Source: a virus
Lineage: Duplodnaviria; Caudoviricetes
Virus record (IMG/VR): IMGVR_UViG_3300036826_000291
Coordinates: 1 to 52,751 of that record
DNA: 52,751 bases
Direction: 5' to 3' (one strand)
Shown piece by piece: positions 1 to 52,751 of this stretch; the first letter of the stretch is position 1; each line of letters starts with the position of its first letter. Under the pieces are notes generated by a model that was not told the DNA's origin, searched no databases, and was given only the letters and a program-made list of their open reading frames with translations. Position numbers and translations under genes: made by a program.

Positions 1-50
1 GATCGACAAGTTCACCGGCGCGATCGACAGCATCAAGCAGCTGTGGGCGG
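1..50. repeat. 50-bp terminal direct repeat, identical to 52702-52751 (circular contig overlap)
   Basis: gatcgacaag...ctgtgggcgg is present at both ends, and joining the ends keeps the tape-measure reading frame open. Confidence 0.95.
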
Positions 51-577
51 ATGGCTGGAATTGGATTCAGCAGAAGGCCGACGCCGCACTCACCGCCGTT
101 GCCGGCTTCTTCAAGCCGGTGATCGACGCACTCGACAAAGCTTTGCAACTGGCCAAGCAATTTGCCGACGCGCTCGGCGGTGCCGGTGCGCCGGCGGGCG
201 CCGCATCGGTGACGGCGGCGGGTGGCGGGCATGTGCGCGGTCCCGGTTCCTCGACCAGCGATTCGATCTGGGCGCGGCTCTCCAACAATGAATACGTGCT
301 GCGCGCCGCCGCGGTGCGCAAATACGGCACCGGCTTCCTCGACGCGCTCAATCGCATGGCGGTGCCGCTCGCCGGCGGCGGTCTTGCATCGCCGGTGCCG
401 ATGCCGCGCCTCGCCATGGAGGGCACGTCTGCGCGCCGCGTCGCGGTCGACCTCTCGATCATGGGCGAGCACTTCAACGACCTGCTCGCGCCGGAAGACG
501 TGGCCGACAAGCTGGTGACGTTCGCCATCCGCCGGCAGACGCGCTCGACCGGCCGCCGCCCCGCATGGGTGCGCTGA
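1..577 (+). CDS. Tape measure protein, C-terminal part (continues from 50858 across the junction)
   Basis: The frame starting at base 2 (IDKFTGAIDSIKQLWADG...) is continuous with ORF 119..577. GGHVRGPGSSTSDSIWARLSNNEYV is a typical TMP C-terminal motif. Confidence 0.88.
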   Translation, partial: IDKFTGAIDSIKQLWADGWNWIQQKADAALTAVAGFFKPVIDALDKALQLAKQFADALGGAGAPAGAASVTAAGGGHVRGPGSSTSDSIWARLSNNEYVLRAAAVRKYGTGFLDALNRMAVPLAGGGLASPVPMPRLAMEGTSARRVAVDLSIMGEHFNDLLAPEDVADKLVTFAIRRQTRSTGRRPAWVR

Positions 578-578
578 C

Positions 579-1007
579 ATGGCCGACGAAACCCTGCTGG
601 TCATCACCGGCATGGGCGTGCCGCCCTATTCGGCGCGCGGCCTCAAGCAGATGCTTGCGCCGATCGACGCCGCGGTGGCGATCGAGCGCGACGTCAATGG
701 CGGGCTGCACGATTTGTCGTTCGCGCAATTCCGCAAGTATCACTCGACGATCAGCTGCACCGATCAGCAGGCGCCGGCGCTTGACGGCATCTGGCCCGGC
801 GACGTGGTGACGGTCGATTGCGTGGCGGAACTCTCGTTTCCGGTCGGCGGCTCACCGCAGCGCGCCGTGGTCCCTGGTTCGCAGCACGACGAAGCCGGCT
901 TCACCTTTTATCGGCCGCGGCTCACCATGCTGGTCACCGGCCACACCGTCGAGGCCGACGAATACGGCCACGAGACCGGCTGGCAGCTCGACCTAGAGGA
1001 ACAATAG
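579..1007 (+). CDS. Putative distal tail protein
   Basis: 142 aa, directly after the TMP, tightly coupled start. Function inferred from position. Confidence 0.6.
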   Translation: MADETLLVITGMGVPPYSARGLKQMLAPIDAAVAIERDVNGGLHDLSFAQFRKYHSTISCTDQQAPALDGIWPGDVVTVDCVAELSFPVGGSPQRAVVPGSQHDEAGFTFYRPRLTMLVTGHTVEADEYGHETGWQLDLEEQ

Positions 1008-1010
1008 GCC

Positions 1011-3002
1011 GTGCCACTTGGCCCGTTCTTTTTCGCGTGGACGGATGCGACCGAAACCACGTTTGCGCCGGCGCATGCGCGCGTTGACGAAACCATCTTC
1101 GCGTTCGAGCTGTCGCAAGAGGAAGGCGACTTCGCCTCGCTCAGGTTGGACGTGCGCAATCCGCGCGTCGGGCTGCTCGCGCCCGGCCGCAAGACCTGGG
1201 GCTGGTTCTCATGGGATCGCGCCTTCAATGCCGGCGGACCGGCCGACGTGGTGCCGCTGTTCTTTGGCCGCTTGATCGGCATCCCGACCAACGTGTTCGG
1301 CGAGATCGTCTCGCTCGAATTCATCGCCCGGCCGGCCGACTACGTGGCACGCAAGGCCACCGCCGCCGCGGCGCTGCGCGTATTGCCATGGTACGACCCG
1401 GTGTGGATCGCCGCCGACAAGCGCAGCGACGACGACACGGTGCTCGAGGCGCGCGCGGCGCTCTGGCATTGCGACCGCGTCACGCATGCGGTCACCGCAT
1501 CGAGCATCACCGCCGGCGAGGACGGCACCGAGAATTTTCCGGCGAGCGACCTGCTCAATCAGGGCCTCGACCTCAAGCTCAACAACGTGCCGCTGCGCTC
1601 GGTGCACGTCGACGGCAAGGTGTCGTGGGCGCAGACGGTGACGCGCGATCTCGATCTTTCCGCCTACATTCGCAGCCGATTCGCGGCGGTCACCGGCGAG
1701 CCGGTCATCACCTCGTTCACGTTCGACGGGCTGGTGCAGGGCTGGCCGCAGCCGGGCGCCGGCATCGGCGAGGGCTGGACCGTCACGGTCGGTAGCTGCG
1801 TGCTGACCGATAATCTGACTGTGCGCTCGTCATCCTACGACACCGGCAAGCCGTTAACCGGCAAAGACCCGTCAGCGACGGAGACCATCAACGGGCAGAT
1901 CAGCGGCAGCGACGACACCATGGCGATCCCGGCCGGCTCGGTCGCCTATATGCAGGTGCATACCGAGGGCAGCTACCACGAGAGCCGCGACGACGAAGGG
2001 CAATTGCAGTCGGTCAGTCAGACCGGGCAAGGGTCCGACGTGGTCGCGCCGCTCGGCCACCTCGCCGCGCAATTGCAGGTGCGCGCGCAGCCGAACAGCC
2101 GCCGGCAGACCGAACTTGTGAGCTTCGACCTCGCCGCCGAGGTGCAGCCGATCGTCACGCTGCCCGGCGAGGACGAACTTTTGTCAATTGCGGTTGACAG
2201 CGTCGACGTCGGCATCCCCATCGACGGCGAGATTCCGGTGGGGCAGCCGTGGCGGCGCAGCTACATCGCCACCGACCGCGGCCTGCGCTCGCTCGAATAT
2301 CTGATCCTCATGGCGCGGGCGCGGCTGCTGATGGCGGCGCGGGCGGTCGAAATCTCCGAAGCAGTCCCGTTCGCGCGGCTGCCGGATTTGAGCCTGCGCA
2401 AGTCGGCGACCGTCAACGATCCGCGGCTGCCGGCGGGCAGCGCCACCGGCAAGCTGATCGCCTATCGGGCGGCGCTCGACGGCAACACCGGCAAGGCCAC
2501 CTGCTCGGTGACGCTCGGCTGCAGCATCGGCCAGGGCGGCGCCATCAATCCGGTCGCGGGCAATCCGGTCTGGGCCGAGGCCGCCTATGTGGGCGCCGAC
2601 TATCAGGTGTTCGCCGGCGGCACCAATATCGTCGTCGGCGACGTCGGCTACACGCCGCCGGTGCCGGCGCCGAACGATGACGGCTTGAATTTCGACGCGG
2701 ACCTGACGCCGACCAATGCGCTCGAAACCCCGTTGACCATCAGCAATCCGCCGAACATGCAGCGCGCCCTGCTGATCGAGGTGGCGGAATCGACCGGCCT
2801 TGCCGCCGCCGCGAGCCCCGGCAACGGCAATCAGCCGATCGTCGACGCGGCGGTGGCGCAGATGACCGGGACGCTTAGCGCCAACCCGACCGCGATCCGC
2901 TTCGGCTTGAAGCCGCTCAATCGCGAGTTCACTACCGAATATCCGATCGCGGTGAGCATGCTAAAGATTCCGCAAACCATCGACCTGCAGTATTCGCCCT
3001 GA
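1011..3002 (+). CDS. Tail tip/hub protein
   Basis: 663-aa ORF in the tail operon; assigned from position and size. Confidence 0.6.
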   Translation: MPLGPFFFAWTDATETTFAPAHARVDETIFAFELSQEEGDFASLRLDVRNPRVGLLAPGRKTWGWFSWDRAFNAGGPADVVPLFFGRLIGIPTNVFGEIVSLEFIARPADYVARKATAAAALRVLPWYDPVWIAADKRSDDDTVLEARAALWHCDRVTHAVTASSITAGEDGTENFPASDLLNQGLDLKLNNVPLRSVHVDGKVSWAQTVTRDLDLSAYIRSRFAAVTGEPVITSFTFDGLVQGWPQPGAGIGEGWTVTVGSCVLTDNLTVRSSSYDTGKPLTGKDPSATETINGQISGSDDTMAIPAGSVAYMQVHTEGSYHESRDDEGQLQSVSQTGQGSDVVAPLGHLAAQLQVRAQPNSRRQTELVSFDLAAEVQPIVTLPGEDELLSIAVDSVDVGIPIDGEIPVGQPWRRSYIATDRGLRSLEYLILMARARLLMAARAVEISEAVPFARLPDLSLRKSATVNDPRLPAGSATGKLIAYRAALDGNTGKATCSVTLGCSIGQGGAINPVAGNPVWAEAAYVGADYQVFAGGTNIVVGDVGYTPPVPAPNDDGLNFDADLTPTNALETPLTISNPPNMQRALLIEVAESTGLAAAASPGNGNQPIVDAAVAQMTGTLSANPTAIRFGLKPLNREFTTEYPIAVSMLKIPQTIDLQYSP

Positions 3003-3394
3003 TGCCGAATCTCGAAACCGTCGTCCGCCCGGCGCAGACGCCTTCGGTCCGCCCGCCGCCGGTTGCGGCAAGCAACACCGCCGCGCCGCCGGCTGCCGAC
3101 GACAATTTGACGGAGATCGGCGGCGGCCAGGGGCAGGTGACCGAATTGCGTCACAGCATCTCGACGCAGATCACCTACTATTTCAAGCAGAAGGAAACGC
3201 GCCGCACCGTCGACGTGGTGCGCGTCAAGAACAAGGACAATAAAGAACAATATATCGACGTCGAGGTGACCAAGGAATTGCAGTTGCGCAACCAGCTGAC
3301 CAATGCGGACTCCAAGCTGCAATTGCGCCCGCCTGACCTCGACGCAAACATGGAAGTCATCAAGAAAAACCTGGTCAAGGAATTCGGCAAGTGA
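3002..3394 (+). CDS. Hypothetical tail-tip protein
   Basis: Start overlaps the upstream stop (TGATG); 130 aa. Confidence 0.55.
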   Translation: MPNLETVVRPAQTPSVRPPPVAASNTAAPPAADDNLTEIGGGQGQVTELRHSISTQITYYFKQKETRRTVDVVRVKNKDNKEQYIDVEVTKELQLRNQLTNADSKLQLRPPDLDANMEVIKKNLVKEFGK

Positions 3395-4164
3395 GCGACG
3401 GCATCATCTTTGTCACCGACGACGCGGGCAAGTGGGGCACCGGCAAGGGCGCGCCGCTGATCGCCGCCGAGGCGGACGGCAATTTCTGGGAACTGCTCTC
3501 GCGCGTCGACACGCTGGAAACGGGATCGTTGCAGCCGGTGTCGATCGACCACATCACCGGCGACAACGGCGCGATCACCATCTTTCTCACCGATGGCTCG
3601 CAGCAGGGGCCGTTCCCGATGCCGGTGCCGCCGCTCATCTTCCGCGGCGAGTGGCAGAACTCGACCAGCTATGCGGCGTTCAACATGGTGCGCGTCACCG
3701 GCCGCGGCGTCTATCTCGTCTTGCAATCGCACACCACGCCGGCGCCGCCGGCGCCGTTCGATCCGGCCGCCAGCGGTCCCGATGGGCCGCTGTATATGTT
3801 CATGGTGCCGTCGCCCACCTATGACGTGGCGGTGTTCGTGCCCGGACCGCCGGGCTTCGGGCTGGCCGCCGGCGATCCGATGTTCGCGCATGCAGCAGCG
3901 CGGCCGTTCACGCTTCCGGCGAACCTGTCGGAATCGCACGGCTTCCTCTCGATCGCGCCGGCCGCCGATCTTTCAGTCGATCTCGCGCACAACGGCACCG
4001 TCGTCGGCGGCATCGCGTTCCCTGCCGGCGTGCAGGACGCGAGCTTTTTTCTCGACACGGACACCAAATTCAAGGCCGGCGATCTGTTGACCATCGCGCC
4101 GCCGCCGGCACTCGACAGCGCCGCGCGCAACTTGGCGCTGACGCTCGCCGGCCGGCCGGAATGA
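3391..4164 (+). CDS. Tail fibre/receptor-binding-related protein
   Basis: N-terminal GKGAPLIAAEADGNF resembles a fibre-attachment motif; FRGEWQNSTSYAAFNMV resembles a carbohydrate-binding motif. Confidence 0.55.
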   Translation: MSDGIIFVTDDAGKWGTGKGAPLIAAEADGNFWELLSRVDTLETGSLQPVSIDHITGDNGAITIFLTDGSQQGPFPMPVPPLIFRGEWQNSTSYAAFNMVRVTGRGVYLVLQSHTTPAPPAPFDPAASGPDGPLYMFMVPSPTYDVAVFVPGPPGFGLAAGDPMFAHAAARPFTLPANLSESHGFLSIAPAADLSVDLAHNGTVVGGIAFPAGVQDASFFLDTDTKFKAGDLLTIAPPPALDSAARNLALTLAGRPE

Positions 4165-4168
4165 GCGC

Positions 4169-4756
4169 ATGGCGCTCTCGCTCGGGCCGTTCGACCGCAT
4201 CGTCGGTATCAAGTGGGGCTCACCTTTTGCAGTGCTGAGGTTTAATACCGCTTGGTGGCTCAAAACGCCGGGAAACCCAAGCAATCCCGAGGTCGCCGTC
4301 GATGGCATATCGTTCGCGATATTCGACAACATCGAAATTCTGACGCCAAGCAATGTGATGTCGATCAAAAGCCATCCGCCCGTTCAGCGCGTAACGCCCC
4401 CGCCGCCCGACGCAACAATGTATTCAGTCGGGAACGGTGCGCTCGTGATGCTGAACCTGTCAACGTTGACTACGCAGGGCAGCGGGCAGGTAACGGTCGC
4501 GTTTTGGACCGGCGCAAGTACTTTGATACGGGAGAACGAGTTTGTTGAAATTGATTATCTGTGGGACACAGTTCTGCAGACGTACAAGGTGGGCGGTTTC
4601 GATAAATTCCCGGTGGACAGCGAAAACCGGCCGTCCGGCGAGTGGCCGGAACGGACTGCGATCAAGGGATTCATAAGTTCGGACGACAAAGACCATCCGT
4701 CGCCGAACACGCACGTCACCTACACCGTCGACCTCGCGACGCTCGAAATCACATAG
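4169..4756 (+). CDS. Hypothetical virion protein, visibly AT-richer than its neighbours
   Basis: 195-aa ORF in the operon; composition shifts after the first ~17 codons. Confidence 0.6.
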   Translation: MALSLGPFDRIVGIKWGSPFAVLRFNTAWWLKTPGNPSNPEVAVDGISFAIFDNIEILTPSNVMSIKSHPPVQRVTPPPPDATMYSVGNGALVMLNLSTLTTQGSGQVTVAFWTGASTLIRENEFVEIDYLWDTVLQTYKVGGFDKFPVDSENRPSGEWPERTAIKGFISSDDKDHPSPNTHVTYTVDLATLEIT

Positions 4757-4769
4757 GAAAGTCCGCGCC

Positions 4770-4970
4770 ATGATCGCATTCCTCGTCTTCGCGCTGCTGG
4801 TGGTGCTGTTCACCGTGGTGCTGATCTACGTGCTCGATCTGCTGATCGGCATGGCGCCGGGCGCGCCGGCCAATCTGCGCACAATCGTGCGCATCATTCT
4901 GGTGCTGATCGCGCTCTTGGTGATCCTCTCGCGCGCGCTGCCGCTGCTCGGCGTCGCGACCGTCTGGTAG
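4770..4970 (+). CDS. Small two-TM membrane protein
   Basis: 66 aa with two hydrophobic stretches; AGGA upstream. Confidence 0.7.
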   Translation: MIAFLVFALLVVLFTVVLIYVLDLLIGMAPGAPANLRTIVRIILVLIALLVILSRALPLLGVATVW

Positions 4971-4977
4971 CCGCCGC

Positions 4978-5970
4978 ATGGCCTTCATCCATATCGACGG
5001 CTTCGACTACTACACCGGCATCACCACCGGTGCCGCGCCGCTCAGCCAGCGATACACGACCGGCACCAACGAGTCGCTCGTTGCCGGTCGCTTCGGCGGC
5101 CTGGCGCTGCGCCAGGGGCAAGGCGTGTTGCGCAAGTCGCTGCCGGCGGCGAGCGCCACCTTGACGGTCGGCGCCGCGATCAATCCGATGGCGCTGCCGT
5201 CCTCGGCGCAGGGGCAATTCATTTTCCGCACCGCCGGTACGCAGGTGCTGCAGATCGGCATCGGCAGCGACGGGCGCGTGCTCGCCGGCCGCGGCGACTT
5301 CACAACGCAACTGATCGCGCAGTCGGCGGCCGGCGTCATCGTCGCCGGCGTCTTTAGCTATCTGGAAATCGTGCTGACGCGCAACGCATCCGCCGGCGCG
5401 GTCGAGGTCTTCTGCAACGGCGCGTCGGTGCTGGCGGCGAGTGCGGCCAACACCGGCGCGACCGACCCGGACCAGCTCGACTTCGGCAACGGCTTCGGCG
5501 CGCAGCCGACCGTCGACCTCGACGACTTCTACATCGCCAATACCGCCGCGCGCGTCGGCGAACGCCGGGTCGAGACGCTCTCCCCGAACGGCGACTCGCA
5601 AAAGAACTGGACGCCGCTCACGGGGACCGACAACTACGCCATGGTGACCAGCTTCGACGGCGACACCTCCTACGTGTCCGCCGCCGCCGCCGGCACGCTC
5701 GACCTTTACGACTTCGCCAATCTTTCAAGCCTGCCGGCGAACGTCTCGGCGGTGCAGACCATCATGTCGGCGCGCAAGGACGACGCGACCACCCGCACCG
5801 TGCGCGCTCGCGTTCGTTCCGGCGGCGCCAACGCCAACGGCGCGACGGTGGGCATGGTCACCGCCTACGGGCTGACGGCAGACATTTTCGCGGTCGATCC
5901 GAACACCTCGGCGGCGTGGCTCGCCGCCGCCGTCAATGCTATCAAGGCCGGCCCGGAGGTGGTGAGCTGA
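4978..5970 (+). CDS. Virion structural protein (probable beta-sandwich/lectin-like)
   Basis: MAFIHIDGFDYY start and LDDFYI motif typical of alphaproteobacterial phage tail-associated proteins. Confidence 0.6.
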   Translation: MAFIHIDGFDYYTGITTGAAPLSQRYTTGTNESLVAGRFGGLALRQGQGVLRKSLPAASATLTVGAAINPMALPSSAQGQFIFRTAGTQVLQIGIGSDGRVLAGRGDFTTQLIAQSAAGVIVAGVFSYLEIVLTRNASAGAVEVFCNGASVLAASAANTGATDPDQLDFGNGFGAQPTVDLDDFYIANTAARVGERRVETLSPNGDSQKNWTPLTGTDNYAMVTSFDGDTSYVSAAAAGTLDLYDFANLSSLPANVSAVQTIMSARKDDATTRTVRARVRSGGANANGATVGMVTAYGLTADIFAVDPNTSAAWLAAAVNAIKAGPEVVS

Positions 5971-5973
5971 TCC

Positions 5974-6327
5974 ATGGCGCAAAATCTGCTAAGCGCCATT
6001 GCGGTCGAGGTGCTGCACGACGGCGCCGCAACGCCGCGCGTCTCGGCGATGCGCATCGAGGTTTTGCGCTCGATCGAGGTCGAGGCGCCGCCGCCGCTCG
6101 CGCCGCTCTACCTGCAGAACAAGCAGCGGTCCTTTGAACCGAAGCTGCATCGGCTCGACCGGCTGATCCTCACCGGCTTCGACAACGCCAATTCGTTCGG
6201 CGCGCCGATCCTGTTGCTAGGCCATCAGCTGCGGCCGGCGGCGGTCGAGAACGCGAACAGCTTCGGCGCGCAGGACATCAATCGGCCGCTGCCGCGTTAC
6301 GTCAACGCCGCGATCATCACGGGATGA
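5974..6327 (+). CDS. Hypothetical virion protein
   Basis: In operon; internal NANSFGA duplication. Confidence 0.55.
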   Translation: MAQNLLSAIAVEVLHDGAATPRVSAMRIEVLRSIEVEAPPPLAPLYLQNKQRSFEPKLHRLDRLILTGFDNANSFGAPILLLGHQLRPAAVENANSFGAQDINRPLPRYVNAAIITG

Positions 6328-6333
6328 ACCTCA

Positions 6334-6744
6334 ATGGCGAACGCACTCTATCCAAAGACCAAGGCCAAGTTGATGCGCGCCCTCATCGACCTCGAAGCCG
6401 TGACGATCAAGGCGGTGTTGGTCGATCTCGCAGGCTACACTTATCTTGCCGCGCATGAATTCCTGCAGCCGGACGTTCCGGGGGCTGCCCGCATCGCGAC
6501 CTCGGCGGCGCTCACCGGCGGAGCGGTCAACGCGGAACTCGCGCGTTTTGATTCCGATGACGTGCCGTTTCTCGCGGTCAACGGCCCGCAGATCAAAGCC
6601 ATCATCCTCTACATCGACACCGGCGCGGCCACGACCTCGCCGCTCCTGATGTATCAGGACACCGGCATCGTCGGCGTGCCGTTCACGCCAAGCGGCAACG
6701 ACGTGCAGATCGTGGTCGACGCAAACGGCTGGTTCGGGTTGTGA
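6334..6744 (+). CDS. Virion structural protein (MANALY... type)
   Basis: N-terminal MANALYPKTK and C-terminal PFTPSGNDVQIV..GWF motifs, common in phage tail-region genes. Confidence 0.65.
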   Translation: MANALYPKTKAKLMRALIDLEAVTIKAVLVDLAGYTYLAAHEFLQPDVPGAARIATSAALTGGAVNAELARFDSDDVPFLAVNGPQIKAIILYIDTGAATTSPLLMYQDTGIVGVPFTPSGNDVQIVVDANGWFGL

Positions 6745-6983
6745 TGGACCCGGACCCGCGACCGCGGCCGACCTCGACGGTGGCCGCCGCCGGCCAGGCG
6801 GCGAGCGATGTCGTCGCCGGCTTGCAGAAAAACCCGATGCTGCTTGCATTGGTGGTGCTCAACATCATCGGCATCGGCGCCGGCGTGTGGGTGCTCAAGG
6901 GCTTGACCGACATCAGCAACAGGCGGTTCGCAGAAATGATGACGATCACCAAGGAGTGCTTCGAGCACGTCAAAGCGCACTAA
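6741..6983 (+). CDS. Putative holin-like membrane protein
   Basis: One TM helix (PMLLALVVLNIIGIGAGVWVL), immediately before the endolysin. Confidence 0.5.
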   Translation: MMDPDPRPRPTSTVAAAGQAASDVVAGLQKNPMLLALVVLNIIGIGAGVWVLKGLTDISNRRFAEMMTITKECFEHVKAH

Positions 6984-7008
6984 AACGAGTCCTCCCGTGA
7001 ACTTGGAA

Positions 7009-7037
7009 ACCCCGCCATTCCGGCGGGGTCTTTTTTT
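7009..7037 (+). terminator. Rho-independent terminator
   Basis: ACCCCGCC-ATTCC-GGCGGGGT stem-loop followed by C and T7. Confidence 0.8.
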
Positions 7038-7050
7038 ATGGAGCCGACCA

Positions 7051-7755
7051 ATGATCAAGCCCGCGGTCATCGACCTCTCGCACCACAACGTCATTCCGCA
7101 AAGCCTAAAGCCGGCGGCGGCGGCCGGGATTCTCGGCGTCATCCACAAGGCGACGGAGGCCACCGACTACCTCGACCCGAAACTTGACGCGCGCGCCGCG
7201 CTCGCGCGCGATGCCGGGCTTTTGTTCGGCGTCTATCACTTCCTGCGGCCGGGCGACATGGATGCGCAGGCGGAACACTTTCTCGACAGCATCGGCCACC
7301 TGCTCGACGACAAGCTCCTGCTGTGCGCCGACCACGAAGATTCCGGCGTGTCGCTTGACGAGCTTGCGGCATTCCTCGCCACCATCAAGGAGCAGACCGG
7401 GCACGACCCGGTGCTTTATTCCGGCCATCTGCTCAAGGAGCAGATCGGCGAGGATGACGACAACGAGTTCACCAAGTACCGGCTCTGGCTGGCGCAATAC
7501 ACCGACGACGTGCCGACCCTGCCGGCCGGCTTTGCCGACTGGTGGCTATGGCAATACACCGACGCCGGCGAGGTGCCCGGCATCGTTCCGCCGGTCGACC
7601 TCAACGCCTATGCGAGAACGGCGGTGCAATTGCGCGACGAATGGTCCGGCTTCAAGCCGGCGCCGGCCGACCGGCTGGTGCGCATCGCCATCGAGACGCC
7701 GCCCGACGTCGGCGTGGTGCTGATGATCAACGGCGAGGTGATCGAAATATCCTAG
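7051..7755 (+). CDS. Endolysin, GH25 muramidase
   Basis: IDLSHHN, HKATE, GVYHF, ADHED, LWLAQY, LWQYT and VDLN motifs; GGAG RBS before ATG 7051. Confidence 0.92.
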   Translation: MIKPAVIDLSHHNVIPQSLKPAAAAGILGVIHKATEATDYLDPKLDARAALARDAGLLFGVYHFLRPGDMDAQAEHFLDSIGHLLDDKLLLCADHEDSGVSLDELAAFLATIKEQTGHDPVLYSGHLLKEQIGEDDDNEFTKYRLWLAQYTDDVPTLPAGFADWWLWQYTDAGEVPGIVPPVDLNAYARTAVQLRDEWSGFKPAPADRLVRIAIETPPDVGVVLMINGEVIEIS

Positions 7756-7946
7756 CGGAACCACCGCTCGACACAGGCATCGCAGAACTGTGCCGCAAAG
7801 CCCTTGCGGGTCCAGAGGATCAGCGGGCAATCGTCCTCGCCGATGCCGGCCGAGCAATAGGAGCAGAGCGCCGAACGCGGCGAATCCGGGCGGCCCCATG
7901 CGACGTGATGCCAATCGAAGCCCGGCTTGGGCGTCAGCGTTGCCAC
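7752..7946 (-). CDS. Small Zn-finger hypothetical protein
   Basis: CSYC...CDAC; GTG start with GGAG upstream. Confidence 0.55.
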   Translation of the reverse strand: MATLTPKPGFDWHHVAWGRPDSPRSALCSYCSAGIGEDDCPLILWTRKGFAAQFCDACVERWFR

Positions 7947-7953
7947 CGGCTTT

Positions 7954-8553
7954 TTATCTCCGCGGCGTGCGAATGATGCGATCCGGCGCCACCTCCACCG
8001 GGCGCGTTGACAGTTCAGCGCGGGCGATGCGCATGCCTTCGGCATCGGTGAGCCGTGCACCGTGCCGCCAGAACTCAACGCGCAGGAACGGCCGCGCCGG
8101 GACGATGACGTTGCTCGGCAGCATGGCGGCATCGCGCGCGAGCGCGCAGACGAACAGCAGCGGCCGGTCGGGCATCGCCGTGCGCTCGACAAGGCCGATC
8201 GGATCATCGGCGGAAAGCGTGCGATCGCTGATCAGCCCGCGATAGCTCGCGAGCGCAAGATAGGGGCACACCTGCAAACTGTAGCGCGCGCATTCAATGT
8301 GCATCGGCGGGTCGAGATAGGCGCCGCGCTCGTGAAATGCGGAGAACGGGCCGCCAACAAACCATAAACGACTCGGAAAAAGCCGCTCGCCGCAAATCGA
8401 GCATCGCTTGTCAAGCACGCATTGCAGCCGCCGGTGCTCGTCATTGATGGTGAAATGCGCGCGGCCGGCGGCATCGCGATAGACCGTCCAGGGGATCGGA
8501 TAGCCGCGCGGATCGCGCGGCAGGTGCGCCATGCGCTCGGGAGGCTCGATCAC
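7954..8553 (-). CDS. Conserved phage hypothetical protein (Cys/His motifs)
   Basis: RGYPIPW, CSICG and DPPMHIECARYSLQVCPYL motifs. Confidence 0.7.
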   Translation of the reverse strand: MIEPPERMAHLPRDPRGYPIPWTVYRDAAGRAHFTINDEHRRLQCVLDKRCSICGERLFPSRLWFVGGPFSAFHERGAYLDPPMHIECARYSLQVCPYLALASYRGLISDRTLSADDPIGLVERTAMPDRPLLFVCALARDAAMLPSNVIVPARPFLRVEFWRHGARLTDAEGMRIARAELSTRPVEVAPDRIIRTPRR

Positions 8554-8759
8554 AGCTTGCCCTTGGCGAGATCGCCGCGAATCTGCGCGGCGATGCTCTC
8601 CAACAACTCGGGAAGCCCCAAAGTCTCGTTCAAGCCGGCCTGCATCGAAAAGCCGCTGCCGCGCTCGCCGTTGAGGACGATGACGATTGCAGCTTGCGCC
8701 TTCGCTTTCTCTCGAACATGGGTGCAAAGGTCGTCATACTTGCCGGGTCCGAGTGCCAT
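8550..8759 (-). CDS. Hypothetical protein
   Basis: MALGPGKYDDLCT...; coupled to neighbours; AGGAG RBS. Confidence 0.65.
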   Translation of the reverse strand: MALGPGKYDDLCTHVREKAKAQAAIVIVLNGERGSGFSMQAGLNETLGLPELLESIAAQIRGDLAKGKL

Positions 8760-8977
8760 CACATCTCCTGTTCGTCGCATGTCTCATAGGCGTCGGGCAG
8801 CGGCACGATTTCGGGCAGGCCGTTGGCGCGGCGCCTGGGATTGACGCGCTGCACGCAGGCGAGACAGATGGGTTGCCGCTCGCCGCCGATGGTGATCGAG
8901 GGCACGCGCAGCGGATTGAAGCTGAATATCTTGCCGCAGCCGATGCACGGCGCCATGGCGAAAGCGTAGCCCATCAT
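8759..8977 (-). CDS. Small Zn-finger protein
   Basis: CIGC...FSFNP...CLAC; GGAG RBS. Confidence 0.65.
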   Translation of the reverse strand: MMGYAFAMAPCIGCGKIFSFNPLRVPSITIGGERQPICLACVQRVNPRRRANGLPEIVPLPDAYETCDEQEM

Positions 8978-8987
8978 GGTTCTCCGT

Positions 8988-9629
8988 TTATGCCGCGTCC
9001 CGCCACCGGCCGAAGCGCGCGACCAGATGCGCAACGACGGCGGCGCGGCGCCGCGGTTCAGCGTCGCCATCCGGCGGATGACGATTGGCAGGATGATCGA
9101 GCCACGACACCGCGAATTCAAAATCCTCGTCCTGCATGCGAATGCCGGCAATCGAGCGCAGGCCATAGAGTTCGGCTTCACCCGCGGGCCGCTCGTAAGG
9201 TATCGCGACCATCGGCGGCAGCATTGGCCATTGCGGGCGGATCGAGGGGTAAAGCGTGGTGTCGATCAGCAGCGAGCACGACGGGATAAGCACGACCATG
9301 TGGCCGTTCCAGCGGCCCGGCTCTTTGCGGATGCGCTTGTCGGGGGCACCGATGCCGAGGCTATGCACGATCGCCGGGCCGCGCCGCGCGATCATGACCA
9401 CGCAGACCTCGCGCACCCGCGCCGGAATGTCGATGGCGCGCAGGAAATCGCGCACCGTCAACGAGCAAAGGACGCACGACTCTTTCGACTTGTCGCCATG
9501 CTCGATCAATGGCTGCCGCCCGAACGCGGGGTGCAGCTCGGCCGCCATGACGGCGAGCGCCTTCATCACCTTGCCCGGCAGGTGCGGCGCCAGCACCTCA
9601 AGATCGCCGAGCCGCAACGGTTCAGTCAT
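8988..9629 (-). CDS. Hypothetical protein
   Basis: Long ORF in the leftward operon. Confidence 0.6.
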   Translation of the reverse strand: MTEPLRLGDLEVLAPHLPGKVMKALAVMAAELHPAFGRQPLIEHGDKSKESCVLCSLTVRDFLRAIDIPARVREVCVVMIARRGPAIVHSLGIGAPDKRIRKEPGRWNGHMVVLIPSCSLLIDTTLYPSIRPQWPMLPPMVAIPYERPAGEAELYGLRSIAGIRMQDEDFEFAVSWLDHPANRHPPDGDAEPRRRAAVVAHLVARFGRWRDAA

Positions 9630-9671
9630 TGCTTGCCTTCTCGTCGGGCCACAGGCCAAAGAGGCCGGCAA

Positions 9672-10238
9672 TCACCTTTGGCATTGCGCAAGCCCTTGCA
9701 GCAATTCCACGGTCGAATGCGTTGCCTCGCGCACGCTGCCGTGGACCTCGTGCCACAGGCCGTCATCGAAAAAGCGCGGCGCGAACAGCGTGAAGGCGTC
9801 GGTCGCCGAGTAGCGGATCAGCGCCGCAACACCTTCCTCGGCGCGGCGCGCCAGATAGGCGCGCAACGCCGGATCGCGGTGCGCATCGCGATAACGCGGG
9901 TCAACCCACACCTGCACCACCTCGATATGGCGCGTCTCGCCGGTGCGGTCGTCGCGCGCCACGATGAAATCCGGCATCACGTCGATGACGTAGTGAGCCC
10001 GGTCGGGGCGCGAGAGATCGGCGGTGTCGGCGTTGCCGAGCCAGCGGCAGGACCACAGCGCGCACGACATCGGCATGTCCGGCCGGCGATAGACCGCGCA
10101 GCCGCGGCCGACGCGCTGGTGCTTGCAGCGTTGGTTGGCGCCCTTGCCGAGTTCGCGCACCGGCAAAAGCTTGCAGCACAGCGTGCATTCGCCACAGTGT
10201 CGGTTCGGCCCGCCTAGTCGCGGTCGCGCGTCAGCCAT
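9672..10238 (-). CDS. Cys-cluster (YkgJ-like Zn/Fe-S) protein
   Basis: CGECTLCCK...C..H...C..Y..RP...C..WSC pattern. Confidence 0.75.
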   Translation of the reverse strand: MADARPRLGGPNRHCGECTLCCKLLPVRELGKGANQRCKHQRVGRGCAVYRRPDMPMSCALWSCRWLGNADTADLSRPDRAHYVIDVMPDFIVARDDRTGETRHIEVVQVWVDPRYRDAHRDPALRAYLARRAEEGVAALIRYSATDAFTLFAPRFFDDGLWHEVHGSVREATHSTVELLQGLAQCQR

Positions 10239-10558
10239 GTCATGAACTCCCGGTCGCCGGACACCACCGCAATCGTGCCGACAAGGAAATCGCCGCCGAG
10301 CGTATAGCCGCGACGGCGCGCGTCGGTCAGCCAGAGCAATGTGGCGCGCTCGTTGTAGGGCAGGCCGCGCAGCTTGCCTTCCTCATTGGCGAAGGCAACG
10401 CAGGCGCGGCCGTTGGCGCGCGTCAGGTAGGGCACCCGCTCGACATAGCCGCCGACGATTGCCTGCAACCGCGCGAGCAATTGCGCATCGTCCTTGGCGT
10501 CGGCCGGCTCGGTGACGACCTCGCCTTGCGGCGCGATGATGGTGATGGCGCCTTTCAC
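10214..10558 (-). CDS. DUF3846-like protein
   Basis: LQAIVGGYVE...NEEGKLRGLPYNERAT motif. Confidence 0.8.
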   Translation of the reverse strand: MKGAITIIAPQGEVVTEPADAKDDAQLLARLQAIVGGYVERVPYLTRANGRACVAFANEEGKLRGLPYNERATLLWLTDARRRGYTLGGDFLVGTIAVVSGDREFMTWLTRDRD

Positions 10559-10917
10559 TTGGCGCCGCCGAGCATTTCGGCGATCTGCACGATCAGGACG
10601 CGGCGGCGGCCCTCAACAGCCTGAAACGCGCGCAGCAGCCGCAGCGTGTCGTTGCGATCGACAAGCGACGACAATTCGATTTCGCGGGTGTCGCCGAGCT
10701 TGGCGAAAAACTTCGCCGGCGAGACACCGAGCGCCTCGGCGATCATCTGTAGGCGGCTGCCGCTCACGCGATTTTTTCCGTTCTCGTACTTCTGCACCTG
10801 CTGGAACGTGACGCCGATCTGCGCTGCCAGCGAGGCTTGCGAGACGCCGCCGGCCACGCGCAGGCTGCGGATCAGGTGGCCGATATGCTGGTCGAGTTCA
10901 TTGATGTCCTTCGCCAT
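10555..10917 (-). CDS. XRE-family HTH regulator
   Basis: SQASLAAQIGVTFQQVQKYENGKNRVS is a canonical alphaproteobacterial XRE HTH. Confidence 0.9.
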   Translation of the reverse strand: MAKDINELDQHIGHLIRSLRVAGGVSQASLAAQIGVTFQQVQKYENGKNRVSGSRLQMIAEALGVSPAKFFAKLGDTREIELSSLVDRNDTLRLLRAFQAVEGRRRVLIVQIAEMLGGAK

Positions 10918-11113
10918 TGATCACCTCGGTTGTAAGTCGTCGCCATCCGCCGGCAACGGGGATTTGCCGCGGGGACTTCCAAAGGTGCTTGTGCATAGAT
11001 GCGGTAATTGCGGAACCGCGCAGTCATGATAGCCGTTTTCGCAACACGCGCAAGTAGTGCAGGGTGCGGCAATGGCAACGGCGGCGCATGGCAAAAAACG
11101 CTATGGCGTTGCC

Positions 11114-11443
11114 ATGCTGCGCGACGAACAACGCAAGTTGCGGGAATGGCTCAAACAGGCAATCAAGTTCTCGGGTGAGAGTCAGGCGGAACTGGCGCGG
11201 CGACTCGCCGCGACGCTCGATCCGTCATGGACGCCGGATCGCGTCAGCAAGCTCTGGCGCAAGCGCGGACTGAGCGCGGTCGAGCTGCTGGCGATCGAGC
11301 AGATCACCGGCTTTCCGATTCCGTCGATAAAGACGCGACCGCGGCCGTCGCTGCCGGACCGGCAAAAATTGAAGCTGCTTGACGCGCTGCGCGCGCTACG
11401 GCAGCAGATCGACGACATGATTGCCGAGTTGGAGGCGCGGTAA
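11114..11443 (+). CDS. HTH regulator resembling a CI N-terminal domain, without a peptidase domain (start uncertain; ORF open from 11057)
   Basis: SQAELARRL...VSKLWRKRGLSAVELLAIEQITG. Confidence 0.65.
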   Translation: MLRDEQRKLREWLKQAIKFSGESQAELARRLAATLDPSWTPDRVSKLWRKRGLSAVELLAIEQITGFPIPSIKTRPRPSLPDRQKLKLLDALRALRQQIDDMIAELEAR

Positions 11444-11689
11444 TGCGCTGCTGGATTCTCGACGCCAACCGCCAGCCGGTCGAATGGGCGAGCCGCCGGC
11501 CGGCGGGGCGTGAGGGCTGAAAAAACGGCCTAGGGGCGGCCTTGCCGCCGTGGCGCCTGGGAGCGCCGCCGGGCCAATCCTGGGCCATCCTGGGGCGATT
11601 GGCGGGCGTGGCGGGGCAGGCCGGCGGGGCAGGTATGGGCGCGGCCTTTGGTCGCAAAAGAAAACAAACCGCGTACCAATACGAAACGA

Positions 11690-11820
11690 AATTGGGAAAC
11701 AGCGGTGTGGAACGCTTTGAAATCACAAAAAAAGTATGTTTTGCCCCAAAAAGTGAATGGCCTTATATTTCAAAGCGTTGGTCAAAATGTTTCCCACTTT
11801 TCCCCACCACGTTTCCCACG
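11690..11820. other. Putative attP region
   Basis: AT-rich non-coding DNA downstream of int. It has a 13-bp inverted repeat AACGCTTTGAAAT (11711-11723 and 11767-11779), GTTTCCCAC copies (11789, 11811) and an inverted TGGGAAAC (11693). Confidence 0.6.
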
Positions 11821-11825
11821 GCATG

Positions 11826-11854
11826 AAAAAAGCGCCCCGAACGGGGGCGCTTTT
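11826..11854. terminator. Bidirectional terminator downstream of the integrase
   Basis: AAAAAAGCGCCCCCG-AA-CGGGGGCGCTTTT. Confidence 0.8.
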
Positions 11855-11874
11855 GCCGACAGCCGCGCGGGCGG

Positions 11875-13002
11875 TTAGTCGATCACCCGCAGGTGCGAAC
11901 CGCGCTTCGGCGTTGGCGCCGGCGTCTCGGCCTCAAGCGCCGCGTCCCAAAGGTTGACCACACGCTGATTGATGGCGCGCTGCTCGGCGGCCTTGGCGTA
12001 ATATTCCGCCATCGCGTTCGAGAGATGCCCGGTCACCGATTTGATGCCGGCGGTCCCGACCAGCAAGCCGGCGACATCGACCGCCGCATTCTTGCGCAGG
12101 CCGTGCATCGTCAACCCGTCAAATGTCTTGCCGAGCCGGCGCAATTCGCGGCTGATTGCCATGCTCAACACGCGCGCGCTGGCATAGGGTCGCCCATAGG
12201 CATTGACCAGGATCGTCTCGGCCGTGCGCGGGGCGGCGTCGAGCGCCTCGCGCAGCGGCTTCGGGCACAGGTGATAATTGGCGATCTCCATTGCTTCGCC
12301 CTTGCCCTTCTCGGGCCGCACCAGCAGGCCGCGGCCGTCATAGTCCGCCCATGTCATCTTCACGCTGTCGCCGCCGCGCTGCGCGCCGAAATGCAGCAGC
12401 AGCTTCGCCAGCCGAAGATTGGCCGGCACCGCCGCCATGAACTTGCGCTGCGCCTCGGCGCTCCACGGCCGATGCGGGCGCTTGACCTTGTAATGGCGCT
12501 TGGCATCGAGCGTCGGATCGGGCCGGCCCTTGATGGCAAACTGCGGATGCTTTTTTGCGGCGCCCCAGATCAGCGACAGCAGGCTCACGCGCAGGTCGGC
12601 GGCGGCGGGCCCGCGCTCTTTGGCGACAAGCTCGCTGTAGATGTCGACCGCATCGACGTCGAGGTCGCCGAGCCGGCCGGCGCCGAGATCGGCGTGGATC
12701 ATGTTCAGCACGCCGTTGTAGCTGATGCGGGTGCGCGGGCGCAGCTTGATGAAATCGGTCGACGCGACATAGTTGGAGATCGCGGCTGCCACCGAATCGG
12801 TGCCGGGCGAGGCGCGCACCACCTTCGCGGGGCGGGGAGGTGCGAGCGCCTTGATGCAGGCATCATAGGCGCGTTTGAATTCGGCGCTGCGCTCGTCGCT
12901 CGGCAGCGGAATGGTCTTGCCACCGGGACGGCGAAAGTAGACGTAGGTCGTCGTCTTATCGCGGCCGAACTTGCGGTAAAGGTATTTGCTGCGGTCCGTC
13001 AT
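11875..13002 (-). CDS. int: Tyrosine recombinase/integrase
   Basis: GAQRGGD (R), K, HGLRKNA (HxxR), TGH...AMAEYY (H, Y) catalytic motifs; N-terminal YVYFRRPG arm-binding domain. Confidence 0.93.
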   Translation of the reverse strand: MTDRSKYLYRKFGRDKTTTYVYFRRPGGKTIPLPSDERSAEFKRAYDACIKALAPPRPAKVVRASPGTDSVAAAISNYVASTDFIKLRPRTRISYNGVLNMIHADLGAGRLGDLDVDAVDIYSELVAKERGPAAADLRVSLLSLIWGAAKKHPQFAIKGRPDPTLDAKRHYKVKRPHRPWSAEAQRKFMAAVPANLRLAKLLLHFGAQRGGDSVKMTWADYDGRGLLVRPEKGKGEAMEIANYHLCPKPLREALDAAPRTAETILVNAYGRPYASARVLSMAISRELRRLGKTFDGLTMHGLRKNAAVDVAGLLVGTAGIKSVTGHLSNAMAEYYAKAAEQRAINQRVVNLWDAALEAETPAPTPKRGSHLRVID

Positions 13003-13017
13003 CTGATGGCCCCCCTC

Positions 13018-13215
13018 TTACGCGCGGCGCAGGTCGTCGAGCGAAATCTTGCCCGCAAGCACGAGCCGCAGCAGCTTGGCGATTGCCGGTGGCACTTTCG
13101 ATTCGCCGGCGGCCAGCCGCTGCGCTTGGCGGCGCGAGAGGCCAATCAGCGGTGCGGCACCGACTTGGCTCAGGCCAAGCCGGTCGAGTGCGGCGAGATA
13201 TTCTTTGGCGGTCAT
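13018..13215 (-). CDS. Small HTH protein between xis and int
   Basis: LGLSQVGAAPLIGLSRRQAQRLAAGE; AAGGA RBS. Confidence 0.8.
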   Translation of the reverse strand: MTAKEYLAALDRLGLSQVGAAPLIGLSRRQAQRLAAGESKVPPAIAKLLRLVLAGKISLDDLRRA

Positions 13216-13241
13216 TGGTGCGATTCCTTTCGAGTAAAATG

Positions 13242-13270
13242 AAATTACGCCGAAATGGCGCTCACGTCAA
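13242..13270 (-). promoter_or_regulatory. Sigma70-like promoter for the small HTH gene and int
   Basis: TTGACG-N17-TAATTT on the minus strand. Confidence 0.55.
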
Positions 13271-13315
13271 TATGGCGCAAGGGGGTAGCGGGAGGTCGCC
13301 CGGCGGTCGAGCGGC

Positions 13316-13567
13316 TCACCGCCGCAGCCGCTCCTGCAACAGCCGATGAATGGAATTACCAGCACTCTCCTTGATGCTGTCATAGGCCGCATCGAGTTCC
13401 AGGCGGTCCCAGGTCGCCATGGCGCGAATGTGAATCGGCTTTGGCAAAATGCCCTCATCGACCAATTGTAAAAAAGTTGTGCGGCTCATCGAAAGATAGG
13501 CGGCGGCGCGATCGGCGCGCAGCGCCCGCGGCGGATAGGCCAGATGATCGGCGAGCTTGTCGCTCAT
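13316..13567 (-). CDS. Excisionase/AlpA-like HTH
   Basis: PRALRADRAAAYLSMSRTTFLQLVDEGILPKP...WDRLELD, upstream of int. Confidence 0.85.
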   Translation of the reverse strand: MSDKLADHLAYPPRALRADRAAAYLSMSRTTFLQLVDEGILPKPIHIRAMATWDRLELDAAYDSIKESAGNSIHRLLQERLRR

Positions 13568-13612
13568 GGCTTTATAATGGCCTCCGCGTGGCAGCGGCAG
13601 TAGGGATCGTTT

Positions 13613-13852
13613 TCATTGGATTGCGTCCGCCTGCTCGCGCCGCGCCGCCTGCAACTGGCCGCTCAGGGTGTCAGCAAAGAACACCTTCGCCGCCGCGTCG
13701 GGGCCGGTGCCGGCGAGCACCAGCGCGGAATTGACGGCGAGCGCGTTGAGCAATTCAAAAACGCGGTCGGGATGCGCCGGGCCGGCGGCAAGATGCCGGC
13801 GCACGATGTCGGCGATCTCGGTCACCAGCGCCTCGACGCGCGCCTCGTCCAT
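13613..13852 (-). CDS. Hypothetical protein
   Basis: In the leftward early operon. Confidence 0.6.
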   Translation of the reverse strand: MDEARVEALVTEIADIVRRHLAAGPAHPDRVFELLNALAVNSALVLAGTGPDAAAKVFFADTLSGQLQAARREQADAIQ

Positions 13853-13856
13853 GCTT

Positions 13857-14117
13857 TCAGTGTCCTCGCTTCACCAGCTTGCAGGCGACTTTGACCGATC
13901 GCGGATCGTCAGCCCGACCAGCGGTCGTCACGACAATGCGTTGGCCGCACGTTTCGCACTCGATGAGGTATTGGCCGCACCGCTTGGCGGGATAGGGAAG
14001 CCGTTCGGTGCAAGTCGCGTCGGCGCTGCGCGAGGCATCTATGTCAATACCTTTCGGAAAAGCTGGATCAGCCGCGCATTGCGGCTCACGTCCGGCGTCG
14101 TACCAAGTCACTTTCAT
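13857..14117 (-). CDS. Cys-rich hypothetical protein
   Basis: MKVTWYDAGREPQC...LPYPAKRCG..CETCG; translationally coupled start. Confidence 0.6.
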   Translation of the reverse strand: MKVTWYDAGREPQCAADPAFPKGIDIDASRSADATCTERLPYPAKRCGQYLIECETCGQRIVVTTAGRADDPRSVKVACKLVKRGH

Positions 14118-14401
14118 CACGCGCTCCCGCTGACCGGCAGGTGTGCCGCGGAGAACGCGGCGATCTCGTCGGCGATCGCGTTCATGCAATGCAGGTTGCT
14201 GCGCGTCGGCTCGGCGGCGCCGTCGTCGAGCACCCGGCACAACAGGTAGAGCAGGTGCTGCGCGCCGGCAAAATAGACGCGGCGCACTTCCTCAACCTGT
14301 TCCGGCGGCAGGCGGGAATCGAGGTGCTGCCGGCGGAAGGCGGCAAAGCCCGCCTCGATCAGCGTTGCCGACTTGATCAGGCGCTCGAGTGCCTCATCCA
14401 T
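14117..14401 (-). CDS. Hypothetical protein
   Basis: IEAGF...QVEEVRRVYFAGAQHL motif; coupled. Confidence 0.6.
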   Translation of the reverse strand: MDEALERLIKSATLIEAGFAAFRRQHLDSRLPPEQVEEVRRVYFAGAQHLLYLLCRVLDDGAAEPTRSNLHCMNAIADEIAAFSAAHLPVSGSA

Positions 14402-14831
14402 GGTTTCCCCCATTGTCATTAGAGAGCGGTTGCAGCAGGAACAGCGGCACCGGCTTGCCGTCGTTATCATCAAGCCGGGCGACGGCGCCGTGCGGGGCGT
14501 GCAGCTGATTGGCCTTGTCAATGCCATCGCATAAGACCGCCACCGCCGCCGACGCCTGCGCGCACAGCGCGGTCTGCTTCTCCCGCGCCACGTCACGCTC
14601 GGCCTGCAGGTGGTGCAGGTCGGTGCGCGCCTGTGCGATCGCCAGATCGAGCAGGCTCGCGTGCGCAACGAGCCGCTCGTGCGCAAGCCGCAACGTCTCA
14701 AGTTCGTCGGCAAGGCGCGCGTTCTCGGCGTCGCGCTCGGAAAGCTGCTCACGCAAACGGTTGCGCTCCGCGACCAAGTCGTGAATGCCACGCACCGAAG
14801 CCTCCATGGCCTCGACCGATTGTTCCATCAT
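14394..14831 (-). CDS. Coiled-coil hypothetical protein
   Basis: Heptad-rich, 145 aa. Confidence 0.6.
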   Translation of the reverse strand: MMEQSVEAMEASVRGIHDLVAERNRLREQLSERDAENARLADELETLRLAHERLVAHASLLDLAIAQARTDLHHLQAERDVAREKQTALCAQASAAVAVLCDGIDKANQLHAPHGAVARLDDNDGKPVPLFLLQPLSNDNGGNHG

Positions 14832-15288
14832 GGATCACCCTCATTGCTGCGGAGAGCACCACGGCGAGCGCGGCGAGCGCCAGCGCCAGCCGGGCGACCG
14901 ACACCTCGTCGCGCCGGTATGAAATGGTCTGCACTACGCGCGGCGGTCGCGGCGGCGGCGGCAGTTTTGCCGCCGGCGGCGTCGGGGATACCGCGACAAA
15001 CACCGGCGGCAAGGCTGCGGGCGGCGCGAATGCGAGTGCGAGCGCAGACTCGAGCGGCGGCGCGTCCGGCGGCCGTGGCTGCGGCAACGGCACGATTGCC
15101 GGCGGCCACGCAAGTTCGGCCCTCGGCCTGCCGGCGCGTCCGCGATACCAGCAGCGGCGGTGCTCGATCATGCGCCATGCCCAATGCGCGCCGGCGCCGG
15201 CCTGCGCTTGGCAGGCGACCGCGCCTTGCGCCGGCCGCGAGCATGCGAGCACGAGGCCGCAAACCGCACAGGTGAGCGCGCGTCTCAT
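14749..15288 (-). CDS. Putative exported/membrane Pro-rich protein
   Basis: Signal-like N-terminus, HWAWRMIEHRRCWY motif, C-terminal hydrophobic helix. Confidence 0.5.
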   Translation of the reverse strand: MRRALTCAVCGLVLACSRPAQGAVACQAQAGAGAHWAWRMIEHRRCWYRGRAGRPRAELAWPPAIVPLPQPRPPDAPPLESALALAFAPPAALPPVFVAVSPTPPAAKLPPPPRPPRVVQTISYRRDEVSVARLALALAALAVVLSAAMRVIHDGTIGRGHGGFGAWHSRLGRGAQPFA

Positions 15289-15500
15289 GGGCGCGCCCGC
15301 CGCTTGTCGCCGGGCAGCGACAACCGCCGCAGCTTTTCAAGCGCGCCCTGCATGAAGCGGTAGTCCTCGGCGGTGATCTCGAACGTCGCAAACGCGGTGC
15401 GGCAGTCCTGGCAGATGCGGCGGCGCCGGCCGCCGGCGGTGGTGGTCACCACCGTGAGCGTCGAGCCGCAGCTCGGGCACGGCACATGCTCGGCGATCAT
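15285..15500 (-). CDS. NrdR-like Zn-ribbon protein
   Basis: CPSCG...RRRRICQDCRTAFATFE. Confidence 0.7.
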   Translation of the reverse strand: MIAEHVPCPSCGSTLTVVTTTAGGRRRRICQDCRTAFATFEITAEDYRFMQGALEKLRRLSLPGDKRRARP

Positions 15501-15832
15501 GCGTCATCCTCGATTCTGATCGGCGAAATCGAGAGCGCGGTGAGCGGACGATTGGGCTTGCCGTCGGCGCGCAGCGGCCGCAGCGTGCTTTGTGTGCGCC
15601 ATGCTTGAAGCGCGGCCTCAAGCGAGGGAAAGCGCATCGCCTTGGCGACGTCCGGCGAACTGGTGAAATAGCCGATGCCGCCGAACGCATTGACATCGAA
15701 GGCGACGATATATTCGCCGTCGATCACGCGATCGGCGAGCATCGCGCCGGCCGCCTTGACCGCATCGGTCACCGGCCGCTCGCCCTCGCCGGCGACATGG
15801 AATTGTCGCAAGACCCAAGCCATGACGATCAC
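15497..15832 (-). CDS. Hypothetical protein
   Basis: Coupled to recT; RADGKPNRPLTA motif. Confidence 0.65.
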   Translation of the reverse strand: MIVMAWVLRQFHVAGEGERPVTDAVKAAGAMLADRVIDGEYIVAFDVNAFGGIGYFTSSPDVAKAMRFPSLEAALQAWRTQSTLRPLRADGKPNRPLTALSISPIRIEDDA

Positions 15833-16704
15833 GCGGCGTTGTCGGGTTGCACGTCATCGGGCGGTGGCGGCTCCGGTTGCGTCGGTGGCGGCTCCTGTTG
15901 CGCGCCGCCGAAATGGTCGAGCGCGCCCATCACGCCGCCGGTGACAAGCTCGCGCTCGTGCTGCCGCTCGCTCGGCACCTGATCAAAGGCACCGTCGTCA
16001 TCGTCGCGGCGCATCAGGTGATCGAGGTCGTCGCTCGACGCCGGCAATCGCTTGTGCAGATTGCGCAGCACAGTCTTCAGCGCCGCTTCCTCCCACCATT
16101 GGCCCCACATCGGGCCGTCCTTGGCGCGGCTGATCGCGCGGCGCTTCTCGATGTCGGCGGCCGACATGACCTTGATCATCACGCCGCCGTCCTTGGTCTC
16201 GGCCATGGCATAGGCTTTGATCACCTTGCCGCCGCCATCGCCGGGCGAGTGGTAGAGGTGCTCGCCGTGCTCGTCCTTCCAGTATTTGAATTCCTCGCCC
16301 TCGCGCACCACGTCGACCGACACCGATTTGAACTGACCGCTGTTGCGGAATCGCTTCAACAGGCCGCCGACCATCGGCATCCACACCGCAATCTGCTGAC
16401 GGTAGGTGGGCGATTTCGGACTATTGTCGGCAAAGGCGACGATGGTGCCCTCGCGGCCGTCCGGCAACAGGCCGTCGTTGGCGGCGCGCATGCAGGCGTT
16501 GAAAAACGTCTGGCGATTGACGGCGATAAGGTCGACGTTCAAGGCGCAGGCGGTCATCACCACGCGCACGAATTTTTCCGGCGGCATGTGCGCGGGCAGC
16601 GCCATGCGGAATTCGTCGAGGCGGCTGTGCAGCTGCTCGCGCAGCGCCACCATGGGATGAATGGTCGGTTGCTGTTTCGCTCCCGCCTTGGTCGTGGTCG
16701 CCAT
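15829..16704 (-). CDS. recT: RecT-family single-strand annealing protein
   Basis: ALPAHMPPEKFVRVV, AANDGLLPDGRE, PMVGGLLKRFRNSG and WWEEAALKTVLRNLHKRLP motifs; GGAGG RBS before ATG 16704. Confidence 0.93.
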   Translation of the reverse strand: MATTTKAGAKQQPTIHPMVALREQLHSRLDEFRMALPAHMPPEKFVRVVMTACALNVDLIAVNRQTFFNACMRAANDGLLPDGREGTIVAFADNSPKSPTYRQQIAVWMPMVGGLLKRFRNSGQFKSVSVDVVREGEEFKYWKDEHGEHLYHSPGDGGGKVIKAYAMAETKDGGVMIKVMSAADIEKRRAISRAKDGPMWGQWWEEAALKTVLRNLHKRLPASSDDLDHLMRRDDDDGAFDQVPSERQHERELVTGGVMGALDHFGGAQQEPPPTQPEPPPPDDVQPDNAA

Positions 16705-16727
16705 TTGCGTTTTCCTCCGCGATTGAA

Positions 16728-16752
16728 GGGGAAGGGGGTTTACCCCTTCCCC
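16728..16752 (-). other. Strong hairpin closing the 3' end of the pentamer array
   Basis: GGGGAAGGGG-TAAAC-CCCCTTCCCC, a perfect 10-bp stem. It has no long U-tract, so it may be a processing/stability hairpin rather than a terminator. Confidence 0.75.
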
Positions 16753-16755
16753 GAT

Positions 16756-17152
16756 TTGCCGGCCTTGCCGGGCCGCGCCATGCGATGATCCGACTTGCCA
16801 ACCGAGCCAAGCCAAACCCCGCCCGGCCTCGCCGGCCTCGCCGCGCAAAACCGGGCAATGCAACGCAATGCAACCCTAGCCAAGCCTCGCCGAGCGATGC
16901 CGAGCGATGCCGCGCCGGCCGCGCGCTGCAACGCCGCGCCGTGCTCAACGCTGACAAGCGCGCCGAGCCCTGCCGGCCTTGCTCTGCCCGGCCTAGCCCG
17001 GCCGTGCTCTGCAACACCGTGACGCGCACCGCCGAGCACTGCACCGCCTTGCCGGCCTTGCCTCGCCAAGCCATGCTCGGCCGTGCCTTGCTACGCACCG
17101 CCTCGCCACGCCCCGCCATGCCATGACAAGCCAGACCGGGCGCCGCCTTGCC
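16756..17152 (-). repeat. Non-coding array of about 75 GGY-NN pentamers in five GGCC-delimited segments (candidate guide-RNA array)
   Basis: The minus strand reads GGCAA GGCGG CGCCC GGTCT GGCTT GTCAT GGCAT... in 5-nt phase. 4-nt GGCC junctions lie at 17054, 16975, 16917, 16834 and 16761. Confidence 0.88.
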
Positions 17153-17172
17153 AAAATCGGACAGCCGATCCG

Positions 17173-17673
17173 TCATGAAGCTCGCGCCTCCACCCGCTCG
17201 CGCTTGTGGGTCAGCCGTTCACGCGCCATGCGCACCAGATCGCAAATATCGAGCAATTCCCGGTAGCGGGTTTCAAAGGCGCGCAGGTCGCGCTCGGCGG
17301 CGCGCAGCACCGCAAGCTGCAAGTCGCGGCTGCCCATCACCTCGGTCGCGGTGCGGTAGCTGGTGCCCTTGGCATCCGACACCGACAGGAACGCGCGCCG
17401 CGGCGGCTTGTCGTCGTCGGGATCGACCATGCGCACGATGCGAATCAGTTCGCGCGCTTGGTCGAGCCGGTGCTGGTGCGCGGCGGTCTTGTCGTTCCAA
17501 TCGAAATACGGATGCAGCGGGTCGCCGCGCTCGCGCGCCTTGCGCACCACGTCGTCCGGTTCGAGCCGCCCGCCGTGCTCAAAGGCTATCTGCTCAAGCG
17601 CCGCGCCGATCACCTGCGGGTCGGCATGCGCGCGATTCCTGATGGTGATCGGACCGTCGCGGAACACATACAT
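17173..17673 (-). CDS. Accessory protein between the RAMP-like gene and the array
   Basis: 166 aa; LEPDDVVRKAR..GDPLHPYFDWNDKTAAHQHRLDQARELIR motif. Confidence 0.8.
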   Translation of the reverse strand: MYVFRDGPITIRNRAHADPQVIGAALEQIAFEHGGRLEPDDVVRKARERGDPLHPYFDWNDKTAAHQHRLDQARELIRIVRMVDPDDDKPPRRAFLSVSDAKGTSYRTATEVMGSRDLQLAVLRAAERDLRAFETRYRELLDICDLVRMARERLTHKRERVEARAS

Positions 17674-17679
17674 CGGCGG

Positions 17680-18459
17680 CTACTCCGCAGCCTGTTGCAA
17701 TTGCTCGGCAACCGGCATCGGTCCCTTGCCCTCGGCAAAGGCGTCCCACGCTGCTTCTTCCTCCAGCGACGCAAGATGGTACGACCCCGCCCATCCCTCT
17801 TTTTCGTTGCGCCAGTCGCCGACGCCGACGTCGTTGCCGCTGGCATTGATCAGATAGGCGAGCGCGTGCAGAGGACAGCGCGCGACGTTGAGCGTGCCGG
17901 TGATGCGCAGCGCCCACACCAGGAACTCGGCGCGATAGGCAAGGTTGGCGGTTTTACTGATCGTTCCGATTCGGACCATGTCCTCGCGCATGCGCGGCGC
18001 GGAACCGAAAATGCGCACCAGCGGCAGATTGCAGCTTGCCCCGGCCAGCGCCGGCCGCACGCTGACCAGCGTCGCATCGAGATGCAGCGCCGCCAGCACG
18101 TCGGTCTTGGCAATGCCGCGGTCGGTATGCGCCGCCGACTTGATCGCTTTCTTGATCGCGGTCACCGGAAAGCCATAGGTGCCGTCGCCCATGGCATAGA
18201 GCGAATTGACAAAATCTTCCTGCGGGTCGCGCGGCTTCTGTTCGACGATCGCGCCGGTTTGCTGCTGCAGCATCGCCAGCCGCGCCTTTTCCGACCACGC
18301 ATGGCAAATGAGCGGCGTGTCGCCGACAATCCAGAACTTGAATCGCTGGCGCATCGGCTCGTGCGACAGCATCGCGCCAAGCTGGATTTGCTCGGCGCTG
18401 ATCTTCGGCGGCGCGTCCTTGCGCTTGCTCGCCGCGCGCTTGGGTGACTTGGTGACCAT
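17680..18459 (-). CDS. RAMP/Cas7-like protein (putative RNA-guided effector subunit)
   Basis: N-terminal strand FWIVGDTPLICH, then YGFPVTAIKKAI (cf. RAMP iPgssiKGal), and a C-terminal Gly-rich loop GVGDWRNEKEGWAGSY; GGAGG RBS. Confidence 0.72.
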   Translation of the reverse strand: MVTKSPKRAASKRKDAPPKISAEQIQLGAMLSHEPMRQRFKFWIVGDTPLICHAWSEKARLAMLQQQTGAIVEQKPRDPQEDFVNSLYAMGDGTYGFPVTAIKKAIKSAAHTDRGIAKTDVLAALHLDATLVSVRPALAGASCNLPLVRIFGSAPRMREDMVRIGTISKTANLAYRAEFLVWALRITGTLNVARCPLHALAYLINASGNDVGVGDWRNEKEGWAGSYHLASLEEEAAWDAFAEGKGPMPVAEQLQQAAE

Positions 18460-18474
18460 TTGCCTTCCTCCCTG

Positions 18475-19398
18475 TTAAGCCGCTTCCTCGTCGCGGCGCT
18501 TGTCGATGATGCGCAATATGCGCAAATTTTTTTCCGGCACGGTGTATTGCGGGCGATGCTGCGTTTTCCATGTGATTGAAAAATCCGGCACCAGCGCGCG
18601 CTCGGCCTCGCCCATGCGCGCCATCAGCAGCGTTTCGATCTGCTTGCAGCGCGCTTCGGCTTTGCTGATCTGCTCCTTGAGGTCGGCGCGCTCAATCAGC
18701 CCGGAGACAATCGCGTTATCAAAGCGCAAGTCGGCCACCTGCTCGGCCGTTTCCTTCGGCCACAAGAGCGGCAGCAGCTCGCGATCGAGCCCGTAATCGG
18801 CATCGGGCTCGCGCCCGGCGGCGAGGTCTTGCCAGAACCGCGCGACCGCATCGCGGATGCGCTGCTCCGCACCGGCATGGCGCGCCACCTCGTACAGCGG
18901 ACATTCGAGATTGAATGGGTCAACGACAAGGGCGGCGACCACGCCGAACGCGGCATCGGTCAGCAGCAGCTCGGTGAGGTTCTGCAGCACGATCCAGAAC
19001 GGCGGATTGTCCGCGGTCCATTCGCGCTTGAAGACCGACGGCGCGACGGTCTTGCATTGCAGGACGCCGAGGCCGCGCGCGTCGCCATGCACGAAATAGT
19101 CGGGCGTCGCGCCGAGCCGCAAATCCGGGTCATAGAAATACTCGCTGCATTTTTCGAGCCGCCAATCCGGCCGCTGCTCCGCAACGGCAGCTGCTACGCT
19201 CGACTCCAAGAGCTTGCCGCGCCGCAGCACCGCGCTTGCCGGTGCCGGCAGTTCGATGCCGCGCTTCTCCATGTAGAGCCGCAGCGCCGAGCAATAGGGA
19301 TGAACACCAACCGTCGCCGCGACATTCGATGCCGTCACATGCTCGGGCCGCTTGGGATGCAGTTTGCCGTCCTCGACCGGCTCGCGGATCACTGGCAT
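18475..19398 (-). CDS. YqaJ-like viral recombinase/exonuclease
   Basis: VTASNVAA, RGKLLE, LGATPDY and LQCKT (PD-(D/E)xK-like) motifs. Confidence 0.88.
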   Translation of the reverse strand: MPVIREPVEDGKLHPKRPEHVTASNVAATVGVHPYCSALRLYMEKRGIELPAPASAVLRRGKLLESSVAAAVAEQRPDWRLEKCSEYFYDPDLRLGATPDYFVHGDARGLGVLQCKTVAPSVFKREWTADNPPFWIVLQNLTELLLTDAAFGVVAALVVDPFNLECPLYEVARHAGAEQRIRDAVARFWQDLAAGREPDADYGLDRELLPLLWPKETAEQVADLRFDNAIVSGLIERADLKEQISKAEARCKQIETLLMARMGEAERALVPDFSITWKTQHRPQYTVPEKNLRILRIIDKRRDEEAA

Positions 19399-20246
19399 GG
19401 CGCTCGCTCCCGCTCCGGCGGAACGACAACATAGCGGCTCCGCTTGATGCCAAGCGAACCGTCGCCGGCCCAATAGTCAGCGATCAGCGTCCAGATGCCG
19501 TGAATGCGGCGCTTGTGCGCGCGCGTCCAATGCAGCGCCTTGGTGCCGGTGGTTCCGATTCTTTCGCTGTCGCCGTCTACGATCACCGTCTCGGTCGACA
19601 GCAAAATTTCGGTCCAGGCTTGCAACGGAAAAATGCCGAGTATCTTGCGGCGCGCAAGGACTTCGCGGGCAAGGCCACGATGCGGATCGTGGACTTTGCG
19701 GCCGATAACTTTGGGCGTGTTGATCAGCAGCAGGAAGGCGTAGAGCCGCCACAGCATCGCTGGCACTTCATAGGGCTCGACATGCGAACCGTCAGTATTC
19801 TGGAGCCGGTAGTTTAGAGTTTCTCGAAATATTGCGTGCTCTATCGTGTTCCAGGTCAACGGGCCGGTCTTCGCGAGCGAATTGCTCAGCGCCATAACGC
19901 CGATGCGCCCGCCGAGAAAATTCGGGCCTGTCCGCGCAGCACAATAGACGGTAGCCCATTCTTGGCCTCCACCTTGGCGGACAAGCATGAACCCGATGCG
20001 CTCGCCGTTCTTGTCGTCGAATTCAATCCACGTCCTTGCAGCAGGAAGGAACGACCACTCGACCGAAGGGAAGGCAGCGACAAGCATCTGGTCAAGAATC
20101 GCGCCGGCGGCGTCATAGATTTGCGTGACCTCGAAGCAATGGAATTCTTCGCGAAACTGCGGCAGCAATCCGCCGCGATCTTGGAACGTCCGCCGTTTCA
20201 CCGGCAGCGTCATGTCCTTGACGATGCGATAGGCGAGCGGTGTCAT
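19389..20246 (-). CDS. Hypothetical protein
   Basis: 285 aa; C-terminal HWTRAHKR...YWAGDGSLG motif; coupled on both sides. Confidence 0.7.
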   Translation of the reverse strand: MTPLAYRIVKDMTLPVKRRTFQDRGGLLPQFREEFHCFEVTQIYDAAGAILDQMLVAAFPSVEWSFLPAARTWIEFDDKNGERIGFMLVRQGGGQEWATVYCAARTGPNFLGGRIGVMALSNSLAKTGPLTWNTIEHAIFRETLNYRLQNTDGSHVEPYEVPAMLWRLYAFLLLINTPKVIGRKVHDPHRGLAREVLARRKILGIFPLQAWTEILLSTETVIVDGDSERIGTTGTKALHWTRAHKRRIHGIWTLIADYWAGDGSLGIKRSRYVVVPPERERAPCQ

Positions 20247-20398
20247 GGCTGCCGCCTCCGCTCATGCCACCGCCGCGCATAATCGTGCGCGTCACGCCAT
20301 GCCTTGCGCCTGTGCCAGTCGTCGAGTGCCTTGAAGCCGACCAGCGCGGCCAGCAGCACCACAATGAAGACGGCGACCTCGACCATGCGATACCTCAT
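20243..20398 (-). CDS. Small membrane protein
   Basis: One TM helix followed by a basic tail. Confidence 0.45.
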   Translation of the reverse strand: MRYRMVEVAVFIVVLLAALVGFKALDDWHRRKAWRDAHDYARRWHERRRQP

Positions 20399-20822
20399 CG
20401 GCTGACGCGAGCGCGTCGCCGCTCTTGTTCCGGCGGGGAGGTTTTCCCCGCCGGCGTTGAGGATTTTGCAATGACGGGAACGGCTAGCGCCTGACCGGGC
20501 ACGAGGTGGTCCCGGACGCAAAGCTAATTGCAAGTAGCCGCCGCCTGTCAATCATAACTGACGGTAGTGTCGCGTCTTAAACTCTAGCGCGCAAAAAAAG
20601 GCACCAAACAAATCCGGTAGTTAGATCGTTCAACAAACTAACGGTTTGCCGGCGAGGGCGAAAAAAAAATTTGTGCGCTCCGTTGCGGCGTGGTCGGCGA
20701 AATATTCTTTGTCGACGTCGCAAGGTCTTAGCCGGCGAAAACAAACTTCACGAACCGCTGGCCTTGCAACGGCTTCGCGTGAAGCGATGCTTTCCGTGAG
20801 GGAAAATCAGGAAGCCAAAGCA

Positions 20823-21113
20823 ATGCCGGAACGCCGCAACCGCAACCGCGCCTGCCGGCCGCGGCTGGCGCCGCAACGCAAGTGCCCGGTGCTCGCCCGC
20901 ATTCGCCGCGAGAAGGGCCTGGCGCCGCTGATTGCCGCGGCGCTCGGCATTTCGCGCGAGGCGGTGTGGAACTGGAAACGAGTGCCGGCCGAGCGCGTGC
21001 GCACCGTCGCAAAGCTGCTCGGCATCGCCGAGCACCGCATTCGCCCCGACCTCTATTCACCGCCAGCAGGAGCAAGCCATGGCCAAGCCAGCGAGCAGCA
21101 AGAACACGTTTGA
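20823..21113 (+). CDS. Cro/YdaS-like HTH
   Basis: IAAALGISREAVWNWKRVPAERV...IRPDLY. Confidence 0.85.
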   Translation: MPERRNRNRACRPRLAPQRKCPVLARIRREKGLAPLIAAALGISREAVWNWKRVPAERVRTVAKLLGIAEHRIRPDLYSPPAGASHGQASEQQEHV

Positions 21114-21462
21114 TTCCGCGATCGTCAGAAGCCTTGTCGGCAAGATCGACGGCTACCTCGACGACCTTGCAAGCGAGCACGGCAGCTACATGCAAGCCTG
21201 CCGCGGCATTCGCGAGTCGATCGCCGGCGTCTATGACGAAGCCAAGGCGCGCGGCGTTCCGAAGAAGGAACTGCGCGCGTTTGTCTCCGCGCGCATCAAG
21301 CTCAGGAAGGCGCGCGCGGTGCTCGACAATCTCGAAGCGGATCAGCGCGAGACGGTCGAAATGCTGGCCGAGGCGTTCGGCGACGCCGCCGACCTGCCGC
21401 TCTTCGAGTCCCGCATCAAGCGCGCGCGACCGGCGACCGCCGACGTGGTGCCGCTGCAGTAA
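21079..21462 (+). CDS. GapR/DUF2312-like DNA-binding protein
   Basis: IRESIAGVYDEAKARGVPKKELR motif; AGGAG RBS. Confidence 0.65.
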   Translation: MAKPASSKNTFDSAIVRSLVGKIDGYLDDLASEHGSYMQACRGIRESIAGVYDEAKARGVPKKELRAFVSARIKLRKARAVLDNLEADQRETVEMLAEAFGDAADLPLFESRIKRARPATADVVPLQ

Positions 21463-21471
21463 GGCGGGGCG

Positions 21472-22695
21472 GTGTCGGCCGCCGGCGGCATCGAGTGCCA
21501 CCACGGCGATTGCCTCGCCGTGCTGCCGACGCTCGCCGCCGACAGCATTGATGCCTGCATCACCGACCCGCCCTATCACCTGCAGTCCATCGTCAAACGC
21601 TTCGCCAAGACCGGGCGCACCGACAAGACACGCTCGCGCTCCGGGCCGCACCAGCGCACCGCCAACGGCTTCATGAACAAGCAATGGGACGGTGGCGCCA
21701 TCGCGTTCGATGCGGCCACATGGGCGGCGGTGCTGCGCGTGTTGAAGCCCGGCGCCTACATCGCCGCGTTTTCCTCGACCCGCACATTCGCGCGCATGGC
21801 GGTCGCGATCGAGGATGCCGGCTTCATCACGCATCCGTTCATCGCCTGGATTTTCGGGCAGGGATTCCCCAAGGCGCATCGCGTGCATGACGACGCATGG
21901 GAAGGCTGGCGCTACGGCACGCAATCGTTAAAGCCGGCGATCGAGCCCATCTACATCGGGCAGAAGCCATTCGAGCCGGGGCTGACCGGCACCGAGAACG
22001 TGCGCAAGTGGGGCACCGGCGCAATCAACATCGACGGCTGCCGGGTGCCGAGCGCGGACGCGGCCGTGCCGCGCGGCGGCGAGGCAACGGCCGGCAAAGC
22101 CTATGCGGCCAGCGGCGCGACCAACTTTGCAGCGAAGCCCGGCATGCGTCGCGGTGTCAGCAATGGCGGCGATGCGCTCGGCCGCTGGCCGGCGAACGTC
22201 ATCCTTGACGGCAGCGCCGAGGTGCTCGCGGCGTTTCCCGAGGCGCCAGGGCAGCAGCGCCGCGTCGGCCCGGATCACGGCGACAAGACCTCGCACGGAA
22301 TCTACGGCGACTATGGACCGCGCAACGAACACGCGCCGCGCGCGGATCACGGCTCGGCCGCGCGGTTCTTCTACACCGCCAAGGCGGATCGCCACGAGCG
22401 GCTCGGCTCAAAGCATCCGACCGTCAAGCCGCTCGACCTGATTGCCTACCTCATTCGCCTGCTGACCCCGCCGGGCGGCATCGTGCTGGACCCGTTTGCC
22501 GGCACCGGCACCACCGCCGAGGCGGCGTTCAACGAGCATATGCGCGCGGTGCTGATCGAGCGCGAGGCCGAATACGTGGCCGACATTCATCGTCGCATCG
22601 CGCTCATGCGCGCCGGTCGCGACGAACGCATCCGCCAAGTCGCCAAGGCAAAGGCGGCCGACCGGCCGCCTGATCATGGACCTTTGTTCGCGTGA
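21472..22695 (+). CDS. DNA N6A/N4C methyltransferase (beta class)
   Basis: TDPPY...HPTVKP...VLDPFAGTGTT. Confidence 0.93.
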   Translation: MSAAGGIECHHGDCLAVLPTLAADSIDACITDPPYHLQSIVKRFAKTGRTDKTRSRSGPHQRTANGFMNKQWDGGAIAFDAATWAAVLRVLKPGAYIAAFSSTRTFARMAVAIEDAGFITHPFIAWIFGQGFPKAHRVHDDAWEGWRYGTQSLKPAIEPIYIGQKPFEPGLTGTENVRKWGTGAINIDGCRVPSADAAVPRGGEATAGKAYAASGATNFAAKPGMRRGVSNGGDALGRWPANVILDGSAEVLAAFPEAPGQQRRVGPDHGDKTSHGIYGDYGPRNEHAPRADHGSAARFFYTAKADRHERLGSKHPTVKPLDLIAYLIRLLTPPGGIVLDPFAGTGTTAEAAFNEHMRAVLIEREAEYVADIHRRIALMRAGRDERIRQVAKAKAADRPPDHGPLFA

Positions 22696-22707
22696 GGGAG
22701 GTGCGTC

Positions 22708-23145
22708 ATGAAGTGGAAAGGAGAAACTACCGAACAATTATGCGGCTATCTGGCGCGCGGCCTGAGCCTCGCGCAGATCGCCGCGGCGTTCTCGATAAGC
22801 CGCAGCGCGGTTGCCGGCGCGGTGTTCCGGCTGGACAAGCAGCCGCCGCGACCGCGGCAACCGCCGCGCCCGCGCGCCGAGCCATTACGCCGGCGGCCAC
22901 GGCCGCGGGTGCTGCCCGACCGCCTGTCATTCCGTTCGGCGCCGGCCATGCGGGCGCAGCCGGCGCCGCCGCCGCCGCCGGCGGCAGCGCCGCGCATGAT
23001 CGAGCTGGTGGAGCTGACCGCGGACACCTGCCATTGGCCCTACGGCGACAATGCGCCGTTCCGCTTTTGCGGCGCTGCGACCGACGACGGGCGGCCGTAT
23101 TGCGCGGCGCACGCGCAGGAAAGCGTGCGGTGCGGTCATGCGTGA
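22708..23145 (+). CDS. gcrA: GcrA-like cell-cycle regulator
   Basis: N-terminal W...GLSLAQIAAAFSISRSAVAGAVFRL; C-terminal CHWPYGD..FRFCG...PYCAAH. Confidence 0.85.
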   Translation: MKWKGETTEQLCGYLARGLSLAQIAAAFSISRSAVAGAVFRLDKQPPRPRQPPRPRAEPLRRRPRPRVLPDRLSFRSAPAMRAQPAPPPPPAAAPRMIELVELTADTCHWPYGDNAPFRFCGAATDDGRPYCAAHAQESVRCGHA

Positions 23146-23605
23146 GGTTCTGCCGCAGCGGCGCGCCAACGAGACGTTCGGGCTGCGCTTCTGGAATCAG
23201 GATTGGCTGGTCACGGTCGGCTTCTATGCCGACGCAAGGCCGGGCGAGGTGTTCATCGCCGGCCGCAAGGCATCGAGCGATCTCGAATGGACTGCGCGCG
23301 ACGGCGCGATCCTTTTGAGCCTCGCGATTCAGCACGGCGTGCCGCTCGACACCATCAAGGCGGCGCTGACCCGCAACCCGGACGGCTCGCCGTCGACGCT
23401 GATCGGCGCGGTCGCCGACCGGCTTTCGGGAACTCATCAGGATTCCTTAGTCAAGGTTGTCGAAACCTCCAAGTGTCGCGCCAAGGGCGGCCACGCGCGC
23501 GCCGCCAAGCTCACCGCAGAGCAGCGCGCCGAGATCGCCAGCCGCGCCGGCGCCGCACGATGGGCAAGGCACCGCAAGCCGGACGGCAATGGAGCGCAGC
23601 CATGA
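23138..23605 (+). CDS. Stand-alone TSCPD (NrdJ C-terminal-like) domain with a basic C-terminal extension
   Basis: LPQRR, PGEVFI and AILLSLAIQHGVPL motifs; tail GGHARAAKLTAEQRAEIASRAGAARW. Confidence 0.7.
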   Translation: MREVLPQRRANETFGLRFWNQDWLVTVGFYADARPGEVFIAGRKASSDLEWTARDGAILLSLAIQHGVPLDTIKAALTRNPDGSPSTLIGAVADRLSGTHQDSLVKVVETSKCRAKGGHARAAKLTAEQRAEIASRAGAARWARHRKPDGNGAQP

Positions 23606-23762
23606 GAGACCTTTCCGACGTGCCGCAGGCCGACAGTTGCGAGAATCCGCGGTGCCAGCGCCCGCATGTGCTGTTGCTGGACGCGCATGGCGAGCCGTTC
23701 GCGCAATTGCCGGCAAAGCTATGCGCCGCGCCGCCGCACGTCAACATGAGGTTACGGTCAGC

Positions 23763-24086
23763 CTATTTTCGCCGGCTGGCGCGCGCCAGCACCTCGCCCA
23801 TGCGGGTTTGCCAGCCGGGGCCGCCGGCGCGGAAATGCGCGATCACCTCGCGCGGCAGCCGCAGGGTGATGCTTTGCCGGCGCTCGCTTGCCGGCATTGC
23901 CGGCCGGCCGACGCCGCGCGCCTGCGCCATCAGCGTGAAATCGCGCTCGCTCAGCGGCGGATTATCGGGATCGGCTTTCGCCGCCGCGGTGATGTCCGCG
24001 TCGGTCATGGCATCCAGCCGGCGCTTCTGCGCCCGCGTGAGCCGCGCCTTGCGCGCCTGCTCAGCACTCATTCGCACCGTCGTCAT
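23763..24086 (-). CDS. brnA: BrnA-family antitoxin
   Basis: DPDNPPL...GRP...ITLRLPREVIAHFRAGGPGWQTRM. Confidence 0.88.
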   Translation of the reverse strand: MTTVRMSAEQARKARLTRAQKRRLDAMTDADITAAAKADPDNPPLSERDFTLMAQARGVGRPAMPASERRQSITLRLPREVIAHFRAGGPGWQTRMGEVLARASRRK

Positions 24087-24339
24087 AACGCCTTTCCTCG
24101 GCACGGTTGGCGCGGCGCGCCGAAATGATCCGGCAATTTGCGCCGCGCATGGTGAACACGACAACGTAGAGCTTGCCGGCGATGCGGCCGACGCACTTGC
24201 GCCGCGCCTCGCCGTCGCGGGTACGCGAGACGTCGAATTCGACCCGCGCCGGATCGTCAAACACGCGCACCGCGAATTCGAACGGCACGCCATGGTCGGC
24301 AAGATTGGCTGCGGCCTTGGCGGCGTCCCATTCGAACAT
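24061..24339 (-). CDS. brnT: BrnT-family toxin
   Basis: FEWDAAKAAANLADHGVPF...RIISARRANRAEERRY. Confidence 0.92.
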   Translation of the reverse strand: MFEWDAAKAAANLADHGVPFEFAVRVFDDPARVEFDVSRTRDGEARRKCVGRIAGKLYVVVFTMRGANCRIISARRANRAEERRYDDGANEC

Positions 24340-24344
24340 GGCAA

Positions 24345-24376
24345 TTTATGTAAATACACAAATAGGCAAGGTCAAG
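24345..24376 (-). promoter_or_regulatory. brnTA promoter/operator
   Basis: TTGACC-N17-TACATA with an overlapping TGTA-NN-TACA palindrome just upstream of the toxin ATG. Confidence 0.5.
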
Positions 24377-24380
24377 CGCC

Positions 24381-24914
24381 ATGCCGATGATCCTGGCGCT
24401 CGACCTTGCCAGCAGGAGCGGATGGGCGCTCGGCGCGGCCGGCGAGACGCCGCGGTCCGGCTCGGTCAGCTTCGCGCGGGCAGAGCACAGCATGGCGGCG
24501 CACTTCGTCGGCTGTCGGCAATGGCTGACCGATTTCGTCGCGGTCAACAATCCGCGCATCGTCGTCTTCGAGGCGCCGCTTGCGCCGTCATACGTCGCCG
24601 GCCGCACCAACACCGACACCGTGCGCAAGTTGATGGGGCTGACGGCAATCGTCGAGGAAGCACTTTACGGCAAGGGTTTTGACGTGCGCGAGGCGCCCGT
24701 TTCAAAGGTGCGCGAATTCTTTCTCGGCACCGCGCACTTGAAGCGTCGCGAGGCCAAGCAGGCGACCAAGCATCGGTGCGTCGAGCTTGGCTGGCGGCCG
24801 TGCGACGACAACGCCGCCGATGCGCTCGCGCTGTGGGCCTACATGGTCGGCATCGTCGCGCCGGCGCACGGATTGAAGCTCCTGCCGCTGTTCGGACGCG
24901 AGGTGCGCGCATGA
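24381..24914 (+). CDS. RuvC-like Holliday junction resolvase
   Basis: ILALDLA..SGWA, VVFEAP and DDNAADALALW motifs. Confidence 0.8.
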   Translation: MPMILALDLASRSGWALGAAGETPRSGSVSFARAEHSMAAHFVGCRQWLTDFVAVNNPRIVVFEAPLAPSYVAGRTNTDTVRKLMGLTAIVEEALYGKGFDVREAPVSKVREFFLGTAHLKRREAKQATKHRCVELGWRPCDDNAADALALWAYMVGIVAPAHGLKLLPLFGREVRA

Positions 24915-25660
24915 TGTTCTTTGTCGGCCTGCACTTCCCGCATCACGCCAAGCATTTCGCGCGCGCCTGCATCTCGATCAAGCAGCTGCGCCGCCGGCAG
25001 AAGCCGTTGGGCGCGACCGAGATCATCATCGACAGCGGCGCATTCAGCGAGATTTCCCTGCACGGCGAATTCAAGACGCCGGTTGAGCAATATGCCAGCG
25101 AGCTTGCGCGGCTTGCCGGCATCGCCAACATCGCGATCGCGGTCGCGCAGGATTTCATGTGCGAGCCGCCGATGCTTTTACGCACGGGTTTGAGCATTGC
25201 CGAGCACCAGCGCAGAACCATCGAACGCTACGACGCGCTTCTCGCGCACTCGCCGGTTCGGATCATGCCGGTGCTGCAAGGATGGTCGCCGGACGACTAC
25301 CGCCGCCATCTTGCCGGCTACGGCGACCGGCTAACCTTCGGACAGTGGGTCGGCGTCGGCACCTTGTGCAAGCGCAACGGCGCGCCGGAGCGCATCGTCG
25401 ACATTCTTTGTGCCATCCGCCGCGAGCGCCCGGACCTGCGGCTGCACGGCTTCGGCATCAAGGCGACGGCGCTGCGCCATCCGGCCGTGCGCGAGCTGCT
25501 CTATTCCGCCGATTCGATGGCCTGGTCATTCGCGGCGCGCAAGCAAGGCCGCGACAGCAACGACTGGCGCGAGGCGCACGCGTTCGCCGAGCGCGTCCAG
25601 CAGATTGCCGCATTGCCGATGACAGCATGGCAGATTCCGTTGCCGTTGGAGCGCGCATGA
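24911..25660 (+). CDS. DpdA-like (TGT-fold) base-exchange transglycosylase
   Basis: DSGAF, QDFMCEP, PVLQG, LHGFG and DSMAWS motifs. Confidence 0.75.
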   Translation: MMFFVGLHFPHHAKHFARACISIKQLRRRQKPLGATEIIIDSGAFSEISLHGEFKTPVEQYASELARLAGIANIAIAVAQDFMCEPPMLLRTGLSIAEHQRRTIERYDALLAHSPVRIMPVLQGWSPDDYRRHLAGYGDRLTFGQWVGVGTLCKRNGAPERIVDILCAIRRERPDLRLHGFGIKATALRHPAVRELLYSADSMAWSFAARKQGRDSNDWREAHAFAERVQQIAALPMTAWQIPLPLERA

Positions 25661-25959
25661 CCGCGGCGGTCGACATCTTCCGCGCCCGCGCCGAGGCCCG
25701 CGCCATGCTGGTCGCGGCCGGCGAAATGGGCATGCAGGACGCCGTCGACGGCTTGCAACAGGCGGCCGATGCTTATGGCCTCATTGGCGAGATCGGCGCC
25801 GATGGAGTCCAGGCGCTTGTCGCCGAGGCATTCGCCGCGGTGCCGCGCCGTTGGGTTTTGCTCAATCGCATTCTCGCCGGCACCGTCACCCTGCTGACCG
25901 GCGATGGCGGTGTCGGCAAGACGCTGCTGGCGAAGTTCGCGGAGAAGCGCGAGCCATGA
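25657..25959 (+). pseudogene. Small protein ending in a truncated AAA/RepA-helicase Walker A segment
   Basis: ...VTLLTGDGGVGKTLLA, followed by a stop 8 residues later. Confidence 0.55.
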
Positions 25960-26477
25960 CCTTCGCAACCGAATCAGACATTGCCCCGGCGTGTCAGTGT
26001 ATTCGGCGCGAATTGCGGCGACGTCTAATCGACGGCGGCGGCTGTCAATATCGTTGGCAATGTCTCGATTGCGGAAGATCGGTCGGTTCGGCAGTCAAGC
26101 GCACCGAAGCGGTGTCGTTCTATCGCGGATGCGAAACCGAGATTCCGCAATGGGACGAGCGGTTGCATAACGACTACTGGCAAACGCGCGAAAACCTTTG
26201 GCAAGAAAGACGCGAACGGCAAAACCGAGAGCGCGAGCAACATAACATCGAGTGGTGGAGGCGATATAATCTTTATCTGCAATCGCCACAGTGGAAAATA
26301 AAGCGCGCGCAAGTGCTTCGGCGCGCTGGAAACATCTGTGAGGGTTGTCGGCGGCAGAAGGCGACGCAGGTACATCATCTTAGCTATGAGCATGTATTCA
26401 ATGAATTCCTGTGGGAGTTGGTAGCTATCTGCGATGATTGCCACGAACGAATTCATGTGGCGGGGGAGCCGCAATGA
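25956..26477 (+). CDS. HNH endonuclease
   Basis: YLQSPQWKIKR..VLRR...CEGC...VHHLSY...LVAICDDCH. Confidence 0.88.
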   Translation: MTFATESDIAPACQCIRRELRRRLIDGGGCQYRWQCLDCGRSVGSAVKRTEAVSFYRGCETEIPQWDERLHNDYWQTRENLWQERRERQNREREQHNIEWWRRYNLYLQSPQWKIKRAQVLRRAGNICEGCRRQKATQVHHLSYEHVFNEFLWELVAICDDCHERIHVAGEPQ

Positions 26478-28372
26478 ACCGACTCTCTCCAAGCGAGGCG
26501 CTCAAGCGACATAACATCGAATATGTCGCGACCAAGAGCGGAAACTACACAACCGCATGCCCGAATTGCTCTGGCGGCGGCTATCTCAACGTCAAGGTGG
26601 AAAAAGACAAGGTCGCGTGGTTTTGCCACAACTGCAATGTCGGCGGCAGTGAATCGCTTGACCAGCACGAAAGCGACCTCGGGCCGATCACGGCGACATT
26701 CAACTACACCGACGAACAGGGCAAGCGGCTGTTTCAGGTATTGCGATTTGAACCGCCCGGACAGCCAAAGCAGTTTCGTCAGCGCACCGACCCGGAGCAG
26801 AAGAAATGGTCGATCAAGGGCGTGCGCCTGGTTCCATACCGGCTGCCCGAATTGTTGGAAGCAATCGCTTCGGAGCGCCCGGTGCTGATCGTCGAAGGCG
26901 AGAAGGATGTGGAAAATCTTCGCGGAATTAACGTGACCGCGACATGCAATCCGATGGGAGCAGGCAAGTGGCAGAGGTCGTTCTCGCCGATTTTCAATGG
27001 TGCCGATGTGATCGTCTGCCAGGACAACGACGAACCCGGCCGCAATCATGCGCAGCAGGTCGCTCGCATGTTGGCGCCCGTCGCCAAGCGCGTGCGATTG
27101 CTCGATCTCGCGACGATCTGGCGCGGCATCGAGAAAAGCGACGATGTAAGCGACTGGCTCAAACGCGGCGGCGGCAATGCCGACACGCTGTGGCATGCAA
27201 TCGAAGCACTCGAAGATTGGCGACCGGGTGACAGCGAGCAAACCATAAACGGCAACGGCGCGGCGCATGGCGATACGCCGAAAATACTTTCTAAAGCCGA
27301 GTTCATCCGCGGCTTTACTCCCCCAGATTACCTAATTGAAGGTATCTTGCAGCGCCGCTTCATCTATGCGCTCACCGGCCAGACCGGACACGCAAAGACC
27401 GCGGTGGCCCTGCTGATCGCCAGCCTTGTCGCCCGTAGTGACCGCAACACCCTGCTTGGCCTGCACCATGTCGATGCTGCACGCGTCGTTTATTTCGTCG
27501 GTGAGAATCCTGACGATGTGCGCATGCGCGTCATCGGCACTGACGCAATGCGGGACGATGACGCGGCACAAGACAAAATCTGGTTCATTCCTGGCGTCTT
27601 CAGCATCGTTGAAATATTCGAGACGCTGCTTGCCGATATTAAGCAGAACGGCGAGGTGGGCTTGATCATCGTCGATACCAGCGCCGCCTATTTCCTTGGC
27701 GATGAAGAATTGAACAACGTACAGATGGGCAATTATGCCCGCGTGCTGCGCAAGCTCACAACCCTGCCCGGTGCGCCATGCGTGCTGGTGCTGTGCCATC
27801 CGACCAAGCGTGTCGCCGAGCCGTCCGAACTCTTGCCGCGCGGCGGCGGTGCTTATCTCGCCGAAATGGACGGTAACCTGACGCTGTGGCGCACCGCCGA
27901 TGACATGGTTGAAATGTCTTACAACAAGATGCGCGGTCCCGGATTCCAATCAATCTCGTTTCGACTTGAAGCGATCAAGTCACCGAAACTCAAGGACACA
28001 AAGGACCGATTGGTCGCCACCGTGCGCGCAATCGCAATCACCCGCGGGGAGGAGGAAGCGCAGCTCGCCGCCGCGCACAGCGACGAAGATCGCGTGCTCG
28101 CCGCCATGCTCGCTGAACCGGATGGCTCGCTGGCGCTATGGGCCGAACGCATCGGCTGGAAAGACAATGCCGGCGAACCGTACAAGAAAAAGGTCGAGCG
28201 CATCGTCGGCGGCCTCAAGCAGCAGACACCGAAGATCATCGAGAAGCACCGCTCGCGCTGGCGACTCACGGACCGCGGCAAGGAGGAAGCGCGCAAGGCC
28301 ACGCTCGCCATTGCCGCCGTCGAGCGCCGCATGGCCGAGCCGCAGCAGCCGCATCAGCTTGGATTCCTGTAA
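26474..28372 (+). CDS. Primase-helicase (Zn finger, TOPRIM and RepA/AAA_25-type helicase)
   Basis: CPNC..CHNC; VEGEKD, QDNDEPG, DVSDW; Walker A GQTGHAKT and Walker B IIVDT. Confidence 0.88.
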   Translation: MNRLSPSEALKRHNIEYVATKSGNYTTACPNCSGGGYLNVKVEKDKVAWFCHNCNVGGSESLDQHESDLGPITATFNYTDEQGKRLFQVLRFEPPGQPKQFRQRTDPEQKKWSIKGVRLVPYRLPELLEAIASERPVLIVEGEKDVENLRGINVTATCNPMGAGKWQRSFSPIFNGADVIVCQDNDEPGRNHAQQVARMLAPVAKRVRLLDLATIWRGIEKSDDVSDWLKRGGGNADTLWHAIEALEDWRPGDSEQTINGNGAAHGDTPKILSKAEFIRGFTPPDYLIEGILQRRFIYALTGQTGHAKTAVALLIASLVARSDRNTLLGLHHVDAARVVYFVGENPDDVRMRVIGTDAMRDDDAAQDKIWFIPGVFSIVEIFETLLADIKQNGEVGLIIVDTSAAYFLGDEELNNVQMGNYARVLRKLTTLPGAPCVLVLCHPTKRVAEPSELLPRGGGAYLAEMDGNLTLWRTADDMVEMSYNKMRGPGFQSISFRLEAIKSPKLKDTKDRLVATVRAIAITRGEEEAQLAAAHSDEDRVLAAMLAEPDGSLALWAERIGWKDNAGEPYKKKVERIVGGLKQQTPKIIEKHRSRWRLTDRGKEEARKATLAIAAVERRMAEPQQPHQLGFL

Positions 28373-28625
28373 TCGGGACAAGCCGGGACGTGTCCCGTGT
28401 CCCGATTTGTCCCGATTGGAGATAAGGCATGGCGACACAACAAAAAATGCCGGGACGGGCGGTGAAAGTCGCCCCGGCAGACATAGACCCAGTCGGAATG
28501 TCTGACCGGGGGGGCCTTTTTCACCCCGCAATGAGGTTTTCAAAGCCATGTTTTTGCGCTGCAGTATTTCGGGACAACTCTATATCCCTCCCCGTAGGGG
28601 AGGGTAGTTTGTCCCGATTGTCCCG
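28372..28625. repeat. Iteron-like CGGGAC/GTCCCG cluster with a hairpin (putative replication origin)
   Basis: Nine copies, at 28374, 28384, 28392, 28399, 28409, 28451, 28570, 28611 and 28620; CCCTCCCC-GTA-GGGGAGGG at 28586-28604. Confidence 0.6.
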
Positions 28626-28683
28626 TTTCACCTGTAACCATTTTTTCTTCGGCGCTGCACAAAAACGAAAAACGAGGGGCAAA

Positions 28684-29193
28684 ATGCTGATCAAAGCCGG
28701 CGACCTGAAATTCAACCCGCTCGACGGCATCGCCACCGCGCCGCCCGCGACCTGGAACGGCGCGCATGTCGGCGTACAGCTCGCCGAAGCGTTCCGCACG
28801 CTTGCCGCCATGCCGGCCTGCCGCGCGAGCGCCTCCGGTTTCTGGCCGGCCTATACGCACGACTGGCAAGATCTGTTGGCGCAGCAGGAAGCGGAAGCCG
28901 ACGACAAGGCCAGAGCCAACGCGCAGGCCAACCGCATCCGCATCGCGCCGAGCATCGAGGCGGTCAGCCGAATGGAAACCGCGATCTACTGGCCGGCCCG
29001 CTACCTCGCGCCGCAAAGCCCGGACATGGCGCGCGCCGTCAACGCGGTTGCCTGCGCGATCGCCTTCGAGCGCGATGCCTCATGGGTCGCGCGGCGCTAC
29101 GGCGGCAACGTGCGCCAATGGCAGCGCGATTATGTCGACGGCTGCATCGTCATCGCCGTCAAGCTGGTGCGCGATTGCGTGGCGGTGTTTTAA
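28684..29193 (+). CDS. Putative late transcription regulator (DUF6362-like)
   Basis: W....V...LAEAFRTLAAMP...PSIEAVSRME...W motif, at the end of the replication operon. Confidence 0.55.
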   Translation: MLIKAGDLKFNPLDGIATAPPATWNGAHVGVQLAEAFRTLAAMPACRASASGFWPAYTHDWQDLLAQQEAEADDKARANAQANRIRIAPSIEAVSRMETAIYWPARYLAPQSPDMARAVNAVACAIAFERDASWVARRYGGNVRQWQRDYVDGCIVIAVKLVRDCVAVF

Positions 29194-29206
29194 GGAACAG
29201 CTCGAG

Positions 29207-29749
29207 ATGCGACTCGCCTATGCCGACCCGCCCTACATCGGATGTGCGCACCTCTATCGCGATCATCCCGACTATGCCGGCGAGGTCGACCACGCCGCAT
29301 TGATCGCGCGCCTGCAATCCGAGTTCGATGGTTGGGTCTTGCACGCCAGCGCCACGCCGCATTCGATGGCCACGCTCGCGCCGCTGGTCGAGTACACCGG
29401 CGCTCGCTGGTGCTCGTGGCGCAAAGGCTTTGCCGCCTTCAAGGCGAACGTGTCCGTCGCCTATGCCTGGGAGCCGGTCATCATCAAGGCCGCACGCAAG
29501 CCCGTCGTCGATCATCGCATGGTGATGCGCGATTGGTTCGACTGCATTGCCGACGACATCGAATGCTCGATCACGCTGCGGCGCGGCCTGACCGGAGCAA
29601 AGCCCGAGGCGGTCTGCCATTGGGCATTCGCGCTGATGGGCGCCGAGGCCGCAGACGATCTCACCGATCTCTATCCCGGCACCGGCGCCGTGATGCAAGC
29701 ATGGCGCTCGTGGTGCGATGCTCCACGATTGGCTCGAGCTGCCCGATGA
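29207..29749 (+). CDS. Minimal amino-methyltransferase-like protein
   Basis: YADPPY at the N-terminus; AKP...DLYPGTGAV SAM-binding motif at the C-terminus. Confidence 0.75.
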   Translation: MRLAYADPPYIGCAHLYRDHPDYAGEVDHAALIARLQSEFDGWVLHASATPHSMATLAPLVEYTGARWCSWRKGFAAFKANVSVAYAWEPVIIKAARKPVVDHRMVMRDWFDCIADDIECSITLRRGLTGAKPEAVCHWAFALMGAEAADDLTDLYPGTGAVMQAWRSWCDAPRLARAAR

Positions 29750-30417
29750 TTGACGACCTCGACATTCCCACCGCCGCCGAAGCCGAGTACCTCGCCGAGT
29801 TCGGCTGCATCGCGATCTGCATCGCGTGCTCACCGTCACGCCTGCCGTGCGTCGTCCTCGTCACCGATGATCTTGCCGCCACGCTCGACCGCATCCGCGC
29901 CGAGTGGCACTGGTCAATCGGCCTTGCGACGGTGCTGTGGTGTGCCGACACCGATGTTGCGGGCAAGCTCGTCACCGCGATCGCGGCGCCGCTCGATACC
30001 AACGGCCGCCTCGACACCGATGCCGACGATGCCGAGCGCCAGGTCCGGCGTGCCGCGACGCTCGCCGGTGTGCCGCTCACCGCACATGCCGCGGCGCTCG
30101 CCAGGGTCCGCGCCGCCCTTGCCCGCGTCGACGGGCTGATTGCCGAGGCCAATGTCGGCGGCGATCTCTCGTGGTTCAATGCCGCGTATCGGCGCTACCG
30201 GCTGGCGACCGGCGAAGATGCGATGCCCTACGGCCATGCGTTGCGGGAGTTGCGCCGGGCGGTGGTTCGCCGATTGGTTGGTGCGGGCGATGCCCCGGCG
30301 CTCGATACCGCCCTCCTGCGGGACGTATTCCCGCCCGCAAGCCGTAAAATTCCGGCCGCTGGTGCGCGAAACCGGCCCGCCCCTAGTCGGATAGCCCTTG
30401 CCCGGAAAAACGAATAG
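29746..30417 (+). CDS. Hypothetical protein
   Basis: Coupled start (ATGA overlap). Confidence 0.6.
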   Translation: MIDDLDIPTAAEAEYLAEFGCIAICIACSPSRLPCVVLVTDDLAATLDRIRAEWHWSIGLATVLWCADTDVAGKLVTAIAAPLDTNGRLDTDADDAERQVRRAATLAGVPLTAHAAALARVRAALARVDGLIAEANVGGDLSWFNAAYRRYRLATGEDAMPYGHALRELRRAVVRRLVGAGDAPALDTALLRDVFPPASRKIPAAGARNRPAPSRIALARKNE

Positions 30418-30841
30418 GCGGCGATCCTGGCGCGACTGCGGGCATATGCGTTTACGGTATGGCTTGGCCTTGCGGGCTTGCCGAATTTGCCTATGCGCTT
30501 ACCTCTTGACAGTCCGCCGCGAATCACTTGGCCTCACGGGCGCGCTGCCGGGTGGACCATGGGCGAACGGGAAAAATTCCGTTGGGAACGCTGGCGTAGA
30601 GCGAAGCGGCGCTTGCGGCAGGGGATGGTCGATAAGAAGCGTCTGTGGATGATTTCCTGCGTGACCGGGAACATGCAGACCGCGGCGCGAATCTTGCGGC
30701 AGCCGTCACGAATCCTTTAGACGAATAGGGACCGTATTTTCGGACCCGCCGCGCGGCGTGCGCCCGCCCTGCCCACTTTGCGGATATTTTGGCCTCCCTC
30801 CGACCGGCTTTGCTTCGGCCCAAACCGCGCGAGTTTGAAGG

Positions 30842-31483
30842 ATGATGGCGGCGAACTTCCGCGACCGCATCGTTGAACTGCGGCGCATCAAGGCCGGCGA
30901 GCTGCGGGCGCATGCCAAGAACTGGCGGCTGCACCCGGAAGGCCAGCGCAGCGCGCTCACCGCGATGCTCGCCGACATCGGCTTTGTCGGCGCGCTCATC
31001 GCCCGGCAGGTCGACGGGCATCTCGAGCTGCTCGACGGACACCTGCGCGCCGACCTCGCGGCCGACAGCGAGGTGCCGGTGCTCGTGGTCGATCTGACCG
31101 ACGATGAAGCAGCCAAGGTGCTCGCCACCTATGATCCGCTGTCGGCGCTCGCCGTCACCAACGCCGAGGCGCTTGCCGATCTGCTCAAGGGTGTCGAACT
31201 CGACGAACATGCCGAGTTGCGGCGCATGATCGCCGACCTCACCGTCAAGCTCGAACGCAAAGAGACCGAAGGCCCGGACGACCGCATCGACGTCCCCGGC
31301 ATGGAGCTGCAGCCGCACGAGCACTACGATTTCCTCGTGGTGCTCGCCACGACAACGCACGAATGGAACGTGCTGTGCGATCGCCTCGCACTCAAACCGG
31401 AGAAGCGGCGCGGACGCATGGGCACCTGCCGCGCGATCCGCGCCGAGGCGCTGCTCAAGCTGCTGCCGGCATCGGCAAAATGA
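30842..31483 (+). CDS. ParB/Srx-like domain protein
   Basis: ELRAHAKNWRLHP, IGFVGALI, LLDGHLR and VPVLVVDL motifs. Confidence 0.8.
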   Translation: MMAANFRDRIVELRRIKAGELRAHAKNWRLHPEGQRSALTAMLADIGFVGALIARQVDGHLELLDGHLRADLAADSEVPVLVVDLTDDEAAKVLATYDPLSALAVTNAEALADLLKGVELDEHAELRRMIADLTVKLERKETEGPDDRIDVPGMELQPHEHYDFLVVLATTTHEWNVLCDRLALKPEKRRGRMGTCRAIRAEALLKLLPASAK

Positions 31484-32244
31484 TCGACTACCGAATCGTG
31501 GTGCCGTCACGCGGCCGGCCGGGCAACGTCGCAAAGCTGTTGTCGTTGATGCCGAGCGCCTGCATCTGTGTCGATCAACGCGAGCGCGCCGACTACGCCG
31601 CGGTGGTGCCGAAGAAGCAGCTGCTCTTGCATCCGCCGTCGAGCGGCGGCCCGGCCGCACGCAACTGGATCATCGAGAACGTCAAGGCAACTTGCCTCAT
31701 CCAGTGCGACGACGACCTGAGCGGCGTGCGCTCGACCATCGGCAGCCGGCGCTTTCTCACCGACCCTGACGAGGTGATGGCGGTTCTTGAGAACGCCATG
31801 ACCGCCTGCCACGATCTCGGCCTGACGACGTTCTGCTTTTCGCGCACCATCAATACGACCGTGATTCATCCAGAGCTGCGGCCGATCGTGCCGGTGCAGC
31901 AGGTCTATGGCTGTTGGGGCGTGATGGGCGCGGCGCGGCATCGGCTCTACGACACGACGTTAAAGAGCCGCGCCGATCTCGATTGGAGCTTGGCGACCTT
32001 GCTGCACGACCGTTGCGTCTATGCCGATGTGCGTTTCTATTTCGACTTCGGCTCGTCATTCAGCGGCGCCGGCGGCAACTCCGGGCTGGTCACGGCCGAC
32101 GACTTCAAGACCTCGACCGAGATTGTCGCGAAGCGGTGGGGTCGCGCGATCTCGTTCAAGCGACCCGGCTATCACAAGGGCGGCGGCGACACCGTTGCCG
32201 GCAAGCCCGACGTGCGCCGCAGCAACCGGCTGGCGCAGCGGTGA
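31480..32244 (+). CDS. GREB1-like/TET-associated glycosyltransferase (GT-A)
   Basis: IVVPSRGR, ARNWI, CDDDL (DxD), DLDWSL and GGNSG motifs. Confidence 0.7.
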   Translation: MIDYRIVVPSRGRPGNVAKLLSLMPSACICVDQRERADYAAVVPKKQLLLHPPSSGGPAARNWIIENVKATCLIQCDDDLSGVRSTIGSRRFLTDPDEVMAVLENAMTACHDLGLTTFCFSRTINTTVIHPELRPIVPVQQVYGCWGVMGAARHRLYDTTLKSRADLDWSLATLLHDRCVYADVRFYFDFGSSFSGAGGNSGLVTADDFKTSTEIVAKRWGRAISFKRPGYHKGGGDTVAGKPDVRRSNRLAQR

Positions 32245-32864
32245 TGGCCTTCATCACCGAAAAGACGCTGTTCATTCACGTGCAGAAGACCGGCGGCATG
32301 ACGGTGCGCCGCGTGCTCTACCGCGCAACGCCGCTCGGCCGCGAGAGCGGCGACGCCGAAGGCGAGCGGCATATCGGACTGCCGCAGTTGCGCGCCAGCC
32401 ATCCCGGCATCGAGGCCGGCCGGCTTTCGTTCGGCTTCGTGCGGCATCCGGTGTCGTGGATCGTCTCGCGATGGGCGTTCGCCGTGGTGACCGGCTTCCC
32501 GATGCAGATGCAGCACCGCGGCAGCGCCGCCGCGCTGTGGCTCGCCGCATGCTGGCATGATCGCTTCGAGGAATTCGCCGCCCGCACGCTCGACCGCTAT
32601 CCCGGCATCGCCACGCAGACCATGTTCAGCATGCTCGGAATGTGGTCCGGCAAGAGCGTCGACCGCATCGGCAAGACGGAAAATCTGATCGGCGACCTGA
32701 CCGCAATCCTCGACGCCGCCGGCGAGCACTACACGCTCGACAATGATTGCTGGCGCAACGGCACCGACCGGACGATCCGCGACGCGGTGATCGTCTCAGA
32801 CAAGCTAAAGGCGCGCATCATGCGCGCCGAAAGCCAGCTGTGCGAACGGTTCGGCTACGAGTGA
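32244..32864 (+). CDS. Sulfotransferase family-2-like protein
   Basis: FIHVQKTGGMTV (PAPS 5'-loop), FGFVRHPVSWIVS (3'-PB) and IGKTENL motifs. Confidence 0.8.
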   Translation: MAFITEKTLFIHVQKTGGMTVRRVLYRATPLGRESGDAEGERHIGLPQLRASHPGIEAGRLSFGFVRHPVSWIVSRWAFAVVTGFPMQMQHRGSAAALWLAACWHDRFEEFAARTLDRYPGIATQTMFSMLGMWSGKSVDRIGKTENLIGDLTAILDAAGEHYTLDNDCWRNGTDRTIRDAVIVSDKLKARIMRAESQLCERFGYE

Positions 32865-33064
32865 GGCTCGACGCGACGCAGCCGGTCATCGAGCCGCAGC
32901 ACGAAGCGCGTCAGAATGTCGAGGTCATGGCGCATGTCGGCAATGTCGGCGGCGACCTGCCCGAGACGCTCGCCGAATGGATCGAACCGCTCGTGCAAGG
33001 CACGAACCTCGCCCTGGATCGCGGCGAGGCGCTCGGCAATGAATTCAAGACTTGGCTCGGGCAT
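32855..33064 (-). CDS. Small coiled-coil protein
   Basis: 69 aa with heptads; GGGAG RBS. Confidence 0.6.
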   Translation of the reverse strand: MPEPSLEFIAERLAAIQGEVRALHERFDPFGERLGQVAADIADMRHDLDILTRFVLRLDDRLRRVEPHS

Positions 33065-33638
33065 TGTTCGCTCCCTCTTTCAGCGCCCAGAGCCGATAGG
33101 CTTCATCCTCATAGGCATCCTTGCCGCCGGCCTGCGGCGGGTCGAGCTTGGCGCTCTCGGCGCGAAAGTAGGCGATGCCGCGGCCCTTGGCCTTGCCGAC
33201 AATGGTGTGCTGATCGTTCGCCCAATCGGGAATCGCCGGGGCGAAATCTTCCAAGAGCGAGCGCAGCCCGATCGCCGCGCCGAAGTGGCAGCCCTCGCGC
33301 GACTTGGGCGCGCGGCACAGGAGCCGGATGGCGTTGCCGACCATCAGCCGCGCCTCGCCGGGATTGTCCGGCGACTTGGCATATCGCTGTTTCGACTGCT
33401 CGACGGCGGCGGCGACGAACGGCACGATCCACGGCGCGGCGATGCAGTCGACGTCTTCGTGGGCGATGACTTCGAGCCGATTGCACACCATCGAATGAAA
33501 GGCTTTCGAGGTGTGCATCAGTTCGCAGGCCATCTCCATCGCCTCGCGTTCCAGGCCGCGGCGGATGAATTTCTGCATCGCCGAGACGCAGCCCATGGCG
33601 GGGAGATTGTTTCTGGTCGGTGGAATCGGCATCGGCAT
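33045..33638 (-). CDS. Stand-alone MgsA/RarA C-terminal-like domain
   Basis: VSAMQKFIRRG...NRLEVIAHEDV...APKSR; no ATPase domain. Confidence 0.7.
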   Translation of the reverse strand: MPMPIPPTRNNLPAMGCVSAMQKFIRRGLEREAMEMACELMHTSKAFHSMVCNRLEVIAHEDVDCIAAPWIVPFVAAAVEQSKQRYAKSPDNPGEARLMVGNAIRLLCRAPKSREGCHFGAAIGLRSLLEDFAPAIPDWANDQHTIVGKAKGRGIAYFRAESAKLDPPQAGGKDAYEDEAYRLWALKEGANNARAKS

Positions 33639-33754
33639 TTTCGTTTGGTCCCTTCGTTGCTAGAATTGCAATCCCCAATGCCGGCCTTTTTGGGTTGGTC
33701 CCTTTTGAGACCGGCGGGGAGGGGCGCGCCGCTTAACCCGGCGCGCCTCTTTGC

Positions 33755-34108
33755 TTAGTGCGCGGTCCGGCGCCGCGAACGGGCCGGCGCCACTTCGGCG
33801 ACCGGCGTAGCTTCGGCTTCCGGCAGCAGCTCGGCGGCCGGCTCGGCGACCGGCAGCGGCAGCGGCGCGGGGATGGTGACGCCGGCCGCAGCAAGTGCCG
33901 CGCTCACCGCCTCGAATGTGTCGGCGACCGCGAAGCCGCCGCCATCGGTGAAGGTGAGCCGGGTGCCGACGCGGCCACCCTTGCGCCGGTAATAGGTGCG
34001 GATGGCCTCGACCTGCACGACGGCCGGCACGGTCGATTCGATCGCGACGCCGGACTCGTTCTCGTCATAGGCTTCGCGGTCAACCATGTTCAAAGTGATG
34101 GTCCTCAT
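33755..34108 (-). CDS. Hypothetical protein
   Basis: Coupled to the GGCT gene; followed by a hairpin at 33723-33747. Confidence 0.6.
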   Translation of the reverse strand: MRTITLNMVDREAYDENESGVAIESTVPAVVQVEAIRTYYRRKGGRVGTRLTFTDGGGFAVADTFEAVSAALAAAGVTIPAPLPLPVAEPAAELLPEAEATPVAEVAPARSRRRTAH

Positions 34109-34680
34109 TTTGACTTGCTCCGATTGTGCCCCGTGGGGCGCTTGCTGGCGGCCTGTTTCCCGGTGGCAGCCTTCCCGGTCTTAGCCGGCGGAACCGCCGC
34201 CGGTAATGCAAGACGCTTGTAGCCGTCACGGTGACGGCGGCGGCGCTCGAAATAAGTCTTGTCCTTGTCGGCCCAGGCGTGCCGTACCGCGTCTTCAAGC
34301 GGCGCGACGTCAAGGTCGAAATCCCGATAGCCTTCGATGATCGTCTGCAGATAGCTTTCGGTCGGCGGCATGATGCCGGTCGAATTCATCACGTACAGCA
34401 TCAACTGGTATTCGTCGCCGGCGCCGATCACCGGCAAGTGGACCTTGCGGTAAAGCCCGGCCGCGATGCCTTCGTAGCGATCGAGCGCGCGCTCGCACGC
34501 CGCGGTGATCTTCCAGATGCCGCCGGGGCACTCGGCGCCCGGTTCCTCGATGCAGTCGGCGACGCCGCGAAAGACAAGCCGCCAGTCCGGCAGCGTGAAG
34601 CTCGCGAGCGGCTTGGCCTGCGGACAGCGGTACGCCATGTGCGCGCGATTGAGATTGGAGCCGTAAGCGAAATAGAGCAT
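34105..34680 (-). CDS. Gamma-glutamylcyclotransferase (AIG2-like)
   Basis: YFAYGSNL...LDRYEG...Y motifs. Confidence 0.9.
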   Translation of the reverse strand: MLYFAYGSNLNRAHMAYRCPQAKPLASFTLPDWRLVFRGVADCIEEPGAECPGGIWKITAACERALDRYEGIAAGLYRKVHLPVIGAGDEYQLMLYVMNSTGIMPPTESYLQTIIEGYRDFDLDVAPLEDAVRHAWADKDKTYFERRRRHRDGYKRLALPAAVPPAKTGKAATGKQAASKRPTGHNRSKSK

Positions 34681-34692
34681 TGGTCCCTCTTG

Positions 34693-34887
34693 TTAGCCGG
34701 TATGGCCGTCGTCTATCGCCTTCATGGCGAGTCGAATGTAGAGCGGTGTGCGGCGTTCGCCGCGTTCCCAGGCGACCCAGGCGGCGCGCGACGCGCCGAT
34801 GGCGATTGCGGCGGCGCGCTGCGAGAGCTTGTGGCGCTTGCGCCAGCGGACCAACGCGGGAAGCGGCTCGGGGCGGGTTGTCGGCAT
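34693..34887 (-). CDS. Small XRE HTH protein
   Basis: LSQRAAAIAIGASRAAWVAWERGER; AGGAG RBS. Confidence 0.75.
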   Translation of the reverse strand: MPTTRPEPLPALVRWRKRHKLSQRAAAIAIGASRAAWVAWERGERRTPLYIRLAMKAIDDGHTG

Positions 34888-34976
34888 GGTCGGCTCCTGG
34901 CCTGAATATGTACCAGCAGCCGGCCTAGCAGTCGCCTGCCCGTTGCGCAAGGCGGTATGCGCGGCGGACAAGGCGA

Positions 34977-36005
34977 TCATCGCCGCAACTCCGCTTGCCG
35001 GCGATTGAGGAATTCCGCTTCCGCATCGGCGGCCTCGATCAGCGCGACGAATGCCGGAAGGTCGATCGGCGTGTCCTGCCCCGCATCGGCGACCGCATAG
35101 AAGCGGTCAACGCCGCGGCTGCGCACGACCGTGACTTGAATGCCGGCGAGCCGCGCCTGCCGGTTGACCGACAATGCCGCCCAATCGGTGCCGGCGATGA
35201 TCTCGGAGCGGGTCGCGCCCTCCGGGCGGCAGATCATTTCGGCGGTGCGGCGAGTCTTGCTGTCGCGCAGATGATCGAAGCTTGTCGGCCGCGGTGCGCG
35301 CTGCATGCCGGTCTTGCCGGCCTTGGCGGCGGCGACCATGCGGAGGCAGCACTTGATCCAATTGGTCGCCTTTTCCGCGTCGATGGTTCCGGCGTGCTGG
35401 CGAAACTCGACCGTCGAATGTTTCTGGAACGCGGTCAGGTTCAGCTTGAAAAATCGCTGGTGATAGGCGGGCCCGCGTCCCGTGGCGCGAATGCCGGTTT
35501 GCGCCTCGACCAACTGCGCGAAGCTCGCCGCGGAATCGACCGCCGGAAGATTGGCGCTCGCGAGCGAACGGCAATAGACGTTGGTCCCGCCGCGACGCGA
35601 GGCCGGCATTAGGCCGTCAATGACCGGCTCAAACTTCGCGTAAAGCTTTACGAGATTCTTGAAGAACGCGAGATCGCCGCCGCGCGCACCGACGTGAACG
35701 TGAAAGCCGCATGACTGATTGACGCTGGCGCCGATGGCGGTAAGCGCGCGGCACATCGTCTCGACTTGCGCGAGGCCGTCGGCGCCCTGCAAGATCGGCG
35801 ACACAAGCTCGCCGCCGAAACCGGTGCCGCGCACGGAGCCGTCATGAACGATTTTCCAGGCGGTGACGCCGGCGTGAGTCGGCGCGAGTCGGTCGCCGAC
35901 GTTGACCGCGATGCCGGTTTGCGCCGAAAGCTCGCGTGCGGCGTTGGAATGCGGCGCCGGAAAGATAACCTCGAATTCAACGCCGAAGGTGAAAGCCGGA
36001 AGCAT
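34977..36005 (-). CDS. Putative amidoligase with a DUF3489-like C-terminal winged helix
   Basis: FGVEFE, DGSV, ELVSPIL, CGFHVHVG and TVEFRQHAGT motifs; then RPEGATRSEIIAGTDW. Confidence 0.85.
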   Translation of the reverse strand: MLPAFTFGVEFEVIFPAPHSNAARELSAQTGIAVNVGDRLAPTHAGVTAWKIVHDGSVRGTGFGGELVSPILQGADGLAQVETMCRALTAIGASVNQSCGFHVHVGARGGDLAFFKNLVKLYAKFEPVIDGLMPASRRGGTNVYCRSLASANLPAVDSAASFAQLVEAQTGIRATGRGPAYHQRFFKLNLTAFQKHSTVEFRQHAGTIDAEKATNWIKCCLRMVAAAKAGKTGMQRAPRPTSFDHLRDSKTRRTAEMICRPEGATRSEIIAGTDWAALSVNRQARLAGIQVTVVRSRGVDRFYAVADAGQDTPIDLPAFVALIEAADAEAEFLNRRQAELRR

Positions 36006-36047
36006 TGTTGGTCCCTCTTGTGGCCGCGCGAACGGCCGTTGAAACGT

Positions 36048-36088
36048 GGCCTAAATATAGGCCGGGCATGCCCTGCGGTAAAGCCAAA
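36048..36088 (-). promoter_or_regulatory. Sigma70-like promoter with a palindrome over the -10 (copy 1)
   Basis: TTTACC-N17-TATATT; GGCCTAAATATAGGCC at 36048-36063. Confidence 0.65.
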
Positions 36089-36300
36089 TCGCGGCGATTT
36101 CCTTTCATTGTTTGGAGCCTGTTGAACGGACCAAGCCGCCGGCAACTCAGCAAAAGCGCCGGCAGTGGCCGGCGCGGAGAAAATTGTTCTTCTGGCGATT
36201 GGCGCGTAAGCTGGCCTTCCGCAAGGCGCCTTTCGGGGTTGGTCCCTCTTGGGGCGCCGAGCGGAAGGGGCGCGGCGCGCGAACGCCGCGCCCCACCACC

Positions 36301-36699
36301 TCAATCCTCGGTCGGCAGCATGATGGTGATGACCGGCGCGGCATCATCGCCGGGGCCGCAGATCGCCTTAAGCTCAACCGCGTCGCGGCGGTCGAGCCGC
36401 TCACGGTTGCTGTTGCGGACCCACAGCCGATAACGGATCACGTCGCCGCCTTTGCCGTGGCGAATGGCGACGCGCAGCATATAGACGACGTCCCACAGCC
36501 GGCCGGCAATGTCCTGCCCGCGCACACCGGGCGGCACCTCGACGTAAGCGTCCCACACCGCGCGCGTCACCGCGCATGGGAATTTGAGTCCGGCTTCGCG
36601 TGCGGCCTCGCTCACGTCGACCAGCACGCCATCGGCGATCGCCTGGGCGCGGCTGTAGCTGGAAATCACCGGGCCGAACACATCATCGGTGCCGCTCAT
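36301..36699 (-). CDS. DUF6573-like protein
   Basis: YSRAQAIADGVLVDV...GRLWDV...GPGD....ITIMLPTED. Confidence 0.75.
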   Translation of the reverse strand: MSGTDDVFGPVISSYSRAQAIADGVLVDVSEAAREAGLKFPCAVTRAVWDAYVEVPPGVRGQDIAGRLWDVVYMLRVAIRHGKGGDVIRYRLWVRNSNRERLDRRDAVELKAICGPGDDAAPVITIMLPTED

Positions 36700-36911
36700 G
36701 ACCGTGCACCGTGGTGCGCCTCGCATGCGGCCTTCGCCTCGTTCATTGAGGCAAAGTCTTTGCCGACGACGTAGTGAAGATCGGGCATGTTGAACATCGC
36801 GTTGTAACGGCCGCGAACCGCGATATACACCAAATAGCGCCCGCCGGTTGGCGGGTCAGCGACTTGGCATTTGCGCGCCGTGTTATAAGGCGGCGTGTCC
36901 CATAGCAGCAT
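36696..36911 (-). CDS. Hypothetical protein
   Basis: AGAGGGACCAAG-ATG leader. Confidence 0.55.
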   Translation of the reverse strand: MLLWDTPPYNTARKCQVADPPTGGRYLVYIAVRGRYNAMFNMPDLHYVVGKDFASMNEAKAACEAHHGARS

Positions 36912-36992
36912 CTTGGTCCCTCTCTTTGGTGGTGGCCTGATCGTCAGGCGGTGGAGGCCAGCCCACCGCAACGGCGCTCGCGCGCCGTTTCA

Positions 36993-37208
36993 CTATTCCT
37001 CGATCTTGATGCCGATCCGCAGCGCATCGGCGCGGGTGAGCACGATGCCGGCGGCGTGTTCGTAGCGCGCGCTCAAATCCGAATTGACCGGATAGACGCT
37101 GGCATCGAGGCGGGTCGCCGCCGCGCCGTCCTCGACATGCAGCACGACAACGTTTCCATTGTCGTCGAGGCGGCCGAAAAACGTGCCGTTTGTCGCGATA
37201 GTCTTCAC
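36993..37208 (-). CDS. Hypothetical protein
   Basis: AGGAG upstream; in operon. Confidence 0.5.
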   Translation of the reverse strand: MKTIATNGTFFGRLDDNGNVVVLHVEDGAAATRLDASVYPVNSDLSARYEHAAGIVLTRADALRIGIKIEE

Positions 37209-37225
37209 TCATTGCACTCTCCTGG

Positions 37226-37465
37226 TTAACGCCGGAACAGGTCGCGGCGGAAATCGTGGAACGCATCGTTGATGCGGTCGCGCGTGACCTGCGCTTCGAA
37301 CCGGGCGCGCTCGGCCGCGGCGCGGCGCGCCGAGTCGTCGCGCGCGGCCTCTAATGCCGCTTCCTCGCGTGCCGCCTGCAGTGCGGCGTCCGATTGCCCG
37401 TTCGGCTTGGCGATCATGCCGAGCACAAACAGGGCGGCGAGAAGGATGAAAAGTTTTTTGATCAT
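37226..37465 (-). CDS. Small exported/membrane protein
   Basis: MIKKLFILLAALFVLGMIA signal-like N-terminus. Confidence 0.5.
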   Translation of the reverse strand: MIKKLFILLAALFVLGMIAKPNGQSDAALQAAREEAALEAARDDSARRAAAERARFEAQVTRDRINDAFHDFRRDLFRR

Positions 37466-37470
37466 GGCGG

Positions 37471-37659
37471 TCACCGCGGCTCGACGGTGACGGTGATCGA
37501 CTGCGGCGCGGCACCGCGCTCGAATGCGGTCTTGCGCAGGTACATGGTGCCGACCTTGGCCCACACCTGCTCGACCGGCTGGCCGGCCTCGTCGACTTCC
37601 TGATAGCGCAGCGCGCCCTTGGTTTCGCGCTCCAGGCGCATCTTCACGATGGTAGGCAT
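37471..37659 (-). CDS. Hypothetical protein
   Basis: ERETKGALRYQE...GTMYLRK; AGAGGGACTA-ATG leader. Confidence 0.65.
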   Translation of the reverse strand: MPTIVKMRLERETKGALRYQEVDEAGQPVEQVWAKVGTMYLRKTAFERGAAPQSITVTVEPR

Positions 37660-37745
37660 TAGTCCCTCTTTGGTTTGCGGCCTTTGGCCGGATGCGAAGA
37701 TCGCATCGACGGGCAGCGCGCGCGGCGCTGCCCTTGCGATACGGT

Positions 37746-37970
37746 CTAATGTCGGCCGGTCATGGCCGAGTAATTGAATGGCGCGACCACGCGCGGGCGG
37801 TCGAGCCATGCAGGTGCACGCGCTTCGCGAATGAACCGCGCGGTCGCTTCCGGCCACGCCACCGCGTCGGCGGCGCAGTCGGTCCATGCAAGTTCGCCGT
37901 CGTGCAGCGAGGCCCAAAGCGTCGTGCCCTCGAATTCGCCGGCGACGCGGAACATTCCACGGAAGGCCAT
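37746..37970 (-). CDS. Hypothetical protein
   Basis: Coupled start (TAATG). Confidence 0.4.
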   Translation of the reverse strand: MAFRGMFRVAGEFEGTTLWASLHDGELAWTDCAADAVAWPEATARFIREARAPAWLDRPRVVAPFNYSAMTGRH

Positions 37971-38158
37971 TAGCGTTGCATCCAGACGTCGTCGATGGCT
38001 CTGCACACTTCCTCCGGCGACTTGCCGAACAGGTCGGCGACAAGGGCGGCGGCAACGATTCCGCCCTCACTGAAAACGCCGTGCTCGGAGTCCATGCACC
38101 AGCATTCATCGTTCGTGGCGATCCACGCGACGGCCGCGCGATAAAGTTGCTTGCTCAT
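37970..38158 (-). CDS. Hypothetical protein
   Basis: YRAAVAWIATNDE...LVADLFGK motif. Confidence 0.6.
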   Translation of the reverse strand: MSKQLYRAAVAWIATNDECWCMDSEHGVFSEGGIVAAALVADLFGKSPEEVCRAIDDVWMQR

Positions 38159-38164
38159 TGTTGG

Positions 38165-38320
38165 TCACTCCCAATGGGTTGCGTGACTGGCGCGTTCTTG
38201 CCGGCCGCAAAGAAACTGCGCGATTCGCTTGGCCTCTTTCCGGGTGACGGCCTCGACCGTTACTTCGCGAATGACGCGACCGGAACGATCCTCAATTTCG
38301 ACTTGATAGGTACGGAGCAT
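38165..38320 (-). CDS. Hypothetical protein, first gene of the leftward island
   Basis: AGAGGGACCAAAAA-ATG leader after promoter copy 2. Confidence 0.55.
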   Translation of the reverse strand: MLRTYQVEIEDRSGRVIREVTVEAVTRKEAKRIAQFLCGRQERASHATHWE

Positions 38321-38360
38321 TTTTTGGTCCCTCTCTGGGCCGCGACGGCCCGGTTTCGAT

Positions 38361-38401
38361 GGCCTGAATATAGGCCGGCATTGCCGGGCTACAAAGCCAA
38401 A
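38361..38401 (-). promoter_or_regulatory. Sigma70-like promoter with a palindrome over the -10 (copy 2)
   Basis: TTTGTA-N17-TATATT; GGCCTGAATATAGGCC at 38361-38376. Confidence 0.65.
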
Positions 38402-38454
38402 GTTGGAGAAAACTATTTCATTGGTCGGAAAACCGGACAAAGGAATTCCCTATA

Positions 38455-39135
38455 ATGCCTGAAACCGAGGCCGGGATAGTATCGACCGCAGCGGCGACGG
38501 CTTTGCTGCTGATGGACACGCCCGCGGAATTGGATGCCTTGCGCCGCGCCGGCTGGATCAAACCGGAAGGGCCGGACCGCTGGCGGCTGGTGCCGCTGGT
38601 GCAAGGCTTTGCCCGGTGGGCGCGCTTCACCGCAACCACCGCGACGACCGCGCAGCTCGCCGCGTGCTGGTCCGTGACCAAGGTGCGCGTCGCGCAGCTC
38701 GCCGGCGAGGGCTGGTTCAAACCGATCGCCGGCCATCGCGGCGTCTATGACTGGGCCGAAGCCAACAGCGGCATCGTCCGCTACCTGCGCGACGATGGGC
38801 GGCGCACCTCAAGGAGCACGGCCGAAGCTCACGCGCGCGAGGTCAAGACCCGCGAGGTCGAGTTGCGCATTGCATTGCGTGCCGGCGAATTGATGGAGCA
38901 CGCCGAGCACATTGAAATTCTCGACGAGCTGCTTGGCCTGGTGCAATCGGAACTGGCAGGATTGCCGGCGCGGCTTTCCCGCGATATGCGCGAGCGGCAA
39001 CGGATCGAACAGGCGGTCGATGCAATCCTCGAAAGGCTTTCGGCGCGTGCCGCCGAAAGGAGTCGGCAGCTGGCAGCGAGCTTCGCTGGCGCTCAAGCGA
39101 GCGCCACGCACGACGCCGGATCAATGGGCGGCTGA
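38455..39135 (+). CDS. Terminase small subunit (Nu1-like)
   Basis: Winged-HTH-like segments, then a coiled coil (ELRIALRAGELM...LPARL); overlaps TerL as in lambda. Confidence 0.7.
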   Translation: MPETEAGIVSTAAATALLLMDTPAELDALRRAGWIKPEGPDRWRLVPLVQGFARWARFTATTATTAQLAACWSVTKVRVAQLAGEGWFKPIAGHRGVYDWAEANSGIVRYLRDDGRRTSRSTAEAHAREVKTREVELRIALRAGELMEHAEHIEILDELLGLVQSELAGLPARLSRDMRERQRIEQAVDAILERLSARAAERSRQLAASFAGAQASATHDAGSMGG

Positions 39136-41017
39136 ACACCGCAGCTATCCGCAGAGCGCAGCGATACCGGGGCCGCGCGACCCGGCGTTGACGCCCTACA
39201 TGATCGCATTCGAGCGCGCCGTCGCCGAGGGCGCCTATCGGCGCATCGTCATCATCACCGCCAGCCAAGCGGGCAAGACCGAGGCGTTGCTCGACATTGC
39301 CGGCCAGCGCCTCGATCAGCGGCCGGCGCCGATTCTCTATGTCGGTCCGAACAAGCAGTTTCTGACCGAGCAATTCGAGCCGCGGGTGATGGCCTTGCTC
39401 GACAGCGCGCCGGCGCTCGCCGCAAAGGTGGCGCGCGGCAAGCGCATGACCAAGACCCGCAAGGTGATCGCCGGGGTTCCGTTTCGGCTCGCGCATGCGG
39501 GATCGTCGGCGGCGCTAAAGAGCGATCCGGCGGCGCTCGCCCTGGTCGACGAGTATGACGAGATGCTCGCCAATGTCCGCGGCCAGGGCGACCCACTCGG
39601 CTTGGTCGAACGACGCGGCGACACCTATGCGGAATTCGTCTGCGCCGTCACCTCGACACCGCGCCGCGGCATGATCCGCGCCGTCAAGGAGCAGAGCGGC
39701 TTGGTGTTCTGGGCGGTGAGCGAGGTCGAGGACATCGAGTCGCCGATCTGGCGGCTGTGGCAGGCGGGCACGCGGCATCACCTCGCATGGCCGTGTCCGC
39801 ATTGCGGCGAGTTCTTCATTCCGCGGTTCGATTGCGTGCGCTGGCCGGACGGCGCCACGCCGATCGAGGCCGAGCATGCGACCTTCCTCGAATGTCCGCG
39901 CTGCGGCGGCATCATCGAGGATGCGCACAAGGCGGCGATGAATGCGGCGAGCCGCTTCGTTGCGCCGGGACAGGCGATCGACCGCGACGGCAACGTCAGC
40001 GGCGAACCGCCGCAAGCAACATCGTTGACGTTTTGGGTATCTGGCCTTGCCTCGCCGTTCGTCAGCTTCGGCGAGCGCGTGCGTAGCTATCTCGAGGCCG
40101 TCGCCATGGGCGACGACGCCATGGTGCAGACCGCCGTCAATGCCGGCTTCGGCGAACTCTATTCGCCGGCCGCCGGCGCTTTGAAGGAATGGCAGCAAGT
40201 CGCCCGCCGCCGGCAGCCGCATCGCTTCGGCGAGGTGCCGACCGACGTGCTCAAGCTCTCGGCCGCGGTCGACGTGCAGGCCAATGCGCTGTTCTATTCG
40301 ATCCGCGGATGGGGCGCGCGCGCCTCGTCATGGCAGATCGAGAGCGGCGAACTCGCCGGCTTCACCAACGAGCCGGAAATCTGGAACGATCTCGCGCATG
40401 TGCTGACCGAGCATTACGGCGGCTTGCCGATCGCGCTCGTATTGATCGATTCCGGTTTCCGGCCCGACAAGCCGAACGAAGGGCCGACCAACGTCGTCTA
40501 TGACTTTTGCCGGCGAATGCGGCGTTTCGTCAGACCGACAAAAGGCTACGCCACGCTGTCGGCGCCGGTGCTGCGCGGCAAGGCCAAGGTGACGGTGCCC
40601 GGCCATCGCAATCCGGTCGCGTTGGAGCTGGTGCGGCTCGACACCGACTATTGGAAATCGCGGCTGCACGAACGGCTGGCATGGCCGGAGGATCAGCCCG
40701 GCGGCTTCGTGCTTTCATCCGACGCCACCGACGACTATTGCAAGCAGCTCGTTTCCGAGGTGCGCAAGCTGACGCCCGGCGGCAAGCCGCAATGGATCAG
40801 GATTTCGCGCGCGAATCATTTTTTGGATGCGGAGGCCATGAATGAGGCCGCCGGGCATCTGCTGGCGGTGCAGAAGATTCCGCTCGGCACAAGACGCAAC
40901 GCCGCGCCGCAAGACGATGACGACACGCCGCCGCCGCCACCGCCCGCCGCCCCTGCCGCCGCGCTCGACATGCGCAAGATGATGGCGGGATTCGCGGCGC
41001 GCATGAACAGGACTTAG
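39020..41017 (+). CDS. Terminase large subunit (lambda GpA family); start approximate
   Basis: TPYM, ASQAGKTE, LVDEYD, STP, CPHCG, AVDVQ and NHFLDAE motifs. Confidence 0.93.
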   Translation: MQSSKGFRRVPPKGVGSWQRASLALKRAPRTTPDQWAAEHRSYPQSAAIPGPRDPALTPYMIAFERAVAEGAYRRIVIITASQAGKTEALLDIAGQRLDQRPAPILYVGPNKQFLTEQFEPRVMALLDSAPALAAKVARGKRMTKTRKVIAGVPFRLAHAGSSAALKSDPAALALVDEYDEMLANVRGQGDPLGLVERRGDTYAEFVCAVTSTPRRGMIRAVKEQSGLVFWAVSEVEDIESPIWRLWQAGTRHHLAWPCPHCGEFFIPRFDCVRWPDGATPIEAEHATFLECPRCGGIIEDAHKAAMNAASRFVAPGQAIDRDGNVSGEPPQATSLTFWVSGLASPFVSFGERVRSYLEAVAMGDDAMVQTAVNAGFGELYSPAAGALKEWQQVARRRQPHRFGEVPTDVLKLSAAVDVQANALFYSIRGWGARASSWQIESGELAGFTNEPEIWNDLAHVLTEHYGGLPIALVLIDSGFRPDKPNEGPTNVVYDFCRRMRRFVRPTKGYATLSAPVLRGKAKVTVPGHRNPVALELVRLDTDYWKSRLHERLAWPEDQPGGFVLSSDATDDYCKQLVSEVRKLTPGGKPQWIRISRANHFLDAEAMNEAAGHLLAVQKIPLGTRRNAAPQDDDDTPPPPPPAAPAAALDMRKMMAGFAARMNRT

Positions 41018-41020
41018 AGC

Positions 41021-42802
41021 ATGCCGACCAAGGTCAAGGACGCGACGCCGCGACGGCCGCGCGACGCAACCGCGCGGGCGAAGCCGAGCGCCACCTTCAT
41101 GCGCGACCTTGGCACGCCGTATCTCGCACCATGGCGGCCGGCGCTGCGCGAGGTGTCCGACGACGTGCGCCAGTCGTGGGCGCAGGCCGCGGCGCGCGCC
41201 ATCGACATGATCCAGAATTCCGGCTGGATTTCCGGCGCGGTCGACCAAAGCATCGCCTACACCATCGGCGCCGGGCTGCGGCTCGCCTCCAAGCCGGACG
41301 CCGCCGCGCTCGGCTGGACCGCCGACGAGGCGCAGCAATGGGCGCACGACGTCGAGCGGCGATGGGAGGCGTGGGCAAACCGGCCGATCGAATGCGACGT
41401 CGAGGGCAAGGCGTCGGTCGGCAAGATGCAGGCACAGGCCATGCGCTCGCACTTTGCCTATGGCGAGGTGCTGGCCACCTTGCCGTTCGTCAAGCGCCAG
41501 GGCTGCCAGTACGGAACCAAGGTGCAGATGCTGCCGCCGCTGCGGCTCGCGCAGGACACCAATCCGCCGACCATGGTGCAGGGCGTGATTCGTGACGCCA
41601 CCGGATTCCCGTTGGCCTACCGCATCAAGAAACCGCCGACCGATTACGCCGCGCCCGCCTATCGCGACATTCCGGCGCGCGACCCATGGGGCCGCTCGCA
41701 GGTCGTCCATGTGTTTGACGGCTCGCCCGGTCAGGCGCGCGGCATTGCACCGATCACCCCGGCGCTGCGCGTGGTGCGCCAGTTCGATCAGCTCTCCGAC
41801 GCCACGCTGACCGCGGCGCTGTTGCAGACCATCTTTGCCGCCACGGTCACCTCGCCGCAGCCGACCGAGGAAGTGCTGGCGGCGTTTCAGGATTTGGTCG
41901 AGCAACAGGCATCGCGCATCGGCACGACCGGCGACGTGCCGACGCCGATCGAGGCGATGATGGCGTCGCGCCAGGGCTGGTACGACCAGACGCAGATCGA
42001 CCTCGGCCGCCACGGCAAGGTGGCGCACCTCGCGCCCGGCGACGAAATGGCGCTGCATCGCTCGGAACATCCAAACGCGACATTCGAGGCGTTCGCAAAA
42101 TTCCTGCTGCGCGAGATCGCGCGCTGCTTGGCGCTGACCTATGAGGATTTCACCGGCGACTATGCGGGCGCCACCTATTCGTCGGTGCGCATGGCCACCT
42201 CGGCGATGTGGATGATCACCGTCTATCGGCGCGTCAACATCATCGCCCCGTTCCTCAATCCGATTTTCGAGGCATGGCTTGAGGAAGACATCGAGAACGG
42301 CTGGACACCGTTTCCCGGCGGCGTCGACGGCTACATCGCCAATCGCGCGGCGGCGACGCGCGCGCACTGGCGCGGTCCCGCCAAGCCGCAGGCGGACGAT
42401 GCGAAGTTCGCCAACGCCATCAAAACGCTGCGCTCGCTCGGCGTCATCACCGACGAATGGATCTGCGGCGAGATGGGCGAGGATTGGGAGGACGTCTACG
42501 AGCAGCGCAAGCGGGAAAAGGACAAGCGCCAGAGCCTCGATCTGCCGGACGGCAACGGCGCGGCGCCGGCGCAAACCGCAAGTAACGAACCCGGGAACGG
42601 CGAAAACGAACCCGGGGCCGCCGGCGATGGCATGAATGCGGACGAAAACCCGCAGGGATTGATGGCGCTCTTGCAAGCTCTCGCCAGCCGGCCGGCGCCG
42701 ACCGTCAACGTCACCGTGCCGCGCGGCAAGAAGATCATCAAGCAGGTCGAGCATGACGACAACGGGCGCGTGGCGCGCATCGTCGAGCACGAGGAAGAAT
42801 AG
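41021..42802 (+). CDS. Portal protein (lambda family)
   Basis: GQARGI.P, LAPGDE and LTYEDFTGDYAGATYSSVR motifs; follows TerL. Confidence 0.92.
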   Translation: MPTKVKDATPRRPRDATARAKPSATFMRDLGTPYLAPWRPALREVSDDVRQSWAQAAARAIDMIQNSGWISGAVDQSIAYTIGAGLRLASKPDAAALGWTADEAQQWAHDVERRWEAWANRPIECDVEGKASVGKMQAQAMRSHFAYGEVLATLPFVKRQGCQYGTKVQMLPPLRLAQDTNPPTMVQGVIRDATGFPLAYRIKKPPTDYAAPAYRDIPARDPWGRSQVVHVFDGSPGQARGIAPITPALRVVRQFDQLSDATLTAALLQTIFAATVTSPQPTEEVLAAFQDLVEQQASRIGTTGDVPTPIEAMMASRQGWYDQTQIDLGRHGKVAHLAPGDEMALHRSEHPNATFEAFAKFLLREIARCLALTYEDFTGDYAGATYSSVRMATSAMWMITVYRRVNIIAPFLNPIFEAWLEEDIENGWTPFPGGVDGYIANRAAATRAHWRGPAKPQADDAKFANAIKTLRSLGVITDEWICGEMGEDWEDVYEQRKREKDKRQSLDLPDGNGAAPAQTASNEPGNGENEPGAAGDGMNADENPQGLMALLQALASRPAPTVNVTVPRGKKIIKQVEHDDNGRVARIVEHEEE

Positions 42803-42804
42803 AC

Positions 42805-43224
42805 ATGGCAAACATTCGCCCGACGACAACAAGCCGCAACGCGATGCTGCAGGCGATCCTTGACCGCATCAATCTCGGCTCCGGTCCCGGCACCATCAAG
42901 ATTTACGACGGGGCGCAGCCGGCGAACGGCGACACCGCGCCATCGGGCACCTTGCTGGCAACACTCGCGTTCAGCGATCCGGCATCGGGAGCGCCGGCCT
43001 CCGGTTCGGTGACGTTCTCGGCGATTGCCGAGGTCAACGCCGCCGCCACCGGCACCGCAACCTGGGCACGCATTGCCGACTCGACCGCGGCGAGCGTGTT
43101 TGACGGCGACGTCAAGTCGGACGGGACCGGCTTCATCAACTTCAACCGCACCGATTTCGTCGCCGGCGGGCCGGTGCGCATCACCTCGTTCGTCTTGACC
43201 GTGCCGGCCAGCATCACGTTCTGA
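42805..43224 (+). CDS. Virion structural protein
   Basis: RNAML...IKIYDGAQPA...TGTATWARI motif, common in phage structural genes. Confidence 0.65.
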   Translation: MANIRPTTTSRNAMLQAILDRINLGSGPGTIKIYDGAQPANGDTAPSGTLLATLAFSDPASGAPASGSVTFSAIAEVNAAATGTATWARIADSTAASVFDGDVKSDGTGFINFNRTDFVAGGPVRITSFVLTVPASITF

Positions 43225-43225
43225 C

Positions 43226-44413
43226 ATGCCCGGCGCGTTCGCGGATCGCGTCTATTTTTCGACCGCGACGGTCGGCACCGGCGACATCGCGGTCGGCGCG
43301 GCGATCGCCGGCTTTCGCACGCCGGCGCAGGCCGGGCTCTCAACGCAGCTCGTCTCCTACGCGATCGAGGACGGTGCGAATTACGAGGTCGGCCGCGGCA
43401 CGCTGTCGGCTGCCGGCGCCACCATGTCACGGGCGCCGCTCGCGTCATCGAATGCCGGCGCGGCGATCGCGCTCTCGGGTGCGGCGCGCGTGCTGCTGAC
43501 CGCCATCGCCGCCGACCTCAATGAATTCGCGCTGGTCAATCAGGACACCACCGGCAGCGCCGGCACGCTAAATCCCGGCCGCAACATCGACGGCCAGCTT
43601 TTCAACGGCGCCGCCGACATTACGGTGATCGCGCCCGGAACACACGCCGCCGCCGGCAAGCCTGCCCCGGTCGATGCCGACGAACTGCCGTTGGTGGATT
43701 CCGCGGCGAGCAATGGTCTAAAGAAGCTCACTTGGGCGAACCTCAAGGCGGCGCTCAATAGCTATTTCGGCGGGCTGTATCTTCCTTTAACGGGAGGCTC
43801 ATTAACAGGTGGATTATCTATTCTTCCTGCGGCAGATTCTAATGCCAATATTGTAGCGACGGCGACAGGCGCGGGAGTAGTTAGTCATACTTTTACGGGA
43901 GATAGCGTTGTTCAAATCATCATGCAACGCAACTCCGACAATGCAACCGGGGTTGCATCGACATTCCGCAAACGCCGCGGAACGCAGGCGTCTCCATCCG
44001 ATATTGTGCTCAACGACAGCCTGGGCTTCTATCGGTGGGCGGGCCGACTGAGCGGCACCGACACGAATCAGGGGCAGCTTGAAGTCATCGCCACCGCCGC
44101 CACGCCGTCGTCGAGCGCACGCGACGCGCGCATGGTCGTCACGCTCGGCACCGGGGCGACCTTCTCGGAAATCGCGCGGCTCGACCATGCCACCGGCTTG
44201 TCGATGTTCGGCGCGAACGTCGTCATCGACCAAACGCGGCATCACGTCCTGCGCCAGTACACCGTTGCCACGCTGCCGGCCTCGGCAACGCTCGGCGCGC
44301 TCGCCATGGTGACGGATGCAGGCGGCACCATCACCTATCGCGGCGCGCCTACGAGCGGCGGCAGCACGAAGATCATGGTGATGTTCAACGGCGTCGCCTG
44401 GGAATATCACTGA
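43226..44413 (+). CDS. Fibre-like virion protein
   Basis: FADRV..STATVGTG N-terminus; LKKLTWANLKAAL..YLPLTGGSLTG fibre motif. Confidence 0.65.
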   Translation: MPGAFADRVYFSTATVGTGDIAVGAAIAGFRTPAQAGLSTQLVSYAIEDGANYEVGRGTLSAAGATMSRAPLASSNAGAAIALSGAARVLLTAIAADLNEFALVNQDTTGSAGTLNPGRNIDGQLFNGAADITVIAPGTHAAAGKPAPVDADELPLVDSAASNGLKKLTWANLKAALNSYFGGLYLPLTGGSLTGGLSILPAADSNANIVATATGAGVVSHTFTGDSVVQIIMQRNSDNATGVASTFRKRRGTQASPSDIVLNDSLGFYRWAGRLSGTDTNQGQLEVIATAATPSSSARDARMVVTLGTGATFSEIARLDHATGLSMFGANVVIDQTRHHVLRQYTVATLPASATLGALAMVTDAGGTITYRGAPTSGGSTKIMVMFNGVAWEYH

Positions 44414-45150
44414 TGCTCGGCAACGCACCGCTTAGCGGCCTGCCGCTTGCCGGCCTGCCGCGGCGCTATGAAGCAACCGCATCCGGCCATCTCTCGCTGA
44501 CCGGCGCGGCGAGCGGCCAACAGGTCATTACCGGGACCGCGGCGGGACAGCTTTGGCTCACCGGCGCCGCGGCGGCGATCCAGGCGATTGCCGGCACCGC
44601 GGCGGGCCAACTTCGCCTCACCGGCGCGGCGAGCGGCCAGCAGGTCATCGTCGGGACGGCCGCCGGCCAACTGATCTTCACCGGCGAGGCCGGCAGCATC
44701 AGCGTGCAGATCGGTTCCGCCGCCGGCACGCTCGTGCTGACCGGCGCCGCAGCCGGCGAGCACGCAATCGCCGCGATTGAAGGCACCGCCACGGGCGCGC
44801 TCGTGCTCACTGGTGCGGTTGCCGGCGAAGCGGGTGTCACCGCCCGGCCGGTGTTCGGCGCGATGGGCGGCAAGCACAAGCGGCCCCTGCGCACCGCCAT
44901 CGCGGTCGGCCGGCTTAGCTTTGCAGGTGCCGCCGCCGGGCTGGTCATCACCGAGGCCGAGGCCGCTGCTGCGCTGGCCATGGCGGGCGGCGGAAGCGGC
45001 ACGACCGCGCCGGTGGTGCCGCGCGAAGGCGCGGCGCGCGGCGAGTTTGCGAGCGCGCCGGAACCGCGCGAGGGCGCGGCGTGCGGGGAGTTGGGAATCG
45101 CGGGCGACCCGTGGCGGGACTACGACAACGCGCTCGCGCTTGCCGCGTGA
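44413..45150 (+). CDS. Gly/Ala/Thr-rich virion protein with ~20-aa repeats
   Basis: About 6 units resembling LTGAASGQQVITGTAAGQL. Confidence 0.6.
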   Translation: MLGNAPLSGLPLAGLPRRYEATASGHLSLTGAASGQQVITGTAAGQLWLTGAAAAIQAIAGTAAGQLRLTGAASGQQVIVGTAAGQLIFTGEAGSISVQIGSAAGTLVLTGAAAGEHAIAAIEGTATGALVLTGAVAGEAGVTARPVFGAMGGKHKRPLRTAIAVGRLSFAGAAAGLVITEAEAAAALAMAGGGSGTTAPVVPREGAARGEFASAPEPREGAACGELGIAGDPWRDYDNALALAA

Positions 45151-45167
45151 AAAATAGGAGAAGCACA

Positions 45168-45407
45168 ATGGCCGAAGATGCCTGCGCAATTCTCGAACAG
45201 CTGCGCAAGGCGCGGCTCGACCTCTTGACCGGGCAATCGCGTGTTCGTGTCGTAATCGCAAACGGCATAGACGTCACCTATTCAAACGTCGAGATGGCGG
45301 CGCTCGAACGCGCCATCGCTCAATACGACGCCGCGTGCGCGCAGCAGCAGGGGCAGCTGCCGCGCCGCTACGCTTTCCGCGCCGGGGCAATGACCTACCA
45401 AAAATGA
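45168..45407 (+). CDS. gpW-like head-tail joining protein
   Basis: 79 aa, LDLLTG...VTYS.....LERAI pattern; AGGAG RBS. Confidence 0.65.
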   Translation: MAEDACAILEQLRKARLDLLTGQSRVRVVIANGIDVTYSNVEMAALERAIAQYDAACAQQQGQLPRRYAFRAGAMTYQK

Positions 45408-45509
45408 TCTGCCCGGCCTGCTACGGCCGCGGCTTTGCGCATGCGCCATGCGGCGAGTGCGGCGGCTGCGGCCGGCTGCATTGCTGCGACGGCTTGAAGG
45501 AGTCCACCG

Positions 45510-46796
45510 ATGACGATCCTGCTGCGCATCGCCGAGCGGGTGCTTGGCCGCCCGCTGCTGATTCATCCGGCCAAGGCCGAACTGATCGCCTCGGTGCTCG
45601 GCGACCGCATCGGCATCGGCGGCTCGTTCATTGAACGCGATGAACTGCCGGCAGCGTTGACCGCGCCGCTCACCGAACGTCCGGCGGCAAATCGCCTTGT
45701 CGGCGAGCCGGTCATGGCCGGCCGCACCGAGCTTTATCGCCGCGCCAACGGCGTCGGCATCATTCCGATCGTCGGCACGTTGACCAATCGCGGCACTTCC
45801 ATCGGCGAGGATTCGTCCGGCTTCACCTCGTATGAAAGCATCGCGGTACAGATGCGCGCGGCGCTCGCCGACCCGCAGGTGCAATCGATTCTGCTCGACA
45901 TGGACTCGGCCGGCGGCGAGGCCAGCGGCATGTTTGCGCTTGCCGATGCGGTGCGCACCGCGCGCGCAACAAAGCCGGTGAGCGCCGTGGTCGACGACAT
46001 GGCGGCAAGTTCCGCATTCGGCATCGCCGCCAATGCGACCGAGGTGGTGGTGTCGCCGACCTCGATCACCGGCTCGATCGGCGTGGTGCTGCTGCATCTC
46101 GACCAATCCGCCGAATTGCAGATGAAGGGCCGCCGGCCGACGCTCATTTTTGCCGGCGCCCACAAGGTCGACGCCAATCCGTTCGGGCCGCTCTCCCCGG
46201 AGGTGCGCGCCGATCTGCAACGCGAGGTCGACACGTTCTATGCGCGCTTTGTCGATCAGGTGGCCGCCGGCCGCCCGCGGCTCACCACCGACGCGGTGAA
46301 GGCAACGGAAGCGCGCATCTTCATCGGCGCGGAAGCAATCGACGCCGGTCTTGCCGACCGCATCGGCACCTTCGACGACACGCTTGCGCGCCTGTCATCG
46401 GCCATTCGCGCCAGGAACCTAGCAGGAGGTCCAATCATGCAGACGAACGATAACCCGATTGCCCGCGCCGACCACGACACCGCGGTGCGCGAGGCGCGTG
46501 CGCAGGGCGAGGCCGCCGGGCGCACCACCGCGATCGAGCGGGTGCGCGCCATCCTCAATTGCCCGGAGGCCAAGGGCCGCGAGGCGCAGGCGCAGGTGTT
46601 CGCGCTCGACACCGACATGGCCCCGGACGTCGCCGCCAAGGCGCTCGCCGCCGCACCCGCCGCCAAGGCAACGCCGGCGCTCGACGTGCGCGGCGCGGCT
46701 CCGCTGGCAGCCGGTGCCGCGTCGGCCGCGGACGACAGCAAGGCGCGATGGGATCGCTCGCTCAAGCGCGCCGGCGCCACGATGCCGGCGGCGTAA
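45510..46796 (+). CDS. S49 capsid maturation protease with scaffold (lambda gpC-like)
   Basis: LDMDSAGGE, AASSAF, TGSIGV and GLADRI motifs; AAGGAG RBS. Confidence 0.92.
   Translation: MTILLRIAERVLGRPLLIHPAKAELIASVLGDRIGIGGSFIERDELPAALTAPLTERPAANRLVGEPVMAGRTELYRRANGVGIIPIVGTLTNRGTSIGEDSSGFTSYESIAVQMRAALADPQVQSILLDMDSAGGEASGMFALADAVRTARATKPVSAVVDDMAASSAFGIAANATEVVVSPTSITGSIGVVLLHLDQSAELQMKGRRPTLIFAGAHKVDANPFGPLSPEVRADLQREVDTFYARFVDQVAAGRPRLTTDAVKATEARIFIGAEAIDAGLADRIGTFDDTLARLSSAIRARNLAGGPIMQTNDNPIARADHDTAVREARAQGEAAGRTTAIERVRAILNCPEAKGREAQAQVFALDTDMAPDVAAKALAAAPAAKATPALDVRGAAPLAAGAASAADDSKARWDRSLKRAGATMPAA
46437..46796 (+). CDS. Nested scaffold protein (Nu3-like), in-frame internal start
   Basis: AGGAGGT-N6-ATG in frame within the protease gene. 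Confidence 0.6.
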   Translation: MQTNDNPIARADHDTAVREARAQGEAAGRTTAIERVRAILNCPEAKGREAQAQVFALDTDMAPDVAAKALAAAPAAKATPALDVRGAAPLAAGAASAADDSKARWDRSLKRAGATMPAA

Positions 46797-46831
46797 GCCG
46801 CTTGCCGCAACCCCGAACACAGGAGACGCAC

Positions 46832-47296
46832 ATGGCAAATTCGTTCACCGAAACCCCGCATCCCGCTCAGTTCATCCTGACTGAGCAGGACGGGCACCTC
46901 TCTCGCGACAATCTCAAGATTGCCGCCTCGCAGACCATCGCTGTCGGCGGCATCCTGGTCGACGGCGGCGCCGGCGGCTATGTCGCCTACGACAAGGCGG
47001 CACCGCCGGCCGCCGGCACCAAGGTTGCGCTGGCGATCTATCCCGCGGTGACCGGCGTCGGCGAGACCACCTCCATCGCAGCGATCACGCGCGCGGCGGA
47101 AGTAAACGGCCTCGCAATGTCGTGGCAGGCGGGCATGAGCAATGCGCAGGTTCTCGCCGCTGCCGCATCGCTGGCCGCCTTCATGATCATCGTGCGCGGC
47201 CTGCCGGCCGGTTTCGTCACCATGGCGGCCGAAGGCCAGTCGGCCGAAGACCAGCCGCCGGCTGACCAGCCGCCGGCCGAGCAGCCCGCCGCCTAG
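46832..47296 (+). CDS. Head decoration protein (gpD-like)
   Basis: FILTEQDGHLSRD...RAAEVNG; between protease and capsid; AGGAG RBS. Confidence 0.8.
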   Translation: MANSFTETPHPAQFILTEQDGHLSRDNLKIAASQTIAVGGILVDGGAGGYVAYDKAAPPAAGTKVALAIYPAVTGVGETTSIAAITRAAEVNGLAMSWQAGMSNAQVLAAAASLAAFMIIVRGLPAGFVTMAAEGQSAEDQPPADQPPAEQPAA

Positions 47297-47378
47297 TTTC
47301 CACCCTTCCCGCAACCAACCCGCCCGGACGGGGAAAGCCTCCCCGGCCTCCGGGGAGCTTTTGCCTTTGGAGGAACCA

Positions 47379-48392
47379 ATGCTCGACATCTTCCATCTGA
47401 ACGCATTCGGCGTCGTCGAACTGACCGATGCGATCAACCGTCCGGTGTTCGTGCCGGGGCGGCTCGGCCAGATGGGCCTGTTCACCGAAAGCAGCGTGTC
47501 GACCATCGACATTGCGATCGAGGAACGCGACGGCGTTTTGATTCTGGTGCCGCCGACACCGCGCGGCGGTCCCGGCGTCACGGTGCAGAAGCCCGGCCGC
47601 ACCGTGCGAGTGCTGCGCGCTCCGCACTTTGAGATCAACGACGCGGTGATGGCCGAAGAAGTGCAGGGCGTGCGCGCCTGGGGCACCGAGGATCAGGTCG
47701 AAATGGTGATGGACAAGGTGAGCGACCGTTTGCTGATCCATCGCTCTTCCATGGAAACCACCATGGAATATTCCCGCGTCGGCGCGGTGATCGGCATCGT
47801 CACCTATGCGGACGGCACGCAGCTAAACCTGTTCACCGAGTTCGGCGTCACGCAAGACCCGGAAATCCCCTTCGACCTCGCCAACAAGGTCGACGGCGCG
47901 CTGCGCAAGCAATGCGCGCAGGTGATCCGGCAATTGTCGCGCAACCTCGGCGGCGTCGCCTTCACCGGCGTCAACGCCATCTGCGGCGATGCGTTCTTTG
48001 ACGACCTCTTGGCCAACGAGGAAGTGCGCGCGACCTTCCTCAACAACCCGGCTGCCGCGCAATTGCGCGCCGCCTACATCGCCAACGGCTTGTCCTACGG
48101 CATGTTCGATTTCGGCGGCATCATGTGGGAGAACTATCGCGGCTATGTCGGCGGCACCAGCTTCGTCGACACCGACCATTGCCATCTGTTCCCCGGTGGC
48201 GTGCCGAACCTGTTCCGCACCTACATGGCGCCGGCCGACTACATCGAGACGGTCAACCGTCCGGGGCAGCGCATGTATGCCAAGCAGTACGACATGGCCA
48301 ACGACAAGGGCGTCAATCTCGACGTGCAGATGAATGCGCTCAACATCTGCACGCGGCCGAAGTCGCTCCTGAAGGGCCGCCGCGGCGCCTGA
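47379..48392 (+). CDS. Major capsid protein (lambda gpE family)
   Basis: AFGVVELTDAIN..FVPGRLG, APADYIETVN and NICTRP motifs; GGAGG RBS. Confidence 0.92.
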   Translation: MLDIFHLNAFGVVELTDAINRPVFVPGRLGQMGLFTESSVSTIDIAIEERDGVLILVPPTPRGGPGVTVQKPGRTVRVLRAPHFEINDAVMAEEVQGVRAWGTEDQVEMVMDKVSDRLLIHRSSMETTMEYSRVGAVIGIVTYADGTQLNLFTEFGVTQDPEIPFDLANKVDGALRKQCAQVIRQLSRNLGGVAFTGVNAICGDAFFDDLLANEEVRATFLNNPAAAQLRAAYIANGLSYGMFDFGGIMWENYRGYVGGTSFVDTDHCHLFPGGVPNLFRTYMAPADYIETVNRPGQRMYAKQYDMANDKGVNLDVQMNALNICTRPKSLLKGRRGA

Positions 48393-48395
48393 TCC

Positions 48396-48719
48396 ATGGC
48401 GGCCATCGACTATCCGGCGCTGGCTGCGCTCGCCACCGGACTCATCGCCGATTTCGGACGCGCCGCAACCCTGACGGTTGACGGCGGCGCCGACATTGCG
48501 GTGACCGTGGCGCTGATCGACTACGGCCGCGCCGAGCGCGACGGCGCGATGATCAACGTCGACGATCGCCGCGCCTTCATTTCCGCCGATGCCGGGGTGA
48601 TGCCCGACCCGGAACTGCATGAGCTCGTGCTTGACGGCCAGAGCTTCCGCATCGTGTCGACGCGCGCCGTCAAGCCCGGAGCAACCATCCTCTATTACGA
48701 CTGCCAGGTGCGCGCATGA
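48396..48719 (+). CDS. Head-tail adaptor/closure protein
   Basis: Position after the capsid gene; C-terminal KPG....YYDCQVR. Confidence 0.65.
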   Translation: MAAIDYPALAALATGLIADFGRAATLTVDGGADIAVTVALIDYGRAERDGAMINVDDRRAFISADAGVMPDPELHELVLDGQSFRIVSTRAVKPGATILYYDCQVRA

Positions 48720-49174
48720 CCGATCGGCGCGAGCAAACGCTGGCGCGGCTCACCGTCATCATGGCCGAGATTCCGAGCATCCAGGCGGCGGTGCGCAATC
48801 GCGGCGAACTGCCGGCCAACAAGCGGCCGGCGATCGTGGTGCTCGACGGCGACGAAGTGGCGCGCGAAAGCGTTGCGCAGCAGCGTGGCCGGCTCACCCT
48901 GGCGCCGCACCTTGTCGACCTCACCCCGGAAATCTTCATCGTCATGGACCAGCGCGAGCCGCACAATGTCGGCATCGGCGAGGATCTGAACGCGCTGCGC
49001 ATCGCCGTGCTCAAGGCGATAATCGCCGATCAGGAGCTTGTCGGGATTCTCGGCGCGAACGGCGACATTCGCTATAACGGCTGCAACACCGACATGGCCA
49101 CCGGCCGCGCCATGGAGGGCCAGATGCAGCTCTCAATCACCTTCACCTACGCGCTGCGCCCCTCCGAACTCTAG
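48716..49174 (+). CDS. Tail terminator-like protein
   Basis: Position before the tail tube; DRREQTLARL start. Confidence 0.6.
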   Translation: MTDRREQTLARLTVIMAEIPSIQAAVRNRGELPANKRPAIVVLDGDEVARESVAQQRGRLTLAPHLVDLTPEIFIVMDQREPHNVGIGEDLNALRIAVLKAIIADQELVGILGANGDIRYNGCNTDMATGRAMEGQMQLSITFTYALRPSEL

Positions 49175-49189
49175 CAGGGAGTGACTCTC

Positions 49190-49735
49190 ATGCCCGTCTC
49201 GCTGATCTCGCCCGACGTCGACAACTATCAGGTCGGCAAAGGCATCGTCTCGTTCAAGCCGGAAGGCGGCACCGACTTCATCGACCTCGGCAACGTCGCC
49301 GAACTGGAATACACGCCGAGCATCGAGAAGCTCGACCACTTCTCAAGCCGCGCCGGGGTCAAGAGCAAGGACAAGTCCATCGTCACCCAGCGCGGCGGCA
49401 CGTTGCGCGTGCTGATGGAGGAATTCACCGCGCAGAATCTGGCCATGATCCTGATGGGCGTGGTCGATCCCGGCACGCCGCCGGCCGGCCCGAGCATCGA
49501 CATTTTTGCCGCGCCGAGCATCTTCGGCGAAGTCAAGTTCCAGGCTACCAACGACGTCGGGCCGCGGTGGGACTTGGAATTCTACTACGTCGAGTTTTCA
49601 CCTTCGGGCTCATTCAGCCCGATTTCCGACGAATGGAATCAGATCGAGGTCACCGGCGAGGTGCTGGTGGCGCCGGCCGGCAGCACCAATGCCGGCAAGG
49701 TCGGGCTGGCGACGCTCACCAATCTGCCCGCGTAA
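49190..49735 (+). CDS. Major tail (tube) protein
   Basis: NYQVGKG..F....DLGN..E....EKLDHFSSRAG motif. Confidence 0.8.
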   Translation: MPVSLISPDVDNYQVGKGIVSFKPEGGTDFIDLGNVAELEYTPSIEKLDHFSSRAGVKSKDKSIVTQRGGTLRVLMEEFTAQNLAMILMGVVDPGTPPAGPSIDIFAAPSIFGEVKFQATNDVGPRWDLEFYYVEFSPSGSFSPISDEWNQIEVTGEVLVAPAGSTNAGKVGLATLTNLPA

Positions 49736-49738
49736 CGA

Positions 49739-50158
49739 ATGGTCAGCTTGACCGACATTGCGCCGGCCACCGCGCGCGTCGCGGTGCTCGGCAGCGAGAT
49801 CGAGGTGCGCGGCCTCACCATGCGCGACATCGCGCACCTGCTCTCCCGCTTCCCGCAATTGCGCATGATCGTCGCCGGGCGGCAGGAATCACTGACGGTC
49901 GACGACATCATCGCGGCGGCGCCCGATGCGATCGCGTCAATCATCGCCTGCGGAACCGGCGGGCGCGACGACGATGCGGCGCATGCCGCCGCCGACGCGC
50001 TGCCGGTCGAGGCGCAGACCGACGTCATCGAGGCGATCGTGGCGTTGTCGTTCCCAAAGGGCTTCGGCCCTTTCGTGGCGCGTCTCATGGCCATGGCCGG
50101 CCAGCTGCAAAGCGCCGTGGTCGGCACGACGCCTTCGCCGCCGCCATCGAATTCCTGA
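49739..50158 (+). CDS. Tail assembly chaperone (G-like)
   Basis: Position between tube and TMP; slippery heptamers near the 3' end. Confidence 0.75.
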   Translation: MVSLTDIAPATARVAVLGSEIEVRGLTMRDIAHLLSRFPQLRMIVAGRQESLTVDDIIAAAPDAIASIIACGTGGRDDDAAHAAADALPVEAQTDVIEAIVALSFPKGFGPFVARLMAMAGQLQSAVVGTTPSPPPSNS

Positions 50159-50337
50159 TCAGCGCCGGGCATCGCGAGGCTTGGGAGTACACGCCGCGGC
50201 AGATCAGCGGCTTCATGCTGCTCGCCGGCGCGCGATTGAAGCGCGAGGCGGCCGGGCAATTGTCGTTGCACGCAACGGCGGCGCGCGGCAAGCCGGAAGC
50301 GATCCGCAAAATCTTGAAGGACGCCGAGCGCGAATGA
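50053..50337 (+). CDS. -1 frameshift extension of the chaperone (GT-like)
   Basis: In-phase C-CCA-AAG (50053) and C-CCT-TTC (50068); the -1 frame is open to 50337 (AWEYTPRQI...). Confidence 0.6.
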   Translation, partial: PKGLRPFRGASHGHGRPAAKRRGRHDAFAAAIEFLISAGHREAWEYTPRQISGFMLLAGARLKREAAGQLSLHATAARGKPEAIRKILKDAERE

Positions 50338-50852
50338 AGATCGCAATCAAGCCGTCGAGCTTCGAGAAGGTGGCGAAGAAACAAGGCAACGAACTGGTCG
50401 CCGCCTATTCGCAGACCGCGACATTGCTGGCCTCGGCGCTGCGCACCGCCGGCCGCGCCGATACCAAGACCGCTGGCAAGTTCGGCGCCTGGGCGTTCTC
50501 GGTCACCACCAAGCGCGCCGGCGACCTGCGCATCATCCGTTCGATCGCCGGCTCCAAGGTGGTCGAGCAACTCGAATTCGGCGCCGTCGTCCAGGGCAAG
50601 CCGCTGTTGTTCATCCGCCTCTCGTTCGCAAAGGACGCGCCGCGCAATCCGCGCCGCTACACCGGCGAATTGGTGCGCGTCGATCGCAAGGTCGGCGTGC
50701 CGCTCTTGGTGCAGTCGGGCGGCGATCCGAAATATTTCGGGGTGCCGCGCGTGGTGATGCCGCGCAAGCTGCATCTGCGGGAGATCGGCCGCGACCTGGT
50801 TGACGACGTGCCTTCGGTTTATTTCAAGCTACTGTCGCAACAGAAAGACTAG
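50334..50852 (+). CDS. Hypothetical basic protein (tail-completion-like)
   Basis: ATGA overlap with the GT stop; 172 aa. Confidence 0.6.
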   Translation: MKIAIKPSSFEKVAKKQGNELVAAYSQTATLLASALRTAGRADTKTAGKFGAWAFSVTTKRAGDLRIIRSIAGSKVVEQLEFGAVVQGKPLLFIRLSFAKDAPRNPRRYTGELVRVDRKVGVPLLVQSGGDPKYFGVPRVVMPRKLHLREIGRDLVDDVPSVYFKLLSQQKD

Positions 50853-50857
50853 CGCGC

Positions 50858-52751
50858 ATGCCGACCGAACGCATCGTGCAGGAAATCGTCGTCACCGGCG
50901 ACGAAGCCGCGCGCAAGCAGATCGAGGCGCTCGGCGCGGCCTCAGACAAGACCATGGCCAAGAGCGCCGCGGCGGCGGGCGGCGCGTCAAAATCCTTCGG
51001 CGAACTTGAAGGCGCCACGGAAGGGCTGCACGGCGCGTTGGAGGCGCTCAGCAAGCGCCTCGTCCCGCTCGCCGGCGAGTTCAACGAGGTCGCGGACGTC
51101 GTCAGAAAATTCGGCGGCACCATGAGCATCGCCGCCGCGGCGGTGGTGGCGCTGACCGGCGGGCTGTTCGAAGTTGCCCGGCGTTCGTCCGAGGCCGCCT
51201 CGGCAATCAAGGAGGCATCGACCCGCGCTGGCACCAGCGCGAAGAATTTTCAAGAAATGAGTTTCGCCTTCCGGCAGTCCGGCTCCAGCGCCGAGGCGCT
51301 TGAGAAGGGCATGGCCATCATCCTCGATGCCGCCGAGAAGGGCGGCGATGCGGCCAAGCCGTTCGAGAAGCTCGGCATCGCGCTGACGGAACTTGGCAAA
51401 GCGCGCGATCCGATCGACGTGATGCGCGACATTGCCGACAAGATGGCGGAAATCCCCGACCCGACGCAGCGCGCGCAAATCGCCATCAGTCTGTTCGGGC
51501 GCCGCGTCGGCACGCAATTTGTCGAGCCATTGCAGGACGGCTCCAAGGGCATCGACGAGCTGATCGACAAGCTCAAGAAAATCGGCGGCGTATTGAGCCC
51601 TGCGGAACTGGCGGTCGGCAAGGAATTTTCCGACACCATGGACCGGCTCGGCACCGCCGCATCGGCGACCGCCACCAAGGTCGGGCTGGCATTCGTGCCG
51701 ATGTTCGACCCGCTGATCGAATCGCTTTCTAAGATGATCGGCGCGATTCAGCCGTCGCTCGTTGCCGCCGCCCATGCGGTGACGGAATTCCTCAAGCCGG
51801 TGTTCGACGATATTGCGGCGGCGTTTTCCGGTTCCGGCGACAAGATCAAAAGCCAGTTCATCAAGGTGGTGGTCGACGGCTTCAAGGGCATGGGAGCCGT
51901 CATCGGCGAGGTGAGCAAGGAAATCGGTTCGGCGCTCGGCGGCTTGAAGACCGTCGTCGATGGCCTTACCGCCGCCTTTAATGGATTGTTCGGCACCAAG
52001 TTGACCAGCTTCGATCTGGTCGGCTTCGCCATCGGCGCTCGCTTGGCGGCGACCGCGCTGCGCCTGCTGGCTGGCGCCGTCATCTTCCTGACCCGCGCGG
52101 TCAATCCATGGATGATCGCAATTTCGGGCGTGCTCGCGCTGCTGGCGATCCTCAACGACAACATCTCGCCGGAACAGTGGAAGGCACTCGGCGCGGCAAT
52201 CGCAAACATCGGCCCCACAATTACCAACGCCATCGCCGGGATGGGAAATCGCATCAAGCAGCTTTGGAATGATGCGCTGACCTTCATCGGCGACAAGACC
52301 AGCGCGGTCATGACCGCCGTTGCGGGCTTCTTCAAGCCGGTGACCGGCGCGGTCGCAAGCGCGCTCGAAGGCGTCAAGCAGCTGTGGGCCGACGCCTTGA
52401 AATGGATCGGCGACAAGGCGAGCGCCGCGCTCGCCGCCGTTGGCGGATTGTGGCCGCAGGTCACCGACGCGCTCGGCGGCGTGCTGACCCGCATCAAGCA
52501 AGCATGGGCCGCCGCCTGGGCTTTCGTCAGCGACAAGGCGAGCGCCGCGCTCGCCGCCGTTGGCGGTTTCTTCGCGCCGGTCACGGACGCGGTCGCAAGC
52601 GCGCTCGACGGCATCAAACAGCTATGGGCGGATGGCTGGAATTGGATTCAGCAGAAGGCCGACGCCGCACTCACCGCCGTTGCCGGCTTCTTCAAGCCGG
52701 TGATCGACAAGTTCACCGGCGCGATCGACAGCATCAAGCAGCTGTGGGCGG
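50858..52751 (+). CDS. Tape measure protein, N-terminal part (about 806 aa when joined to 1..577)
   Basis: The ORF from ATG 50858 runs off the end; Ala/Gly-rich with periodic Trp/Phe. Confidence 0.88.
   Translation, partial: MPTERIVQEIVVTGDEAARKQIEALGAASDKTMAKSAAAAGGASKSFGELEGATEGLHGALEALSKRLVPLAGEFNEVADVVRKFGGTMSIAAAAVVALTGGLFEVARRSSEAASAIKEASTRAGTSAKNFQEMSFAFRQSGSSAEALEKGMAIILDAAEKGGDAAKPFEKLGIALTELGKARDPIDVMRDIADKMAEIPDPTQRAQIAISLFGRRVGTQFVEPLQDGSKGIDELIDKLKKIGGVLSPAELAVGKEFSDTMDRLGTAASATATKVGLAFVPMFDPLIESLSKMIGAIQPSLVAAAHAVTEFLKPVFDDIAAAFSGSGDKIKSQFIKVVVDGFKGMGAVIGEVSKEIGSALGGLKTVVDGLTAAFNGLFGTKLTSFDLVGFAIGARLAATALRLLAGAVIFLTRAVNPWMIAISGVLALLAILNDNISPEQWKALGAAIANIGPTITNAIAGMGNRIKQLWNDALTFIGDKTSAVMTAVAGFFKPVTGAVASALEGVKQLWADALKWIGDKASAALAAVGGLWPQVTDALGGVLTRIKQAWAAAWAFVSDKASAALAAVGGFFAPVTDAVASALDGIKQLWADGWNWIQQKADAALTAVAGFFKPVIDKFTGAIDSIKQLWA
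52250..52751 (+). repeat. 120-nt (40-aa) tandem repeats in the TMP
   Basis: KQ(L/A)W codons at 52256, 52376, 52496, 52616 and 52736; 52625-52708 is identical to 44-127. Confidence 0.85.

What the first reader, a model, noticed from the sequence alone, without database searches (positions are those of the whole stretch)
16756..17152. The array has a two-level grammar: 5-nt phase, punctuated into five segments by GGCC junctions
Parsed by hand on the minus strand. S1 (17152-17054, 19 units): GGCAA GGCGG CGCCC GGTCT GGCTT GTCAT GGCAT GGCGG GGCGT GGCGA GGCGG TGCGT AGCAA GGCAC GGCCG AGCAT GGCTT GGCGA GGCAA GGCC. S2 is 17053-16975 (15 units), S3 16974-16917 (11), S4 16916-16834 (16) and S5 16833-16761 (14), followed by a final GGCAA. 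Every segment ends in a 4-nt GGCC followed by GGC. About 60% of triplets are exact GGY and nearly all others differ at one base (TGC, AGC, CGC, GTC). S3-S5 each contain one internal 4-nt unit. The NN positions are largely non-repeating, unlike a slippage microsatellite. Inference: GGCC-GGC marks processing boundaries that give five guide RNAs of about 58-99 nt.
Basis: partly seen in the sequence, partly recalled or inferred. Interest (0 to 1): 0.88.

Follow-up and report, generated by a model that had tools for sequence, protein, structure and literature searches.

The report
Staggered VIPR guide-RNA array in phage
This stretch is the guide-RNA array of a VIPR system, a phage weapon against rival viruses first described in 2026, and its GGCC punctuation is the local form of a rule that splits such arrays into separate guides.

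Summary
On the minus strand, 17152-16756 is an array of 80 units with a 5-nt period (GGC/NGC + NN). It is unique in the 52.7-kb phage contig, shows no 3-nt coding signal, and every phase break is a 4-nt unit; none is a 6-nt unit. The two genes just upstream on the same strand identify the system. The 259-aa protein is a Vipr: its family profile matches the solved SUSP1 Vipr protein (E 7.8e-37), it has a Cas7/Csm3-like fold, and the GGY-contacting residues are kept. The 166-aa protein is a conserved partner (vap-like). VIPR systems (four bioRxiv preprints, 2026) use GGY/NN repeat RNAs whose NN dinucleotides read target DNA. The paper names 'staggered arrays' of guides that overlap by 1 nt, which is this grammar. 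In about 160 loci fetched here, 4-nt junctions outnumber 6-nt ones 321 to 67, and segments peak at 9-13 units. The usual junction is GGCA|GGC. The window's own clade uses GGCY, usually after an AA unit. So this is a new member of a known kind. Guide boundaries at GGCC are well supported by comparison, but RNA ends, the number of guides (5 or up to 8) and the targets remain untested.

The parts
16756..17152 (-). vrRNA array of the VIPR locus: 80 GGY/NGC+NN units, 5-nt period, staggered architecture
   Evidence: No period-3 power (0.65, against 7.3-14.4 in the three neighbouring genes). No Rfam match.
17054..17152 (-). Segment S1: 19 five-nt units + GGCC (99 nt). 15 of 20 triplets are GGY by my count from the printed parse. 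Ends with an AA unit + GGCC.
16975..17053 (-). Segment S2: 15 units + GGCC (79 nt). 9 of 16 triplets are GGY by my count. Same first two NN (AA, GG) and same end (AA unit + GGCC) as S1.
16917..16974 (-). Segment S3: 11 units + GGCC (58 nt), with an internal 4-nt unit GGCG at 16964-16961 (3 + 9 units)
16834..16916 (-). Segment S4: 16 units + GGCC (83 nt), with an internal 4-nt unit GGGT at 16876-16873. Holds two 10-nt local duplications.
16761..16833 (-). Segment S5: 14 units + GGCC (73 nt), with an internal 4-nt unit GGTT at 16803-16800. The part after it starts with NN AA, GG and ends with an AA unit + GGCC, like S1 and S2. A lone GGCAA follows at 16760-16756.
16728..16752 (-). 10-bp G+C-rich hairpin 8 nt after the last unit, followed by a weak U tract. 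Likely the 3' end or terminator of the vipr-vap-array transcript.
   Evidence: z -3.0; 1 of 200 shuffles folds as well. 2 of the 4 relatives folded (L136, L139) have a hairpin plus U-run at the same place. The consensus terminator scan did not list it.
17173..17673 (-). vap-like accessory gene (166 aa, phrog_15946, no Pfam family). Conserved partner of Vipr; conserved motif PLH..FEWDD..AA...RL.QAR.LIR.
17680..18459 (-). vipr gene (259 aa as the longest ORF; the first ~36 residues are an extension with low model confidence). RAMP fold. H53, R176 and D215-W216-R217 align with the GGY-contacting residues of SUSP1 Vipr.
15829..16704 (-). Context: recT (PF03837), starting 24 nt after the hairpin
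18475..19473 (-). Context: YqaJ/RecE-like exonuclease, directly upstream of vipr

Best explanation
The array is the guide-RNA (vrRNA) array of a VIPR system. The system consists of vipr (17680-18459), a vap-like gene (17173-17673) and the repeats (17152-16756), all on the minus strand of a soil phage contig, ending in a hairpin.

Mechanism, taken from the published SUSP1 system and inferred here by homology: the transcript is coated by Vipr protomers, one per 5-nt unit. Each GGY triplet is flipped into protein pockets. The NN dinucleotides are presented to base-pair with double-stranded target DNA that reads NN-x-NN-x (one base skipped). Binding silences transcription of a competing mobile element.

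The array has the 'staggered' architecture. Guides abut without tails or ribozymes, and each guide ends in a 4-nt unit, so the next guide is one base out of register (1-nt overlap). In this clade the stop mark is GGCY, usually after a GGCAA unit; here it is GGCC.

My inference: the -1 shift ends one Vipr filament and starts the next, and the RNA between filaments is trimmed. This gives five guides of 58-99 nt, of which S1, S2 and the last part of S5 look canonical.

Shown here: the grammar, the Vipr identity, and the generality of the junction. Inferred: transcription, cleavage at the junctions, the number of guides, the targets.
For: (1) Vipr identity. A profile of 57 homologues with the window protein first matches PDB 36pp 'SUSP1 Vipr protein' at E 7.8e-37 over 186 of 206 profile positions. 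The AlphaFold2 model (pLDDT 86.5) finds Csm3/Cas7 backbone subunits first (36 matches with E <= 0.001). The residues that the structure paper names as holding G1, G2 and Y (H17, R138, D177, W178, R179) align with H53, R176 and D215-W216-R217.

(2) Association. In 86 of the 119 sources with a called array, a homologue of this protein lies beside the array, 84 of 86 on the GGC strand. In 30 of 31 multi-array loci all arrays share one strand. A profile search finds Vipr in 115 of 161 sources.

(3) Grammar. In 118 arrays there are 5940 five-nt, 321 four-nt and 67 six-nt units, and GGCA|GGC makes up 166 of the 321. Segment lengths peak at 9-13 units, within the published 9-16 repeats.

(4) Clade motif. 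The five closest loci (Vipr 50-60% identical, vap 31-61%, same order vipr-vap-array) mostly use a pyrimidine as junction base; L139 mostly uses GGCA. Counting the window, 52 of 90 junctions follow an AA unit, against 79 of 890 other units (Fisher 1e-26).

(5) Modularity. Two 99.4%-identical contigs (L149, L159) with GGCC-type arrays differ by exactly four whole segments, 221 nt.

(6) The paper's text and the legend of fig. S18 describe staggered, 1-nt-overlapping vrRNAs.
Against: No RNA data exist for this phage, so transcription and RNA ends are unverified.

The array is degenerate. Only 64% of triplets are GGY, against 77-96% in the closest relatives and other GGCC-type arrays. G1 is replaced in 22 of 80 units although the G1-contacting residues are kept. 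S3-S5 carry internal frame breaks that lack the clade's AA mark, and they carry local duplications. Part of the array may therefore be decaying.

S1 (20 units) exceeds the published 9-16 range, though relatives reach 21.

Only 3 of the 5 GGCC junctions follow an AA unit. Within the window alone the AA enrichment is not significant (P 0.13).

No target was found: best 1-nt-skip matches of S1 and S2 in 2.9 Mb of local sequence were 60-66% of NN positions, no better than the 0- and 2-nt controls.

The L149/L159 difference is flanked by a duplicated segment and could be a recombination event or an assembly collapse.

The junction base follows the Vipr tree only weakly: 6 changes against a shuffle mean of 7.7, with 12 of 500 shuffles as low.

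The window protein alone does not match SUSP1 Vipr by phmmer; only the profile does.
Confidence: 0.8

Rival explanations
1. It is a VIPR array, but it is not cut. One long transcript carries several Vipr filaments, and the 4-nt units only reset the register. The segments act as tethered guides, or only some of them act at all.
For: No nuclease, ribozyme or tail lies between segments. The vap-like protein looks like a DNA binder, not a nuclease, though only weakly (best fold match E 0.05, winged-helix proteins). The paper reports sRNA-seq confirmation for other architectures only.
Against: The legend of fig. S18 speaks of 'individual processed vrRNAs'. Type II vrRNAs are discrete ~100-nt species. 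A conserved end motif (AA unit + GGCY) suggests a defined end.
Confidence: 0.12
2. It is a decaying VIPR array. The locus is VIPR by descent, but most of this array (S3-S5 at least) no longer makes working guides.
For: 64% GGY against 77-96% in relatives. By my count from the parse, S2-S4 have 50-56% GGY. There are three internal -1 breaks without the clade's end motif and three local tandem duplications. The array has 80 units against 77-270 in the five closest relatives.
Against: vipr and the vap-like gene are intact, with the key residues kept. [quoted passage not shown] 68 of 80 triplets still read NGC. Alphaproteobacterial relatives also have lower fidelity (66-86%).
Confidence: 0.15
3. 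It is unrelated to Vipr: a slippage microsatellite, a DNA-level element (iterons, bent DNA, G-quadruplex tract), or a binding array for another multimeric protein such as RecT or a TRAP-like ring.
For: The array lies directly upstream of recT. G2N3 repeats could form two-tier quadruplexes. The naked RNA folds better than its shuffles (z -3.7).
Against: NN entropy is 3.72 of 4 bits, so this is not a simple repeat. The element travels with Vipr in 86 of 119 loci, whereas no recT-like family is among the 25 largest neighbour clusters (the third largest covers 11 loci). Mycobacteriophage Quico has the array beside a Vipr homologue in its early right-arm genes, with no annotated RecT in the 6-kb view. 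Orientation is strand-specific.
Confidence: 0.02
4. The region is translated (ORFs of 251, 109 and 53 aa overlap it on the minus strand).
For: Long ORFs are listed across the region.
Against: Period-3 power is 0.65, against 7.3-14.4 in the neighbouring genes. G+C is flat across codon positions in all three frames. A 5-nt period with -1 shifts cannot keep a reading frame. Such ORFs are expected in DNA of 72% G+C.
Confidence: 0.01

Closest known systems
Staggered vrRNA arrays of VIPR systems (bioRxiv 10.64898/2026.04.26.720920; main text and legend of fig. S18)
   Same: GGY/NN pentanucleotide units next to a vipr gene. Guides abut, each offset by one base, so that the end of one is the start of the next. 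No tails or ribozymes.
   Different: I could not see the figure or the supplements, so I cannot say which VIPR type or which junction bases were shown there. Here the junction is GGCC after an AA unit, the triplets are unusually degenerate (64% GGY), and three extra -1 breaks occur inside segments. According to the text, this architecture was not among those confirmed by sRNA-seq.
Type II VIPR of Escherichia phage SUSP1 (same paper; structures in 10.64898/2026.04.26.720927; PDB 36pp)
   Same: Homologous Vipr protein (profile E 7.8e-37) with the same G-loop (D-W-R), thumb arginine and beta-sheet histidine. A small accessory gene. GGY/NN guides on the gene strand. A phage host.
   Different: SUSP1 vrRNAs have 9-16 repeats, each followed by an invariable ~40-nt tail with a pseudoknot, and they lie both upstream and downstream of the genes. 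Here there is no tail, there is a single downstream array, and the proteins are too far apart for a single-sequence match.
Class 1 CRISPR backbone (Cas7/Csm3 on crRNA)
   Same: RAMP fold with thumb and glycine-rich loop. One protomer per fixed RNA step. Periodic base flipping. An array of guides transcribed as one precursor.
   Different: The step is 5 nt instead of 6. Three bases are flipped on the guide and one on the target. There are no direct repeats, no Cas6-type processing, no cas1/cas2. The system is encoded by a virus.
TRAP (trp RNA-binding attenuation protein) binding sites
   Same: Triplets separated by 2-3 variable bases, each read by one subunit of a multimer. This was my first analogy, from recall.
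   Different: TRAP sites are 11 GAG/UAG triplets in a leader RNA that regulates attenuation; they are not guides. There is no homology and no TRAP-like gene here. Rejected once Vipr was identified.

Membership tests
VIPR system | A Vipr protein (minimal RAMP: RRM core, glycine-rich loop, thumb) encoded beside the repeats | tested here: met
   Profile match to PDB 36pp SUSP1 Vipr, E 7.8e-37. The AF2 model (pLDDT 86.5) matches Csm3/Cas7 chains best, E 3e-5 and up, with TM-scores normalised to the target of 0.4-0.5.
VIPR system | Residues that hold the GGY triplet (SUSP1 H17, R138, D177-W178-R179) | tested here: met
   H53, R176 and D215-W216-R217 fall in the same alignment columns. R217 is invariant and R176 nearly invariant in 57 sequences. 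This is by alignment only; there is no structure with RNA.
VIPR system | Tandem pentanucleotide GGY/NN (YNNGG) repeats on the vipr strand, with NN hypervariable | tested here: met
   80 units, 64% GGY and 85% NGC. NN entropy 3.72 bits. Same strand as vipr. In the fetched loci the NN columns carry 0.35 bits or less.
VIPR system | A vap accessory gene in the operon | tested here: inconclusive
   The 166-aa gene between vipr and the array is conserved with Vipr in 27 loci and in all 5 closest relatives. Confident model (pLDDT 92), but only weak winged-helix-like fold matches (E 0.05 or worse). I could not match it to vap1-6 because the supplements are closed.
VIPR system | Repeat RNA expressed and bound by Vipr | not testable with these tools
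   No RNA run is listed. This needs sRNA-seq and a pull-down.
VIPR system | Natural targets that match the NN code with one skipped base | tested here: inconclusive
   Only the window and 2.9 Mb of fetched loci were scanned. Nothing rose above the 0- and 2-nt-skip controls. Public collections were not scanned with the code pattern.
Staggered vrRNA array (VIPR sub-architecture) | Successive guides abut and are offset by one base; no tail, pseudoknot or ribozyme between them | tested here: met
   7 of 7 parsed phase breaks, plus the terminal one, are 4-nt units; none is 6 nt. No Rfam family, hammerhead included, in the region.
Staggered vrRNA array (VIPR sub-architecture) | Mature RNA ends at the junctions | not testable with these tools
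   No RNA data. The paper does not report sRNA-seq for this architecture.
Type II VIPR (SUSP1 / P. fulva clades) | Each repeat tract is followed by an invariable ~40-nt structured 3' tail | tested here: not met
   Segments follow each other directly. The only hairpin is after the whole array.
CRISPR array | Direct repeats of roughly 23-50 nt alternating with spacers; cas genes nearby (definition from recall) | tested here: not met
   Tandem Repeats Finder shows no such repeats around the locus. No PADLOC family at the default cut-off; only a Cas5 hint at E 0.056 in one relative.

The most novel reading that the evidence does not exclude
The 4-nt unit is a self-contained punctuation mark. By shifting the GGY register by -1, it ends one Vipr filament and nucleates the next, so guide length and RNA ends are set by protein phasing alone, without a tail, ribozyme or dedicated nuclease. 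The mark has clade-specific dialects: GGCA in most phages, and an AA unit + GGCY in the window's clade. These may keep the arrays of competing phages from being read by the wrong Vipr. Whole segments are gained and lost as modules, as in L149/L159.
Probability: 0.35. Interest if true: 0.55.

Novelty: new member of a known kind. Interest (0 to 1): 0.35.

Why it matters
VIPR was described only in 2026, as an RNA-guided DNA-silencing system of phages and a proposed ancestor of the CRISPR effector backbone. This window adds a soil-phage member whose closest genomic relatives (up to 43% identity) are in alphaproteobacterial assemblies.

It has the one array architecture (staggered) that, according to the text I read, was not verified by RNA sequencing. 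The survey made here gives that architecture a testable rule:
- -1 junctions outnumber +1 about five to one;
- segments peak at 9-13 units;
- the junction base differs between clades;
- an AA unit precedes the junction in the window's clade.

The survey also shows that 27 Mycobacterium and 5 Gordonia phage records carry unannotated Vipr homologues, which offers tractable laboratory systems. For this window the practical gain is annotation: two 'hypothetical' genes and a 470-nt 'intergenic' gap become one defined anti-competitor module sitting between exo and recT.

Tried and rejected
First ideas, before Vipr was found (all from recall): a TRAP-like ring protein reading triplets on a leader RNA; RecT or another annealing protein loading in 5-nt steps on the DNA upstream of its own gene; two-tier G-quadruplexes; a Rho or CsrA sponge. 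I dropped them when neighbour clustering tied the array to the 259-aa protein in 86 of 119 loci and not to recT, and when that protein matched Vipr.

Searches that gave nothing:
- Rfam at gathering scores on the whole window and at E <= 1 on 16600-17300: 0 matches.
- tRNA scan: 0 genes.
- Pfam for both proteins: 0 families.
- PADLOC: nothing below E 0.04.
- PDB profile search for the vap-like protein: nothing below E 0.049.
- The search for related loci with the vap-like protein in genome contigs and in viral contigs: no relative.
- blastn of the Quico array against phages: no match, probably because of the low-complexity filter.
- Literature search for 'GGCNN': 20 of 123 papers listed, none relevant.

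Sequencing runs: no RNA holder is listed. Contigs of four soil-metagenome DNA runs laid on 15800-19500 showed the same sequence in one whole-length contig and in fragments, with no variant array, so nothing was learned about gain or loss of segments in close strains.

Targets:
- 1-nt-skip scans of the eight sub-segments and the five reader segments against the window and all fetched loci (2.9 Mb, both strands) gave 60-67% NN match for S1, S2 and the merged S4 and S5, and 75% for the 12-unit S3. For the 7-9-unit pieces they gave 78-88%. In every case the result equals the 0- and 2-nt-skip controls. The 3-nt 'skip' only finds the array itself.
- The same scan with 498 unique segments of 10-20 units from all arrays showed no excess for the 1-nt rule. 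The database is far too small for this to count against targeting.
- I did not search the public collections with the NN-x-NN pattern of the window's guides. It remains the obvious next computation.

Junction base on a Vipr tree (109 proteins; 49 loci with at least 3 junctions): 6 changes against a shuffle mean of 7.7, a weak signal.

I could not assign a VIPR type (I-VII) or a vap number. Figures are not held and supplements are closed, and they may already contain the junction grammar reported here. 'Staggered' occurs 3 times in paper 1 and 0 times in paper 3. I did not search papers 2 and 4 for it.

Full report
WHAT IS THERE

Read on the minus strand, 17152-16756 fills most of a 470-nt gap between a 166-aa ORF (17173-17673) and recT (15829-16704).

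- Lag-5 identity is 0.531 against 0.23-0.30 at other lags. That is ten standard deviations above shuffles and far above any other 397-nt window of the contig (maximum 0.342 in 1031 windows). A sliding scan finds no second such region.
- The held genome is the window itself, one 52,751-base contig. It carries phage recombination genes and stands in soil-metagenome DNA runs.
- The region has no 3-nt periodicity (power 0.65, against 7.3-14.4 in the three neighbouring genes) and flat G+C across codon positions. The ORFs that overlap it are therefore artefacts of 72% G+C.

THE GRAMMAR

A Viterbi parse that allowed units of 3-7 nt returns 80 units: 73 of 5 nt, 7 of 4 nt, none of 6 nt.

- The 4-nt units end at 17054, 16975, 16917 and 16834 (GGCC, each followed by GGC) and at 16961, 16873 and 16800 (GGCG, GGGT, GGTT). 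A fifth GGCC|GGC precedes the last GGCAA.
- Triplets: GGC 46, GGT 5, TGC 11, CGC 6, AGC 5, GTC 4, others 3.
- The NN positions use 15 of 16 dinucleotides (3.72 bits).
- C opens only 8 of 72 regular NN but 5 of the 8 short or last units (P 7e-4). All shifts are -1.
- Caveat: three short tandem duplications lie in S4 and at the S4/S5 border.

WHAT IT BELONGS TO

A blastn search with 15000-20000 hit, inside the array, an unannotated gap of mycobacteriophages Quico and Florinda. That gap holds the same GGCNN array.

Their loci have G+C of 39-76% and arrays of 100-1640 nt.
- I clustered all ORFs within 3.5 kb of the arrays. One family of about 200 aa is present in 86 of 119 sources with a called array, 84 of 86 on the GGC strand, usually abutting the array. 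A second family of about 165 aa is present in 27.
- In the window these are the 259-aa ORF 17680-18459 (phrog_4652) and the 166-aa ORF 17173-17673 (phrog_15946). Neither has a Pfam family.
- A profile of 57 members of the first family matches one PDB entry, 36pp 'SUSP1 Vipr protein', at E 7.8e-37. The window protein alone does not match it.
- Its AlphaFold2 model (pLDDT 86.5) resembles Csm3/Cas7 subunits of type III and VII CRISPR complexes.

THE LITERATURE

Searching 'Vipr' + 'phage' and 'vrRNA'/'GGY' led to four 2026 bioRxiv preprints.

- 10.64898/2026.04.26.720920. I read the abstract, Results, Discussion, three Methods sections and legend passages. VIPR consists of Vipr, a vap gene and vrRNAs of 9-16 YNNGG repeats. 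The NN dinucleotides pair with double-stranded DNA targets with one base skipped, on either strand, without a PAM. Targets are satellites and rival prophages. There are seven types. Type II guides carry a ~40-nt tail with a pseudoknot. [quoted passage not shown] ' The legend of fig. [quoted passage not shown]
- 10.64898/2026.04.26.720927. I read the abstract and two Results sections. One protomer binds per repeat. G1 is held by H17 and D177, G2 by R138 and W178, Y by a pocket that includes R179.
- 10.64898/2026.10.15.759431. I read the abstract and passages. It shows the biology in SUSP1 and does not mention staggered arrays.
- 10.64898/2026.10.21.760802. I read passages. It recovers 99 period-5 clusters, some with non-GGY triplets.
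- I saw no figures or supplements.

MEMBERSHIP

The window protein keeps H53, R176 and D215-W216-R217 in the columns of the SUSP1 residues. The array is on its strand. The vap-like protein models confidently (pLDDT 92), but it only weakly resembles winged-helix DNA binders (best E 0.05). No tail, pseudoknot or ribozyme separates the segments. The locus is therefore not of the type II layout and fits the staggered layout. A 4-nt unit GGCN followed by G is a 5-nt unit whose last base is the first G of the next guide.

IS THE JUNCTION GENERAL?

- In 118 parsed arrays there are 5940 five-nt, 321 four-nt and 67 six-nt units. 63 arrays have more 4-nt than 6-nt units and 15 the reverse. GGCA|GGC makes up 166 of the 321 junctions. 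GGCC|GGC makes up 6, among them the window's own.
- At 215 clean junctions from 52 loci the fourth base is A in 78%, while the neighbouring NN carry 0.35 bits or less.
- Segment lengths are bimodal: a main peak at 9-13 units and a minor one at 2-3.
- A second pattern scan with a GGCC unit found 25 more contigs. In some of their arrays C or T dominates: L144 has 15 of 22 junctions as GGCC, L149 has 10 of 15, L159 has 13 of 19, and L156 has 14 of 20 as GGCT.
- On a tree of 109 Vipr proteins the window's nearest neighbours are L156, L139, L136, L144 and L141. Four of these five have pyrimidine junctions. They share 50-60% identical Vipr, 31-61% identical vap and the order vipr-vap-array.
- In this clade, counting the window, 52 of 90 junctions follow a unit with NN = AA, against 79 of 890 other units (Fisher 1e-26). 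The window shows this at 3 of its 5 GGCC junctions and at none of the three internal 4-nt units.
- L149 and L159, 99.4% identical, differ by four whole segments, but a duplicated segment flanks the difference.

WHAT STAYS OPEN

No RNA run is listed, and the laid DNA contigs add nothing. Transcription, cleavage and the number of guides are therefore inferred.

- The array is more degenerate than those of its relatives: 64% GGY against 77-96%.
- S3-S5 carry extra frame breaks.
- Local 1-nt-skip scans found no self-target and no target. That agrees with the paper's report of no self-targeting but says nothing else.
- A hairpin follows the array (z -3.0), as in 2 of the 4 relatives folded. The array is probably the 3' part of the vipr-vap transcript.

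VERDICT

It is unproven in detail. The element is a new member of a system already in print, so the interest is moderate.

Noticed in passing
L001:2942-3231 (Mycobacterium phage Quico, NC_028751.1); hits H17-H48: 32 phage records in the GenBank phage collection (27 Mycobacterium, 5 Gordonia) encode a homologue of the window's Vipr, annotated 'hypothetical protein'. In Quico a clean 49-unit GGCNN array with four GGCA junctions lies in the unannotated gap between QUICO_56 and QUICO_57 (the Vipr homologue). QUICO_58 is the vap-like partner. The term 'mycobacter' does not occur in the main text of the discovery paper.
   Followed up: partly
window 15829-19473 (minus strand): The VIPR module sits inside the phage recombination module, in the order YqaJ/RecE-like exonuclease, vipr, vap-like gene, array, recT. 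The closest relative, L156, also has an exonuclease homologue (32% identity) upstream of vipr, but no recT hit.
   Followed up: partly
L149 (minus strand, 13187-14091 in reverse-complement coordinates) and L159:433-1558: Two 99.4%-identical viral contigs have identical GGCC-type arrays except for four extra whole segments (221 nt) in L159. The last extra segment is an exact copy of segment 13, and the one before it shares its 3' part with segment 12. The cause could be segment duplication, recombination or assembly collapse.
   Followed up: partly
all arrays of L001-L160: Segment lengths are bimodal. Besides the 9-13-unit peak there are many mini-segments of 2-3 units (105 and 64 of 1056), often at the start of an array (for example in L057 and L112). 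The window's 3-unit piece 16974-16961 is of this kind. Their meaning is unknown.
   Followed up: no
46 of 161 sources (list): 46 of 161 sources with GGY/NN arrays gave no Vipr match to the profile at E <= 1e-5. Some arrays lie at contig ends. Others may be divergent Vipr types or 'solo' arrays of the kind the third preprint describes.
   Followed up: no
window 16823-16843, 16855-16874, 16889-16912: There are exact local tandem duplications of 9-10 nt (two units) inside S4 and across the S4/S5 junction. The 9-nt one recreates a GGCC junction. This suggests that junctions and new units can arise by slippage.
   Followed up: no
window 16756-17152 as RNA: The naked array RNA is predicted to fold more stably than its shuffles (-232.8 against a mean of -211.7 kcal/mol, z -3.7), through GGCC/GCGC self-complementarity. 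Whether this competes with Vipr loading is unknown.
   Followed up: no
window 52313-52749 and 44476-44690: There are long imperfect tandem repeats of period 120 (3.6 copies, running to the contig end) and period 60 (3.6 copies). They are probably coding repeats of structural proteins and are unrelated to the finding.
   Followed up: no
L122-L125: The closest genomic relatives of the window's Vipr (42-43% identity) lie in metagenome-assembled genomes labelled Alphaproteobacteria, Sphingomonadaceae and Xanthobacteraceae. They have the same vipr, about 570 nt, then array layout. This hints at an alphaproteobacterial host.
   Followed up: partly
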